The notes under the pieces were generated by a model that saw only the letters and a program-made list of their open reading frames with translations, had not been told where the DNA came from and did no database searches. A stretch of 63,141 nucleotides of DNA, filler included, from Choristocarpus tenellus KU-1152 (Eukaryota > Protista > Phaeophyceae), in NCBI GenBank assembly GCA_964200185.2. It is 9 parts of 9 records of this genome, joined end to end, with 100 filler letters (N's around TTAATTAATTAA, not from the genome) between each part and the next. Parts side by side here need not be neighbours in the genome. Positions count along the whole stretch, not along the records: positions 49,694 to 56,225 come from CAXNAD020007924.1; 8 more parts are not named here. The stretch is one strand, 5' to 3'. Positions 1-63,141 of this stretch are shown in pieces (the first letter of the stretch is position 1; each line of letters opens with the position of its first letter). The translations under genes were made by a program, and so were the position numbers.

Positions 1-2009
1 TTCCCCAAAGGGTCTTCAAACCAAAATCCCCTGAACGAACCTTCCCCCCCCCCCCCCCCATCCTTCCACCATACACACCTCTCCAAAAGATAGGTATTGC
101 CGAGAGAGCCAGTCATGATGCCGGTACGGAACCACACTACAGAACTGCTCCCCCCTACCCTCCACAACAGCTCCCACCCCAGCCCCAGGCACCCCCTCAG
201 TGAAGCCCTGCCCTTGTCCCTGGCGCTGCCCACTAAAGGCCGACACATGTCGCCTCATCTGCCTGACCGCCCCTTCCACGCTCATGTTCCGCCTGAGGTG
301 GTTGGAGACCAGACGGAGGTGCACCACCTCACCAACCCCCCTTATCTATTATAACATGCAGAAAAGAGAGAGTTTGGACACAGTTCAGAACACACGGCCA
401 CCGGAGGGTGCACTTGTAAGCTCATCGGCGAGGATCACGGCTGTGACAATTTCATTGCCAGTCATCATCAGCGGGTACAGAGACAAGAGTAGATCAGTAG
501 AGGGGGGGGGGGAGGGCTGCTTCTCTTACATGCTTCTCGTATACGGGCGCAGGGTATTATTGCCGCCATCCTGGAAATCGCACAGTATCTATAACTGCAT
601 CACACAGCTCTTGAGTCATGCCACACAAGACAACATTGTTCACGCTAAGGACTCCACATGCAGGAGTCGTGCCGACAATGGTGGGGAACGAGCCAATTAC
701 GATGGGAGTTCACTTTTCACCTGTGAGATGGTCCACATGCTGCATTAAGCCACACTAGCCCTGGAACACCTCACGCCTTCTCAATTTGAAACCACTTACA
801 GCTAGCTTGCACCAAATCTAAGCAGCCACAAAATAAGGATCACCATGGATATACCTATACTTGCAGGTGTTTTTACACAAATGAGTGCATTTCCATTCCC
901 CCACCTGCTCCATGCTATCAGCCCCCAACAGGAGAGCACCACCCCCAGCCGGGGCCTTAGCTAAAGCCCCTCCCTCCAAACTACCCAGTGGCTGACTGCC
1001 ATTGTGTCCAGAGTGCACTATCTCACTCAACAGTGCCGATACCTATCCCAGTAGTTGGGTTCGATGGGCAAAGGGATGATGCAATATGTTCAAGGACTAG
1101 GGTTAGCGCTGTGGTCAGAAAGTGTGCCTGCCGCAGAGACAGGTTGATCTGAGCCCTCACACAAGATGTAAGGAGAGTGGGTGCAGCAGGGGGGGTATGG
1201 TGTAAGGGTAGGAGAGAACCATGAATATCATGGCCGGGGAAAGGGGAGACAAGGTAGAACCAGTTAATCCACCACGGTGTCGGGCCAGCGTCAAAAGCCA
1301 AAAAAAAAGGAGAATGTACAGGCAGGGTTGTTGCAGGAAGCATGGCTAGCACAACATAGAGGAATGACATCATGCTTAGCTGAATACGTTTGAGGCCCAT
1401 AACCACCTCGACCAAAACAGCATCTCAGAACCTGAATGTTGGAGTGACACAAGATCTCCATTTCAGGGCTCAAGGTCACATCACACACTGAATTTGGAGC
1501 ATGCTGAAAGGAGATAACCAAGGGCGGCAAGATACGAGGAGGTAGAAACGACTGCGAACAAGCGAAACCTGATATCTCATCCTCAGGCAACATTACATTC
1601 ACACTCCTGTCCTTCCACAAGGCACACAAAAAAATCACACCTCAATGGCAATGTTCCACAGCCCATACTCTAACAATCACTCCACAACCTGAATTTTCTC
1701 CACCTATCCGCACCCCCTCCCTGGCCCCCTGCACCGTACACCAGAAGACACAAACTAAGAAGAAAAATAATTGAAAAGAGCTATCAGAGAAACATCCACA
1801 CAAACCGCGTGCGATACACACTAACAACAGGAACAGCCAATCTGGTCATGCAGAGACCAGGCCTCCCTCCCACACATACCAAAGAGGGGCACAACAACCA
1901 CCAGAGCTGGACCCATCCCAATTCCATGTAGGTACCACTGGGTTCAACAGACCACAAGATGGTTCAGGTTAAATCTCCAGTGGTGAAATGAGCATATCGT
2001 GCACTATAC

Positions 2010-5000
2010 CTCTTGATAGCACGCCACTGTGCGGTCAATCTGCCCCTGCATCTCAAGGAGCACACCTAGCTTGAAGTACAACCGAGTCAGGAGGGGACGG
2101 TATAATCTTCTAACAGGCACCAGCACTTTCTCCCATCTTTTTTGAGTCGGTTTTGAGGGCATTGGGGAGGTCAGAAGTGGGGGGAGGAAAATCATCACAT
2201 GCAAGGGCGTGTGAGTGACAGAAAGGGTGAAGACAAGTGCTAACATAGGGACATTGGTGTTCCAGAAAACTTCCAATTACTGTTACTGTCTGGCCGTGCT
2301 GCGGCAGGTCTATGAACTAATCGAGACATCAAGGGAGTAAGAACAAAGAGTAGATCCTTTTTAATATATCAAAAAAGGGATTCTCAACAGCAGCTTGCAC
2401 ATGCAGACGTTAAGTTGCTGATTTAAAGGCTTAACAAAAACTCAACCTGGTCCCAAACACAAACAAATACCTACCTGCAACACTTTACCAACAAACAAAA
2501 TTGACAATGTCAGAGGAAAAGACTAATATATATATATATACATTATGTAGAAACACTACATTGCCAAACAAACATCTTAATCTCCAATTTAAAAAAAATA
2601 AACGCTAAAAACCAGGGCTTCTCATCAGTCCGGGCAGATAGCGACCGGGGTCAAGGCCATGAAGTATTTGACAGTCATGGACCGCCCCTTGTTGTAAAAC
2701 ATGTTGGTGCCACACCGGCCCGCAGTCCAGCCATGTTGAAATAGTTGACACCCATGGATTGAAAAATGTTTGTTATATCCTACCTGTCCAACCCAATGAA
2801 GATGGATTGGGCTGGGCCGGTCAAAACATTTCTCAGTTTATTTCAAATACCTGTGGGATAAACATTCATTTCTATACATATTTATATATATTCCTTCAGC
2901 CACCCAGTCATCCGCTGTTGAGCTATGTGTTCTGAGACTACTGGGTTGATCTCTTGCCATCTATATTTCAACATGACCGCAGGCCAGTCAGTGACCACCT
3001 CAGATACAATCTCTGGCGATCTAGGGCCGGACATATCAGACTGGACAGGTTCCAATACTTGGTGGGCCTGATCTGGACACGTTTGAAAACATCTGAACAG
3101 GGCCGGTCCCTTCACATTTGCCCGGCATGATGAAAAATCACGATAAAAACGCCACAATCTTTGCACAGAACCAGAACACAGAGGGAGCAGCACAAACACA
3201 ACGAAGCACGGGCATCAACTCGCCTTCTAAGGCGTGCAACAAGCTTGGCGTAGTGGTTGAGGGCGAGGTCCCTAGCCTGCTTGGCAACTTGTCGCATGGC
3301 AGGGCTGTTCAGGGGTCCAATATCAGTTTCCGCCATCACCACAACCTGACGGGCATCCACTTCAGCAGCCCTTCAGAACGAGAACCACACAAGGAGGGTG
3401 TGTAGAGGCCAGTAGATATGTGGGAGTGGTGAGAGTGAGCAGGAGAGCACAAGGGACCAGAGAAAAGAGAAAAGGAATAACCCCACTCTTTAATTATTTT
3501 CTTTTTCATTGTGTGAAATTGCACACATTAAGAGAACATTACACACCTTTTTTTATGTAACCACATCTAAAAATGCAGTGTATAATCAGATTTGAGTTGA
3601 ATTCATAGAGTAATGAAGTTACTCCGTAGTGTCCTGGAGACTCTGTCTGTAGCGCTGTAACCCCCTGGAATTGCTGCAATTTCTAAATTCTTACGTCATA
3701 CTTGCGCTAATGTTCTTTGAAAGAAACATTTTGGGACAATCTCAATCTCCAACAGCCGATCAAATGATCTTGGTCATCACTACTATTTATTTATTTATTT
3801 TTTGGGGGGGAGGGGGTGCCACCACCTCTGACCTTTTCTATCTTGGCTTTGAGGGAGTAAAAAAAAAATATAGGGTGGACCTCTAAAAAGGTCGAAGGTG
3901 ATGCACATCACTCATGCAGCAAAGATGCGTGTGTGTGACGTATGTATGTATCATATATAACAACAAAAAAAAGAGTTGAGGAGTCATTGTGTACACCGAA
4001 AAAGTGTCAAGGGGCAGCAGGGTAAGGACAGGTTGTGTAAAGGCAAGAGCAAAACATCATCGGGCGAACTGTGTCCAGTGTACAAAGTATAGAGAGGGCA
4101 GAGGGGTAGGTAACTGAGGGTTCAGCTATGGGTGAGGGAGAAAACGGCAAAAGGTTGCTCGTTCTGAGTATGCGATGGAGCAGGGCAAAAATCAACAACA
4201 CGGCATAGTAGATAGGACTAGACAACGCTTTCAGGTGTCACCAAAAAAAAATCTACATGTTTTATCAATCACAATATTGATGGAGTTTGTTACGCAAAAA
4301 TGAAGTTGGGGGCACCGGGCTTGACATTGAGCAGACCCTATAAATTGAAGTGGTATAATGGGGAAGCTGTCCAAATGTTTCATGAGATCTGTCCATGCTG
4401 TGTGCACTGTGGTGCAACGGTGTAAATTATCCCTGAAATCAAAAGAAACTTCCATATGGAAACATATGCTTGTCCAATTTCTAGGGGAGAAAGTGCAATT
4501 TGGAATATCCATTCCAGAAACTATATATTCATCTTCATATCCTCCAGAAGACACCTCAAAAGTTGGGGTGAGTCAGGCGGCATAATAACTTCAAACCAGA
4601 AGGAAATCATCCTAACCTCTAAATCATACAGATTTCGTTCGACCAGAGTGCCTCTACAGCGATGTGTGCACATATTCCAAGTACAATTGACAACACAGTT
4701 AACAACCAACAAATCATTTCAAATCTCTGTTCCATCTATTTCGATAACCAAATTCCAAGTCTGCACACCTCTGTGCAAAATCTCTGCCTATGGAATAAGA
4801 ACGCATTTATTTTCGTTGATATGGCAAAGTTAGCATAACTACCCGCTGAATCACTTCGATGTAAATTACGATGCAGTCAACGAACAACAAATGGTGCTGA
4901 AACTGGTGTTCCATCCGATTTGTCAACATCCAAGATCGTACACGACCGCAACATATACTTGGTCTGGTCTGTAGATATACGTTGTCCCTAGTTGTGGAAA

Positions 5001-5858
5001 ATGTGCTTTACGTTTAGGAACCTTGCACCACAGCATGGAATAAACCGCGGTAGCAGGAAAAGAGGTTGCATCCCAAGAGGAAAAGTGTCACCTTCGCAGG
5101 CTGAAGACCCGATCATCGACAAGGTCCCTGTCCTCGCGTCCCCCACCCGGTCCGGTCGCCGAGCCTCCCCGAACTAATACCAACAGAATCTTGCCAAATT
5201 TCATGAACCAGACAATAGCGAAGGACATGAAACCGCAAGTTGCGCATCAGTTGTGGGGGTAGCCATGTGGGACAAGATGGGATGAGGTGGTGTAACCATC
5301 CCGCTGTGTGGTGAGCACTAATCACCTATTTTTTTAAACCTTCCTACCTATCACAAGTGTTCTCAAGACTGAACTTAGAAGTGATAGGGCATTGCATACC
5401 TTTGTGTCCCTTGGAGCAAGGGCGGCGGTCACTCGCCGGATGTCCTGCACAATTCTAGCCTCAGACACGGCCCATGCCTCCGGACTCGCAGCCAGGTCCA
5501 GACCCGAAAAATACACAAGAACCCCAGGAAGCTCGAGCGTATACTTGCGGAGCCAACCACGCTTTACCAAACCTTCTGGTAAAGCACCTTCCACAACCCT
5601 CACCCCGTCGCTGCCTCGCCAAGCTCCTCCACCAGGTTTCTTAGGACGGAACTCTGCATTAGCAGGTAAACTGATGTATCGTGACTCCGGTCCTGTTGAG
5701 TCAGTGTTGTCAGCGGCTAGGAGTGCGCTAATAACTACATCCGATGAAGGGGGCGAAGGTCGGGTGCCATCTCCACCTCCAGGGCCGGGATAGGCGTGTG
5801 CCATGATGGCCACCACAGGACGGGGGTCATCAAGCGCTTCTCTCTGTGACACCTGCAT
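2010..5858 (-). CDS. TRAPPC11: Trafficking protein particle complex subunit 11 (TRAPPC11/foie gras), first four exons; 3' part not found in this contig
   Basis: Exons 5858-5400, 5189-5092, 3370-3224 and 2136-2010 splice in frame (phases 0, 2, 2). Translation MQVSQ..PRPVVAI..PEGLVKRGWLRKYTLELPGVLVYF..RDTK|ILLVLV..DDRVFSLR|RAAEVD..HYAKLVARLR|R..LLTRLYFKLGVLLEMQGQ..YQE is colinear with remembered human TRAPPC11 ([58 protein letters not shown]). Confidence 0.88.
2613..3142. mobile_element. Non-autonomous hAT-type MITE in TRAPPC11 intron 3
   Basis: Left end CAGGGCTTCTCATCAGTCCGGGCAGAT is an imperfect inverted repeat of right end ATTTGCCCGGCATGATGAAAAATCACG. Flanks are ctaaaaac / ataaaaac (7 of 8 match). 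An 8-bp TSD with a CAG terminus is the hAT signature. Confidence 0.6.
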
Positions 5859-6361
5859 ATTCTTTGCAGGTGATTGATAGGCTGACCTTACAAGGCTTCC
5901 GCCTTGCCTGGAAAGCGGCGTCTGATCTATGAGAGGGCGAGTTGGTGTTCCTCGATTCCGCGCGCGAATAAGCAATCTCACCGCATTTTTTGTGGGACAT
6001 CAACTCGAGGGCATACGAATTCCTACTCGAATACACGTTACATTGTTTCTACAACTATACTCGTAATATTAAGTTTTAGTCGGGAACTTCTCCACACATG
6101 GCACTATTTCTTCTGTTCTATGAACTACCAACTAATTCCACTCCCCCGTGCATGCCTTGATATTTTCTCACACGTTTAGCCGTCCAATTCCTAGTTGTCT
6201 CTGGCGAGTACTCGTCTACAATGAATCTTCTCCCCAACGATACAAATCTTTCCTTGTGCCCCTTTTTTGTGGTTTAGCGTAAGATAGTAAGGTACTGGTA
6301 AGTTGTCCGAATACACTTGCCACATGTCCAACAAAATCTAATGTTCTCTGAAGAAAATCGG

Positions 6362-6437
6362 GGCTTTGCAACCAGGGTTTGAAACCGGTCATTCCTGCGA
6401 CAGACTGCTTCCAGACAACCACCTGAGCTATATGGCC
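6362..6437 (-). pseudogene. Degenerate tRNA-like sequence (possible SINE head or tRNA pseudogene)
   Basis: Minus strand GGCCATATAGCTCAGGTGGTT...GACCGGTTTCAAACCCTGG has an A-box-like and a B-box-like motif at tRNA spacing, but no intact cloverleaf. Confidence 0.25.
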
Positions 6438-6809
6438 AAACTCATTCTCATACTAACTACTCACTGTGTAACTTGTTGCACTACAATACCTCCATTCCTG
6501 CCTTATTTCTCACGCGTTGGGTTCGGCACACTCCCACCACTCGTCCTTCCACCATGTGTCTCCCTCGAATCTTGTCTCAGACCCGCCTCGAATTTCCCTT
6601 CTTGATTTTGATCTTCCGGTGTTAACGAAGACAGGATACTACAGGTGGACTACTCCGTTGTGTTTGCCAGGTGGAACAGGACAATCGAAAAATAGCTTTC
6701 CGCCAAAATAAGTCTGACATCGAAGGGTTCCGCAAAAGCACTTGCGTAGCCGTTTCAGCTCCATCAAAGCATAACCAATGATAGGTCACAGAATAGCCAA
6801 ATTGGACAC

Positions 6810-6835
6810 TGTAGTAGTAGTAGTAGTAGTAGTAG
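6810..6835. repeat. (GTA)n microsatellite
   Basis: gtagtagtagtagtagtagtagtag seen directly. Confidence 0.9.
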
Positions 6836-7515
6836 AGTATCTAGCAGTGTGTAGCAATCAAGCAGCGCATCCGTATCATTGGTGCCATGACACCGGAATC
6901 AACCAGGGATCGGACATGGAGATCTGTCCACGCGACCATCCTCCACGCCAGTCCCAGAGGATCATTTACTTCATCCTCCAAAGCACATAAGGAATCAATA
7001 TCATGGAGGACGTTCTACTCTCTCTTTAACCAGACATCCACGCTTAACAAACGAACACAATGCATGTAGGTCTACACTATTTATACTACATATTTCATAC
7101 TATACTACTACAACCCCTTACTACACTATTTCCTATCCTCTCAACACAGAAAACCATTCTCATAATGTATGGGATTAGGTGTCTCTAACTTCTTCCTTCT
7201 TCTGTTACACCACTACTTTCCACTTCATCTGTGCCCTGCCCTTGCCCCTCTCCTTTGTGGTACTCTCTACCTCCAACCCCACCTAGCAGTATACTCCCCA
7301 ACCTTGATGAAAAATAAGGGTAGAGGAACAATGGATGGTACATCGCATTAGGAGTATAAAGGAATATTGTTTTCTTGTACTTAGGAGCATTGCACAACTA
7401 CTCCTAGAGACACTCAGCAGAACAGCAACATTAGATTAAAAGGTTCCAATGATACCCATCTGTAGTAGACATGGTAGTGTGGTATGGGCAAGGGAGTAGA
7501 GAACGTGGGGGTTAA

Positions 7516-7696
7516 GGCTCAAAGTATCTGGGTGGGGATGGCGGCTATCCACTTGGAGCCAATTTTTTCCATGTTGCGATTTTTGGGTGATTTGGTTGTG
7601 TACGTCGGATGGATAATGTAAGTGCACTTTTCCTGGTTATGGCCCAAATGGACCCCCTGGTGTAGACCCCCCCCCCCCCCCAAGATACTTTGGGTC
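7516..7696. mobile_element. MITE family B (~180 bp), full copy, TTAA target duplication
   Basis: ttaa|GGCTCAAAGTATCTGGG...CCCAAGATACTTTGGGTC|ttaa. Homologous copies at 20600, 26138, 33199, 43402 and 48737. Confidence 0.85.
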
Positions 7697-7712
7697 TTAA
7701 GGCATGAAGGGG

Positions 7713-7812
7713 NNNNNNNNNNNNNNNNNNNNNNNNNNNNNNNNNNNNNNNNNNNNTTAATTAATTAANNNNNNNNNNNNNNNNNNNNNNNNNNNNNNNN
7801 NNNNNNNNNNNN
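7713..7812. other. Artificial contig linker (N44-TTAATTAATTAA-N44)
   Basis: Identical 100-nt spacer with stop codons in all six frames. Also at 20772-20871, 26286-26385, 33289-33388, 43302-43401, 49594-49693, 56226-56325 and 59697-59796. Confidence 0.98.
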
Positions 7813-8757
7813 TTATGGAGTCCAGGATATGGCAAGAGATAACCCCCCCCCTCTCCCCCCCTTCAGATCTTTGTTGTTGTGAACCAGTGATTTGATTAAA
7901 TTGGGACAAATCAAGACTGATAATTGAGGGATTACATTTGATCTCTTCATTTCCATGTGAATGAGTGGCCTGCATTTACATTTTAATCATGGTTGAGTGC
8001 TTTGGAATTTCTAGCCAGTTCAGCTGGTACTCAACATACCTTTGATTCACAACACCACAGATGCTGCCCTTGCAGACTAGAGGATTAGTCTTCTGAGTCT
8101 ATTTATCCTAGATCCAAGGCATGATACCTAAACGTTTGCAGTATCTTTTTTTGTAGAGTGATAGTAGTGATCTTCCTTTTGCATGATGTTGTATGTTACA
8201 CTATAAAGGTCCTGTTCGATCTGGCATGGGAAGGGTGGTCATTCCCCAAAGAGTGTTCTGGTTGTATGTGTATTATGTATAGCTTAGAGCAGTGATCTAA
8301 GAATGAGCATTGCTAGCAAGCTGTAGTTACATTGTCGGATTCTGCCTTTACCCATAAGTTGTTTTCAATGGCAGAAACTGACTTGGTTGTCACTTGACCT
8401 GTTTAGAGATTATCTTAACCTCCCCCACTGGGCACCTATTAGCTCAGGGTTTTATTGACTGAACTACACATCCTGTGTTGTAAGGCTCCATGAATGTGTT
8501 TCTGAGTGTATAACAAGTGAGGTACAAGGGTTTCCAAGATTGCCTCATCAGAGTCAGTCACCCAGTCCAGTTCAGTTCACAATGCCCAGTACTACAGAAG
8601 CAATACCCCACTCATGCTCATGTTGCCGTCCATCCACCGCAGTACCTGTCTGGCAAAGAAGGTCTTGCCTGCAGAGGTATTGGAACACAGTTTGTTTCAT
8701 ATTTGCTTTTTAAGGTATCTGACCTCCATGCTTTCATCACAAACCCCGATTTTCAGG

Positions 8758-8898
8758 AAGCGGAAATTGCGTGAAAACCTCACTTGGCTGGAGGAGCAAC
8801 AGGCAACAATAAACCAGCAGGTCAAACTTGGAGGGGGCCTTGTGAAGGGTGGGGGAAGCAGCGCAAAGCACCGGCCCAGGGTTGGGAAGGGTCGTTAG
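8758..8898 (+). CDS. Probable terminal exon of an unidentified gene (coiled-coil then Gly/Lys-rich basic tail)
   Basis: Acceptor ttttcag at 8751-8757, then (R)KRKLRENLTWLEEQQATINQQVKLGGGLVKGGGSSAKHRPRVGKGR*. It is a purine/GC-rich island in otherwise intron-like sequence. Confidence 0.4.
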   Translation, partial: KRKLRENLTWLEEQQATINQQVKLGGGLVKGGGSSAKHRPRVGKGR

Positions 8899-10124
8899 CA
8901 AGCCATTCTGGAACCAGTGTTTCATATATCGAGTCTTTGCCTTCATGCTGTGGTCCTCTGAATTTCTGTGCACAAATTTCGCCATTGGTAGTGTTCCCTC
9001 ACAGGAGTTACAAAGGGGTACATGATGTAAGGCTTTTATCCAGGTTCACACCAGTTACAAACCTTGTGGTGCTGAGACTGGAAATGCAAAGCCCTGGTAG
9101 TAACTTTGTGAGTGAACTTCATACATTGAACTAGATTAACTGTCTCTGCAGTACTCCTAGAAATATAACACCAGTTTAATCAGCATGTATCACTTGAAAG
9201 AGGCTACTAAGGATAACTAGGTGTGCACTGAGTACAATTAATTGCCTTTGCACCTCCTGTAGACACAGAGATCCTTTCACCTTCCCAGACAGGTGCATGC
9301 ATCACTCACAACGCACTTACTTACATGTGAGCAGATGTTTGCAATCTTCATGTCCAGATATCACAGCATTTACACTCAGACGAGTCACAGTAGAAAGCGC
9401 AACAATCCCAGCCGAAAATGAACAATCTTTTCTTCATATTTTCTCTTCTGCTGTAGTTGTACACAGTGCTATGATGGTGGCGCACGACCATTATCTGTCC
9501 TGTTGATAAAAAAAAATCCGCTAATAATAGTAAAATACATGCCCAGATATGTGGCAAAATGTTTTGTCGTTTGGCATAGAAGAATGGATGCATGTTAAAG
9601 AACAGAGCAAGGAGAGTATACCCCATACATTATAATAACCACTCCAACAACATTAATCTCCAGGTAGGTATGAGAAGACACACTGACAATACACATGTTA
9701 GTACTATTAATACAGTGGTTGGTTGCATGATGTGCCTGAGAAAAAGCCACGAGGAGTGCCTATTCTACGTAAGATAAAAGATTGCTCCACTTTTCTCCAA
9801 CGCTTTCATGGTGCGAAGAAAGGTATCAGCAGTACTACAACTGCTGTACCCTCAAAAGATTTGCCCACCGTACCTAGCAGAGGTGGCCACGTAAACGTTT
9901 CTGATGTATTTCTAAATTATTTTATTGTTGCTGTTTTTAAAATATATGTATCTGAAGTGCCCAGAATTCCGACTCTACCCTTCCATCTTCCTACAGCATC
10001 AACATATGCCTCCTATATCCATGCCCCCAAATATTCTAGTCCAGTTCCATCATTAACCCGGCTCCTCCATGTTGTGTACATCTTCCAGTCTGATCGATCA
10101 ACTCATCATGATTTCCTTTGTGTT

Positions 10125-10987
10125 CTAGAGGAAACGCGACGCCCCTGGCTTCGCCTTGGGGATCTCCTTCACTTTAGCGAAGGTGTGCCCAGCGCCTTTA
10201 TCGATCTTCTTAAGCCAATCCGCCAAAGGCTGAGGAACACGCGAATGACAGAGAGTCGGCGTCAGAGGGGAGGGGTCAGTCAAGAGATCGTCATGATACC
10301 CCACAAAGAGTGAAGTCAATATAACACTATCATTCAAAAGTCTTGAGCACTATTTTTTGGGGCGTCTTTCCACTGCTCCATGATCAAGTCTGTTCATTAT
10401 CTCCAAAGGGGGGTAACAAGAGCCATGCAGATCCATACACTTGGGATCACCTCTGTCACCCCAGAAATAGTACCATAACAGCGCCAACTAGTTTTTTGGT
10501 GCTTTCACGTGACAACAAACGGAACCAGAATACTGGCGTTCAACTGGTAGGTCTCTCGAGATGCAATCGGAGAGAATCTTCTACACAAAACATTGTAGAC
10601 ACCATTTGTTCCTGATTTCGTTCCTTCAAAATTGGCAGGACCAGCCAATATGAGTGTGAACCAATCGGGTGTAAGACGTGTGATCATAGTTGTCCAAAGA
10701 ACTTTCGAGTCGAGTCTTGCAACTCCAAACGTTTTCTGGGCAAGCAATACCTCTGACTTCTTCTTCGCGTAGTAGGCCTTGTTCTTCGCCTTGTTCTTCA
10801 CTTCCTTATCCTTGATCGCTGCCCACTCCTTAGCTGTGAGACCATCCGGTACATAGCTGTCCGCCAGGGCAGTAGGAGCACGAACTGGGCGGACAGTTGC
10901 AATACCAGTGGGCATGGAGACACGGAAGGCTGACACCGCCGCAGCGCATGCAACGATCAGCACGACAAGGATCATCTTGAGAGTCAT
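10125..10987 (-). CDS. Small (113 aa) 2-exon nucleus-encoded plastid-targeted protein of unknown function
   Basis: Exon 1 10987-10751: MTLKMILVVLIVACAAAVSA-FRVSMPT..YVPDGLTAKEWAAIKDKE..KKSE, donor GAG|GTATTG. Exon 2 10229-10125: acceptor ctcag, PLADWLKKIDKGAGHTFAKVKEIPKAKPGASRFL*. A hydrophobic signal peptide, VSA|F cleavage motif and S/T/R/P-rich transit peptide form an ochrophyte bipartite pre-sequence. Confidence 0.82.
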
Positions 10988-11513
10988 GATGATAACGACG
11001 ATAGCGTTGTTGTAGTTGAGTTTGTGAACACCAAATTTCTCTCACAGGATGGAAATCGAGTAGTGCCTCGAAAGTAGTGAAGAGTAGAGGCTATGATAGT
11101 ATCTGAGAAGTAACGAGAGTGGTATATTGGGCATTTAACAACAGATGACCTTGAAATTAGGTCTCGCTGTTGATCTCTTCAACTTACGAGAAAGCCAGTG
11201 TGAGAGGTGTGTTTGAAACTGTGACTCTTGAGAATAACTCCACAATCATTGCATTGATGTGACTGATTCTTGACACACCTGATTGAGGAAGACATTTTGT
11301 ATCTTTCTATTGTTGAATTGAATGTTGAACAAGGTTCAATCATATTGTCACATTTATATATTATCACGTCATCATCAGAAGAAAATATTTGGGATCCAAT
11401 CAGTAGGGATATAGTGTTGAAGGCAGAGGTGACATGACTCGACAGTTGGAACATCATTGCATATCAATGAAGAATGTATGGGATGTTGATGGGAATAACG
11501 AAAACCAAAGGTA

Positions 11514-13025
11514 CAGTTGGTTTACCTATATTAGAGAGGGTAGGGGCAAGCAATAAACCCCTCTCTTATATAATTTTCTCTTAAACCGAGGGATAGTGAT
11601 AAGAGAAACCTATGTTATATAGACCAACAGTGTTCGTACGCACTTTATACTTGTCCCCGGATGACGACAAAGTGACGCCCTTGCTGTGCCTGCCTTTTAG
11701 AGTAGTTACATGTAGATATGCATTGAACATTACCCTCAGTGAACCCATTTCGATGGAGCTGTGGTGGTGCAGCAAGCACCACATCTACACCACCCACCCC
11801 TGCACAGTATACCTGTGTCATATGTATACAGTACTGTAACTTTGGTGAAATTACACTCATTACGATGTTCATTCTTCTGCATAATACACATTCTCAAGAA
11901 AATCATCCGCAAGCCATTATCACCGTCCAAATCAAATCAACGTTCAAAGTCAATTTCCCTCCGATGCCCTGTCCTACATATTCAATTGCACTCTACAAGG
12001 ACATTATATACCGTACAGTATCAAAAACACCACCGTGGATCAAATGTGGCAGCACCGCCATGTACCTCCCATCGCACGCACAGAGTAAAACAACTTATTT
12101 GCTAATGAAAATTTCGCGGCTGCCAAAAAACTCTCGAATGTCCGCTTGCTTGATTGCCCTTGGTCCGATTGCGCTGAGCCAAGACAGCTTTGCTTTCCGG
12201 AGATGTTACGACGTTCATGCTGCACTCTTCGTCGGTTGTTTCTAAGCTTGCAAACTCGTCAGCTACTTAAGAGTATGATGGTGGAGAAATCGAGAACACC
12301 GAAGAGGCTACTCCTTTCCTCATGGCCCCTGATGTGCTGCCCCTTCCCATAAACCCATTGTCATCCTCGTCACCTGAGCTTCATTGTCTGACTGGTACAA
12401 GAATTTCTCGAGCAGCTGGTCTTTCACGTCCTCTAGTGTCGCATTGGCCACTTCATTGTTGTCTTTCACACCGATCCACGCTCTTGCTGCGTTGATGGAA
12501 GTCTGAGATGTTCGCAGATAGCGGTGCTGATACACTATAGACACCACCGGTGGATTAGATAATAGGATGGAGAGCCAGTGATATACCATTCATTTATTGA
12601 CTCACTAGTGTCCATTGATTCATGTCATGTTCAAGATACACTTGCTATACTGAAGACAAGTTAAATAAGTGATTCATAGTAAATTAGTGAGGACGATTGC
12701 AAACCCCACACTATAGGAACCTTGATCTGATACATTGTATGTACTCTACCGTGCAGTACTGAGAGACAAAAGACTGCTAAGTTGTGTACTCGTGGTCGAG
12801 CGGCTTTGTGCCTTACTTTGATAAATTTTACTTTAGACATGGCTTTTTGTGAAACCCCTCTGTCAAGTAGTGAAAAAAAATGCAAGTTTGCTCGATATAA
12901 GAGAGAATTGGGAGCAAAACCCCGAAACCTCTCTTATAAACCTGAAAAGCCCTGACAGGCAATGAACCCTATCTTACATCCCATTTTCTCTAATATCGAC
13001 CTCTCTTATATAGGTACACTGCCTG
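11514..13025 (-). mobile_element. pogo/Tigger-like (IS630-Tc1-mariner) internally deleted DNA transposon
   Basis: TA|CAGttggtttACCTATATtAGAGAGG ... CCTCTCTTATATAGGTAcactgcCTG|TA terminal inverted repeats with TA duplication, plus subterminal CCTCTCTTATA repeats. Broken minus-strand ORF remnants (~12500-12095) end in KQADIREFF, a PIP-box typical of pogo transposase C-termini. Confidence 0.7.
12509..12721 (+). mobile_element. Putative solo LTR (~210 bp dispersed repeat), nested in the pogo-like element
   Basis: Starts TGTTCG, ends near GAAC. Homologous to 59070-59281 and to the truncated copy at 43235-43301 (shared tgctgatacac..tagacaccaccggtggattagataataggatggagagccagt). No clean TSD. Confidence 0.55.
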
Positions 13026-13499
13026 TATTCTAAATATAACCATCTTTGTCACAATTTTGAGGCTAAATCGGAGATTCGATCGGACTGGAATTGGAGATGT
13101 TGAACCAATAATAAAGAGTATTGTTTGCATTTGGGATTGAATTAACTGAGTGACCTTTTTTTGTATATTTAGCATGATATTAGGTCATTTCTTATTTCCA
13201 AGTTTTTCATCTGTTTTTCGTGAGAAATCGACTGTGATCTAGCGTGACAGGTGAATCTTGAGGTGTATGGCCAACACTTTCAGACCAAGAAATTACCGAC
13301 AAGTACTTCAACCAGGGTAGTTTATAAAATATTGAAGGATAGGTTACGGTGAGTGTTGAGTCAATGGTCTACAAGCAATGGTGCCCGTTCGATAGTTGGT
13401 GGGCGCCACTTACCACAATTGAAGGTTGGGTCACATTTCTCTATGGTATGCACGAATATGCCACACAACCTATTGTGTGTGTTGGAAACGAGTATAACC

Positions 13500-13830
13500 A
13501 AAATTCTACGACTGATTCCATCACTAATAGTGAATTAAGGCAGGGGTAGAACCTTTGAAGAAGGTGGCTTGGCGTTCCTTCCAAGGACTCCGTAATGGGT
13601 TAGGCAATCTTCAGCTTCTTGATGCAATGTCGATATTCGAGCCCCAGGGCTTCCCATTATTGGAGGAAGATGTCGCTAGTGACTTCGGTGAAGAGAGTAT
13701 ATATTTGCAGGTGGCTATGCTGCAGAGCACTCTATTGTCAGCAGAGAAGCACTCCTTCTTGAGTGAGATGAGGTGAAGTGTGCCATGCAGGACATTTTAC
13801 GAAGAACGTGACAATGTTCAAAATCTCTTG
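13500..13830 (+). pseudogene. Possible decayed hAT-type transposase fragment
   Basis: LQLLDAMSIFEPQGFPLLEEDVASDFGEESIYL resembles the 'll.a..ifdP...p......yG...i..L' segment of hAT/ZNF862-like transposases. Interrupted by stops. Confidence 0.3.
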
Positions 13831-14203
13831 CATGGCATTAGATCTGCACCTGCCCTACGGCTTGAGGCAGGGTATGGGTTAGACCGAGTATGGGGTAGAA
13901 GGAGAACGCAGAGGAGGTTGATGATGTAAAGGGAAAGATGTCGTGTCGCAAGAGGAGGAGTGTAGTAGCACAAGGACAAGATATTTATAAAACTGGTGAC
14001 TTGTTGGTGTGCAGTCCGGCATGAGAAGCAACAGTTGAAAACTTACACACCTGGCTGTCTTGCTGCATCCATCTGTGGATTATGAGAGAGTATTTTCTTG
14101 AACAAGATCAAGACCAAGAATCGGCACCATCTCATGTTTACACAATGGAGTCCTCATGCAAATATCTCTTGGCAAATACCTCGAGGGGTAGCCCTGAAAC
14201 TTG

Positions 14204-17200
14204 TGTTACAAGCGAATAGCGCGAGCATTTCTTGTGTTCTAACAAAATGCGAGCATTTGTTACACACGAATAGCACGAGCATTTCTTCTCATGTTTTAGC
14301 AAACATGAAAATTTGTGACAGACGTATAGTGCGAGGATTGTTTCTCGCGTTCTAACAAGTGCGAACAATATACGATATTAGTAACACATAGGTAGCCTTA
14401 CAGAATAAATGCTGATTTTGTAGAAGATACAGAGTAAGATTCGTAATGCATACGTAACACTACAGAAGAAAATGTCAAAGTCCCTAAGAAGTTGCAGAAT
14501 AAAGGTTCATGATTGGAGTAAGTGTAGAGCAGTTGCATAGAAGACCAAAGAAATTGGGTGGATGAAAATAATAAGAGGGCTTTTGATGAAAAGACCTTGA
14601 CCCCACTTAAGACTGTCTTTATCTTTTATCTTGAACGAAACATCGAGTCGAGCTTTGAGCTAAGCACTGAGTGGAATATCAAGGAGAGAAGGACAGCTGA
14701 CACCCTACAAACTGTTGTAAAAGGCAACGCCCCCATAGCGTCGTTTTAAGGTCGTTGGATTTGAGTTGTACATCCTGTGGAGGTAAGTTCTGAGGGGCGC
14801 CTGTAACATGGAGGTCCTACCGAGACTTCCACCCTGTACCATATGCGGTCTCAATATATGTATCTCATGTTTTTCTTCATAAAATTAAATGGAAACGTGG
14901 AGAGGTTCATGTAACGCCAGTTTGTCCCACAGCCATCGGAAATAGGAACATCTTCGATATTTAGTCGAGAAAAATATACTGTGGTGTGTTGTATGGGGAT
15001 AGTGTCACTCCTGGACTACTGAGGACAACATCAATTTTGCTGATTTATAATTGATATAATGGAGGAAGGAAAAGCATCACATCATACCTCATCGTGGCCC
15101 TTATCCTGCTGGAAATTACAACCAAACCGAGGTGTTCCCACAACCAATTCGAGTCCAAAGGACCTCAAGCCATAGGTACTATTTTGCTCGCGGCGAGCTT
15201 CGCGCGCGGACGGTTGGCGGTGCGTACAGCGTTCAAGAGAACCAGGCAGTGGGAATTAGTATACAACTTCGTAAAGTGATAAGAAAAACATGATGAAAAA
15301 TTGTCGAGTATCAGAGATTTCCACGTATTGAAATTTGAGAGGTATGCAGGAAGACCTATGGTTGCCCCATGTTTTTCTCTTTTTCTTTTCAGAAATCGGC
15401 AATACTGAGTAGTGGTAAGTGGTGGTTCGTAGTTTGAGGTGTTGGGGGCAAGAAAGGTTGCGACAGATTTTTTCTACCTGTTTTTTTTCATAGGAAATAG
15501 GCGTCGTTCAGGAGTGATGGTGTTGTTTAGAGGTGGCACACAGTCCGCTTCCGGCACCCAGCATCCATTACCCTCAGGATCTAGGATCTAGGACCTAGGA
15601 ATTAGGACCCGGAACCCAGGAGCCAGAGCCCAACCAGGGTCGTTCATGATATATTGAACGAGTGGTGAAGCAACAGGTAGCAGGGAATGAAAGGGCCCCT
15701 GCTGCATGGTTGGTGAGTGCCCCTGCCACACTTCAAGGTCAGGTAACATTCTTTAAGGGATGAAGTACACAGGAATGAATGCATTGCTGCTCCCTGTCCT
15801 CATATGACCAACAACGTAAGCTAGCAACCAATTCCTCCTAAAATGTGCATGGCATCATCGTGGGGAAGGCTACCACTATCTACATACTATTCTGGTTGGT
15901 CATGAGGTTCGAGAGTATGGAGCTGGCCTTTGACCTTCCCGACCTCTTGAAGGTCTTGAATACCTGCAAAAATTACTACTGGTACCACCTTCTTACGTAC
16001 TAAAAAACATCATGATGACGATATTCCTGGACAATGAAAAGAGCGAGGCGCAGCAACGTTTCATCGAAGCAGATATCCCAAGGGCGAGTCCTTTCGTTGG
16101 ACTGTCCTCTGCCTCATCAGATGGAAGGTATTAGAAGCTTCTGGCTGAGATATGCTGTTAGGCACAACATTGTATATTCGAGGTATTCTGAAACACCCTG
16201 GAGTACATCGTAACAACAATAATTAATCGTTCTTACTTCTGATGTTGTGTCCCTCTCACAAGTCTTTGACTGTGTCGAGTCTTCCAATTCACCAAGCTTT
16301 TGAACACCGTGGATATGATGGTGAGAAGGACGGATTCCTCAAGGCCCTGGTACTGAGGCCTCTATGGAAAGTAGCTATGACTACAAAGAAAGGCGTGGCT
16401 ATCTCATATTCAAGACCCAGGATTTTTTTATCATTATGGTGGAGGAAGATGATATTACTGACCTACTGACTTTGGTGAAAAGACCTTTCGAATGAGTACT
16501 AGCTGATCACCATATGCCACAGAGAAGCACTCCTCTGTTATGCAGGATGTGCTACAAGTGGCCGGGGAAATTTTACCTCTTGCTCAGAATTAGAACTGTA
16601 CCCTGCCCAGTGCCTGTGTCATAGAGGGGGTGGAGCTGGTAGTTGCAGGAGGAGAACTTAGAAGAGCTCATACATATGACACAGCAGAAAAGAACAAAAT
16701 ATATGAGAAGGAGCATAACCAACCGCAAGAGCAATGCAATATTTGTAGTATTGTTTGTAACTTGTTGGCATTCAGTGTGGGATGAAAGGCCACAATTCAA
16801 CACTTGTACAACTTGGTCAAGGTGTCTATTACCTTGCCGCAAACTTCTGTGCACTGTATGTGCGAATTTCTTGTCTGAAAATGATAAAACCGAGACTGGG
16901 AAACGCCTCCGCCTTCAGGCAAATGCAAGTCCTCATCGTGCTTCCATGTGCACAGGGTGGAAGTCCTCATCACGCAGATATCTCCTGCCAAACAGCTTCA
17001 GGGGTTGATCTTCAGCGCTGAAACTTAAAATGACTTCCTCAAACAAGTGATTCGTAGGCGGACGGACCACTGGAGAAAAAGATTGATCCAAACATGGCTG
17101 CAGCAGGAGCATATGCGACAACGTGGTGGTGGCTCTAGGGGTGTTGGCAGGAATGAGGCGGGGATCACCACTGTGTAGAATATACTTGTATTACTGGAAG

Positions 17201-19110
17201 TAATGATTTTATAGTACGTACAGATTTCGTCTCCCCAGCAAGGAGGATCGGCATGCAGTCTCATTAGTTCAAAGTATCATTTTTTTCAACATAAAAAGTA
17301 AACATATTGATAGATATGCTCATCTCATGGCAGTATGACCCCTCTTATGACAAGATAGCGATATCGCCAATATTTCTTCAGAAGCAGTATACATTTAGTT
17401 TACTGAAGTGTGTTGTTTGAAGATAGCGTAATTCCGGTACTAGCAAGAACTACGTACAGCTTGAATTGTCTGGTGCATTTATTCAATGCAGGAACAAAAA
17501 GAATCATATCACCTCACCCCTCTTCCTAGAGGGAGCAAATATAAGAGTCCCAAAAACGTTTTTGACTCCGGCAGGGTCCCTTACTACCCGGGGAGCCTTT
17601 TATGCATATGGAAAGTCATAATCGCCAACTCATCCCAAGTGAATTAGTGGATCTACCTGTCGCCCACCACGCTGAAACTGACAGTTTTCTATGACTTTCC
17701 TAGGTTGGATGAGACAATGTTTCCTGTAGTAGTTAGAACCCCCCTCCTTTCAGGGAAATCTGGTTTCGGTTATCCAAGATCCATGTGGCAATAAGTACTA
17801 CGTGTTGCAGAGAGTAGAACAACCCTAACATCTCAGTATCACAAGTACTTGAATGAGATTTACTCTGGAGTGGCCCATAGTATTCTATAGGAGGTATCAG
17901 GAGTCCATTCGGGGCCTGTGTGACTCTATATTGACTCACTGTCATATGAGTGAACGTGTCAGATGTAAAGGGCAATTTCCTTCACATAGTGCACCTTCCT
18001 TTTCTATCCCCCTGCCCAGACTAAATCCGAAGGAAACCCATTCGCAAAACGGGCATTAACTAGGGTATCTTACAACGCCCCATCACGCCCTGAATGGACT
18101 ACTTGGGCTAAACATCCCCTCTCCCCTTTAGGATGCTATAGGCCAGTACCTGTAAGATGAAACGGCGTGTCCATGAATAAAAACAAAAACAAAACTGGCT
18201 AGCCCACATGGGCTCAATAAGTTCATCATCTTGATCGAGCAATCTCAAGGTGCCATCTTCATCTACAAGCATATGAAGGTTGCAGTATCGCTTCAAGAGT
18301 AAAAAAAATGTGACTTGAACTATAGATAATGTGACTAACATTGTTCTGAACGAGTAGAAGATGCGTTTCTGTGGGGTTGCCATTCTGGAAGTGTTCAGTG
18401 TTTTAGAGCCACGGAGTTTCCCAAAGGAAAATGCTTGCAAGTTTTGTTGGTGGAAGGTTATATGATAGGATTGAGGAGCTTCCTCAATACTATGGTATCA
18501 AAAGTATCAAAAGGGGAAATGTTACAGGCGAATAGCGCGAGTATTTCTTCTTGTATTTCAACGAAGTGCGAGCGTTTGTTTCACGCGAATAGCGCGAGCA
18601 TTTTCTTCTCATTTTTCAGGAAATACGAACATTTGTAACAGACGTATAGTGTGAGGATTGTTTCTCGAGTTCTGACAAGTACGAACAATATACGATATTA
18701 GTAACACATAGGTAGCCTTATAGAATAAATGATGATTTTGATAGGAGACACAACGTAAGATTTGAAATTCAAACATAATCTTACAGAATAGATGTCAATT
18801 CCTGGAAGTTGCAGAATAAAGATTTATGATTGAAGTATCTACTTAGCAGCTTGCAAACTCCATTTAACTCTTTGGCTGTAGAAAAATGGTGAATGATGCT
18901 AATAGAAGGCTGATGTAGACTACCACGCTCTCAGACCTTTTTGATGAACCTCTTTTGATAAAGCGAAAGCAAGACATTGACTGAGCTAAACATCTAGCTG
19001 ACACCATATGTGGTTATCATCTGTGGACCCCCCTTGTAGCGTCGTTTTAAGGTCGTTGGGATTTGAGTTGTACATCCTGTGGAGGTGAGTTCTGAGGGGC
19101 GCCTGTAACA
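14204..19110 (+). mobile_element. Decayed LTR retrotransposon (probably Ty3/Gypsy): LTRs 14204-14808 and 18520-19110, PBS tRNA-Gln, PPT
   Basis: Both LTRs begin TGTTACA and end TGTAACA and share long homologous blocks. PBS TGGAGGTCCTACCGAGA at 14809-14825; PPT AAAAGGGGAAA directly before 18520. The internal region is stop-ridden, with a zinc-knuckle-like CGMKGH remnant near 16775-16800. Confidence 0.8.
14809..14825 (+). promoter_or_regulatory. Primer-binding site complementary to the 3' end of tRNA-Gln
   Basis: TGGAGGTCCTACCGAGA is the reverse complement of ...TCTCGGTAGGACCTCCA, a eukaryotic tRNA-Gln 3' end including CCA. It abuts the LTR end. Confidence 0.8.
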
Positions 19111-20599
19111 TGGAGGTCCTACCGCCTCTCTTCAAACTGGAGGGAATACTCATTAGTTCACCTCAACACTTAGGATTCTTTACAGCTTACTACGCCCTCC
19201 AGGATTCTTTTCTTTTCCCCCTTGGGCTTGTGGTCTATATCTGTCGTCTACGGGATTCCCTTCTTGGGTTCGTCGTCTTCATGGGTCTGAGGGCTTCTGT
19301 GGCACTGAGGGAATCACCCTTCTCTAGCCATAAAACGAGTGGCCTCTGATTGCCACATCACTCGCCTATAGTCATAAAATGAGTGGTATTTGATCACCAT
19401 GGTCGAGATGTTGCCTAGGAAGTCAATTGTTCTGCGTTCCTTTACTCACACGTTTTATTCTCTATTGGTTGGCATCTTGCCCTTTATTCCCCAGGTTTAC
19501 AGGAATGTCTGGCTCACAGTATTCGCGAGAAGCTGACGTCGCCTCCGACCTACAGATTCTCCAAGGAATCGATTATTCCGAGAGATTCCAGTCCAGTACC
19601 ACAACTCAAGGCAATTCTGGTTGCAGCCGTGTCCACGCTGCTGAACGTCTAGGCAGGCGCAGAGAGCAGGTTCGTTTTCGGTCTTCCGGTCGTGGCAGAT
19701 CCCGCTCCAGGTCGAGACAGGCGCTCTCATCGACACGGATGGAGGACCAGAGAAGAATGCAGAGGCCGCACCCGTTCACCATGTTGTCACCGTCGGACCA
19801 GTGATTATTATTCTCGCACAGGTCTGTATCACCCAGATCATCTCAAAGGAATAGCCTGAGTATGGTACGTTGGCCCATAGAGATTGAGGCAGAGTTGCGA
19901 AGAGAAATTCATGAGTTGCGTACACGAGCTGAGTCGCGTGAGTCACGACCCGATAGGCAGGAGCGCAACCTCGACATACGTTATCATCAAGATTGTGTTA
20001 AAACCATGGAACGCATTCATAAGAAACTTGGAGACCCTGCCCACGGCCCCACTTTTCTTGGAGTACCTGCAGATAACTCCGCCCCAACCATGTCAAAAAA
20101 ACCCGTTTTTTTCGCTGACGCTCTTACCAAGGCTTTAGAGGTACACGAATGCTGGGGACACTGTCGTCTCCTATAGCGCAGAGAGGCACAGTGTGGTGGA
20201 GGCGGCCCTTGAACGGAGCAGGAGATTGGAGGTGTTCGTGTCCAACGCACCGTCAAAGGACGAGGTGAAGCAGAGGATATCCATCCAATACATGCTACCA
20301 AATCACCCAAAATCGCGACATGAATGTGACCCAAATGGGTTCAAGGAGAATTGTGGGCCTCTTACCCAAAGATCGTGTCCACTATCGTAATATATCACGT
20401 CCACGTAGTGATGCCCTTACCCCTTTCCGCATCGAGCTTGAGCAACGATTGTCTGACTCTCTTAGGACCCACAGTGATCTGCTAAGCGACTCATCTACAG
20501 TGGATGTCCCGAGCGTCACTGAACACCTCCTTCGGGTTCCTCGGGAAGACATGACAGCAACTGAGTGGGTCCGTATCCTGGTGAGAGAATGCATTCTTT
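19111..20599 (+). mobile_element. Second retroelement internal region (PBS + frameshifted gag-like ORFs) downstream of the second LTR
   Basis: PBS TGGAGGTCCTACCG at 19111-19124, then a leader and coding-like broken ORFs (19505-19804, 19862-20176, 20320-20599; RS-rich and coiled-coil). Truncated by a MITE and the contig end. Confidence 0.55.
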
Positions 20600-20771
20600 G
20601 TCAAGAAGTGTCTGGGGGGGGGGTGGCGGCTGTCCATTTGGGGACAATTTTTTCATGTCGCAATTTTTGTTTGATTTGATTGCATACGTCGGATGGATAA
20701 TGTAAAAGCGCTTTTCCCGATTTTGTCCAAATGGACACCCTGGTGTAGACCCCCCCCCCTTCAGATACTTT
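20600..20771. mobile_element. MITE family B copy at contig end
   Basis: aagtgtctggggggg..gtccatttgggg..ccaaatggacaccctggtgtagacccc..agatacttt, homologous to 7516-7696. Confidence 0.8.
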
Positions 20772-21284
20772 NNNNNNNNNNNNNNNNNNNNNNNNNNNNN
20801 NNNNNNNNNNNNNNNTTAATTAATTAANNNNNNNNNNNNNNNNNNNNNNNNNNNNNNNNNNNNNNNNNNNNCCCCCCCCCAGATACTTTGACCCAGTACT
20901 TCGTGTTGCTGAAAGTAATGTCTTGAAATATCTTGAACTTTGTAGAAGAGTCAGTGCTGCTCTCCACAAGGAGCAGAGATTCGTCTTCTCTCAATATAAC
21001 AGGCGATTGCACTTTCCTATTGACTTTTAGAGGTGGCTAGTCTCCCTTGAATATCTATCTTGAACTCTCTAACTTCAATCTGGCCATCGTTTCTCCATCC
21101 AACGTACTGCATTTCTTGCGTATTGCCATCCTTCCTAAGGCCTTCCTGAGCCCCAACGGCAAGAATTGTGTGGACTCCCCTGTAGATGTGAGTAATTGTG
21201 GTCTTGAGCGATCCCCTCTCGAGGAGGGTGGACGGGGGAGCTGAACAAGCTAGCCTCCAATATTGCGACGGGAAGGTACAGTTG

Positions 21285-21540
21285 GAGTGAAAGTATCTTA
21301 GAGGGTACGATTTTTGCCCTGTTTGTCCGTTTGGGGCTTAGCTCCCCACGTTTTTTTTATATTTTACCTACTCCGAAACGTTTCGGAGTAGGTAAAATGT
21401 GTACGTTATGAAAAGGTGTATCCATAACAAGGATACTGATACCTCCTAACAAAGACAATAGCCAAAATTACATCAAAATCGCAACATTAGATTTTGGGCC
21501 CCGAACGAAAACGGCTCTACCCTCTAAGATACTTTGACTC
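21285..21540. mobile_element. MITE family A (~250 bp), full copy
   Basis: TIRs GAGTGAAAGTATCTTAGAGGGTA / TACCCTCTAAGATACTTTGACTC, flanked by ttg/ttg. Central perfect 38-bp palindrome at 21361-21398. Confidence 0.9.
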
Positions 21541-24500
21541 TTGATGAGGATTTTGTTCTTCATCTTGGTCAGCGAAGTGCAAAAGATTAGTATTCTTCCA
21601 CACATCAATATCATTCATGAACTGTATGCCATAATTGTGCCAATTGCGCGCGTGAATATTGTGCCTATGTAAGGCGTGGGACACAAAGGCCTTCATGGTG
21701 CGCCATGAAGTGAAGTGCAGGTTTTGTATTTGACTGAGATCCTCTCGATGTAAGGGGGGGAATCATCATCTCTGGTATTCTACTTTTGTCCCACTTGAGG
21801 TTTGTAGGTAGAATATTTGCACAACTCACACATAAACAATTTCAGATTGGACATATTTTCCTTGTTGATGCGGTCGGTAGAGTGCATCACATTGGATGAT
21901 ATTTTGGACACACATTTTAATTGAGATATGACGCTTGAAGTGATTGAGCATCCGATTGACACAGACGTATGTGGTATTTTGCAATAATCAATCCCACCAG
22001 AAGAAGGCTCTTGAGAATCGATTGAATAAGCTTGCCTCAATCTTATTTGTCTGAGAATTATTGACCAAGCACCAAATCAGTTGGGCGAGACATAACATAT
22101 GCTACCACCACCATCCGATGTGTAATTGCTCTACTGCAGCCTCAAGAGATCACTCTTTGTCTCTTATCTACCAAATTTGCGCCGACCACACAGGTCGATG
22201 CTGGGTGTGCACTTCCATGCCGACAATGTTGATGGCATGCTTTTTGGTGAGGTCATCGCCGTTCGGATCCTGCAAGAGGTCAGTGACATATATGCCCAAT
22301 CGAAAGAACACAATTTGCAACGAAATTGAGGAAAAGCCTCAGGGAAAGGTAGTATATTGTTGCGTGTTGTATGCAGTAGTCACTATGACGCTCTCCCATT
22401 GTGTTGGTGCTACGTCAGTGCAAGGAAGACAAAATTTTCATCATTACACGCAATTGTGCTGCTGTTCCGTGTGACTGCGATTTCCCCTCAAAATGCCTTC
22501 CCCGGTGCACTTACAATATGAAATGTATGTAGTGACTAGGAGGGAGGACGTGTTTTTGGGAGGATCTCAAACAAATGCATTCTCAAACGTCTTGTCACAT
22601 TGGATGCCAATATAGATCTACAGATTAGATCACCCTTGAGTTTCTCCTACCTTCGTCATTGTTCGGACACACATTGATTGTACAGGAATTGTCAGGGCTT
22701 CCTGAGGGGGAGATGGCCTTCTGGGAATTTGAACTTTTTAACCGTGACACAATCAAGGTGTGATAACCATGGTATGGGTATTGTCGTGTACACCAGCGTG
22801 GCAGATTTGTTTTGTTTTTTTCCTGGACGCGCACTTGGCATGCATTTGTTGTTTGTACTTACATAATGTGGTCTTGTCTTGAGAGACGAAGGCTTTTGAA
22901 CAACCTCTACTCGACTCTTGCTCTGTGCTCGGATAATTGCATTGCCGATATAGATTCTTGGTTTCAATTCACAAGTGCTTGAGTACATAATTCCCATCTC
23001 AAGAGGCCCAACTCGATGAAGTACTCCACTTGACGTGGCTTACCTGTTTCTTTCCCTTAGAGATGCTGTGCCTCAGCCAACGTCGTACTTGGTACATTGA
23101 TCATCAATGAACATGCCATCAGATGCACCAGACACTTCGATCGCTCTTTGAATTTTCAGCTAAACCATTGCTTGACCCCGTTTTTTCACCATCCCTCCGT
23201 CTGCAGATCGAACGTGAAGGCAACACCGTTGGTGGGGTTTTCTTCCCTGGTCCATATGACCCGGATCTGTTCCTTGAGGAAGAGTGAGTAATAGGTTAGC
23301 TCACCTGTTAGAAATTGCTCCACTCAGATTGCTGAATCCACGTTTGACACTAGCTCCTTGTTTTTCACATGTTGGTGTAAATATGGTTGATTTGAAGCAC
23401 GCTCTTCACACATACTCTCAATTTTATAATAAATACATCCCGTGTCATGGGTTGATTAAGGCTGATTCGTTACAAAAAGGAAGAGTGACTGGATTTATGT
23501 CATTTCCAGTGACTTGACGAAACACTTTCCACACCCTAACCCTACAGATGTAAGGACAATAAATGCAAAGGTCAGGAGCTGGAGAGGACGAATAGGTTGT
23601 ACAACAAGGGATACTACTAATCATGCATAACTTGTAGCTATGGGCCACATCCTCCCCAATATTATGTATATACTTAAGGAGTCTGCACATCTCATTAGAA
23701 CACCCGTCTTTCTCTCTCCTCCTGAGCCCAGGAGCAGATCTCTAGAGGGCGATATATAACTGTCGAAAGTATTTTCTTGACGTCTGGAGTGGGGGGAGAC
23801 ATGACACAGATGTAGATTGGACAGTGCACAGGAGTCTCTATCCACACGGGGGGAAGATATTGAGCCCTCCTCTCTGGCCTCGCAGGAACTCTCAGCCCCA
23901 TGGGAGAGACTTCATTACAAAGCGTGCGATGGTCCCCAACCATGGGGGGGTAGTGTGCAAGGCACTGACGTTTGAACGAATTTCTTGTAGCAATTAGTGG
24001 AAGGAGGCACTTTTTCCCTCCTACCCTGTAAGGTCATTTGAGTTTTTAGAGTGTGGGCGCTTGATCTTCGTTTTGTACGGAGAGTTACACCATCTCAAAG
24101 GGATGTCGATTTTGCCCGTTTTTGAGTATTGTAAGGACTTTTTCGAACATTGTACAATACACCATGGTCATACTTGAAATGCAGTCAGTCCTTTTTAGGA
24201 GAGAAATTGTCTGGAGAAGAGGAGACCCTCTGGATGGGAGATATTCGGCGCATGGATTGAAGGATGGAGGATGCCGACGAGATTTTGATGTACCAGTTGG
24301 TGATCGCTGACAATGAAGAAGTTGGGAATGTATGCAAAACGCACTTGTGTATCTTTATATGCAGTTCAGAAGTAGAGTGTAATATTCACCTACTTTTAAT
24401 GATCTTGCTAAACAAACACAACGTTTGATGATATGTTATTTTTACCCAGAAGCAAGCTTACTTATACATTTATAAAGGACAGGAGAGAGGTAAGATGGAG

Positions 24501-26091
24501 ATAGTGTAATGTAATAATACAAACAAAATAATAATCCAGAATTCGTGACCAAAGCAAACATATATATTTACTCGTGTAGGATCCTTTCATGATAAGCTCA
24601 TTCCGAATGGATGTACTCTTCTTACCAACGACATCCATCGTGCATACAACCGCAGAATCGACACATACTCACACGATCCCCTCTTCTAGGTACTTACTGA
24701 TATCTTATCCAAACCCTCGTCTCTATACACCACTTACAATCTTACAGACATTGAGAGTCAAATTCGTGTCGAAGAATTTCGGCACTTTTCTACAAAAAGG
24801 AATGCTCCAACTAACAGATCTAGAAGCATTATACAACATCGTATGGGTATTGACACTACATAGATTTGTGAAGATGTGAGTTCATTGTTTCTGATATACA
24901 TTGTGGTGCACAACTGTGATAAATGAAATAAACACCTTGCTTTGTTAAGGAGGAAGAGGTGCATTGCCATGTTCAGATGGGCCAAACTCACCTGTGATGA
25001 CCCCGCTGGTAGGACCAGTGGCAAATTACACCATGTGTCTTCTCTTCCCCTACACCTTTCTGCCACCCGGTTTGCAACGCGCTCACAATACCCCTCCCAA
25101 AAAGCTCAAACACGGAGAGGTGCCCACTAACCACTGGTCTTGACAATGGCAAAAAAGAGAAACAGGAGGTAAGGTTTACACAAGAAATATACCCCCTCTA
25201 TCCAGAGCATTCACCCGCATGCAATTAGAACAAACCCTTCACTACTCTCAGTGAACACCACGCATGAAAAATGTTGCGTTATCAATTCCCCATGCCTACC
25301 TTGTACGAACACGTCTCATCATCTGCTTCTGCACCAATACAACCCATACACATTTTCTTCATCCTCATCCTTTACCTCTCACTTGTCTTAGCACACACTT
25401 TCACCCCACGCTGATTCCTCTCCGTGCAACATCCCTTGAGTCTTTAAATGTTTGGCCCCATTATTCAAATATGTCTCTCTCAAAACAAGTCTCTTCTTCC
25501 CTCATAGTGAAATTTACGAAAGCATGACAATCATAAACTTTTTTGCACACCGCATCTTGTCGAATTTACGTCTCATCGGAGAGTCCCCCCCTGTCAACAA
25601 TCGAACAACCACCTGGTTTACCTCGGCTGTCTCCAGAACGCATCGACCCTTTACCAAGACAGACACATGGTCTTTAATATTTCGCATTCCACATTACCGT
25701 GACAAATCGGTGCACCATTGAGGTTCGTTGTGAATATAGACACCGCGAGTGTTCTGTGTCTAGTGTGGTCATACAAACACTCACTATACACAACAAAAGC
25801 ACACGCCCCACACTCCTATCCTTCATGCACACTCGACTTCAGGGCAGCACACTCATTCACCGTGCTTTAGAATGCCAACCAGGACATGGCGATTGACTCC
25901 TTCAAGAACATTGGGGGTTTCAGCATTAACTACAGAACGCAGGTGGATTCCGCATCCGTACTGCATTAGACACTTCAACCCTGATAAAAACGTGGTGCAA
26001 ACCTGTTTCCTCCAGCAGGTTACACATGATCATGGGTTCACAACAGTACGGACTGGAAAAGATGTAAAGTGCCTTTTTCTCAACGATATCT

Positions 26092-26285
26092 GGGTAAAAG
26101 TATCTGAGGGGGGGTGCCGGCGTCCGTTTTCGACCCTTGCTTAAAGTATCTGGAGGGGGGTGACGGCTGTCCATTTGGGGCCAATTTTCTCATGTCGCGA
26201 TTTTTGGGTGATTTGGTTCCATACGTTGGATGGACAATGAAAGTGCACTTTTCCTGGTTTTGGTTGAAATGGACACTCTGGTGTA
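26092..26285. mobile_element. MITE family C left end (26092-26137) interrupted by a family B copy (26138-26285)
   Basis: GGGTAAAAGTATCTGAGGGGGGG..gtccgtttt matches the left end of 54389. It is followed directly by a second AAAGTATCTGG end and family B internal sequence. Confidence 0.7.
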
Positions 26286-26385
26286 NNNNNNNNNNNNNNN
26301 NNNNNNNNNNNNNNNNNNNNNNNNNNNNNTTAATTAATTAANNNNNNNNNNNNNNNNNNNNNNNNNNNNNNNNNNNNNNNNNNNN

Positions 26386-26461
26386 CCCATAGCGTCGTTT
26401 TAAGGTCGTTGGATTTGAGTTGTACATCCTGGAAGGTGAGCATTGAGGGGCGCCTGCAACA
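26386..26461 (+). mobile_element. 3' end of an LTR of the same family as 14204/18520
   Basis: cccatagcgtcgttttaaggtcgttggatttgagttgtacatcctg..gaggggcgcctgcaaca. No PBS follows, so it is a 3' or solo LTR. Confidence 0.8.
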
Positions 26462-27146
26462 AGACCTCATATGCTTGATGGGTATTCTGAATACATACCA
26501 TCAACCTTAGGTTTTCGATATCCTGATTAGATACTCATTTAGGTATTGTTTGTATATTGGACTTCATTTTGTATCAATGAAATCGTTTATTTTAATGGTC
26601 CAATAGTATACTAACAGTTACACATGTTTCCTATTTTGCTTCCCAGAACTCACTTTTTTGTTGACCTTGAATCATGCTTACATGGTTTCAAGGCCGACCA
26701 GAAGGGCGGGTGATATGGAAGCAGGTTTATCTGTGACTATACCGTTACTACCGTATGCCGTATACCGTCATACCGATTGAGGTTATTTTCTGAGAACTTA
26801 GGTTCAAGTGTATGGAGGATCTTCGGAGGGATAGATTTCTGTGCCTTCCCATAACTTCTTTTTTCCGAAGTCGGATCTCCCATCTCTGCAAGGTTTCTTT
26901 TCTGCTACCCATCCGAACCGTGATCCTCCCCCCTTCCTCAGTTCCCCACATTTTCTTGCAAGTCCTTTCAGTCTTCCTTCATCTGTGAAACTTTTTCCTT
27001 GTCCTCTCGGTTACGGTTCGTCTTGTTCTGTGTGATCCGTCTTGTCCAGGGACTCTCTTCAACATTGCTTGAGTGAACAATGTCGTCACATAATCACACG
27101 ATTCATACTACTTCATAAACTTGGGACTGACATATCTTAAACTGGT

Positions 27147-27299
27147 ACCCCTACTGTATAAGAGAAGTGGTGGGGGTTGGTGCCCTTGATGTGTGGAAGG
27201 AAGTGTGGTTAGTATAGTATATGCCTTGAAATGATACCCCCACTGTATAAGAGAAGTGATGGGTGTTTGCCCTTGATGTGTAGAACGAAGTGTGTTTAA
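27147..27299. repeat. Local direct duplication (~65 bp x2)
   Basis: actgtataagagaagtg.tggg..tgcccttgatgtgt.gaa.gaagtgtg.tta occurs twice, about 90 bp apart. Confidence 0.75.
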
Positions 27300-28266
27300 T
27301 TGAGTAGGGGTTCCGAAATTGTTTTCCCTTAGTTGTAGTATGTAGAGTATTATGTAGATTTCTGTATGGTGGTGTTTGTCCATGTTATCTGACAGATGGC
27401 GAACCAACTTTGGAACCCAAGCAAAGCCTTAGTCACGAATGGATTAAAGAACCGACAATATTTCTATTTACAATCATTGTGGTGAGTTACACTGTGGTGT
27501 TAAGTCAAGTTGCTCACTGCTAATCGCAAACAGGACGTACGAGGCAAAGTGGGTAGTGCAAGGCCGGCAGGAGCGACCCAGGTGATCCCTTCCACCAAAG
27601 CAAAGGTCATCTTTTTACTGAGCATCCTGCAAGTTGAGGAAGATGACATGCGGAGTTATCACTGCGCCTAGTCTTGCGATGTCCTGACAATATTGTTGGA
27701 GCAAGATTGAAGTGGAGACTCATCGAGAAAAATGAAGACAAAATTAGAATTTGATGGTTTCTTTCTCTCGATAGTCTGAGGAACCATTTCGGCGTCAACT
27801 TGTGTTGTCATCGATATACTTTAAACCCTAGAGATACATATACCCTACAGCAAGCTATTCTCTCATACGGGGGTAACAAAATTTAACACTATTCTGATCA
27901 AATGCGACCATACGTCGAACACAGTTTTACCCCCAAACCCGTTTAAATAGCACTGGTAAAGTCCGACTTCAAAGCCTGACTCACTAAGTCTTCCACATAA
28001 TGATCGAGTGTGCGAGGTGTATAGAATTCTTAGTAGAAACTAAGTCCGTGAGGAGGGGAAAATCTGCCAAGCACAGTTTTATCTCAGGCACCAAACAACA
28101 CGATTGCGACTGGACAGTCGCTAAGTGTTTTGCCCAGTCCTCGAGAACCCCAGAACTATATCCAGCGCATAGAACGCCAAAATATCTCATTTGATTTGCT
28201 CACGAAATTCTGGATTACTATTATCATATTATTTGTTTGCATTCCATCCATTCTAACCCTAACCAA

Positions 28267-28692
28267 CCAGTGCGACATCTTCGCCACTGATTTCCAGTCA
28301 CCCCCCCTATGCGATGACCAACCAATGCCAACTCCTTTCGTCACTTATTTCCAGCGACCACCCATCTCTGATGACCAACCAGTGCGAACCCCCTTTACCA
28401 CTGATTTCCAGTCACCCCCCACATCCGATGAATAACCAAAGCAACTCCTCTTGCCTTTGATTTCCAGCCACCACCAACCTCTGATGACCAACCAGTGCAA
28501 ACCCCCTTCTCCACTGATTTCCAGTCACACCCCATGCGATGACCAACCAATGCCAACCCCTTTCGCCACTGATTTCCAGCCACCGCCCACCTTTGATGAC
28601 CAACCGGTATGAACCCCCTTTGCCACTGATGCCACCCCCCACATCCGATAAACAGCCAGTGTGACCCCTTCGACACTGATTTCCAGTCACCA
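28267..28692. repeat. Minisatellite, ~53-bp unit, ~8 diverged copies
   Basis: Recurring ccactgatttccagtcacccccc..gatgaccaacca(g/a)tgc..acccctt. Confidence 0.9.
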
Positions 28693-30561
28693 CCCTACCC
28701 TTCAACTCCACTCAACCCCACACCACTTACCACTCCACCACACCATTCAACACCACTCCCTCCCACAAGACTTTCCCCCACTTACCGCTTCCCAAAACCA
28801 TTCAGAACCATTCAACAGCATCCAACCACCCAACATTTTCCCCCACTTTCCACTCCCCCACACCACTGAGCACCACTCCAAAATAATCCAAAAACACCCC
28901 TTCATCATCCACCTCATACCATGCCTCTGAACTAGAAGACATCTACGCTGCCCGAACTTGACCTCGCCCCCCCTTACCAAGCATCCCAACTGGTCGCGAG
29001 CAAGTGAAAGGGTGGGTGGGTGTGAGAGATTACTCAGGAGTTGTCTTCTAGCCCTCCTCGTCCTGTACCACCAGCCTTAGGTTTTCCTTAAGTTCTGACT
29101 ATTTCTTCTTACCTCGTGCTTCCACCTACCACCCATTTCTTTAACTTCTCTTCTACCTCTTCTGCCTCCTAGCCACTCAGTACTTAACTCTTCGTCCAAC
29201 CCTTATTATTTTTCCTTCCTCAACCCTCCCTTCCCTGCACATCATTCCCACCAGAAATGTCCCCCATGCAATACTCAAATTACTGCATAAACTTTCCCTT
29301 TTGTTATATTTTTTCAGACTGGAATATGGAGATCAAATGTATTCGTGTCGTCATCCTCGAAACTTTCCATTATGTCAAGGAAAATACAACTTGTTGTTAG
29401 GCAATAAGAAAGTTGTCGACAGTGACAAGAAGGTTTTTATTGTTTGATATACTTACTTGATTTGGACTGTTTCAGTCGTATATCAAGTACAACCACGTGA
29501 TATAGGTGATAGGATAAAATCTTTCTGAATGGTTGTAGCAGCTTCTCCACACTTTCAAGGGGTTGTTAACTTCAACTCAAATTCAAATGGGTGCTTGTAG
29601 GTACCTCCTCCTGCACTTGTCACCTCTTCTACTGTCTCGATTGGGCCTGATATCCACCATTCCATCCTGCAATCAATGTCCAAACCCTAACCTACAATAT
29701 ATACTCCATGCCTTTTACAATAACATCCATGAACGAAGTACGAGGTCTTCCCAGGAGAGAAATAGACTTCGAATATAAAATGTCTAAGCATCGTGTGGTA
29801 AAAGCTAAAGGTTAGGCAGAAGTGTTTATCAAATTTGTTAATGGATGCATGTACTCCTGAGTGCATGATCTATCCGTATATTGGTGTCAATTTGTCCTGT
29901 TCACATTGGTTGGAAACATATAAAATCACCCACCGTCTAACAAACGTCTTGTTAACTGGTGTGCAGGTCATTAGTGTCCCAAACCCAGGGTTTTTAACTC
30001 CTGTTCGACCACCAGTACAAAATGCGAGGATTATAGATCAATTATAATAATCATCATTAATAAAAAGGATCTTCTGCTCAATCTAGAACTGTGCTATCAA
30101 ACCAGAGGCGTCTAATTGAAGGCCTCCTCAACCCAGTCGAAATAGAGAAATCATAACTACAGTGGGAGGGGATGAATATTCTGTCTGTGCATGATATTGC
30201 CCATGTGTACTCATTATCAAATCCAATGTGTTTGGGTCAAATGCACACCATCCGTGTAAATGCGTTAGAAAATTATTATTGACTATACAAGAATTCAAAC
30301 TTGGTGGCTCATCTGCCATTTTGCGCCGTTCTAAAAATCAGACGTCCAAATAAAATGTGCCAAAGAAAAAAATAGTGTAAGACATAGGCTACTCATTTGT
30401 TTCTTCAAGATATGAAAAAAATTGCCAGCTCATACTGATTATTGATTGGTCCACTGCACTGGTTGTTGTTGTCCATTTGTTTATTCTGTATCACAACTCA
30501 TCATCACAACAATAACAGTAGATGGAAGTATAGGATCAGTTGATACACATCACACACAGGA

Positions 30562-30797
30562 GAGCCAAAGTACCTTAGAGGGTAGAGTCGCGTCCATTTG
30601 GGGTCAAAATCCAATGTTGCGATTTTGAATGTGATTTTGGCTATCGTGTTTGTTTCGGACACTCCTTTTCATAATCTATACATTTTAACTACTCCTCGAC
30701 ATTTTGGAGAAGGAAAACGGCATTAAAAAAACATGGGAAGTCAAACCCCAAATGGACAAACAGGGCGAAACTCGTACCCTATAAGATACTTTCACTC
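30562..30797. mobile_element. MITE family A, full copy, AGGA target duplication
   Basis: agga|GAGCCAAAGTACCTTAGAGGGTAG...TACCCTATAAGATACTTTCACTC|agga. Opposite orientation to the copy at 21285. Confidence 0.85.
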
Positions 30798-31138
30798 AGG
30801 AACATCATAGCATGCCTCATTCAAGTTACTTTGGATATTGATCCAAGTTTGTTCTTCTCTTACCTTTTGTTTTTTTTCTTTGTTGTTGTCTGCCTTCTCT
30901 CTTATTTTTTTATCAGCAGAAGACTCCATCTGCAAGTTAATTGTTGGTTATTATTTCTTTCTTGGTTGTCATGGCCCTCTCATAGAGCACCAAGCTCACT
31001 CTGCAATAAGTGTTCCTGATGTACACCTGGATGTAATATATTCAGAGTTAAAACCATCCACGGAAACCCTTGCCAGCCAAGGTAATAAGCCTCTCCGCTG
31101 AGCGTGGACTTCTTTCGTTGAGTTTCTCATGAAAGAAG

Positions 31139-31259
31139 ACTGAATTCACATCACATCATTCTGGACTGAGCAACCAGGAATACTGAATTCACATCACATC
31201 ATTCTGGACTGAGCAACCGGGAATACTGAATTCACATCACATCATTCTTGACTGAGCAA
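31139..31259. repeat. Tandem repeat, 43-bp unit x ~2.8
   Basis: actgaattcacatcacatcattctggactgagcaacc(a/g)ggaat repeated nearly perfectly. Confidence 0.92.
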
Positions 31260-32138
31260 TCAATGACCTCAGTTACAACAGAATAATACATCGGTGTGTT
31301 GTAGCACAATAACATCTTTCCACAACACAGACTATGCATTTTACTCATTGGTGCTTTGGAACACCATGATTCCTCATCGCTTGTAGTCCATGCATTTTGC
31401 TCACAAGTAAGATGCGTTTGATTAAGGTTTCAACAAAAAGTGCATACAAACATGGCATATGGGGTGATTGTCACAAGAAGAATCCCTGGTATGCTGCGTT
31501 GTATCTTTGTTGGTTGAGATTTTTGTGGATGAAAATATGGCAAGTGCTACTGCTGAAAGACCGCATGCCCATACTCTGGACACCTATTAATTTTCAGCTC
31601 TTTGTTCGACATTTCACCAACATTGTCAATTTTCAGTTGCCCTGACCTAGTTTTGATTGCTAACTCTTATTATACATTTAACGAACCCTATCCCTCTAGA
31701 GTAGTCTAACATTTTTCTTGGCCCTATGTCAGGACTGGTCTTTAGTAGGTGTACAACAGAGCAAATCATTGACAAACGTATCGATAAGTGATTGTGGATG
31801 ATGTAATGCTTCACTTGATCTTCTTCAATGCAGCCATACTTCCCTCCTAAGCTGACATACCTTTTCAAGACTAATTATCTGAGGTGCCCATTCACAGGTG
31901 ACAGGATGGCAGAGGAACTTTGGGGTTGGCAGGTAACGCCTACTGAAACATTCTGCAGCGCAGTATTGGAATTCTGAGATGTTGGTACCCACTTACGGGT
32001 TGATCCCTATCTGTCATCGTGGCAGAGGTTTTCCCCCCACCTCTACAAGAAGTAGTATCGTCTCTTTTTCCAACAGAGGATTATTATTCGAAAACCTGCA
32101 TCTGCCCACAGATGTTTGTCTGTCTTTGTTTCAAACAG

Positions 32139-32309
32139 GCTGGCACTACTGGCCTTGAAGCCATTTATGGTATTGGTGAGTCAGCAAATAATTCCGTTGT
32201 TATGGTTGGATATACAAAATCAGCCTGGGGTATTGACACAGAACTTGGACAAGAAGATTTTGCTGCAGTGAAGCTGGACGTGGATGGAGATGAGGTTTGG
32301 CGATGGCAG
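32139..32309 (+). CDS. Single phase-0/0 exon encoding one beta-propeller blade repeat of a brown-algal repeat protein family
   Basis: aaacag|AGTTGLEAIYGIGESANNSVVMVGYTKSAWGIDTELGQEDFAAVKLDVDGDEVWRWQ|gtattt; 171 nt = 57 codons. The DFAAVKLD.DG.E.WRWQ motif is characteristic of an expanded Ectocarpus repeat family. Confidence 0.8.
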
Positions 32310-33198
32310 GTATTTTTCTAACTTATACTGGGAGGTGGGGGTAATGGTTTGTGGCCATCCAACTTAGCAGGAAATTTACTTCTTTGCTGCCAAATGTTGA
32401 TAGGTGCTTGGTGGAATGTATTTGGTGCTGGAAGGGTTCTCCATTCCGTCCTTTCATTCTTGTACCGTCATGCCTCAGACCAAGCTGGCAGCTACCCTAT
32501 ATGAAGTCCTGGCGTTGACAATATTTCTTTTCAAGATACAGAAGCAACTTGCATGCAAATACATCTCTGTTTCGACCACCTTATCAGAGTCTTATATCAG
32601 CAATTCCTTGCTTCCAGAGTGACCTACTGAGTGTTGATTTTGCTGTGTTTGTGATTTTTTTGCTCCATTCTACTGCTGATTACCTGGACTCTCAGCTGGT
32701 TTGTCTCGACTACCATGTAAATTGCAAATATGATCATAATGATGAATATGTTGAAGATTGGGGTGGATTCTTGCGACAATTCATACTCTGCAGATGTTCA
32801 AGTACTTTGTATGCTTCTATGATGTTTAAAACAACATTAACTTCTTGCTGCTGCTCAGTCACGCAAGAGTACTTCTTTGAAGAGCTGACGATAGAGAACT
32901 GATTTTGCAGGCACTTTTTTTTTGTGGTTGGTGCACCTTACTGGAAATTACAACTTGAAATGATATATTGATCTCACCTCGCCAATACAATCGATTTTGT
33001 TGAAGCAGAAGTGGTAGCTGCACACATTGGTCAATTGCACATCTATGGTTGGCTTAATAATCATTCTAAACACTAAACATGGAGTGACTCAACATTGGGG
33101 CCAGTTGGCATGAGATAAAGGCAGCAAGGTTCGGGAGGATGTATGAATTGTCTGATTTGGGTCGTTGGTCGAGGGTCTCTCTGGTAAAGGAGTTATTC

Positions 33199-33288
33199 GA
33201 CCCAAAGTATCTGGGGGGGGGGGGGGGGGGGCTACACCAGAGTGTCTATTTGGGTCATAACCAGGATAAGTGCACTTACATTATCCAT
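33199..33288. mobile_element. MITE family B, partial at contig end
   Basis: GACCCAAAGTATCTGGGG..ctacaccagagtgtctatttggg. Confidence 0.8.
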
Positions 33289-33388
33289 NNNNNNNNNNNN
33301 NNNNNNNNNNNNNNNNNNNNNNNNNNNNNNNNTTAATTAATTAANNNNNNNNNNNNNNNNNNNNNNNNNNNNNNNNNNNNNNNNNNNN

Positions 33389-33398
33389 CTCAGGCTCC

Positions 33399-33441
<43 letters not shown>

Positions 33442-33730
33442 TTACAGCCTCAGGCTCAGGCTCAGTTACAGCCTCAGGCTCAGGCTCAGGCTCAGGCTCA
33501 GTTACAGCCTCAGGCTCAGGCTCAGTTACAGCCTCAGGCTCAGTTACAGCCTCAGGCTCAGTTACAGCCTCAGGCTCAGTTACAGCCTCAGGTACAGCCT
33601 CAGGTACAGCCTCAGGTACAGCCTCAGGTACAGCCTCAGGTACAAGCTCAGGTACAGCCTCAGGTACAGCCTCAGGTACAAGCTCAGGTACAGCCTCAGG
33701 TACAGCCTCAGGTACAAGTCCAGGTCCAGA
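33389..33730. repeat. Coding 6/12-bp tandem repeat (CAGGCT, CAGTTACAGCCT, CAGGTACAGCCT)
   Basis: Seen directly. Unit lengths are multiples of 6, which preserves the frame. Confidence 0.95.
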
Positions 33731-34914
33731 CTAAGTCACAGGACCATACTAAGTGCCAGGCTCAGCCACTGGTATCAGCACCAGCTTCCTCCAGGGTCTG
33801 GAATGAGGCAACTCAGAATCAGGCTCAGACTCAGACTCAGGAACAGCCTGAACCTCAAAAAAAGACCAAGGTTCAAGTAAAGGTCCAAAGCAGGACTAAG
33901 TTTCGAGCAGAGGCTAAGGCCAGGGCCAGGGAAAGGACACAGGCACATGCAAAGTCCAAAGATCACCCAGGCAAATCTGCGAGACTGCCTCACAGTGCTG
34001 GAAGTGGAGATGGGGGTGGTATTGCTCACGAAAACATGTGCGAGGAGAGGGATAACCCTGTCTTACCTACCAGCAGAGGTGGAAGGGGTGGTGGAGAGTG
34101 GACAGTCTCCAAGAGACCACGACTGGAGAAAAATGGACTAAGTATCCAGCAGCCATCAGTGGAGGTGCCAATGGATCCCCCTGAGTCCAGACCACAGTCA
34201 AGGGTTGGATACAGTGGACATTGGGATGACAGGGGTGGTCCTGTTGTCCCAGTTAGAGGCTCGGGTTGGACGAGTGCATGGGGTGATCAGTGGAGAGCTA
34301 ATGAGAGGACAACAGAGAGCAGGGGTAAAAACATTAACTCTGCTGCTGCTGCTGCTTCAAACAGGGGTGGTGGGGAAAGAGGAGTGGCAATGGGAGTTGG
34401 GGATAAGTGGTCCTCTCAAGCTGCTTCGGGGAACGAAGGGGGTATGGGTGGTAACATGGCTCCATGGCCCGGTGTTCCAGGGGGCGTACGCAATAGTAGG
34501 TGGAAGGATAAATCGCACCATAGCACAGGCCACATTGAAGAACAGGGGCGAGGGAAAGTTCCTCCAATGGGAGATGTTCAATGTCCACCCCGGTGGGGAG
34601 GTGGTGGTCTAGGGGGGAAATGGGAGCCACGCAGTAAGGTGGAAAGGGTAGCAAGGCAAGAATGGCTCCAACATTCAGGTCAAGCAGGACACATCCCTGA
34701 GACCAAAGTGTCACATGCAGACTCCTCATTGGTTGATAAAGAAACAGGATTATGGGCAGATCATCGGTTAAATGCCAGCAGGGGGAGGCTCCCACAGTCA
34801 AGGTCAGGAAGGAGTCCGGTCAGAAGATCAACACTGCACCATCAGGACAGAGGATGGGTAGGGGGGAGGATGAGTGGGGGGGACGGGCGTGCCAACAATG
34901 TGAGGTGGCACTAA
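33391..34914 (+). CDS. 5'-truncated large terminal exon (507 codons): (QA/QL/QP/QV)n tract followed by a Gly/Arg/Trp-rich disordered tail
   Basis: The frame is open from the contig start at 33391 through the listed ORF 34036-34914 with no stop. The first ~110 codons have Gln at nearly every other position. No family recognised. Confidence 0.7.
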
Positions 34915-37900
34915 AGATCCAACAGTTGGGTAGTGGATATAATGTTGTTATCGACTAAGTCAGAAATCTGGAGATTCAAGGTGACAGGTAACAGGTTGGT
35001 ACACAAGTACTGTCAAACAAAAAAATCATACTGAAGGAGTTAGCTAACTACACTTGTTGAGCTTGGCTGCTGGTATATTATGTGTGTGGTGGTGGGAAAT
35101 ATTGTTGCTTTGAGTTGGTAGTGGACAGGTGTGTTTGGTTGGTGGTGCGGGATGAGGGTGAGGTGTGAGAGTGTGTAGCCGTGTATCTCACAAGGTTCTG
35201 ATGTTGCAGGAGGAAAGGGACTGACATATTGGCAAGGCCAGCCTACGAGACTCCATGTAACAATAAATATTCATTCAAAGACCTACAGGTTTCCAATTTC
35301 TGGGCACCAATGGCAACCATTTCAAAGTTCAACTGCGCAGTATGTCACGATGAGACCAGATTAATGTGTCTCAATGTGAAGGACCTGTGCACCATACTTG
35401 AGTCAGAATATCATCAACAGTGTCCCGGTGAGGATTTCCTTACCTCAGTGTGCACATCCTAGTCTTTGATCCTGAAGACAAGGAAGATCATTCGTGCGTG
35501 TGTCACTCAGTGAAGACATCTTATACTTGTTATGATGGTATGATTCACTGTGACTTGCACAACAGCTGCAAATGGAGCCTTTCAACTTCCACGCAACAAA
35601 AGTCCTTTATTTGGTAAGACAATTTGGGCAGGATTGCCATCATCAACTAAGAAGCACGGAGCTACAGCTTGGTTCACCATATGCCCAAGCTCCATGTATT
35701 GGAGATAAGAGATAGGAAGCATTCACGCCCAGCAATGTCCTTCAATGTACTCAATACAACAAGTGGTTTCATTCTTTTTTGTGGGGTTGCTGCAAACCTT
35801 GAACCCACTATATTTTTTTATACTAGGCAGTTCCTGGTGAGAAACCAAAGGTAAGGGACTATTCCTCACCTGACACACTCCCATGACGCGAAGGAGTTAT
35901 CAAAATCTTGTTGTTCTTACAGGCTACGACCATTTACGCAATTCTTACCAATCTGCCAACCCTGTTCAGTCTCCTGGGAGGAAAAAAGTTGACAGTTTCT
36001 CACACTTAGTTGCGACTGCATGATCAGCAGCTGCTGGTGTATCGCACAGCATCAGTTGGAGGGAGTTGAGGTACGGTAGCAGGTGTGGGCTTATGAAACT
36101 ACGACCTTGAGTTCAAGACTGCCTTTCATGACGATAGTGGGTGCTGTGTACCTTCAAAATACTAAAACTGGGTAGAAAAAGATACTTCACGTATCTCATG
36201 TCCCATCTAATCCTGTGCACTCCCTAAAAACCCACCCTGGAGCACTAGCCCTATAGATGTAAGATCTTTTGGAACAGGAAGTAGTGATTTTACAAAGGAC
36301 ACAAACTCTTTTTTGCTCTACATCGTGATGCACCTCCGTTGTAGATACCTTTTTTCTCGTTAACATATACTATTTATAATTTCAACACTGATGTTTGCAG
36401 ATTAGTATTTGTTGCCATGCCACTATATACAGTAGGGGTCTACATTGTAATACGACTTTTCCGAAGAATGTTCTCAGAATTACAACAACCTTTTTTTCTT
36501 TTTCTTTTAGGGCTCGATAATATTCAACCTACACCAAACAGGAAACTGGTCACCCCCTAGAAGACCTCTAGACTTGTAATAGACGATAGCTCTTCTTGTG
36601 TATATATAGTCTAACATATGTTACTGCCCTTCAAAATCCTTGTAATTCTGTGCAGGGTCCAAAAAATGTTTGGGGCCTACTTCAATTTGTGGCGTATTCG
36701 AAATAGTAGATTACAATATGAAAACAGTACGCAATAATTAGTTTGCCTTATTTTTTATGTTTTATGGTGCATTTTTTCGATAAGAAATTTGAACGATTAC
36801 TACTCTCCATGCATGCTGAACCTCTAGTCCTGTGTGCGAAGCAGCCTCATTTCTTACTTATATCAAGGATACCCTATACTGTGGTATGTATGATATGACT
36901 TATGATTTCGTGCTTGTGTTTTTTTCACTAGACAATTCAAGTGGACGGAATACTTCCACAAATCGGTGGCAATGTACAAATAGCATTATTCCTGAAACAC
37001 TGTACATAATGGAATACTTGAAAGTAACACTTCACAATGAGTTTCACACAGCTATCACATCCACAACCGTTTCATGCCTATCTCTACAATCCTCCCTGTT
37101 TTTTTTGCTACTATACATCAACCATGCTGATGCCTGATTTTGATTGCTTTCAACTACAGGGGGCACATTTCGATTGTCTGGTTCCTTCAAGAAGTCAAAG
37201 ACACTGTCTGCCAGTCTCTTGGTTCACACAAGTGGTGCAATTGGACGTGCTTGTTCTCAATCCTGCCACCTGCTGTATAGTGCTAGTGCAAGTGGGCAGG
37301 AGGAAGCATGCCAATCGTTTTTTCTAGCTAGCTTGACCTAGAAGTCAAATTGATTTTACAGCTTGTTTCCTAGTTCCTGGACAAAGAAGTAGATAGGTTG
37401 TGGTTACTACTGTTCCATTTGCTGTAATGATATATTTCTGTAGCTACTGCTGTGCCAATGGTGAATGTAGTTTCAATAGTTATTTTTACAAGTAGCATGT
37501 TCTTGAACACTTGATCCTAGGACCTTTCTGGATGCACTCTTGACCCCATACCAGGTGCAGTGTCAATAACCATCATAATAGCAGATATGAGTGGGGCACC
37601 GCTAATAACCTGGGCGCCTGCATGCCTGGTAACAGCCTCACATGTACTGTCATGTGAAGGGAGGGCATTTCATTTTCTGAGGTGGAATAAGATCAACACT
37701 TTCTGTAACCATGGCAGTTTGTTGCCGAGGAGTCTGGCCAAATTTTGCTCGAACTGGGATAATCCCGTGTGTATGTATGTGTGTATCACTTGTATTGCCT
37801 ATTCAAGGAGCTGTACGAAATACTATTGGTAGTAATATTGTTGTGATTGGATCCATTTTGCATCAACAGCGCCCCTATTCTCCAAGTACTGCTTACGAAG

Positions 37901-38197
37901 GATGTGTGGCATCGCGTTGAGTGTGATTGTCTGAACTTGAGTCATGTACAACATACTGCTCGTGTATGTACATACAAGTGAGATCTCATCCATCTACAGA
38001 GTATTATGGCCAGGTGTCAGGTATGGTTAACTGGATTGTTAGGGATGTTCATGGGAAGTTACTACTGGTATTGGCAAAGTACGCCATGAACAGCAGGAGT
38101 GAAGGGAAATATAGGTTGAGTGTCCAAAGTCATACACTCAGTTTTCGTTACCTAAAACGTGGGGGCCACAATCTGGTTTCTTCTCTAATGACGACCA

Positions 38198-38435
38198 AAA
38201 AGCATTTAAGAGGGAAGGAGTTTTGCCCTGTTTGTCCATTTGGGGCTTGGCTTCCTATGTTTTTTTTATGCCCTTTCTCGGTTTTCGAAACATTTTGGAG
38301 TAGTTATAATGCAGATGACTATGAAGAGTGTGTACGCAGCAAGGATATTGACACTTCCTAACAAGGACGATAGTCAAAACTACATCGGAATCGTAACATC
38401 GGATATTGGAACCAAATGGACGCGGCCCTACCCTG
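38198..38435. mobile_element. MITE family A, diverged copy
   Basis: agagggaaggagttttgccctgtttgtccatttggggcttggcttcc..aaggatattgacacttcctaac..ccaaatggacgcggccctaccct. Confidence 0.75.
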
Positions 38436-39577
38436 TTAAATAATGTGAGGATCGAAGATCATCCAGATACTCTGATCAATTCTGGGCATCTCACTCGAAA
38501 GTTTTTATGTGCTCTGGTTGTCCAAAGAGCTAGCGCTCACTTTTTGAATATTGTAACAGGATACTGCAGTTGACTGTATCTATATTATACTTTTATCACC
38601 AAAATACATATTCCGAAGTACAACAGAACTTGGAGGTATTTAACACTTCATCAGAATATTGCTGTATTTTCTTAGTCATGACCGTGTGTAAGACAACTAA
38701 ATATGGTAGTCTGAATTTGAACCACAATACAGTCCTCAAAAAACACCCACTTCCACTATATACTCCTGTTGTTGTTGACAGGATGAGGTAGCGACCCATT
38801 ATGTGCCGTTGGCTAAAGGGGGTTGTGTGAACGTCGCCCTGCAACAAACTTACCATTGCTGCACAGGTGGTGATATTGACACCTGATGCGCATTTTTTGC
38901 TGGGAGACATTAGACCTTTGCGACAGGATGGACCTGATGAACTTATAATTATACTCTTCCCTCATTTTTAGATCTTCTATTTTGTAGTGCTACCAGCTTA
39001 AGGGGACAGCTGTATCCGTCCTCCTCTTATTAGATGCGTTTTTTTTTATTTTATGGTGTTGGTTACAAATAATATTAAAAGTGCAGTATAGGGAGGTCTC
39101 TGTTGTTGGCAAGATAACCACAACAATACAGTGGTGTAATGTCATTTCATCCTTGCATGCAGATTATGTTGTGCTCGTCAAGTTCTGTCATTTTTTTTAC
39201 ATAAAAGTAATTGTATTTCGTGTGCACCTTCTGTCTGACAACACATGGAAAAAGGATTAGAACCCATAAAGAAACAATAGAAAAGTATGAGCCCAACCAA
39301 TTGAGAGGTAGGCAGGGTTGAATTTTGAGGATCCCGAGAAGGGCAAAAACACGCAATGTTGTACATTTCCAGAAAGAATCTTTGCTATTGATTGTGGTGT
39401 CACCACGTGTCTAGAAAGTGGGAGTATATATTTTTTGTGCATAATGTGCACATAAAGCAATAATGGTGTAGAGTATTGTACAGAGTAAGAAAGATAGCTC
39501 AGAATGCATGAGTCCAAACCTGCCTCGCTCTCCATTGGTTTGATTCTATATGACTAAGGACCCAAGAACAGCCGATT

Positions 39578-39714
39578 TCAAAAATTGAGGATGGAGCTTT
39601 TTAATAAAATAATTATAGGTCATGACAATACAAAAAAAACATATCGACACTTTATCCCAGTCAATTTTGGGTCAAGTCCATCCCTCAATGAAAAGCTCCA
39701 TCCTCAATTTTTGA
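39578..39714. repeat. 137-bp unit bounded by perfect 24-bp inverted repeats (probable small MITE, family D)
   Basis: TCAAAAATTGAGGATGGAGCTTTT (39578-39601) and AAAAGCTCCATCCTCAATTTTTGA (39691-39714). Related motif at 63082. Confidence 0.75.
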
Positions 39715-40205
39715 TAGAGGGGTAGAGCCGTGTCCATTTGGGGACCAAAATCCAATGTTACGATTTTGATGAAATTTTGGCTATCGGGTTTGTTAGGAAG
39801 TGTCAATGTCCTAGTTCAGACACACCTTTTCATAACATACACATTTTACCTACTCCGAAATATTTCAGAGTAGGAAAATGTCATAAAACAATCCGAGGGA
39901 AGCCAAGCCCCAAATGGAAAAACAGGGCAAAACTTCTCATAACATACACATTTTACCTACTCCGAAACATTTCAGAGTAGGAAAATGTCATTAAAAAATC
40001 CGAGGGAAGCCAAGCCCCAAATGGACAAACAGGGCAAAAATCGTACCCTCTAAGATACTTTCACTCTACGTTATGAAAAGGTGTGTTAGGAACAAGGATA
40101 TTGACACTTCCAAACAAACGCAACAGCCAAAATTTCATCAAAATCGTAACATTGGATTCTTGCCCCCAAACGAACGCAGCTCTAACCTCTAAGATACTTT
40201 GACTC
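39715..40205. mobile_element. Composite MITE family A cluster (copy with internal ~105-bp duplication plus inverted half copy)
   Basis: 39715-40066 is family A with 39831-39935 duplicated at 39938-40040. 40068-40205 is the opposite-orientation half, ending AAGATACTTTGACTC. Confidence 0.8.
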
Positions 40206-43200
40206 ATGTTGCGTTGCCGAAGTTGTTGCACGATCTTCATCTTCACACGTGTTGTTGTAGGGTCGTCGAATTTACAGGTTAGGTGGAGTAAGCGGGAAAT
40301 GGCAAGATAAATACAACATTCGACACATTAATGATTTGTTCACCTGATATGTGTAAGTAGGGGAGATCTCCAGCTATAGTCAAGATGTTATATTTTGTTG
40401 AACTAGGGAGAGCAGAGGGGTAAAAAACAACAGTCAAAACTAGACCGAAATTTGAACTTCCCAGTCAGAACCCTTCCACCCTATCACTTGTCTCACCCAT
40501 CGATTAGAAGATAGCTAACACGTATCCTTGATCCAAGGCGATCAAGGGAGTCGTGGAGAAGACAATGGGGAGAAAATGGAAGTTCTTTAAAGGGATCAGA
40601 AGGATCCTAGCGTAGTGGATCCCAGGGGGTGGAAATCGACACCCCCCACAAAGGAGCACGTCCAAATTAGGGACAATACTTAGAGGATCACAAATTTTAG
40701 AGACAATATCAATGGGAAAACACAATGATACCGTCATTAGATGTTACATCTAGGAAGGGAGGCGAAGAATACACCTTCAACTAACTGTCAGCGAAGAAGG
40801 AGTTCGCTGCCAGGGCGGCAATGAAGGGGAATTTGAGCCATGAGGGCATCGACATTGGTAGACTACGAAAGGGCGGTGAATAGGTCCAGTTGAAAAACCA
40901 CACAGACAAGCACACCTTGCCGTTGCACCTAGGTAACCCCCAGTCAATGCTGCATGACAAACACGGGGAAAATTGAACACAAGTCATGCTCAATCTATCT
41001 TAAGCTGTACCTTATTGATAAGGGCAAAAATTACGGCTAAGGTGGAAAACAAGTTTGGCTCAAAGAGAGCTTCCACCATCCGAAGACTAAGAAAAAGTAC
41101 ATGAAGGCACTAGGTACTTTCCATCCACGCAATCAAGCAATTTTCAAATGTACCAAAGTTTTGAATTATCCAACAGCAGTATTTTGATAGAATGAAACAT
41201 CTACGTGGATACCACATTCTAAGGTATGAGAAAAGAAAATTTGACCCTGACAATGATTGCATTTTGTAATTATTTAATGTGAGTAGGGAATCTATGGGCA
41301 GACTTGTTCATGGGGAATACATCTTTCAGTCCTCAATTCAATTTATGACACAGATTCAAATGAAGGTATAGTTTTCAGAATTCCATCGAACATATGGAAA
41401 CACATTGGTGACAATCTACCCCAATCTCTGTAACACGAAACAGTCTTTGATACATCCCAATAGAAATTACCACCTTACACAAGCAAAGATCCAAGGCGAT
41501 ACAATTTTGAGTCTTTGAGTTTAACCTTCAGCCTGACTATTGAGTATTGAGCCCAACACTACATATCCCACCCAGGTGTGCTAAAGTCATGCTGCAACAC
41601 ATATGCACAACTTTCTCCCTTGTTCTGGCTCACCATACACACTTTTTGTCATATTCCTCTCTTCCTTGTGTTCGCTCTTGGCTTGTCTGGGTCCTCCTCA
41701 CAAATTGATTTTGTAGTCTGAGAAGCAAAATTGAACTGACTTGTCGTAAGGTGATACTCTGCTCTGAGGTGGTAGGCTGAATTTCTTGTTTGAGTTAGTG
41801 TGGGCTTGAACTACAAGGTTTATCTCTCTGAAAGTGGTGATCATTGCATCTTCTCAAGGCAGGTAGTTGGAGGATGAGATTGCTATCTAGAGCTTCTTTA
41901 AGCTCTTCTCATAGATCGATGGCAGCATTGTCGTGTATGTATTTTGAGTATCACAAAGATCTTAAGCAAATCTCTCCCTGCAAAACAATGTATTTGTGCT
42001 TCCTCAAGACACCTTTGGGATAATCCTACTTTATACACTGCTATCTGTTCAGCTAGTGGAGAATTGAATGAGGATACGAGTTAAGAAAGGGAGGAATTGG
42101 TGGGAGCTTCATGTGATCGCCTAGACTAAATGTGTGTAGGGTCCCAAGAGGGATGATATATACTGTGTAGGATGACTGTAGGATAGAAGAGTGACCTCCT
42201 GGGATGTAATTTCCACAACCCCAATTTTTCTTTGCGAGAGGAAAAAAATACAACATGTTAGAATCACCGTCTCTCATGACACAAAAAATGACAATGATGC
42301 GTCGACGGTAATAGATAATAGATGCAATTATTGTCTCGCCAATATATTGACTTTGCACAAAACCACTATAATAATATACCAAAGCAGTATATAGTCTAAC
42401 TACAATACCAATCAATTATCAAACAGTACCAACGACCTATGTTGTTACTTAAGTCACATCTCGAAGAATAAAGACAAGCATTAACGCACAGAAACACAAA
42501 AGATGAACACCTCACAGAAGTCAATTCTTGCACACTCCCACATGAGTGCAGTCAAAAGTTTGCTCAAACTCTCATACACATTGCAACAGTACAGAACCAA
42601 GGAATGTGACGCCTACTGAACTCTTGCATAGCTTTAGGTCAGTATACCAGAAAGTGGCACATAATATACATGGAATAACCTTGGTCTACATATTCCCTAC
42701 TACACTTAAGCTTCACGCCAACATGTCTAGTTGCAGCATTGAAGCCTGAGATGTACCTGCTTGGAATGCCCCATACATGTTCCAAGCCCCCCCAAACTCC
42801 CACTGAGGAAAGATGCCGCATCTCATTCCCTGGACCGTACCTAGCGGTTCACTCCGTTTCCAAGGGTGAAAGCGTAACTTCCCTTGCAGCTCAGATCTCC
42901 AGGTGATTGGGTACCCTGTTGAGTAGCATTAGATATCCAGTCTTAACTACATAAACAAACAACAGTCTATTAAGTAATTCTGCAGAAGTTATGGGCCTGT
43001 GAAGTATGGAGAATGACATAAGAGGCGACCTATATGGACGGGTACAACATGAGGTTCATTGGAGACCTGGACAACATGGAGATTCTCAATTGTGGGTCAC
43101 GCGGGGCAAAATGATCTGTTCGATACTACAACAATGAGTTATGAAAGCCCCGCGTCTCCAACAATCACATCTGTAGTGGCAGACCACACAGTATATGCTG

Positions 43201-43401
43201 CTCACACTAAGACCAAGAAATCGTTGTCTCCTGTGTTCGTAGATAGTGCTGCTGGTACACTATAGACACCACTGGTGGAGTAGATTAGGAAATGCAGACA
43301 CNNNNNNNNNNNNNNNNNNNNNNNNNNNNNNNNNNNNNNNNNNNNTTAATTAATTAANNNNNNNNNNNNNNNNNNNNNNNNNNNNNNNNNNNNNNNNNNN
43401 N

Positions 43402-43606
43402 GGGGGGGGGAGAAGAGAGGGTGTGGTGGGGGGGGGGGGGGGGGGGGGGGGGGGGCCGGGTGGGGTCTACACCAGGGTGTCCATTTGGCTCAAAATCAGG
43501 AAAGGTGCATTTACATTATCCATCCGACATATGCAACCAAATCACCCAAAAATCGCGGCATGAAAAAATTGACCTCAAATGGACAGCCGCTACCCTCCCT
43601 CAGATA
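43402..43606. mobile_element. MITE family B copy at contig start
   Basis: ggggtctacaccagggtgtccatttggc..caaatggacagccgctaccctccctcagata. Confidence 0.8.
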
Positions 43607-44318
43607 AATAATTTGGGCCGATTCAGGAATTTCCGTTGTTTTACCGTCAATTTGGAAATCTGTCATCGGCGGAGCAGTTTGACACTATGTAGTTATCCCC
43701 AAACGGTACATGAAATTCCAGATATCCCGTCAACTATTCTCTCTTGATCACACCATACAGTCGTGTAGCCCACTAAACCAAAAACATATTAAATGCCATT
43801 GCAGAGGGAGATGACTAGCTAAGAGGAAACATTTACCTGTGGGGTCTATGTATAACTTTGGCCTTCAAAGTGGGTGTGAGAGAGTGTCAAACTCAAATGA
43901 AGGAAGCCCTGCCACATACCCGTAAGATCAAACAGATCACCTTCTGGGCGTCCCCAACCATCTCCTCTTTGATATCCGACAACATAATTGGACTACGGGT
44001 AGAAGGGAAAGGAGTGGATGTTTGATGATAGTTGCTACAGATACCTAATGGTTTGGAACTAGCGATGTACTCTGCAATCTACTAACGCCTGACTCACAAG
44101 TCGTAGCACTAACTAGAAATGAAATGCTTAGCGGCTCATCACAGAGTTGTGAGTAATCCCAATTTTATGGGAGGGTGTCGTTGAGTATCCGGCGCCACTG
44201 CAACGGCTCCCTTCTAACATGTACATGCCGCTTGTAGCACTCTGGACGGTGGTTGCTCACACACGTGGATGAACGTTAGCCGTCTGTTTGACAGCCACGG
44301 GCCCCCAAGGGGAGCTAG

Positions 44319-44536
44319 CTGCATTTCAAGGATGAGAGTGGCGCGTCAGGCAGAAGAACATGGCAAGCACGTATTTACTCAGATGGCCTTGAATGGAAGC
44401 CTGCCTATGATGGGATTGCTCTGTACATTGCTGCATTTCACGGATGAGAGTGGCGTGTCAGGCAGAAGAATATTGCACTTATTTACTCAGATGGGCCTGA
44501 ATAGAATCCTGTCTAAGATGGGATTGCTCTGTACAT
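44319..44536. repeat. Tandem duplication of ~110 bp
   Basis: gctgcatttca.ggatgagagtggcg.gtcaggcagaagaa..tatttactcagatgg..gatgggattgctctgtacat occurs twice. Confidence 0.85.
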
Positions 44537-44812
44537 CGCTCTCCGTACATTGCTCTGTATACATGTGAACTGCGCTTTGGTTGATCATTGCCCCAACAAG
44601 GCGTGAAGGAAGAATTGTCAACAGAATATATTATAAGCTACTTACTTGAACCACGCAGGGGGTATGTGGTATGCAGGTACAGAGAGAGGAGAGGACCAAT
44701 GGGGCTTCGACTCCAGCACTCGGAAATGGAGAAAGATGTTGTTAAGGACTTAATTTATAATCAAGGAAGAGAAGTATTGATTCATGTGTCGTCAAGAAAG
44801 AACAATTGAAGG

Positions 44813-44817
44813 AAAAA
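44813..44817 (-). terminator. RNA polymerase III terminator (T5) of tRNA-Gly
   Basis: TTTTT on the minus strand immediately after the discriminator base. Confidence 0.8.
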
Positions 44818-44888
44818 TGCGCCAGCCGGGAATCGAACCCAGGCCACGTGAATGGCAATCACGTATTCTACCACTGAACTACTGGCGC
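44818..44888 (-). tRNA. tRNA-Gly (GCC)
   Basis: GCGCCAG TA GTTC AGTGGTA GAAT A CGTGA TTGCCAT TCACG TGGC CTGGG TTCGATT CCCGG CTGGCGC A: full cloverleaf with anticodon GCC, intronless, followed by a TTTTT Pol III terminator. Confidence 0.96.
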
Positions 44889-45749
44889 ATGCTCTAATCG
44901 CTACGCAAATGTCTCTAGTCCCCAACAACCGAATTACTCAACACGATCAATACGCAACAGGGTTTGTCTCCGCTGACATCTTGGAGAGTGGAGGTCGTCG
45001 TGCAACAAAGGAAGAAACCTCAAGCGAAGAAAGCAACAAACACAACACCGTTAAGGGTCTGTACAAGGAGAAAAACAACTTCAAGATAAAACGAGCCCCA
45101 CAACAACAACAACCTACTCATGGGTCCATCAGATACACCGGCAAGGGTTGTAGTGTAATTGAAAAACAAGCATGCTTGCTAATTGAACGATTATAGTTGA
45201 AACCGCTACTCCTGGATGGACACTATGAAGCTGGTCAAGAAGGGGGGAAATGATTGCACGAGTCAGTCAAGCCCCTCCCGGACAGCCAGCCCACCAACCT
45301 GGTGTCTCCAATTTAACGCATGGCATATCCCAATTTTACTGTTTGAGTACTTACTCACACGATTTGCTCAAGATCTATTTGTAAGTCAAGGTATCCCAGA
45401 GGGGGGTGTCGTTGGTCGCAAGGGGCCTCTATGACTGTATTCTGAATTTGATATTGCATGCGGGGCCATGTATTCAAGAGTAGGTAACTTCCTTCACCTG
45501 GATACACTCTCCACACCTACATTTTCAGACCTGCGATTGGGGATACCTACATACGACCTATTATGGAAATACGGGGTATCAGGGACAACATTTTGTTTGC
45601 CCCTTTTGTGATCAAAATAATCTAATTACACCCCTTCTTGAGATACTTTAGCTCTCGTACTACAAGTAAAGAGTACCTTTCAAATACCTTCAACTACACA
45701 ATACGTAACATACTGAGCACAATCCACACCCAAGATTAGGGTGGGGTCC

Positions 45750-48635
45750 AGAATATTTGACATTCCATTGTCAATTCTCTCCCGCGTGTTATCCTATGCT
45801 GCTGTAAGTTTCTCCCGTGCGTGCATATCGTTCGAGAGGTGCTCAGAGTTGCATCTTGAGGATGCTCACAAATATATGCAAAGTTTGTCTATTTTACAAA
45901 TGCATGTAGGATATTTTCTGAATTGTGTAGAAATTTTTCAAACAACAGAGAAATCAAACTTTTCAAGGAAAACTTAGAACTTCATCTGTGGAGTTGTGGG
46001 TGCATTGGAAAGATGAATAAATTATCTATAAATGGAAAACGGGCAAAACCTCGTCACCCCTCATCTACTTCGGCTCACCGCAGTACTTGTTAAGGGCTTT
46101 GCTGTATAGTATCAACAGAGCCTCTTCGAAGAACACACAAATAGACTCACCAAGTTGGATGTATGAGAGCTTCAGTCCGCTGGGTAATTTCTTCGCTATC
46201 ACAAGACTCCAAGCCTCTATGCAGAGCACTCCATCTGGGTCGACACACATCACCGTCAACCTGTACTCCAGAGCACAAGCTCGCTCAATTCAAGATTCCA
46301 ACACAAACAGGCACAAATGCGGATGGACAGATGGAAATATCTAGCTTCTACACCATACACGTACGTTAGTAGGATCTACACGGTCTGTAACAGTCGCTTT
46401 GGGGAATGATACCCACAGCTGAAAGTACTAGGCTTCCCTGCGGGCACATGGCAGGAACAGCCCTGTCTCTCATTTTCTCCCGCCCTCCCTCCTTGATCCG
46501 GTCCTTAGTGTAGTTTAATGTAGCTACTGGTAACGTTTATCATCCACTGTAAGTAGTCTCTGCATTTGGCACCATCAGTATAGAATTCCATGTTAGCCAC
46601 TTTCAAGTTCGAACAAGTTACACGCCAACCCCACACAGTTACGCACATTCCTTCAGCTACATCATTAGCCTATGCATAGGTATGCATAGACTTGCCTTAA
46701 TACAGCCCTCCACCCTTGTTATCTTTTCTCCCGGTGCTGCTGGAGCACTTTGGCTGTGTGACTGGGGCTGGGGGAGCATCTCCACCTCTTTCCCACCCAG
46801 GCACAGCGCCCCCGGTATCTTTGCTCCTGGTGCTCCTGGAGAACTGCGACTGCTACTTGCCCAATCTTCGTCTTTTCTCGCCCTGAATACCCCCAATGGT
46901 CTTAATCGGGCACATGCCCTCAATTGTAATTTCCTGTTAGTACTTCTCGAGCACAGTGGATATGAACTGGCAGAGCTTACCCTCCTCTTTCCCCCAAGGC
47001 GCACCCCCCAACCCTTGTTACCCGCACACGACTCCTTCTCGTGAGAGGCCTGTGATACCCCATCCGGATCATGGAAGGTTGTTGCAAGTTGAAACACTGG
47101 AGTATCGACCAAGATTATCGCTCAACAGAATAGTCGAAACATGCTTATCTCAAGACACACGATTATCTAAAATGGACGGAGTGCAGACCGCACACCCGCC
47201 TCCATCTTCCTTGCTGCGTTGACGAGAATGTGGATATAGAAGCTCCCACCATCAAAGTCATCCATGCGTCAAATGGTCCGATCAAGGGAAGCGCTTGCCC
47301 TCCTGCGCCCTCACGGACCTCAAATGATCCCCTCACATCGTCCATTTGAAGGCACAGGAAACATGATGCCGCAAACACAGGTTTCATCGTTGGGACCATT
47401 GCCTACATATCCCGGTCCCTCGCAACTTGAGAAGATCTAGGAATAATGAGTGCCAACAGAACAGCATACTGTGCTGGACTGCTCTAGGTAGCTTCGATCA
47501 CAAACGGTACTAAGTCCAAAACAAACGGAATATATTTCCAAGGGATTCTCGCCCGCCGAGTATGTTGCACCAGTTGCAAGACTGTTTACAAGCGTCTGGG
47601 GCCGAGGATACTGAGGGAAAACGAACGTCAAACATTCCCGAGGGGCGAGAGACCACTCGCTGCCAAGTGAAGTGTGTAGTACTAGGTGCAAGCAAAGCTA
47701 AGTTTGTTACTCTATGCAATGCCTCTGAGTACCGTTCTGGAAACCTCGAGTACATTGCGCAACTCCCAGGTGTGCGATTTATCGGTCGATAAAGTCCACA
47801 GATCTACTGGCATCGATTTTTGAAAGGGGGGAGTTAGATTCGTACATATTGAAGGCGCACGCAAGAACGGTGTAAAGAGGTCTCTTCCATCTACCCAAAT
47901 AAATATTCCTTCACCCATATCAAGACCCTGCATTTCCCCTTTTGGAATAATACAATAATAAAGGATGGCTGCTTGAGATGAAAAAACGGAATGGAGGGAA
48001 TGGTGAATATGTAACAAATATACAGTGGTACCAGTACATTCGCCCTTTGCCGTTGTCCCATCATAACGTTTGGTGTAGACATTGTATTAAAAAAACAAAG
48101 CATATTTGTGATGCCCGTCACAAGGCCCTCCAGAGCAAGGGCTTCGTTATTCTTTCTCGACATTTCTTTCTGTTTTTGAAGAAAGAGCGCTCATATTGGG
48201 CTTCGAACCCCGAATTGTAGGTCACCAAGAGTGGCCACAGATGCACTATTACTTGATTGAAGCAAAGGGTTTAGGCGGGAAAAAGGCCTCCCCACCCTTT
48301 ATTCCTGTGTGTTCGCGTACCCACTCTCTGACCTCGACAAGGATATCCTCGTCGAGGCCCAGGACGAAATGCCTCTCATAGTGCCCATGCTCCGACACCT
48401 TGATGTGACCCTTACTTAGGAAGTCTCTCTCCCATTTACTCACAGTTTCCGGTCTGACTATCGCATATCCTGCCGCTATCTCGAGCGCCATTTGACGTTT
48501 TTTCCCGTTGTTCATACACACATACAGGATTCGCAGTGTTAGAACCTTAACTATCATATTTCCTTGTTGAGGGCCGGAAATGGGCGTTGTCCGTGTTTCC
48601 TGGACGGGTGATATATTTTTTTCATCAAGGCGCAA
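45750..48635 (-). pseudogene. Decayed IS630-Tc1-mariner-superfamily transposase (Sagan-like)
   Basis: N-terminal ORF 48635-48249 (TVSKWERDFLSKGHIKVSEHGHYERHFVLGLDEDILVEVREWVREHTGIKG) has the family's HTH region. Downstream, in order, are KGKCRVLIWV, TTFHDPDGVSQ, GEPK*MR and PLERY remnants matching PKGKG.IMV, ..DG..QSM, G.PKGMR and ELNPIE.YW motifs. Many stops and frameshifts. Confidence 0.5.
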
Positions 48636-48736
48636 GGGCGAGGAAGAACAGGCTTGAGTTCACCGAAAATTGTGTTAATTTCTCAAATGAAATGCAGACT
48701 GGGAGAAAGCCTTAAAATCAACGTTATATTTGTCCA

Positions 48737-48918
48737 GACCCAAAGTATCTCGGGGGGAGGAGGAGGGGGTCTACACCAGGGTGTGTATTTGGACCAAAAT
48801 CGGGAAAAGTGTATTTACATTATTCATCCAACGTAGGCAACCAAATTACCCAAAAATCGCGACATGAAAAAATTGACAGAAATGGATAGACGCCACTCCC
48901 CCCCAGATACGTTGTGCC
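48737..48918. mobile_element. MITE family B, full copy, TCCA target duplication
   Basis: tcca|GACCCAAAGTATCTCGGGG...CCCCAGATACGTTGTGCC|tcca. Confidence 0.88.
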
Positions 48919-49359
48919 TCCAACCCCAAGTCCAGCAAAAAAAGGGAATGTACGGACGGCATCTTGCTAGAAGTGGGAGACACCAAACCACTGGTGTGCA
49001 AATAGTCTCAATATCACCCTCCTCTTCTTCCCTGGCGTCCTTGTCGATGGCTAACTCCACCTGCTTCGCGACCTCTTCGAAGTAAAGGATTTGGTGGTAT
49101 CGAAAAGTCTCCGCAGCTGACTTTGTTACGATCGCTTTCTCCTCCACCTTGCGAGCCCTCTCGACCTTCTTCCGGGCTTCAGAGCCCTTGTAGCCCAACC
49201 CTAACACCTTCTTTCTCGTTCACTTAACCCACTCTGACTCGCACAGCTTCTAAACAGCCAAGGCCTGCTGCAACTGTCCACTACTAAGATATTCTACACC
49301 TGGGTTTTCGCTTAGGCGATTCCTAAGCGCAATGGCACGCAGTTGCACCGCTCTCTTCC

Positions 49360-49593
49360 GAGTGAAAGTATCTTAGAGGGTACAAGTGTTTCCTCGTTTG
49401 TCCATTTGGGACTTGACTTCCCGCGGTTTTTTAATGACATTTTTACCTACTCCAAAATGTTTCGAAGTAGGTAAAATTATATGTTATGAAAAGGTGTGTC
49501 CAGAACAAGGATATTGACATCTCGTAACAAACACGATTGTCAAAATTACATCAAAATTGCAACATTGGATTTTCGCCCCCAAATGGACACGGT
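49360..49593. mobile_element. MITE family A, near-complete copy at contig end
   Basis: GAGTGAAAGTATCTTAGAGGGTAC..ttttacctactccaaaatgtttcgaagtaggtaaaat..ccaaatggacac. Confidence 0.88.
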
Positions 49594-50017
49594 NNNNNNN
49601 NNNNNNNNNNNNNNNNNNNNNNNNNNNNNNNNNNNNNTTAATTAATTAANNNNNNNNNNNNNNNNNNNNNNNNNNNNNNNNNNNNNNNNNNNNCCCCCGC
49701 GCGCGCGAGGGGATGGTCTTGGTTAAAGACGGGGCAGCTTAGTTCATCTACAGAAAAAAAAACACGCCACAACCAAAAAAAATGGAAAAAAATAAAAATG
49801 CTTCATCGAAGTAATGATAAACAATATATATTATTATACATATATATATATATTGAAATGCACGATTCGAAATTAGTGTGGAGCGGAGCAGAAGCACGAT
49901 ATTATGCACGCCTCCAAATACGTGCACGATCATGGAGGAACACCCCAAAAATGAGATTGGCATGGGTTGCCAACAGGGTGGGGTATGAAAAATCCAGTCC
50001 TTGCCACCCCTTCTTAC

Positions 50018-51130
50018 CTGTGTAGTTTGAGAGTAAAAATCGTTGTCAGCCCGGAGTTTTATAGCTATGTAGCCTGCATTGGGAGGTCTGTGGCCGCTAC
50101 AGTCACTGCAATCAGCATCATCGTCGTCTGTAGTGAGGGAGGACCAGAACGAGGTATTGATGCCGCCCATTGAGTCCTCAGCTTGCAATTCGAAGTGGTG
50201 TTGAAGGAAGCCTAAGACAAAGACCAGTGTGTGTTCCACGTAAGGGTTGGCATCCTGTCCAGCACTGAGAGAGTGCAGATTCAAAAGTACAAGCGAAAAA
50301 ACGTTTGGAACTCAGGGTCAGGGAAAGTATTGTAATGCTTGGCAAGAGCCTTTGTTGAGCTGTAGGTGTTCCTGAGGTGGCATAGTGGTATGAGAAGGGA
50401 ATGAGGTTCTAAGGGATAAGGGCTGTGGGTAGCTATCAAGGCAACCGTCATATCCTGGTGCAGGGAAAAGGGTTGCCATTCCCGCGTAAGAGAGTCGAGT
50501 GTTGATATTGGAATGTTACGTGGAGAATGTTAAGCGTTTGGGGAAAAAGAATGTGTGTGCTTCGATCCCTAAAATCCATCGATGCTGAAAAACGCTTAAG
50601 AGGAAGCAGACGCATGTTTGATCTCGAACTGAAGTAATAAAGGCGAAACTGAGATTTCCGCTGCTGGGACCTCACTTGCCTGGGGAGGAGGTTGGGGAGG
50701 GACCCATCCGTGTTGAAAAAAATCTCGTACCAGTGCCGGCTGTGGAACTGGGGGCTTTCCACGAGCACGCGAAGGCAGGACTTACCCTCCAAGTGGGTAT
50801 ATGGAGAAGCTACTGGAGGCTAAGTGTCGGGATGTACGCAAGTGGGGAAGGAGGATGGGTCAATACACATGTCTACCCTGGGGATACCTACACTATGCCA
50901 CTAGTGCAGTGAGCAAGGCGAGGACATCTTGGTGAACACATAAAAATCGACCTTCCATACCGCACAGGAGAACATTCAAAGGCAACGGGTAACACACTTT
51001 TTCGTTTATCCACTTGATAGAAGTGTAGAACCTGGCAGTGGAAGCAAGAACGACCCCTACGTTCGGTCTTTCAAGTACCAGGTAGCCTCCAGCTATCAAG
51101 ACCTTTCCTGGAGCTGATACAGTACTGTCG
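50018..51130 (-). CDS. PMK: Phosphomevalonate kinase, ERG8/GHMP type, N-terminal exons (3' part beyond contig end; start exon uncertain, possibly up to 51329)
   Basis: Exon ~51125-50998: TVSAPGKVLIAGGYLVLERPNVGVVLASTARFYTSI. Exon 50819-~50676: ..LRVLVESPQFHSRHWY. Exon ~50264-50018: ..NPYVEHTL..IAIKLRADNDFYSQ. These are the hallmark ERG8/plant PMK motifs SAPGKVL..GGYLVL, SPQF, NPFVE and NDFYS. Confidence 0.92.
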
Positions 51131-52060
51131 GAGATATTTTTGCATGAGAGAATAGATAGGGAATTGAGGTGTAGAGGACACACTCATTTTCTGAAGCAAG
51201 AATGATAGTGTGACAAGGAGAAGAACCGTGGTGGACATGGTTGAAGGCACGCAAAGCTGCCATGATCTTAAGCAGGGTCATGTCAACAGTGTAGCAGCGA
51301 AAATATTCCATCATCTTCGCTTCCTGCATAACTAAGAAAGATGCCTTGACCTGGAGATTTGTCCTTATGTTCTCGAAGCATCAGATCAAGAACTCACATG
51401 ATCCCTGATCGATTGAGATTGAAAGAACTTCTCTTTTTCTTTCGCCGCATGGTATAATGGTTCCCCACCACACCAAGAATGACGACAATTGAAGCAGCTA
51501 GTCTTAACAGCTTTGCACTTCGAGAGAGGGGCATGATGTTGCCAAACTTGGTCTTGATAAGGACGACCACGCAACATGCCTATCGTTCAATTTGAGGTAA
51601 ATATATTTGAATGATCCCTAACTCTACTATTTTTCAAATTCGCCAACTTTACACTTTCTATCTCATCTCTCAGTTCATCAACTAGGAAGTAGTTCGTACA
51701 TGATCGAGTTCGGAGCAGTTGCTCGCCGAGCCAGCAATTATGAAGGCTACAGAGGACCTGTTCTTAGTGGGTACTCTGTTAGGGCAGGCGATTTGCTTCG
51801 TTCAAAAGATAGCGAAGGCAAGAGTGGACGTCACGACATGTGAGGAACATGGTGGCATGTCAAATCGCTGTACTATATCGAGTTCCTGATCTGGCCCGTG
51901 CACTCGAGTTTTCTCTTGTTCGCAAATAAAAACTAGGCGTTCGTTTGTTATGTCGCTTGCCGTCTTCTACAGCTTACCTATCAGCCGATCTCTTACCACA
52001 CGGTGCATCCTGTCTTGTGCTTCCTCACCATTCCCCTTCTTTCTTGCAAGAAATTCGCAG

Positions 52061-54201
52061 CTGTCGATCCTGCGTGTCTCTGCTGCGACGGCTGTGGACC
52101 GTGTAAGCCAATCCATGCGCTTGGAAGATTCCTTAGACCAGACTGTCTTATCTGCCAAAGAGCTGTCTGCCTCTGTAGTTGCAATGGTCTGTGGCACACT
52201 TTCATCCTCCCACCATCAACGTAGTGGCACTCCAGTGCCAATGATGGTAAACAGGGGGCAGAAGGAGTATAATTTCAAAAACCTTGACGAATACCTCATT
52301 AAAGTCCGCGGCGAGCTTGATCGGCGAGGAATCTCGTCTAAGATGTTTCAGGCGCAGCTACTCCTTGATTTGCAGGCAGAGGCGCATCGCTTTCAGGGAG
52401 CACCCTCTACTAGGGAGCCTTTGTCGAAAGAAGTGAGGACTAAAGAGAGAGGAGGGGTATGTCCTGGGGCTGAAGAGAGCTACACCTATTGTAGAGAAGC
52501 ACCCTCCCTCCTGGGAATAGTCTGGCGGCTTCACGAGTCAGGCCTGTTGCCCATGTCACGCCTGCTTGAAGCGGAAGAGGCATTGCCCCCGCCGAACCTG
52601 AGGACTCCAGAGGATCTCCTTGGAAATTTCTCAGACACCCTTGTGGACGAGATGAAGAGATTGACTTTACCTCCTCCTTGGGATGGCTCAAGACAAGTAA
52701 CACGCGCACACACACATCCCTTTGCGGAATCGGTCCCACTAGCAGACGGTTCTGGAGGGGCGAGGGTGGGGCAGTCTTCGAATGACCGCAAGTTATTCAC
52801 CAACATAGCTAAATATCTCTTCGATCTGGGCTACGGATATTGCCACGTGACTGGAGCTCCCCTTGCGCTGGGAAGGGATGGGAGATCCCATCCCTGGGGG
52901 AGTCGCAACATCAGTGCGACGGAATCAGCGGGTGGGGCAGGTCTTTCAAGAGAGGGGATGGGCGAGGGTGGACAGGAAGTGTTGGCATCAATAGCGGCAA
53001 GGGGTGTGCTTGATAGACTATGCTGTGGTGGGGACCTCTTCAGGTAAAAAACGTTGTTTTGACTGAAATAAGGAGTAGGGTTATTTCTGATGCATAGGCT
53101 TACGCTGTTGATAGTATATTGTAGTATTTGATTCTGATATAGGTTAGGATCAGGGTGAAGTTCAATGAATTTCAACGCATGGAATGGAAGGTGTGCATTT
53201 ACTTTTTCTTCTTTCCTGCTAACCAAATATTGGTATGGATTATATGGGGAGGGTACGGGCATAGTGACTACTGTTGATCGTTGGTTTGCTGTGGGATGTG
53301 TGGGGCATTCAGATCAATGGGAGCAACGCAATTGATTGCAAAATGGAGGGGGGGAAACATTGTGACAGGGTGAACCATCCTGTTGGCCCAATCTTACAGT
53401 TCTGATAAGAGTATTCTGTTGATGTGCCATTATGTATGCATGTATTTCTTTTCTATGCAGTGCTTCCAACCCTATCGATTTCGGATTGACTCGAATGCTG
53501 AGGGAACAGATGTAGCAGGAGACACCTATCTTTCTGCTTACAGGGCTGTATATACAATTTATACAAAAGCAGACGACACTGGCGTTTTGAGTGACCCCTC
53601 AAGATCGAGTTGCTAGCTCTTGAAATCTGACAATGGATTTATGTGTTGAAAATCAAACCATTTTTCTTTTCTTTCAAACTGGTATAAAAGTGTTCATTAT
53701 ATGGTCCAGGGGAACTTGTTTGTAGCGAATTGGGTGTATTGGCACTATTTGGACGTACTTCATGTCTCTGCAAGGTCTGCAGTACCGATAGACTCAGGTT
53801 TATGGTCAGGGTTGAGCGAGACGGGGGCTACAAGTCAGGGAGAGGCTGTGTGTGCTGCAATGGTGGCCTGTGAAATTGGTTGAATGTACGCAGACCTGAA
53901 TTATGACTTGTAGAGTGTTGATTAGTGAGGACTATGTGTGTCATAGTGTTGAATCGCTGTTGGGGAGAAGATTACCCTTTGAGGGGATTTGCAGTGATTT
54001 TTTTTTTAAAGGTGCCAGCTGCGGTTGGATTTCACTGTAGTTGTGGTACATGGTTGATCATTCTATAGCCTCCAGTAGGCGTTCATATGTACTCAAATGG
54101 GTGTGTTGAAAATCAGTATTGATGGTAACATACACATACACACACATATATTACATACATGTATTGGGGTTTGTTGCAGAATGTGTAGGCGAAGGAGATA
54201 T

Positions 54202-54244
<43 letters not shown>

Positions 54245-54775
54245 AAAAAAGGGAAAATAATATCTTCATCACAGAGTGATCACCTCAGCGAGGTGTGTGT
54301 TGGTGTACTGAATTGATGCGTTCGCCCCACAGCACCATCAAGGGCCCAGAATTAGCTGAGCAGATGAGCAGGACCAGCGAAAGGAAATGGGTCAAAGTAT
54401 CTTGGGGGAGGGGTCGGTGTCCGTTTTTCACCCTTTTTTCGATTTTCACTTTTTTGGTATGATTTGGTCGCACGTGTCGGATTTGAAATGTCAGCAAAAA
54501 AAAGAGTTGTTTGACTGAAACGGACGCCCCCTGACACACACACACACACACCCTAGATACTTTGACCCAATCAGTAGGCTTAGTAAACATCTACCCCTTG
54601 GTCTATCCAACACACACACACACACAAACACACTCGTGCATCGATTTCAGCACCATCGCAAACGCCATCCATCCCCTTGCAGAAATCAACACTCTTGATT
54701 GAGTGCTGTACTGCTTCTTGTGTGCCACAGTGAGTACCTTTCACCCCATCTCCAATTGTGGTTCTACCCCCCCCG

Positions 54776-54808
<33 letters not shown>

Positions 54809-55491
54809 ACCCCCCGCCATCAGTGCTTCATGTAACGGGAGCAGCACAGTGAGCGATGGAGATCAGAGCTCCATGGTTGCTCGGACTGTCTGCCTAGCCT
54901 TGCTCGAGGCTGTTGACCCCATCCGTCATAGCTCAATGGGTGAGGACCACCCGCAAGATGATGCCCTTGCTTGCAGCAACGACAATGGTGTCAACATGAC
55001 AACCAAAGGTATACCTCCTTCCTCTGCATCCAATGCTGGAAGAGTATCAATAGATGAGAACACGCCTTCCTCCTCTTCTTTGTACTCCTCCTCAGCGGCG
55101 AACAGCACCCCGGCAGCCTCCACAGTCGAAACAAATCAGGATGCGGTTCAGGTTGTGGTTCCAGTTTCAGGGGGCGATGGCGGCAGTCTCCAAGGTGCTC
55201 CTGGGAATACTGCAAGTGCGAAAGCAGGAGGGGCGACAGAGGTAGCTGGGGGAGGAGGGGATAAGAGAGCTGCTAAACAGGGCGTTGTTGGAGGAAATTC
55301 AGGCGTTTGGGTTTGTCCCAGTGGAAGGAGAAGCTTGGGGGGTGAGGAGCTGCCAGACAGGGCGATGCAGGCGTTCTTAGCTCGGCAGTTACGAATTTTG
55401 TTTGAGAGCAGGGGCGGGGGGGCATCGGGTACCATGGCTGATGGGGGGGGAGGAGGATGGAGTTTGAGTACAAGTCATGACTCTTTTAGAG
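52061..55491 (+). CDS. FANCA: FANCA-like protein (Fanconi anaemia group A homologue), N-terminal exons
   Basis: Exons 52061-53043 and 54824-55491 join in phase 2; a short first exon possibly spans 51740-51766. Colinear blocks versus remembered human FANCA: LSASVVAMVCGTL~[35 protein letters not shown]~[37 protein letters not shown]~[34 protein letters not shown]~LKRFFSHTLTQIL..WSFARTH. The CDS itself is high confidence; the identity is moderate. Confidence 0.7.
54205..54240. repeat. (GA)n microsatellite
   Basis: Seen directly, within an intron. Confidence 0.95.
54389..54568. mobile_element. MITE family C (~180 bp), full copy in FANCA-like intron
   Basis: aat|GGGTCAAAGTATCTTGGGG...CCCTAGATACTTTGACCC|aat. 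Internal sequence differs from families A and B. Confidence 0.85.
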
Positions 55492-55781
55492 GTGAGGTTT
55501 GTGTTTTATGTTGCTGCTTCACTGTAATGGAATGAAGCAATGAATGGAGGGCCTTCTGGCAGTGCTGTAGTTAGTTGGCTTGGCATTGTGCGTTTCAAGT
55601 GCTCTAAAGGCGGTGTCGAAATGATGTGGACAGTGGATGAGGGGAAGAGCGTGGGTCGGTTTTGGTTTAGATTTTATGCAAAGTGTATGTTTACCTGCAG
55701 ACGGGTTAGGGCGTCTCATACTGTCCGGTTTTCAGCGTGGCATGTCATTCTGGTCGCTCTACAGTAGGTCAAACCAGAGAT

Positions 55782-55878
55782 TTGATGTGATGCAATGCGA
55801 TGCAATGCGATGTGATGTGATGCAATGTGATGCGATGCGATGTGATGTGATGTGATGTGATGTGATGCAATGTAATGT
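55782..55878. repeat. Pentanucleotide microsatellite (TGTGA/TGCGA/TGCAA)n
   Basis: tgatgtgatgcaatgcgatgcaatgcgatgtgatgtg... seen directly. Confidence 0.9.
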
Positions 55879-56991
55879 GCACCGTGAATACGGAAGTGAG
55901 AGCTGAGGTAACACCCTAACTCTCTCTATATATATATATCATACCATTTAAGAAGTACACTGGATGCAATGATACCGTTAAGTATTTCTTGTCCAGGTGG
56001 AGAGAGGTGGTCTTATGCGGGGGGGATAAAAAGAAAAAAAAGAAAAAGAAAAGTGCTCTCTTGATTTTTTTCATGTATTGATAGTGTTTCTTTTTATTAT
56101 TTTATTTTATTTTATTTTTTGAGTGTGGTGCGTTCCGGTATGTGTTTGTTTTGCTTCCTCCCTGTGATTTTGATGTCTTGTGTGTAATGAACTGCGGGGA
56201 GGGCTATGACTCAAAGTATTGGGGGNNNNNNNNNNNNNNNNNNNNNNNNNNNNNNNNNNNNNNNNNNNNTTAATTAATTAANNNNNNNNNNNNNNNNNNN
56301 NNNNNNNNNNNNNNNNNNNNNNNNNGAAGATCCACTTTGTTCTCACGTCTTGACTTGTAGTGACGAAGCCCCATCTCTGAAGATGCTCATCACTCCTCAA
56401 TTTGCACTTGTCCAACCATAACCTTGAACCCTCGGATACGATTCGTCTTTGGTCGTCTGGTCCGTCTTGCCAGGTGATTCTCTTCGCCACCTTTGCCTGA
56501 GTGAACCACACCGCCACAAAATAACACGATTTACAATAGCCAGTATATATAAATATATGTACGCATCTTCATCCTCTTCCGCCCTTTGCGGTAGGTCGGA
56601 TATATGACACATGGAGGTATATATTATTAATAATAACCATTCGCAGTATTCTCTTTTATATCTTCCTACCCAGTACATTCTGTTTTAGGTCAGAAGGTTA
56701 TCTAAAAAATAGTGTGGGGTGATGAAGAAGATAGGGTTAGGTATTGAAAAGAAAATGCAGGTAGGATAACTGGATGAGATCGGATATAGGACACGGGAGA
56801 TACTAGTTATGAATAGTAGCCGTTTCCATGGTATTTTTTCCCTCACTGAAGAAGATGATGCATGCTTTTACCCCTGTATTACCTTGATGGAATTGTACAA
56901 AATTTCAAGGTACAACTAGCTAGTCCTTGCCCATGTCCTTTCATGTTGAAGGACTTGACTGGACGAGGTCATATCCGACACATCGAAATTG

Positions 56992-57240
56992 CAGCCAAAG
57001 TATCTTAGAGGGTAGAGCCGCGTCCATTTGGGGGTCAAAATACAATGCTGCGATTTTGATGAAATTTTGGCTATCGTGTTTGTTACGAAGTGTCAATATC
57101 TATGTTTCAGACACACCTTTCATAACGTATACATTTTACCTACTCCGAAACATTTTGGAGTCATAAAACACCCATGGGAAGTCAAGCCCCACAAATGGAC
57201 AAACAGGATAAAATTCGTACCCTCTAAGATAATTTCACTC
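56992..57240. mobile_element. MITE family A, full copy
   Basis: CAGCCAAAGTATCTTAGAGGGTAG...TACCCTCTAAGATAATTTCACTC, flanks attg/attt. Confidence 0.88.
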
Positions 57241-58790
57241 ATTTTGAACTTTCCGTTCTCCAGGTATGTATTATTTTCTCACCCCTGATCAAGGTGAAGT
57301 GGCACAGATTTGGTTTTCACCAAATCTTAGTTAAAAATACTAAGTTGTGAGGAGCCCTTACTGAAAAAAAACATATCTGCATTATTATACCATGCAGACA
57401 TTTTTGTACAACTGTCATGCCTAACAGTATTCCCTTGTTTAGAGACTACTGCTTTTCTTTCGATGCTCATGTCAGCTTCTTCCTATACACATACTTCTTC
57501 CATTTCTCATTGACACCCGTGTTGTCCCGACTTGCGCATCCGGTCACAAAGGGGGGGGGGGTGATAGCCACCTTCCTGCCAAGGTATACCAATAAAGAGC
57601 CCTTCCTTTAGAAAATATTCTTGAAGGTCTGTTTCCTCGTATGGCATCAGCATTTGTTTCCCGATAATGTCAATATCTGGTTGTTTGAGTGGACCTTACA
57701 AGGGAGGGTGGCTTCTTCAGGTCGTAACTTGAAACATTTTATATCCTACTGGTTTACTTCATCACTCTTGAACTTACACTCAACTTTCCTAGGTTGGGAC
57801 AGTGACGAATGGTTCTCAATGTACTTGCTCAAATTGGTAGCAAGGTGTATGATCAGTGAGTGTATGGTCCTCGTAGCTGAATGGTTAATCGTTATTATTA
57901 GTCGCTATACCGCAAAAACATAGGACACCCAAAACAAATGGCATAGGTTCATAAGAACGACGCCATGCAGTGTGCAGCCAAGATTTATGGGAGGACCTGT
58001 AGCAACAAGCAATGGGATGAACCCAATGCGCTAGAAGCAAGGCAACAATGGAGGCAGTGCAATCACTTGTGGTGCAAACGTTAGTAACAGTAGTAGACAC
58101 TATGAAAAGTAGTGCAGTCTGTAGTACCTCTTACCACTGGTCAGGATATTCCCCAGGTTTAGGTGACGAATTTGTAGTGTAAACGTAACTGTGAGCTCCA
58201 TTTGGGAAGCATAAAGCACAAGGCGTCAAGAAAAAACATGAAAGAAACAAAAAATGGCCTTACGGTGGACAAATATATAATGTTTCAGCCATTATCAGTC
58301 ATTGTGTCATTTGCAATGACAAGGATAGTCTGGAATTGGGAGTCCCACACCTGTCCCACGCACAATGACTAATGTGCAAGATGTTCATCTAAACTATTAT
58401 AGTAGGTGAGCATCCATCCACTGATGGAGACGAACGTAGAAAATGAATGTTGCGTCCACTTATATATTCTTTAAATCGCACTTTTGTGACAGGAAGTCTT
58501 CGTCTCGTGTTCTGGGTTCTTGAGATCAGTCTTAGCCCCACCAGAAGGATCACCAAGTAAAAGCAAGGCAACGAACGAGCCGAACGATAATGACAACAAC
58601 AGCAATAAATTTAGATCGCCTCTGTGCCATAAGTCTGTGCCACGTTATTCATAACTCTTGAAGATGATGAAATTCATTTCTGAAAGAAGATCTGGAATCT
58701 TGACGAATTTCTGGTTAGGGTCAGCTCTTATTATTATTATTACTCCCCATCCACAATTTGATCAGTTACAGAAAAAGCCTCCATGTCTAC

Positions 58791-58944
58791 GAGTTTTGCC
58801 CTGTTTGTCCATTTTTGAGCTTGGCTTCCCATGGGTTGCTTTATGACATCTTCCTGCTCCAAAATGTCATAAAAATCCCGAGAGAAGCCAAGCCCCAAAT
58901 GGACAAACATGGCAAAACTCATATCCTCTAAGATACTTTCACTC
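58791..58944. mobile_element. Fold-back derivative of MITE family A
   Basis: 58791-58849 and 58864-58920 are inverted copies of the same family A arm. One TIR is retained (CCTCTAAGATACTTTCACTC). Confidence 0.75.
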
Positions 58945-59069
58945 TTTGGCTCTTCGGCGTGTTTTCAAGCTCACCAGACAACTACCTCTTCCTTACCCCT
59001 GTGTGCTCCACACTGAAGTCATTCCCCCATTTGTATATAAGTACTTGATTGTACACTACAACAAGGAGC

Positions 59070-59281
59070 TGTTCGTAAATAGTGCTGCTGATACACGTAG
59101 ACACCACCGGTGGATTAGATAATAGGATGGAGAGCCAGTAACATATATATTATATGTACTGACTCACAGTATTGATTGGTATTAGATCATGTTCAAGATA
59201 CACTTCCTATACTTAAGATAAGTAAATATGTAATTCATAGTAGATTAGTGAGGACGCTTTCAAACCCCACACTGTAGAATA
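59070..59281 (+). mobile_element. Putative solo LTR, same family as 12509-12721
   Basis: TGTTCGTAAATAGTGCTGCTGATACAC...CAAACCCCACACTGTAGAATA aligns end to end with 12509-12721. Confidence 0.55.
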
Positions 59282-59439
59282 ATAATATGGTAGTTTAGGC
59301 TAGTCTCACCCACGAGCTCAGTCAGCGGAATCGAGACCACAAAGACCACAAGGCCCTTTTAATACTAACATTGTTCATCTACATCAAGCTGTTCTTTGTC
59401 CTTCATTAAAGCACCATAAAAGCCGCGGGTCCAGTGTGG

Positions 59440-59696
59440 GATAATTCAACAGGAGCTGCCAAGCCCTCTCAAGTGTGGTTGCACCTTACTCCTCATACTG
59501 TTTCTTAGTGACCTTCACAATCTCCTCAATTGACCCAAACCGCTCCTCCATCACCCACCATTTCAAAGACCTGAAGAAGCACAGGCCCATGATATTGAGG
59601 TTGGGGGAGTTAGATAGCTGCGTCACAAGCGTAATCGACCACCCCTCAATCTTCCCTGCCCCTGACAAGATTTCTGAGTTGCCCTTGCCTGTGGGG
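59440..59696 (-). pseudogene. mariner (DD39D-type) transposase C-terminal fragment
   Basis: EGWSITLVTQLSNSPNLNIMGLCFFRSLK..SIEEIVKV matches the consensus GW.I.L..QPPNSPDLNILDLGFF.SL...IEELV. The catalytic region is mutated and there is a premature stop. Confidence 0.75.
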
Positions 59697-59796
59697 NNNN
59701 NNNNNNNNNNNNNNNNNNNNNNNNNNNNNNNNNNNNNNNNTTAATTAATTAANNNNNNNNNNNNNNNNNNNNNNNNNNNNNNNNNNNNNNNNNNNN

Positions 59797-59828
<32 letters not shown>

Positions 59829-60708
59829 GTACCGTTTGCTCTACTCTGTGTTCATGGTGTGCTTGAGTGTATTGCCGCTGTCGTTGAGAGTATCCATTGT
59901 GATTGTGATGACCCTGTTCTATACCTGATACTTGTTGCTGATTGTGGCGGAGACTTGTCTCTGTGGTCTCTTCTTTCTGGAAATGCTTTGCTGCTTTAAG
60001 TTGCGTTGTGTCTTACTTCCTTTACTTTGTTCATTTGAAGCCCCTTTGCAATAATTCTCATGTGTAGGATAGTTTGTTTTTTTTAAGTTCATGCTATGTA
60101 TTAAGTAGTACTTCTTGAAGTGATGAAAGGGCATGACCACAGTATCGGTGCATAACTTGCTGTAGAGTGTATGTATGTGTGTGTGTGTGTGTGTGTTTTT
60201 ATGTATTCTTACATCTTTCTACCTCCCTCATAGATAGTTTCCATTTTAGAATTGATAACATGATTTTCAAACAAGAATTCATTGAGGGATTTGATTTGAT
60301 AAATATAATAATAATATGTTTTCCCGAGTTGCTGAGAAAAGCAGCACTTTATTTCATTAGTATAGGATTTAATTTAAAGAAAACTATCCAGCACTATTCC
60401 TCGTGTGGGGAAGCATTTGTAAGTGGGGATAATTGCTACCCAAGGAAATTATATTATGTTTCCACTTGACCAGCCCAACCGATCAAACCCAAGACAAGTG
60501 GTTAATAACAAATGGTGCTGTTTGTGTAATGCATGCAGGTTTGCAGACTTCCGGACCACATGATACTAGGGGGAGGGGAAACCTTCCTGAGGTAGAGAAT
60601 AGGCTAATGCCCTTGGTGTTCATAAGCTCCGCCCTTTTTTTCTCCAACCTGTACCACCTCCCCTCCCCCTCCCCCTGGTGGGGATTTGTGCATGATTGAA
60701 AATAGCAG

Positions 60709-60837
60709 GTCCACATCCAGCTAAAGCACCTCTTTGAGGTAGACGCAGGCTTTGTAAAGCGCAACATCGAAGATCTCATCAACAAGGACTACCTCCATCG
60801 TCTAGAGGGAAGAGAGGGGTATACCTATGTTGCGTAA
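60709..60837 (+). CDS. Cullin family protein, last exon (C-terminal winged-helix/neddylation domain)
   Basis: tagcag|VHIQLKHLFEVDAGFVKRNIEDLINKDYLHRLEGREGYTYVA* matches the cullin C-terminal consensus V..QL...F......IKKRIE.LI..EYL.R......Y.YLA*. Confidence 0.85.
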   Translation, partial: VHIQLKHLFEVDAGFVKRNIEDLINKDYLHRLEGREGYTYVA

Positions 60838-63141
60838 CTTTGGCAATGTTTTATTAATAAGCAAGGAGGTTTGTCCCTTTCCAGAGGTCGTGTGGGCTGA
60901 TGGATGCTGCAAGGGTTATAACGTGAAGTGCTATTTTTGTGACTACGTTGTTGAAAGGGGTTGAGGGATTGGGAAAGGATCTATTCTCACCAATGAGGGT
61001 TGTCGTAGGGTTCCGTTTTGGAGCTGTTTGCTTTTTATGCTAGACATGGCATATGCTGTGAGTGCTGGTGTGGTTTGTATTCTCCCAAAGTGTCCCTGTG
61101 TCACACCTTTTAAGATTACATTGGGCATAGGATTGGGGTTGGAAACATTGCGCTGGAAAAGTGCCCATTCAGCATACAGGTCCGAAGTGGATGTTTGTTG
61201 TTGTGTACCTCCTTTTAGAGGTTATATTCCTCACTTTGTGAGTACCTGCTAATTGTGTTCGGTTTGTCTATGTTGGCGGTTTGACGCAGTACGGAAGCAA
61301 TAAGCTAGTTACAGCTCCTCAAGATTCCATCGGTGGTGCTGAAGATTCCATCGGAGAGCAGTAGTCAAATGTTGAGGAAATGCGGGGTGATTTGAGAAAG
61401 AAGTGTAGGGGGAACAGAGGAGACGGGAAATCCTTCTTCTTGAAAAAGTAGCCACAAAGACAGATTGACTGACACAGTAGTGAAACCTGTCGTTAGCAAC
61501 AGATGTACTTTGATGTGTGTCTTGGTAATGTTCCGGTAAATGTTGTGGAGTCAGCCACAGGTGTGTGGACTGCCCCTGACTGAGGGCTGTGCGTGGTTTT
61601 GAGTTTATTTGGTCTACAGGTGATGGGTGGTAATCGTTGAAGCATTTTGGTGCGATAATGGCGAAAGGGTTGTTTGCTTAGAGCTGGGGTTCTCCAAGAA
61701 ATGTTTGTAGGGATTGGGATGTGGCCTCAACATATATTTGTGAACCTTTGGTAGGTGGGTGCCACTGCAGTTTGCTCAGCAGTAGAGGACAACTCCACTT
61801 ACGTAAACATGGGTTAGGTGCACTGAATGCATGCTGTGAGGTGGTTGAAGTATATGGTGCGGATAAGAATATCATAATTCCATAGTAGAATATGAGGTAT
61901 GTGGTTTGTTCCATCTTTCATGATGTGAGATATTGGGTGTAGTTGAAATGAAAGGGCAAGAGTATGCCTTGTTGGGCAATTTGACTTGGGATCAATCAAT
62001 ATGAGGCCCTCTTTTTTCTTTTTCAATTGTATGGCATGGGTGGGTGTGACCAACTACATAGTTCAGGAACAACAAACACATACGTTTGAGGTTGTTGCTG
62101 AAATCCTTGATGGGATGTGGGTATTCCAGTTGCAGTCAAGTTCGTTGTATAAGGATGCAGAGGGGAGGAGAGGAGATGTTTGTGTTGTTTTCTTTGCCTG
62201 CAGAGAGAAATACGGCATGTGCGCATATCAATGCCACTTGCTTGTGTGTAGGACTGGGCTCCTCTTTTGGAAAGTGGCTCATGCATGCACTTCAATGAGC
62301 TCAGTCTCGCCAGTGCTGCAGAGAGACGACACCACCCCTTGGGTTGCCAGGTATTCAGTTGTTGGCCTCGCTGCCTTTCATATTATGCACTTGTCACCAA
62401 CCCCTTCATTATGGAGCAAGCAAACCCTTCGTGTTGATTGCTGCTCAAATTATCCATGAACAAACATGATAGTTATGAGAGTGGGAAGGTAAGTAGTTGG
62501 GCTGCTGTTTTGTACACACCCGTGTTTGGTCCAGGTTAAGTTGAGCTGAGTAGGAGGCATTCATCGTATTTTTTATGTACCGTTTTTGTTTTGGGGTTAA
62601 TTGTTGTAAATGTAACCGTGCTTTCTACTACATGCATCCCTTGACCCATTTTGGGAAAATACCGATTGTGAAGGTGCGTACATTATCATAACCCTTTTCA
62701 TCAGGGATCTATCTGCAGGGTGAACGACCCAAACAGCTTAGCTACTCAAGACACTACGTTTTTTTCTATCTTTATTACAGTGTGGTGACTATCCTAGCCC
62801 ATGTCAGGGGAACTATTAATACACACTGTGCTACTTCTAGTACCAACTACTGCAACAATGAATAATCGTTACACTAGAACCAATTTTACCAACTCTGTTA
62901 GTGCCTTGCTTCTCGTGTGCGGGGTTAGCCATCCAACCGCTTGTTGCTCTGCCTCATTCCTTGACTCCTGTGCTGAACCCGCCCCAGCATCAGTCACCAA
63001 TGAAGTCATGTCATTTCGTTCTTGGCACAGCATTTTGTGGTGTTACAATGGATAAATAGAACAGTAAAGAACAGGTCTTTCTCAAAATTGAGGATGGTGC
63101 AAGACTATGAGGATGGTTGTTTTGCGAAAACGGTCTTAAAA

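Follow-up and report, generated by a model that had tools for sequence, protein, structure and literature searches.

In the Fanconi anaemia (FA) core complex, a ubiquitin ligase that acts in DNA repair, FANCA serves as a large, all-helical scaffold subunit. The human protein has 1,455 amino acids, and the N-terminal region of animal FANCA contacts FANCG. A 2009 survey assigned most FA core subunits to an ancestral metazoan, and pointed out that orthologues with conserved structures and diverged sequences may have escaped detection (PMC2730050). Later work followed the Fanconi_A_N domain back to choanoflagellates (PMC6792448), reported FANCA homologues from early-diverging fungi (PMC11061109), and placed FANCC, FANCE and FANCF in plants (PMC10085685). 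In the animal protein, the part called arcC and the C-terminal HEAT repeats bind FANCG (PMC7102982). The arcC part and HEAT 13-14 also form the dimer interface. Full-text literature searches for FANCA in brown algae and other stramenopiles retrieved no such report.

In this report, we describe a FANCA-like gene of Choristocarpus tenellus, an early-branching brown alga. The window is the whole stretch of DNA that was analysed, 63,141 nucleotides in which nine parts of this genome are joined end to end, and all positions count along it. Positions 49694-56225 are the entire 6,532-bp contig CAXNAD020007924.1, which carries the first exons of the gene, or its 5' third, on the plus strand. A first-pass annotation had proposed a FANCA homologue here, and had described FANCA as usually restricted to animals. 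That description is outdated, because FANCA or its N-terminal domain is on record from choanoflagellates (PMC6792448) and from early-diverging fungi (PMC11061109). The proposal of homology is supported. We conclude that the brown-algal protein is very probably a remote homologue of FANCA, and that the plus-strand sequence from 51398 to 56225 very probably holds the 5' part of the brown-algal FANCA orthologue.

Relatives of the gene in brown algae

We show that this is a genuine gene, expressed and spliced, and that it is conserved throughout the brown algae. When a profile of its main exon (52051-53043) was compared with 1.84 billion representative proteins, 19 relatives were found at E <= 1e-3, all except one of them (18 of 19) with values below 1e-30. 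The named relatives are brown algae, and they include Discosporangium, a member of the same basal order as Choristocarpus. All of the short relatives break off at one shared exon boundary. Several Ectocarpus species and Scytosiphon have full-length orthologues, 1,887-1,907 amino acids long and with the same N-terminus, and the Choristocarpus contig covers the equivalent of only about their first 335 residues. None of these brown-algal proteins carries a Pfam domain or a protein name.

The first-pass annotation had quoted five blocks of sequence as resembling the N-terminal region of human FANCA, separated by low-complexity inserts. All five blocks are present. In an alignment of 21 brown-algal sequences, the conserved columns are exactly these blocks, and the spacers between them vary in both length and composition. 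Because the blocks coincide with the conserved columns, we regard them as real conserved elements rather than products of chance.

The two ends of the gene appear to be organized in different ways. In many brown algae, some 820-1,020 C-terminal residues are encoded by one continuous ORF that is apparently a very long single exon, and the N-terminal part is split by introns.

Comparison with FANCA in sequence and structure

At the level of sequence, the relation to FANCA is barely detectable. The HMMER check against Fanconi_A_N that had been proposed came back negative: no Pfam model for FANCA (Fanconi_A_N, PF15865; Fanconi_A, PF03511; and related models) matched the ORFs, 21 N-terminal sequences or eight long orthologues, even at E <= 10. 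FANCA was likewise not found among PDB sequences by phmmer and hmmsearch with the ORFs, the Ectocarpus orthologue and profiles of whole-domain alignments. One profile of 88 positions, which covers two helices ending in the motif W-LH-G...LLE, had a sole PDB match at E <= 10, and this was human FANCA (7kzp_A, residues 175-199; E 0.5, 14.1 bits), a score that is not significant alone. A control profile made from the neighbouring two blocks had a single, unrelated chance match in the PDB at E 1.2 and did not find FANCA, so the match to FANCA 175-199 by itself proves nothing. It also repeats the similarity that lay behind the first-pass proposal. No PDB match was obtained with a C-terminal sub-profile. 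Among the five quoted blocks, the W-LH-G...LLE block alone thus aligns with human FANCA at the level of sequence, at this non-significant score, and the quoted resemblance of the other four found no confirmation in sequence.

Structural comparison was based on two AF2 models. The first covers the main-exon domain of Choristocarpus and was built from a five-sequence alignment. Its mean pLDDT is 57 and its pTM 0.58, with confident helices (pLDDT of approximately 80-86) lying between inserts that are predicted to be disordered. In the AlphaFold and Foldseek check suggested earlier, Foldseek against the PDB returned no significant match for this model, with FANCA only at rank 38. Residues 24-333 of the model superpose on FANCA 103-284 across all helices. 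FANCA was absent from the results of an exhaustive VIA structure search with this model; the VIA cluster representative presumably lacks a modelled N-terminal domain. The structurally matched chain has 1,250 modelled residues, and two chains per entry have the FANCA sequence. We therefore take this chain to be FANCA, as no other subunit of the complex is known to be that long.

The second model comprises residues 780-1887 of the Ectocarpus orthologue and was built from a 22-sequence alignment. It is poor overall, with a mean pLDDT of 46. Its first 430 residues or so are usable, and the part equivalent to arcC, which makes up about two thirds of the model, is unreliable, being mostly below a pLDDT of 50. 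In an exhaustive search over tens of thousands of folds, the best structural match of algal residues 818-1232 was the HEAT solenoid arcN of FANCA (residues 632-947), and FANCA stood 3 Z units above the field. In the structural alignments, identity to FANCA is 15-17%, a value that ranks first or close to first in both tables when long natural matches are compared. The two matches are colinear and proportionate, in that algal residues at approximately 25-250 correspond to FANCA 103-284 and residues 818-1232 to FANCA 632-947. The sequence match to FANCA 175-199 falls within the first of these ranges. As modelled, the algal protein has the N-terminal helical, HEAT-like fold of the FANCA N-terminal domain (NTD), an arc-shaped solenoid like arcN, and the domain order of FANCA.

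Each of these results is modest when taken singly, and spurious matches arise easily with helical repeats. The protein could be viewed as a large HEAT/ARM solenoid specific to brown algae and without shared ancestry with FANCA, its resemblance arising from generic helical-repeat geometry and one chance motif. ESM-atlas feature searches and an atlas fold search yielded nothing beyond generic ARM/HEAT or TEL2-like leads whose scores were too low to be useful. We nevertheless judge this explanation unlikely. Two independent domains, taken from different species and used in separate searches, both have FANCA as their best match and in colinear order. The lead of 3 Z units and the high rank of FANCA by identity also argue against it. 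Generic HEAT/ARM solenoids such as SF3B1, importin-13, STAG1 and MIF4G domains score at least 3 Z units lower than FANCA and have a lower identity; the N-terminal domain is matched by none of them.

A diverged solenoid of the FANCI or FANCD2 type, in place of FANCA, was suggested by Foldseek, whose top matches for the Ectocarpus model of residues 780-1887 were the FANCI chains 8a2q_B (E 9e-4), 7ay1_A, 3s4z_A and 3s51, with no FANCA in the top 50. A second look at the C-terminal model by VIA listed FANCI together with generic HEAT proteins. This candidate was rejected after the exhaustive structural comparison, in which algal residues 818-1232 went to FANCA 632-947, and it now seems highly improbable; we found neither a Pfam match to FANCI or FancD2 nor a best structural match to the ID2 solenoids.

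We show, in predicted models, two separate regions for which FANCA is the best structural match, arranged in colinear order. Because these regions were modelled and searched separately and both give FANCA as the best match among tens of thousands of folds, and because the sole sequence match lies inside the first range, chance convergence is very unlikely. Very probably, the FANCA sequence has diverged so far in brown algae that Pfam and HMMER no longer recognize it, and disordered low-complexity inserts break it up, with the fold and the domain order kept.

The comparison with FANCA of human (7KZP) and Xenopus (6LHS) can be drawn as follows. The algal protein is likewise large and all-alpha; its NTD is best matched by FANCA 103-284 and its arcN-like solenoid by residues 632-947 of the FANCA C-terminal domain; the W-LH-G...LLE motif corresponds to FANCA 175-199; and the domains have the same order and roughly the same spacing. 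Unlike FANCA, the algal protein is approximately 1,900 amino acids in length, contains many disordered low-complexity inserts, has no match to the Pfam FANCA models, shares only 15-17% identity, and resides in a stramenopile.

Exons, transcripts and the end of the contig

The first long ORF, used as a protein query, retrieved a deposited "unnamed protein product" of Choristocarpus tenellus that is 614 amino acids long and 100% identical. This protein is the exact translation of join(51700-51839, 52051-53043, 54824-55535). RNA-like contigs of a public run (X2) contain two plus-strand GT..AG joints, 51594>51672 and 51839>52051; the intron removed at the first of these is legible as GT..AG on the plus strand only. 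An upstream transcribed exon, probably 5' UTR, occupies 51398-51594, the range covered by an X2 contig, with a provisional start. It is followed on the same strand by the exon with the start codon (51672-51839; ATG at 51700-51702) and by the main exon (52051-53043), which encodes the helical N-terminal domain, including the W-LH-G...LLE motif, as conserved helices between low-complexity inserts.

One X2 contig is unbroken across 52051-53043 and stops exactly at 53043. The low-complexity inserts of the main exon therefore belong to the mRNA, in agreement with the earlier description of inserts between the blocks, and they are predicted to be disordered in the protein. Intron 3 extends over 53044-54823 (approximately 1.8 kb; GT at 53044, AG at 54822-54823), and X2 coverage is absent over 53072-54259, which is most of its length. 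The joints, the contig that stops at the exon end and the mostly uncovered intron 3 show that the FANCA-like gene is transcribed and spliced.

The next exon, at 54824-55491 on the plus strand, lies within the deposited protein. It consists mostly of Ser/Gly/Ala-rich low-complexity sequence and has a conserved helix at its end (approximately 55356-55433), which is matched in tblastn by residues from about 315 to 359 of Ectocarpus and Scytosiphon (E 0.008-0.037), in colinear position. A possible alternative in-frame intron lies within this exon at 54939-55094, where one X2 contig skips 156 nt (GT..AG, joint 54938>55095). The joint is tentative, with just 29 nt on its shorter side, and removal of the segment would delete 52 Ser-rich low-complexity codons.

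The main exon and this exon correspond to what had been described as two long in-phase exons. Two long plus-strand ORFs are indeed present (51950-53047 and 54699-55535), but the true exons are shorter, namely 52051-53043 and 54824-55491 or 55535. They are not literally in phase, since the two ORFs occupy different genomic frames and are linked by a split codon. The proline run that opens the second ORF is noncoding and derives from the poly-C tract of the intron. This tract is 49 nt long (54767-54815) and directly precedes the intron-3 acceptor.

A GTGAGG donor at 55492 marks the beginning of a probable next intron that extends to the end of the contig (55492-56225, plus strand). No additional exon up to 56225 was detectable by tblastn with the orthologues. 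The deposited model ends at a stop at 55533-55535, 14 codons past this consensus donor. Because a strong donor follows position 55491, the final 14 codons of this model are probably intron read-through. The orthologues extend approximately 1,550 residues further, so the contig end has probably cut the 614-aa model short, and about 1,500 codons of the Choristocarpus gene probably lie off the contig. X2 coverage drops after 55448, and a low level persists beyond the putative donor at 55491.

It is extremely improbable that the N-terminal part and the C-terminal solenoid were joined by gene-prediction error, or that the Choristocarpus copy is truly 614 amino acids long: the contig end some 700 bp past the last exon, the in-contig stop that closes the deposited model and the low X2 coverage beyond the putative donor are consistent with such readings, but five independent models from two genera, Ectocarpus and Scytosiphon, unite both parts in proteins of 1,887-1,907 amino acids, and the strong GTGAGG donor at 55492 is located exactly where similarity to the orthologues ends.

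Proposed role, evolutionary setting and neighbouring elements

If the gene is taken as the 5' portion of a FANCA orthologue, analogy with animal FANCA suggests that its product would be the scaffold of an FA-type core complex. The contig would encode a FANCA-like N-terminal helical domain that would contact a FANCG-like partner. The remainder, off the contig (approximately 1,550 residues in Ectocarpus), would include an arc-shaped HEAT solenoid like arcN of the FANCA C-terminal domain, a solenoid expected to form dimers and to dock on the ligase module. The protein would bind counterparts of FANCG and FAAP20. In crosslink repair, and possibly in meiotic recombination and the regulation of crossovers, this complex would stimulate the FANCL-dependent monoubiquitination of FANCD2-FANCI.

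The brown-algal protein is most probably a new, highly divergent member of the FANCA family, in a lineage where the family was previously unrecognised. In its occurrence outside animals and in pointing to an origin before Metazoa, it resembles fungal FANCA (PMC11061109) and choanoflagellate Fanconi_A_N (PMC6792448). However, those cases belong to Opisthokonta and came from proteome scans based on domains and homology, whereas the brown-algal protein belongs to SAR and is missed by those models. The FANCC-FANCE-FANCF proteins of plants are a precedent for the conservation of "missing" FA core subunits outside animals (PMC10085685). They form a different subcomplex, the substrate-recognition module, and were demonstrated genetically in Arabidopsis, whereas the algal protein is known from sequence and models.

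On balance, we lean towards the view that FANCA, possibly together with the rest of the FANCA-FANCG-FAAP20 module, was already present in the ancestor shared by opisthokonts and stramenopiles, which is approximately the last eukaryotic common ancestor, and that its apparent absence from most non-animal lineages reflects failure of detection through extreme sequence divergence. FANCA would then occur in lineages separated by a very deep split among eukaryotes, and the view that protists and algae have a "minimal FA pathway" would need revision if FANCA is this old. An unannotated brown-algal gene of approximately 1,900 codons would also gain a name. Furthermore, its orthologues would provide a very divergent set of sequences from which the truly conserved features of FANCA could be recognized, for example, the W-LH-G...LLE helix and the arcN solenoid.

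Several other elements were observed on the same contig. On the minus strand, 50680-51577 holds a gene for an ERG8-type phosphomevalonate kinase, with introns at 50820-50997 and 51125-51397. Its exon ORF at 50896-51183 aligns with positions 1-43 of TIGR01219 (E 2e-13). The first exon of the kinase gene overlaps the 5' UTR exon at 51398-51594 in antisense; the kinase and FANCA-like genes therefore lie head to head, and their 5' ends overlap.

Rfam and tRNA scans of 49694-56225 gave nothing above threshold and no tRNA; the sole Rfam lead, SCARNA7 on the minus strand of intron 3 (54483-54649), scored 21 bits against a gathering threshold of 65 (E 0.054). The same intron contains a segment (54260-54655) at which the summed contig depth reaches approximately 40,000-186,000 in all three runs, compared with 5-90 elsewhere, and at which many contigs have loose ends. 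The segment is either a dispersed repeat present in very many copies or an RNA-like element of high abundance. An (AG)18 run lies just upstream, at 54204-54240. Downstream of the last exon, positions 55779-55879 form a GATGT-based tandem repeat with periods of 5, 15 and 30.
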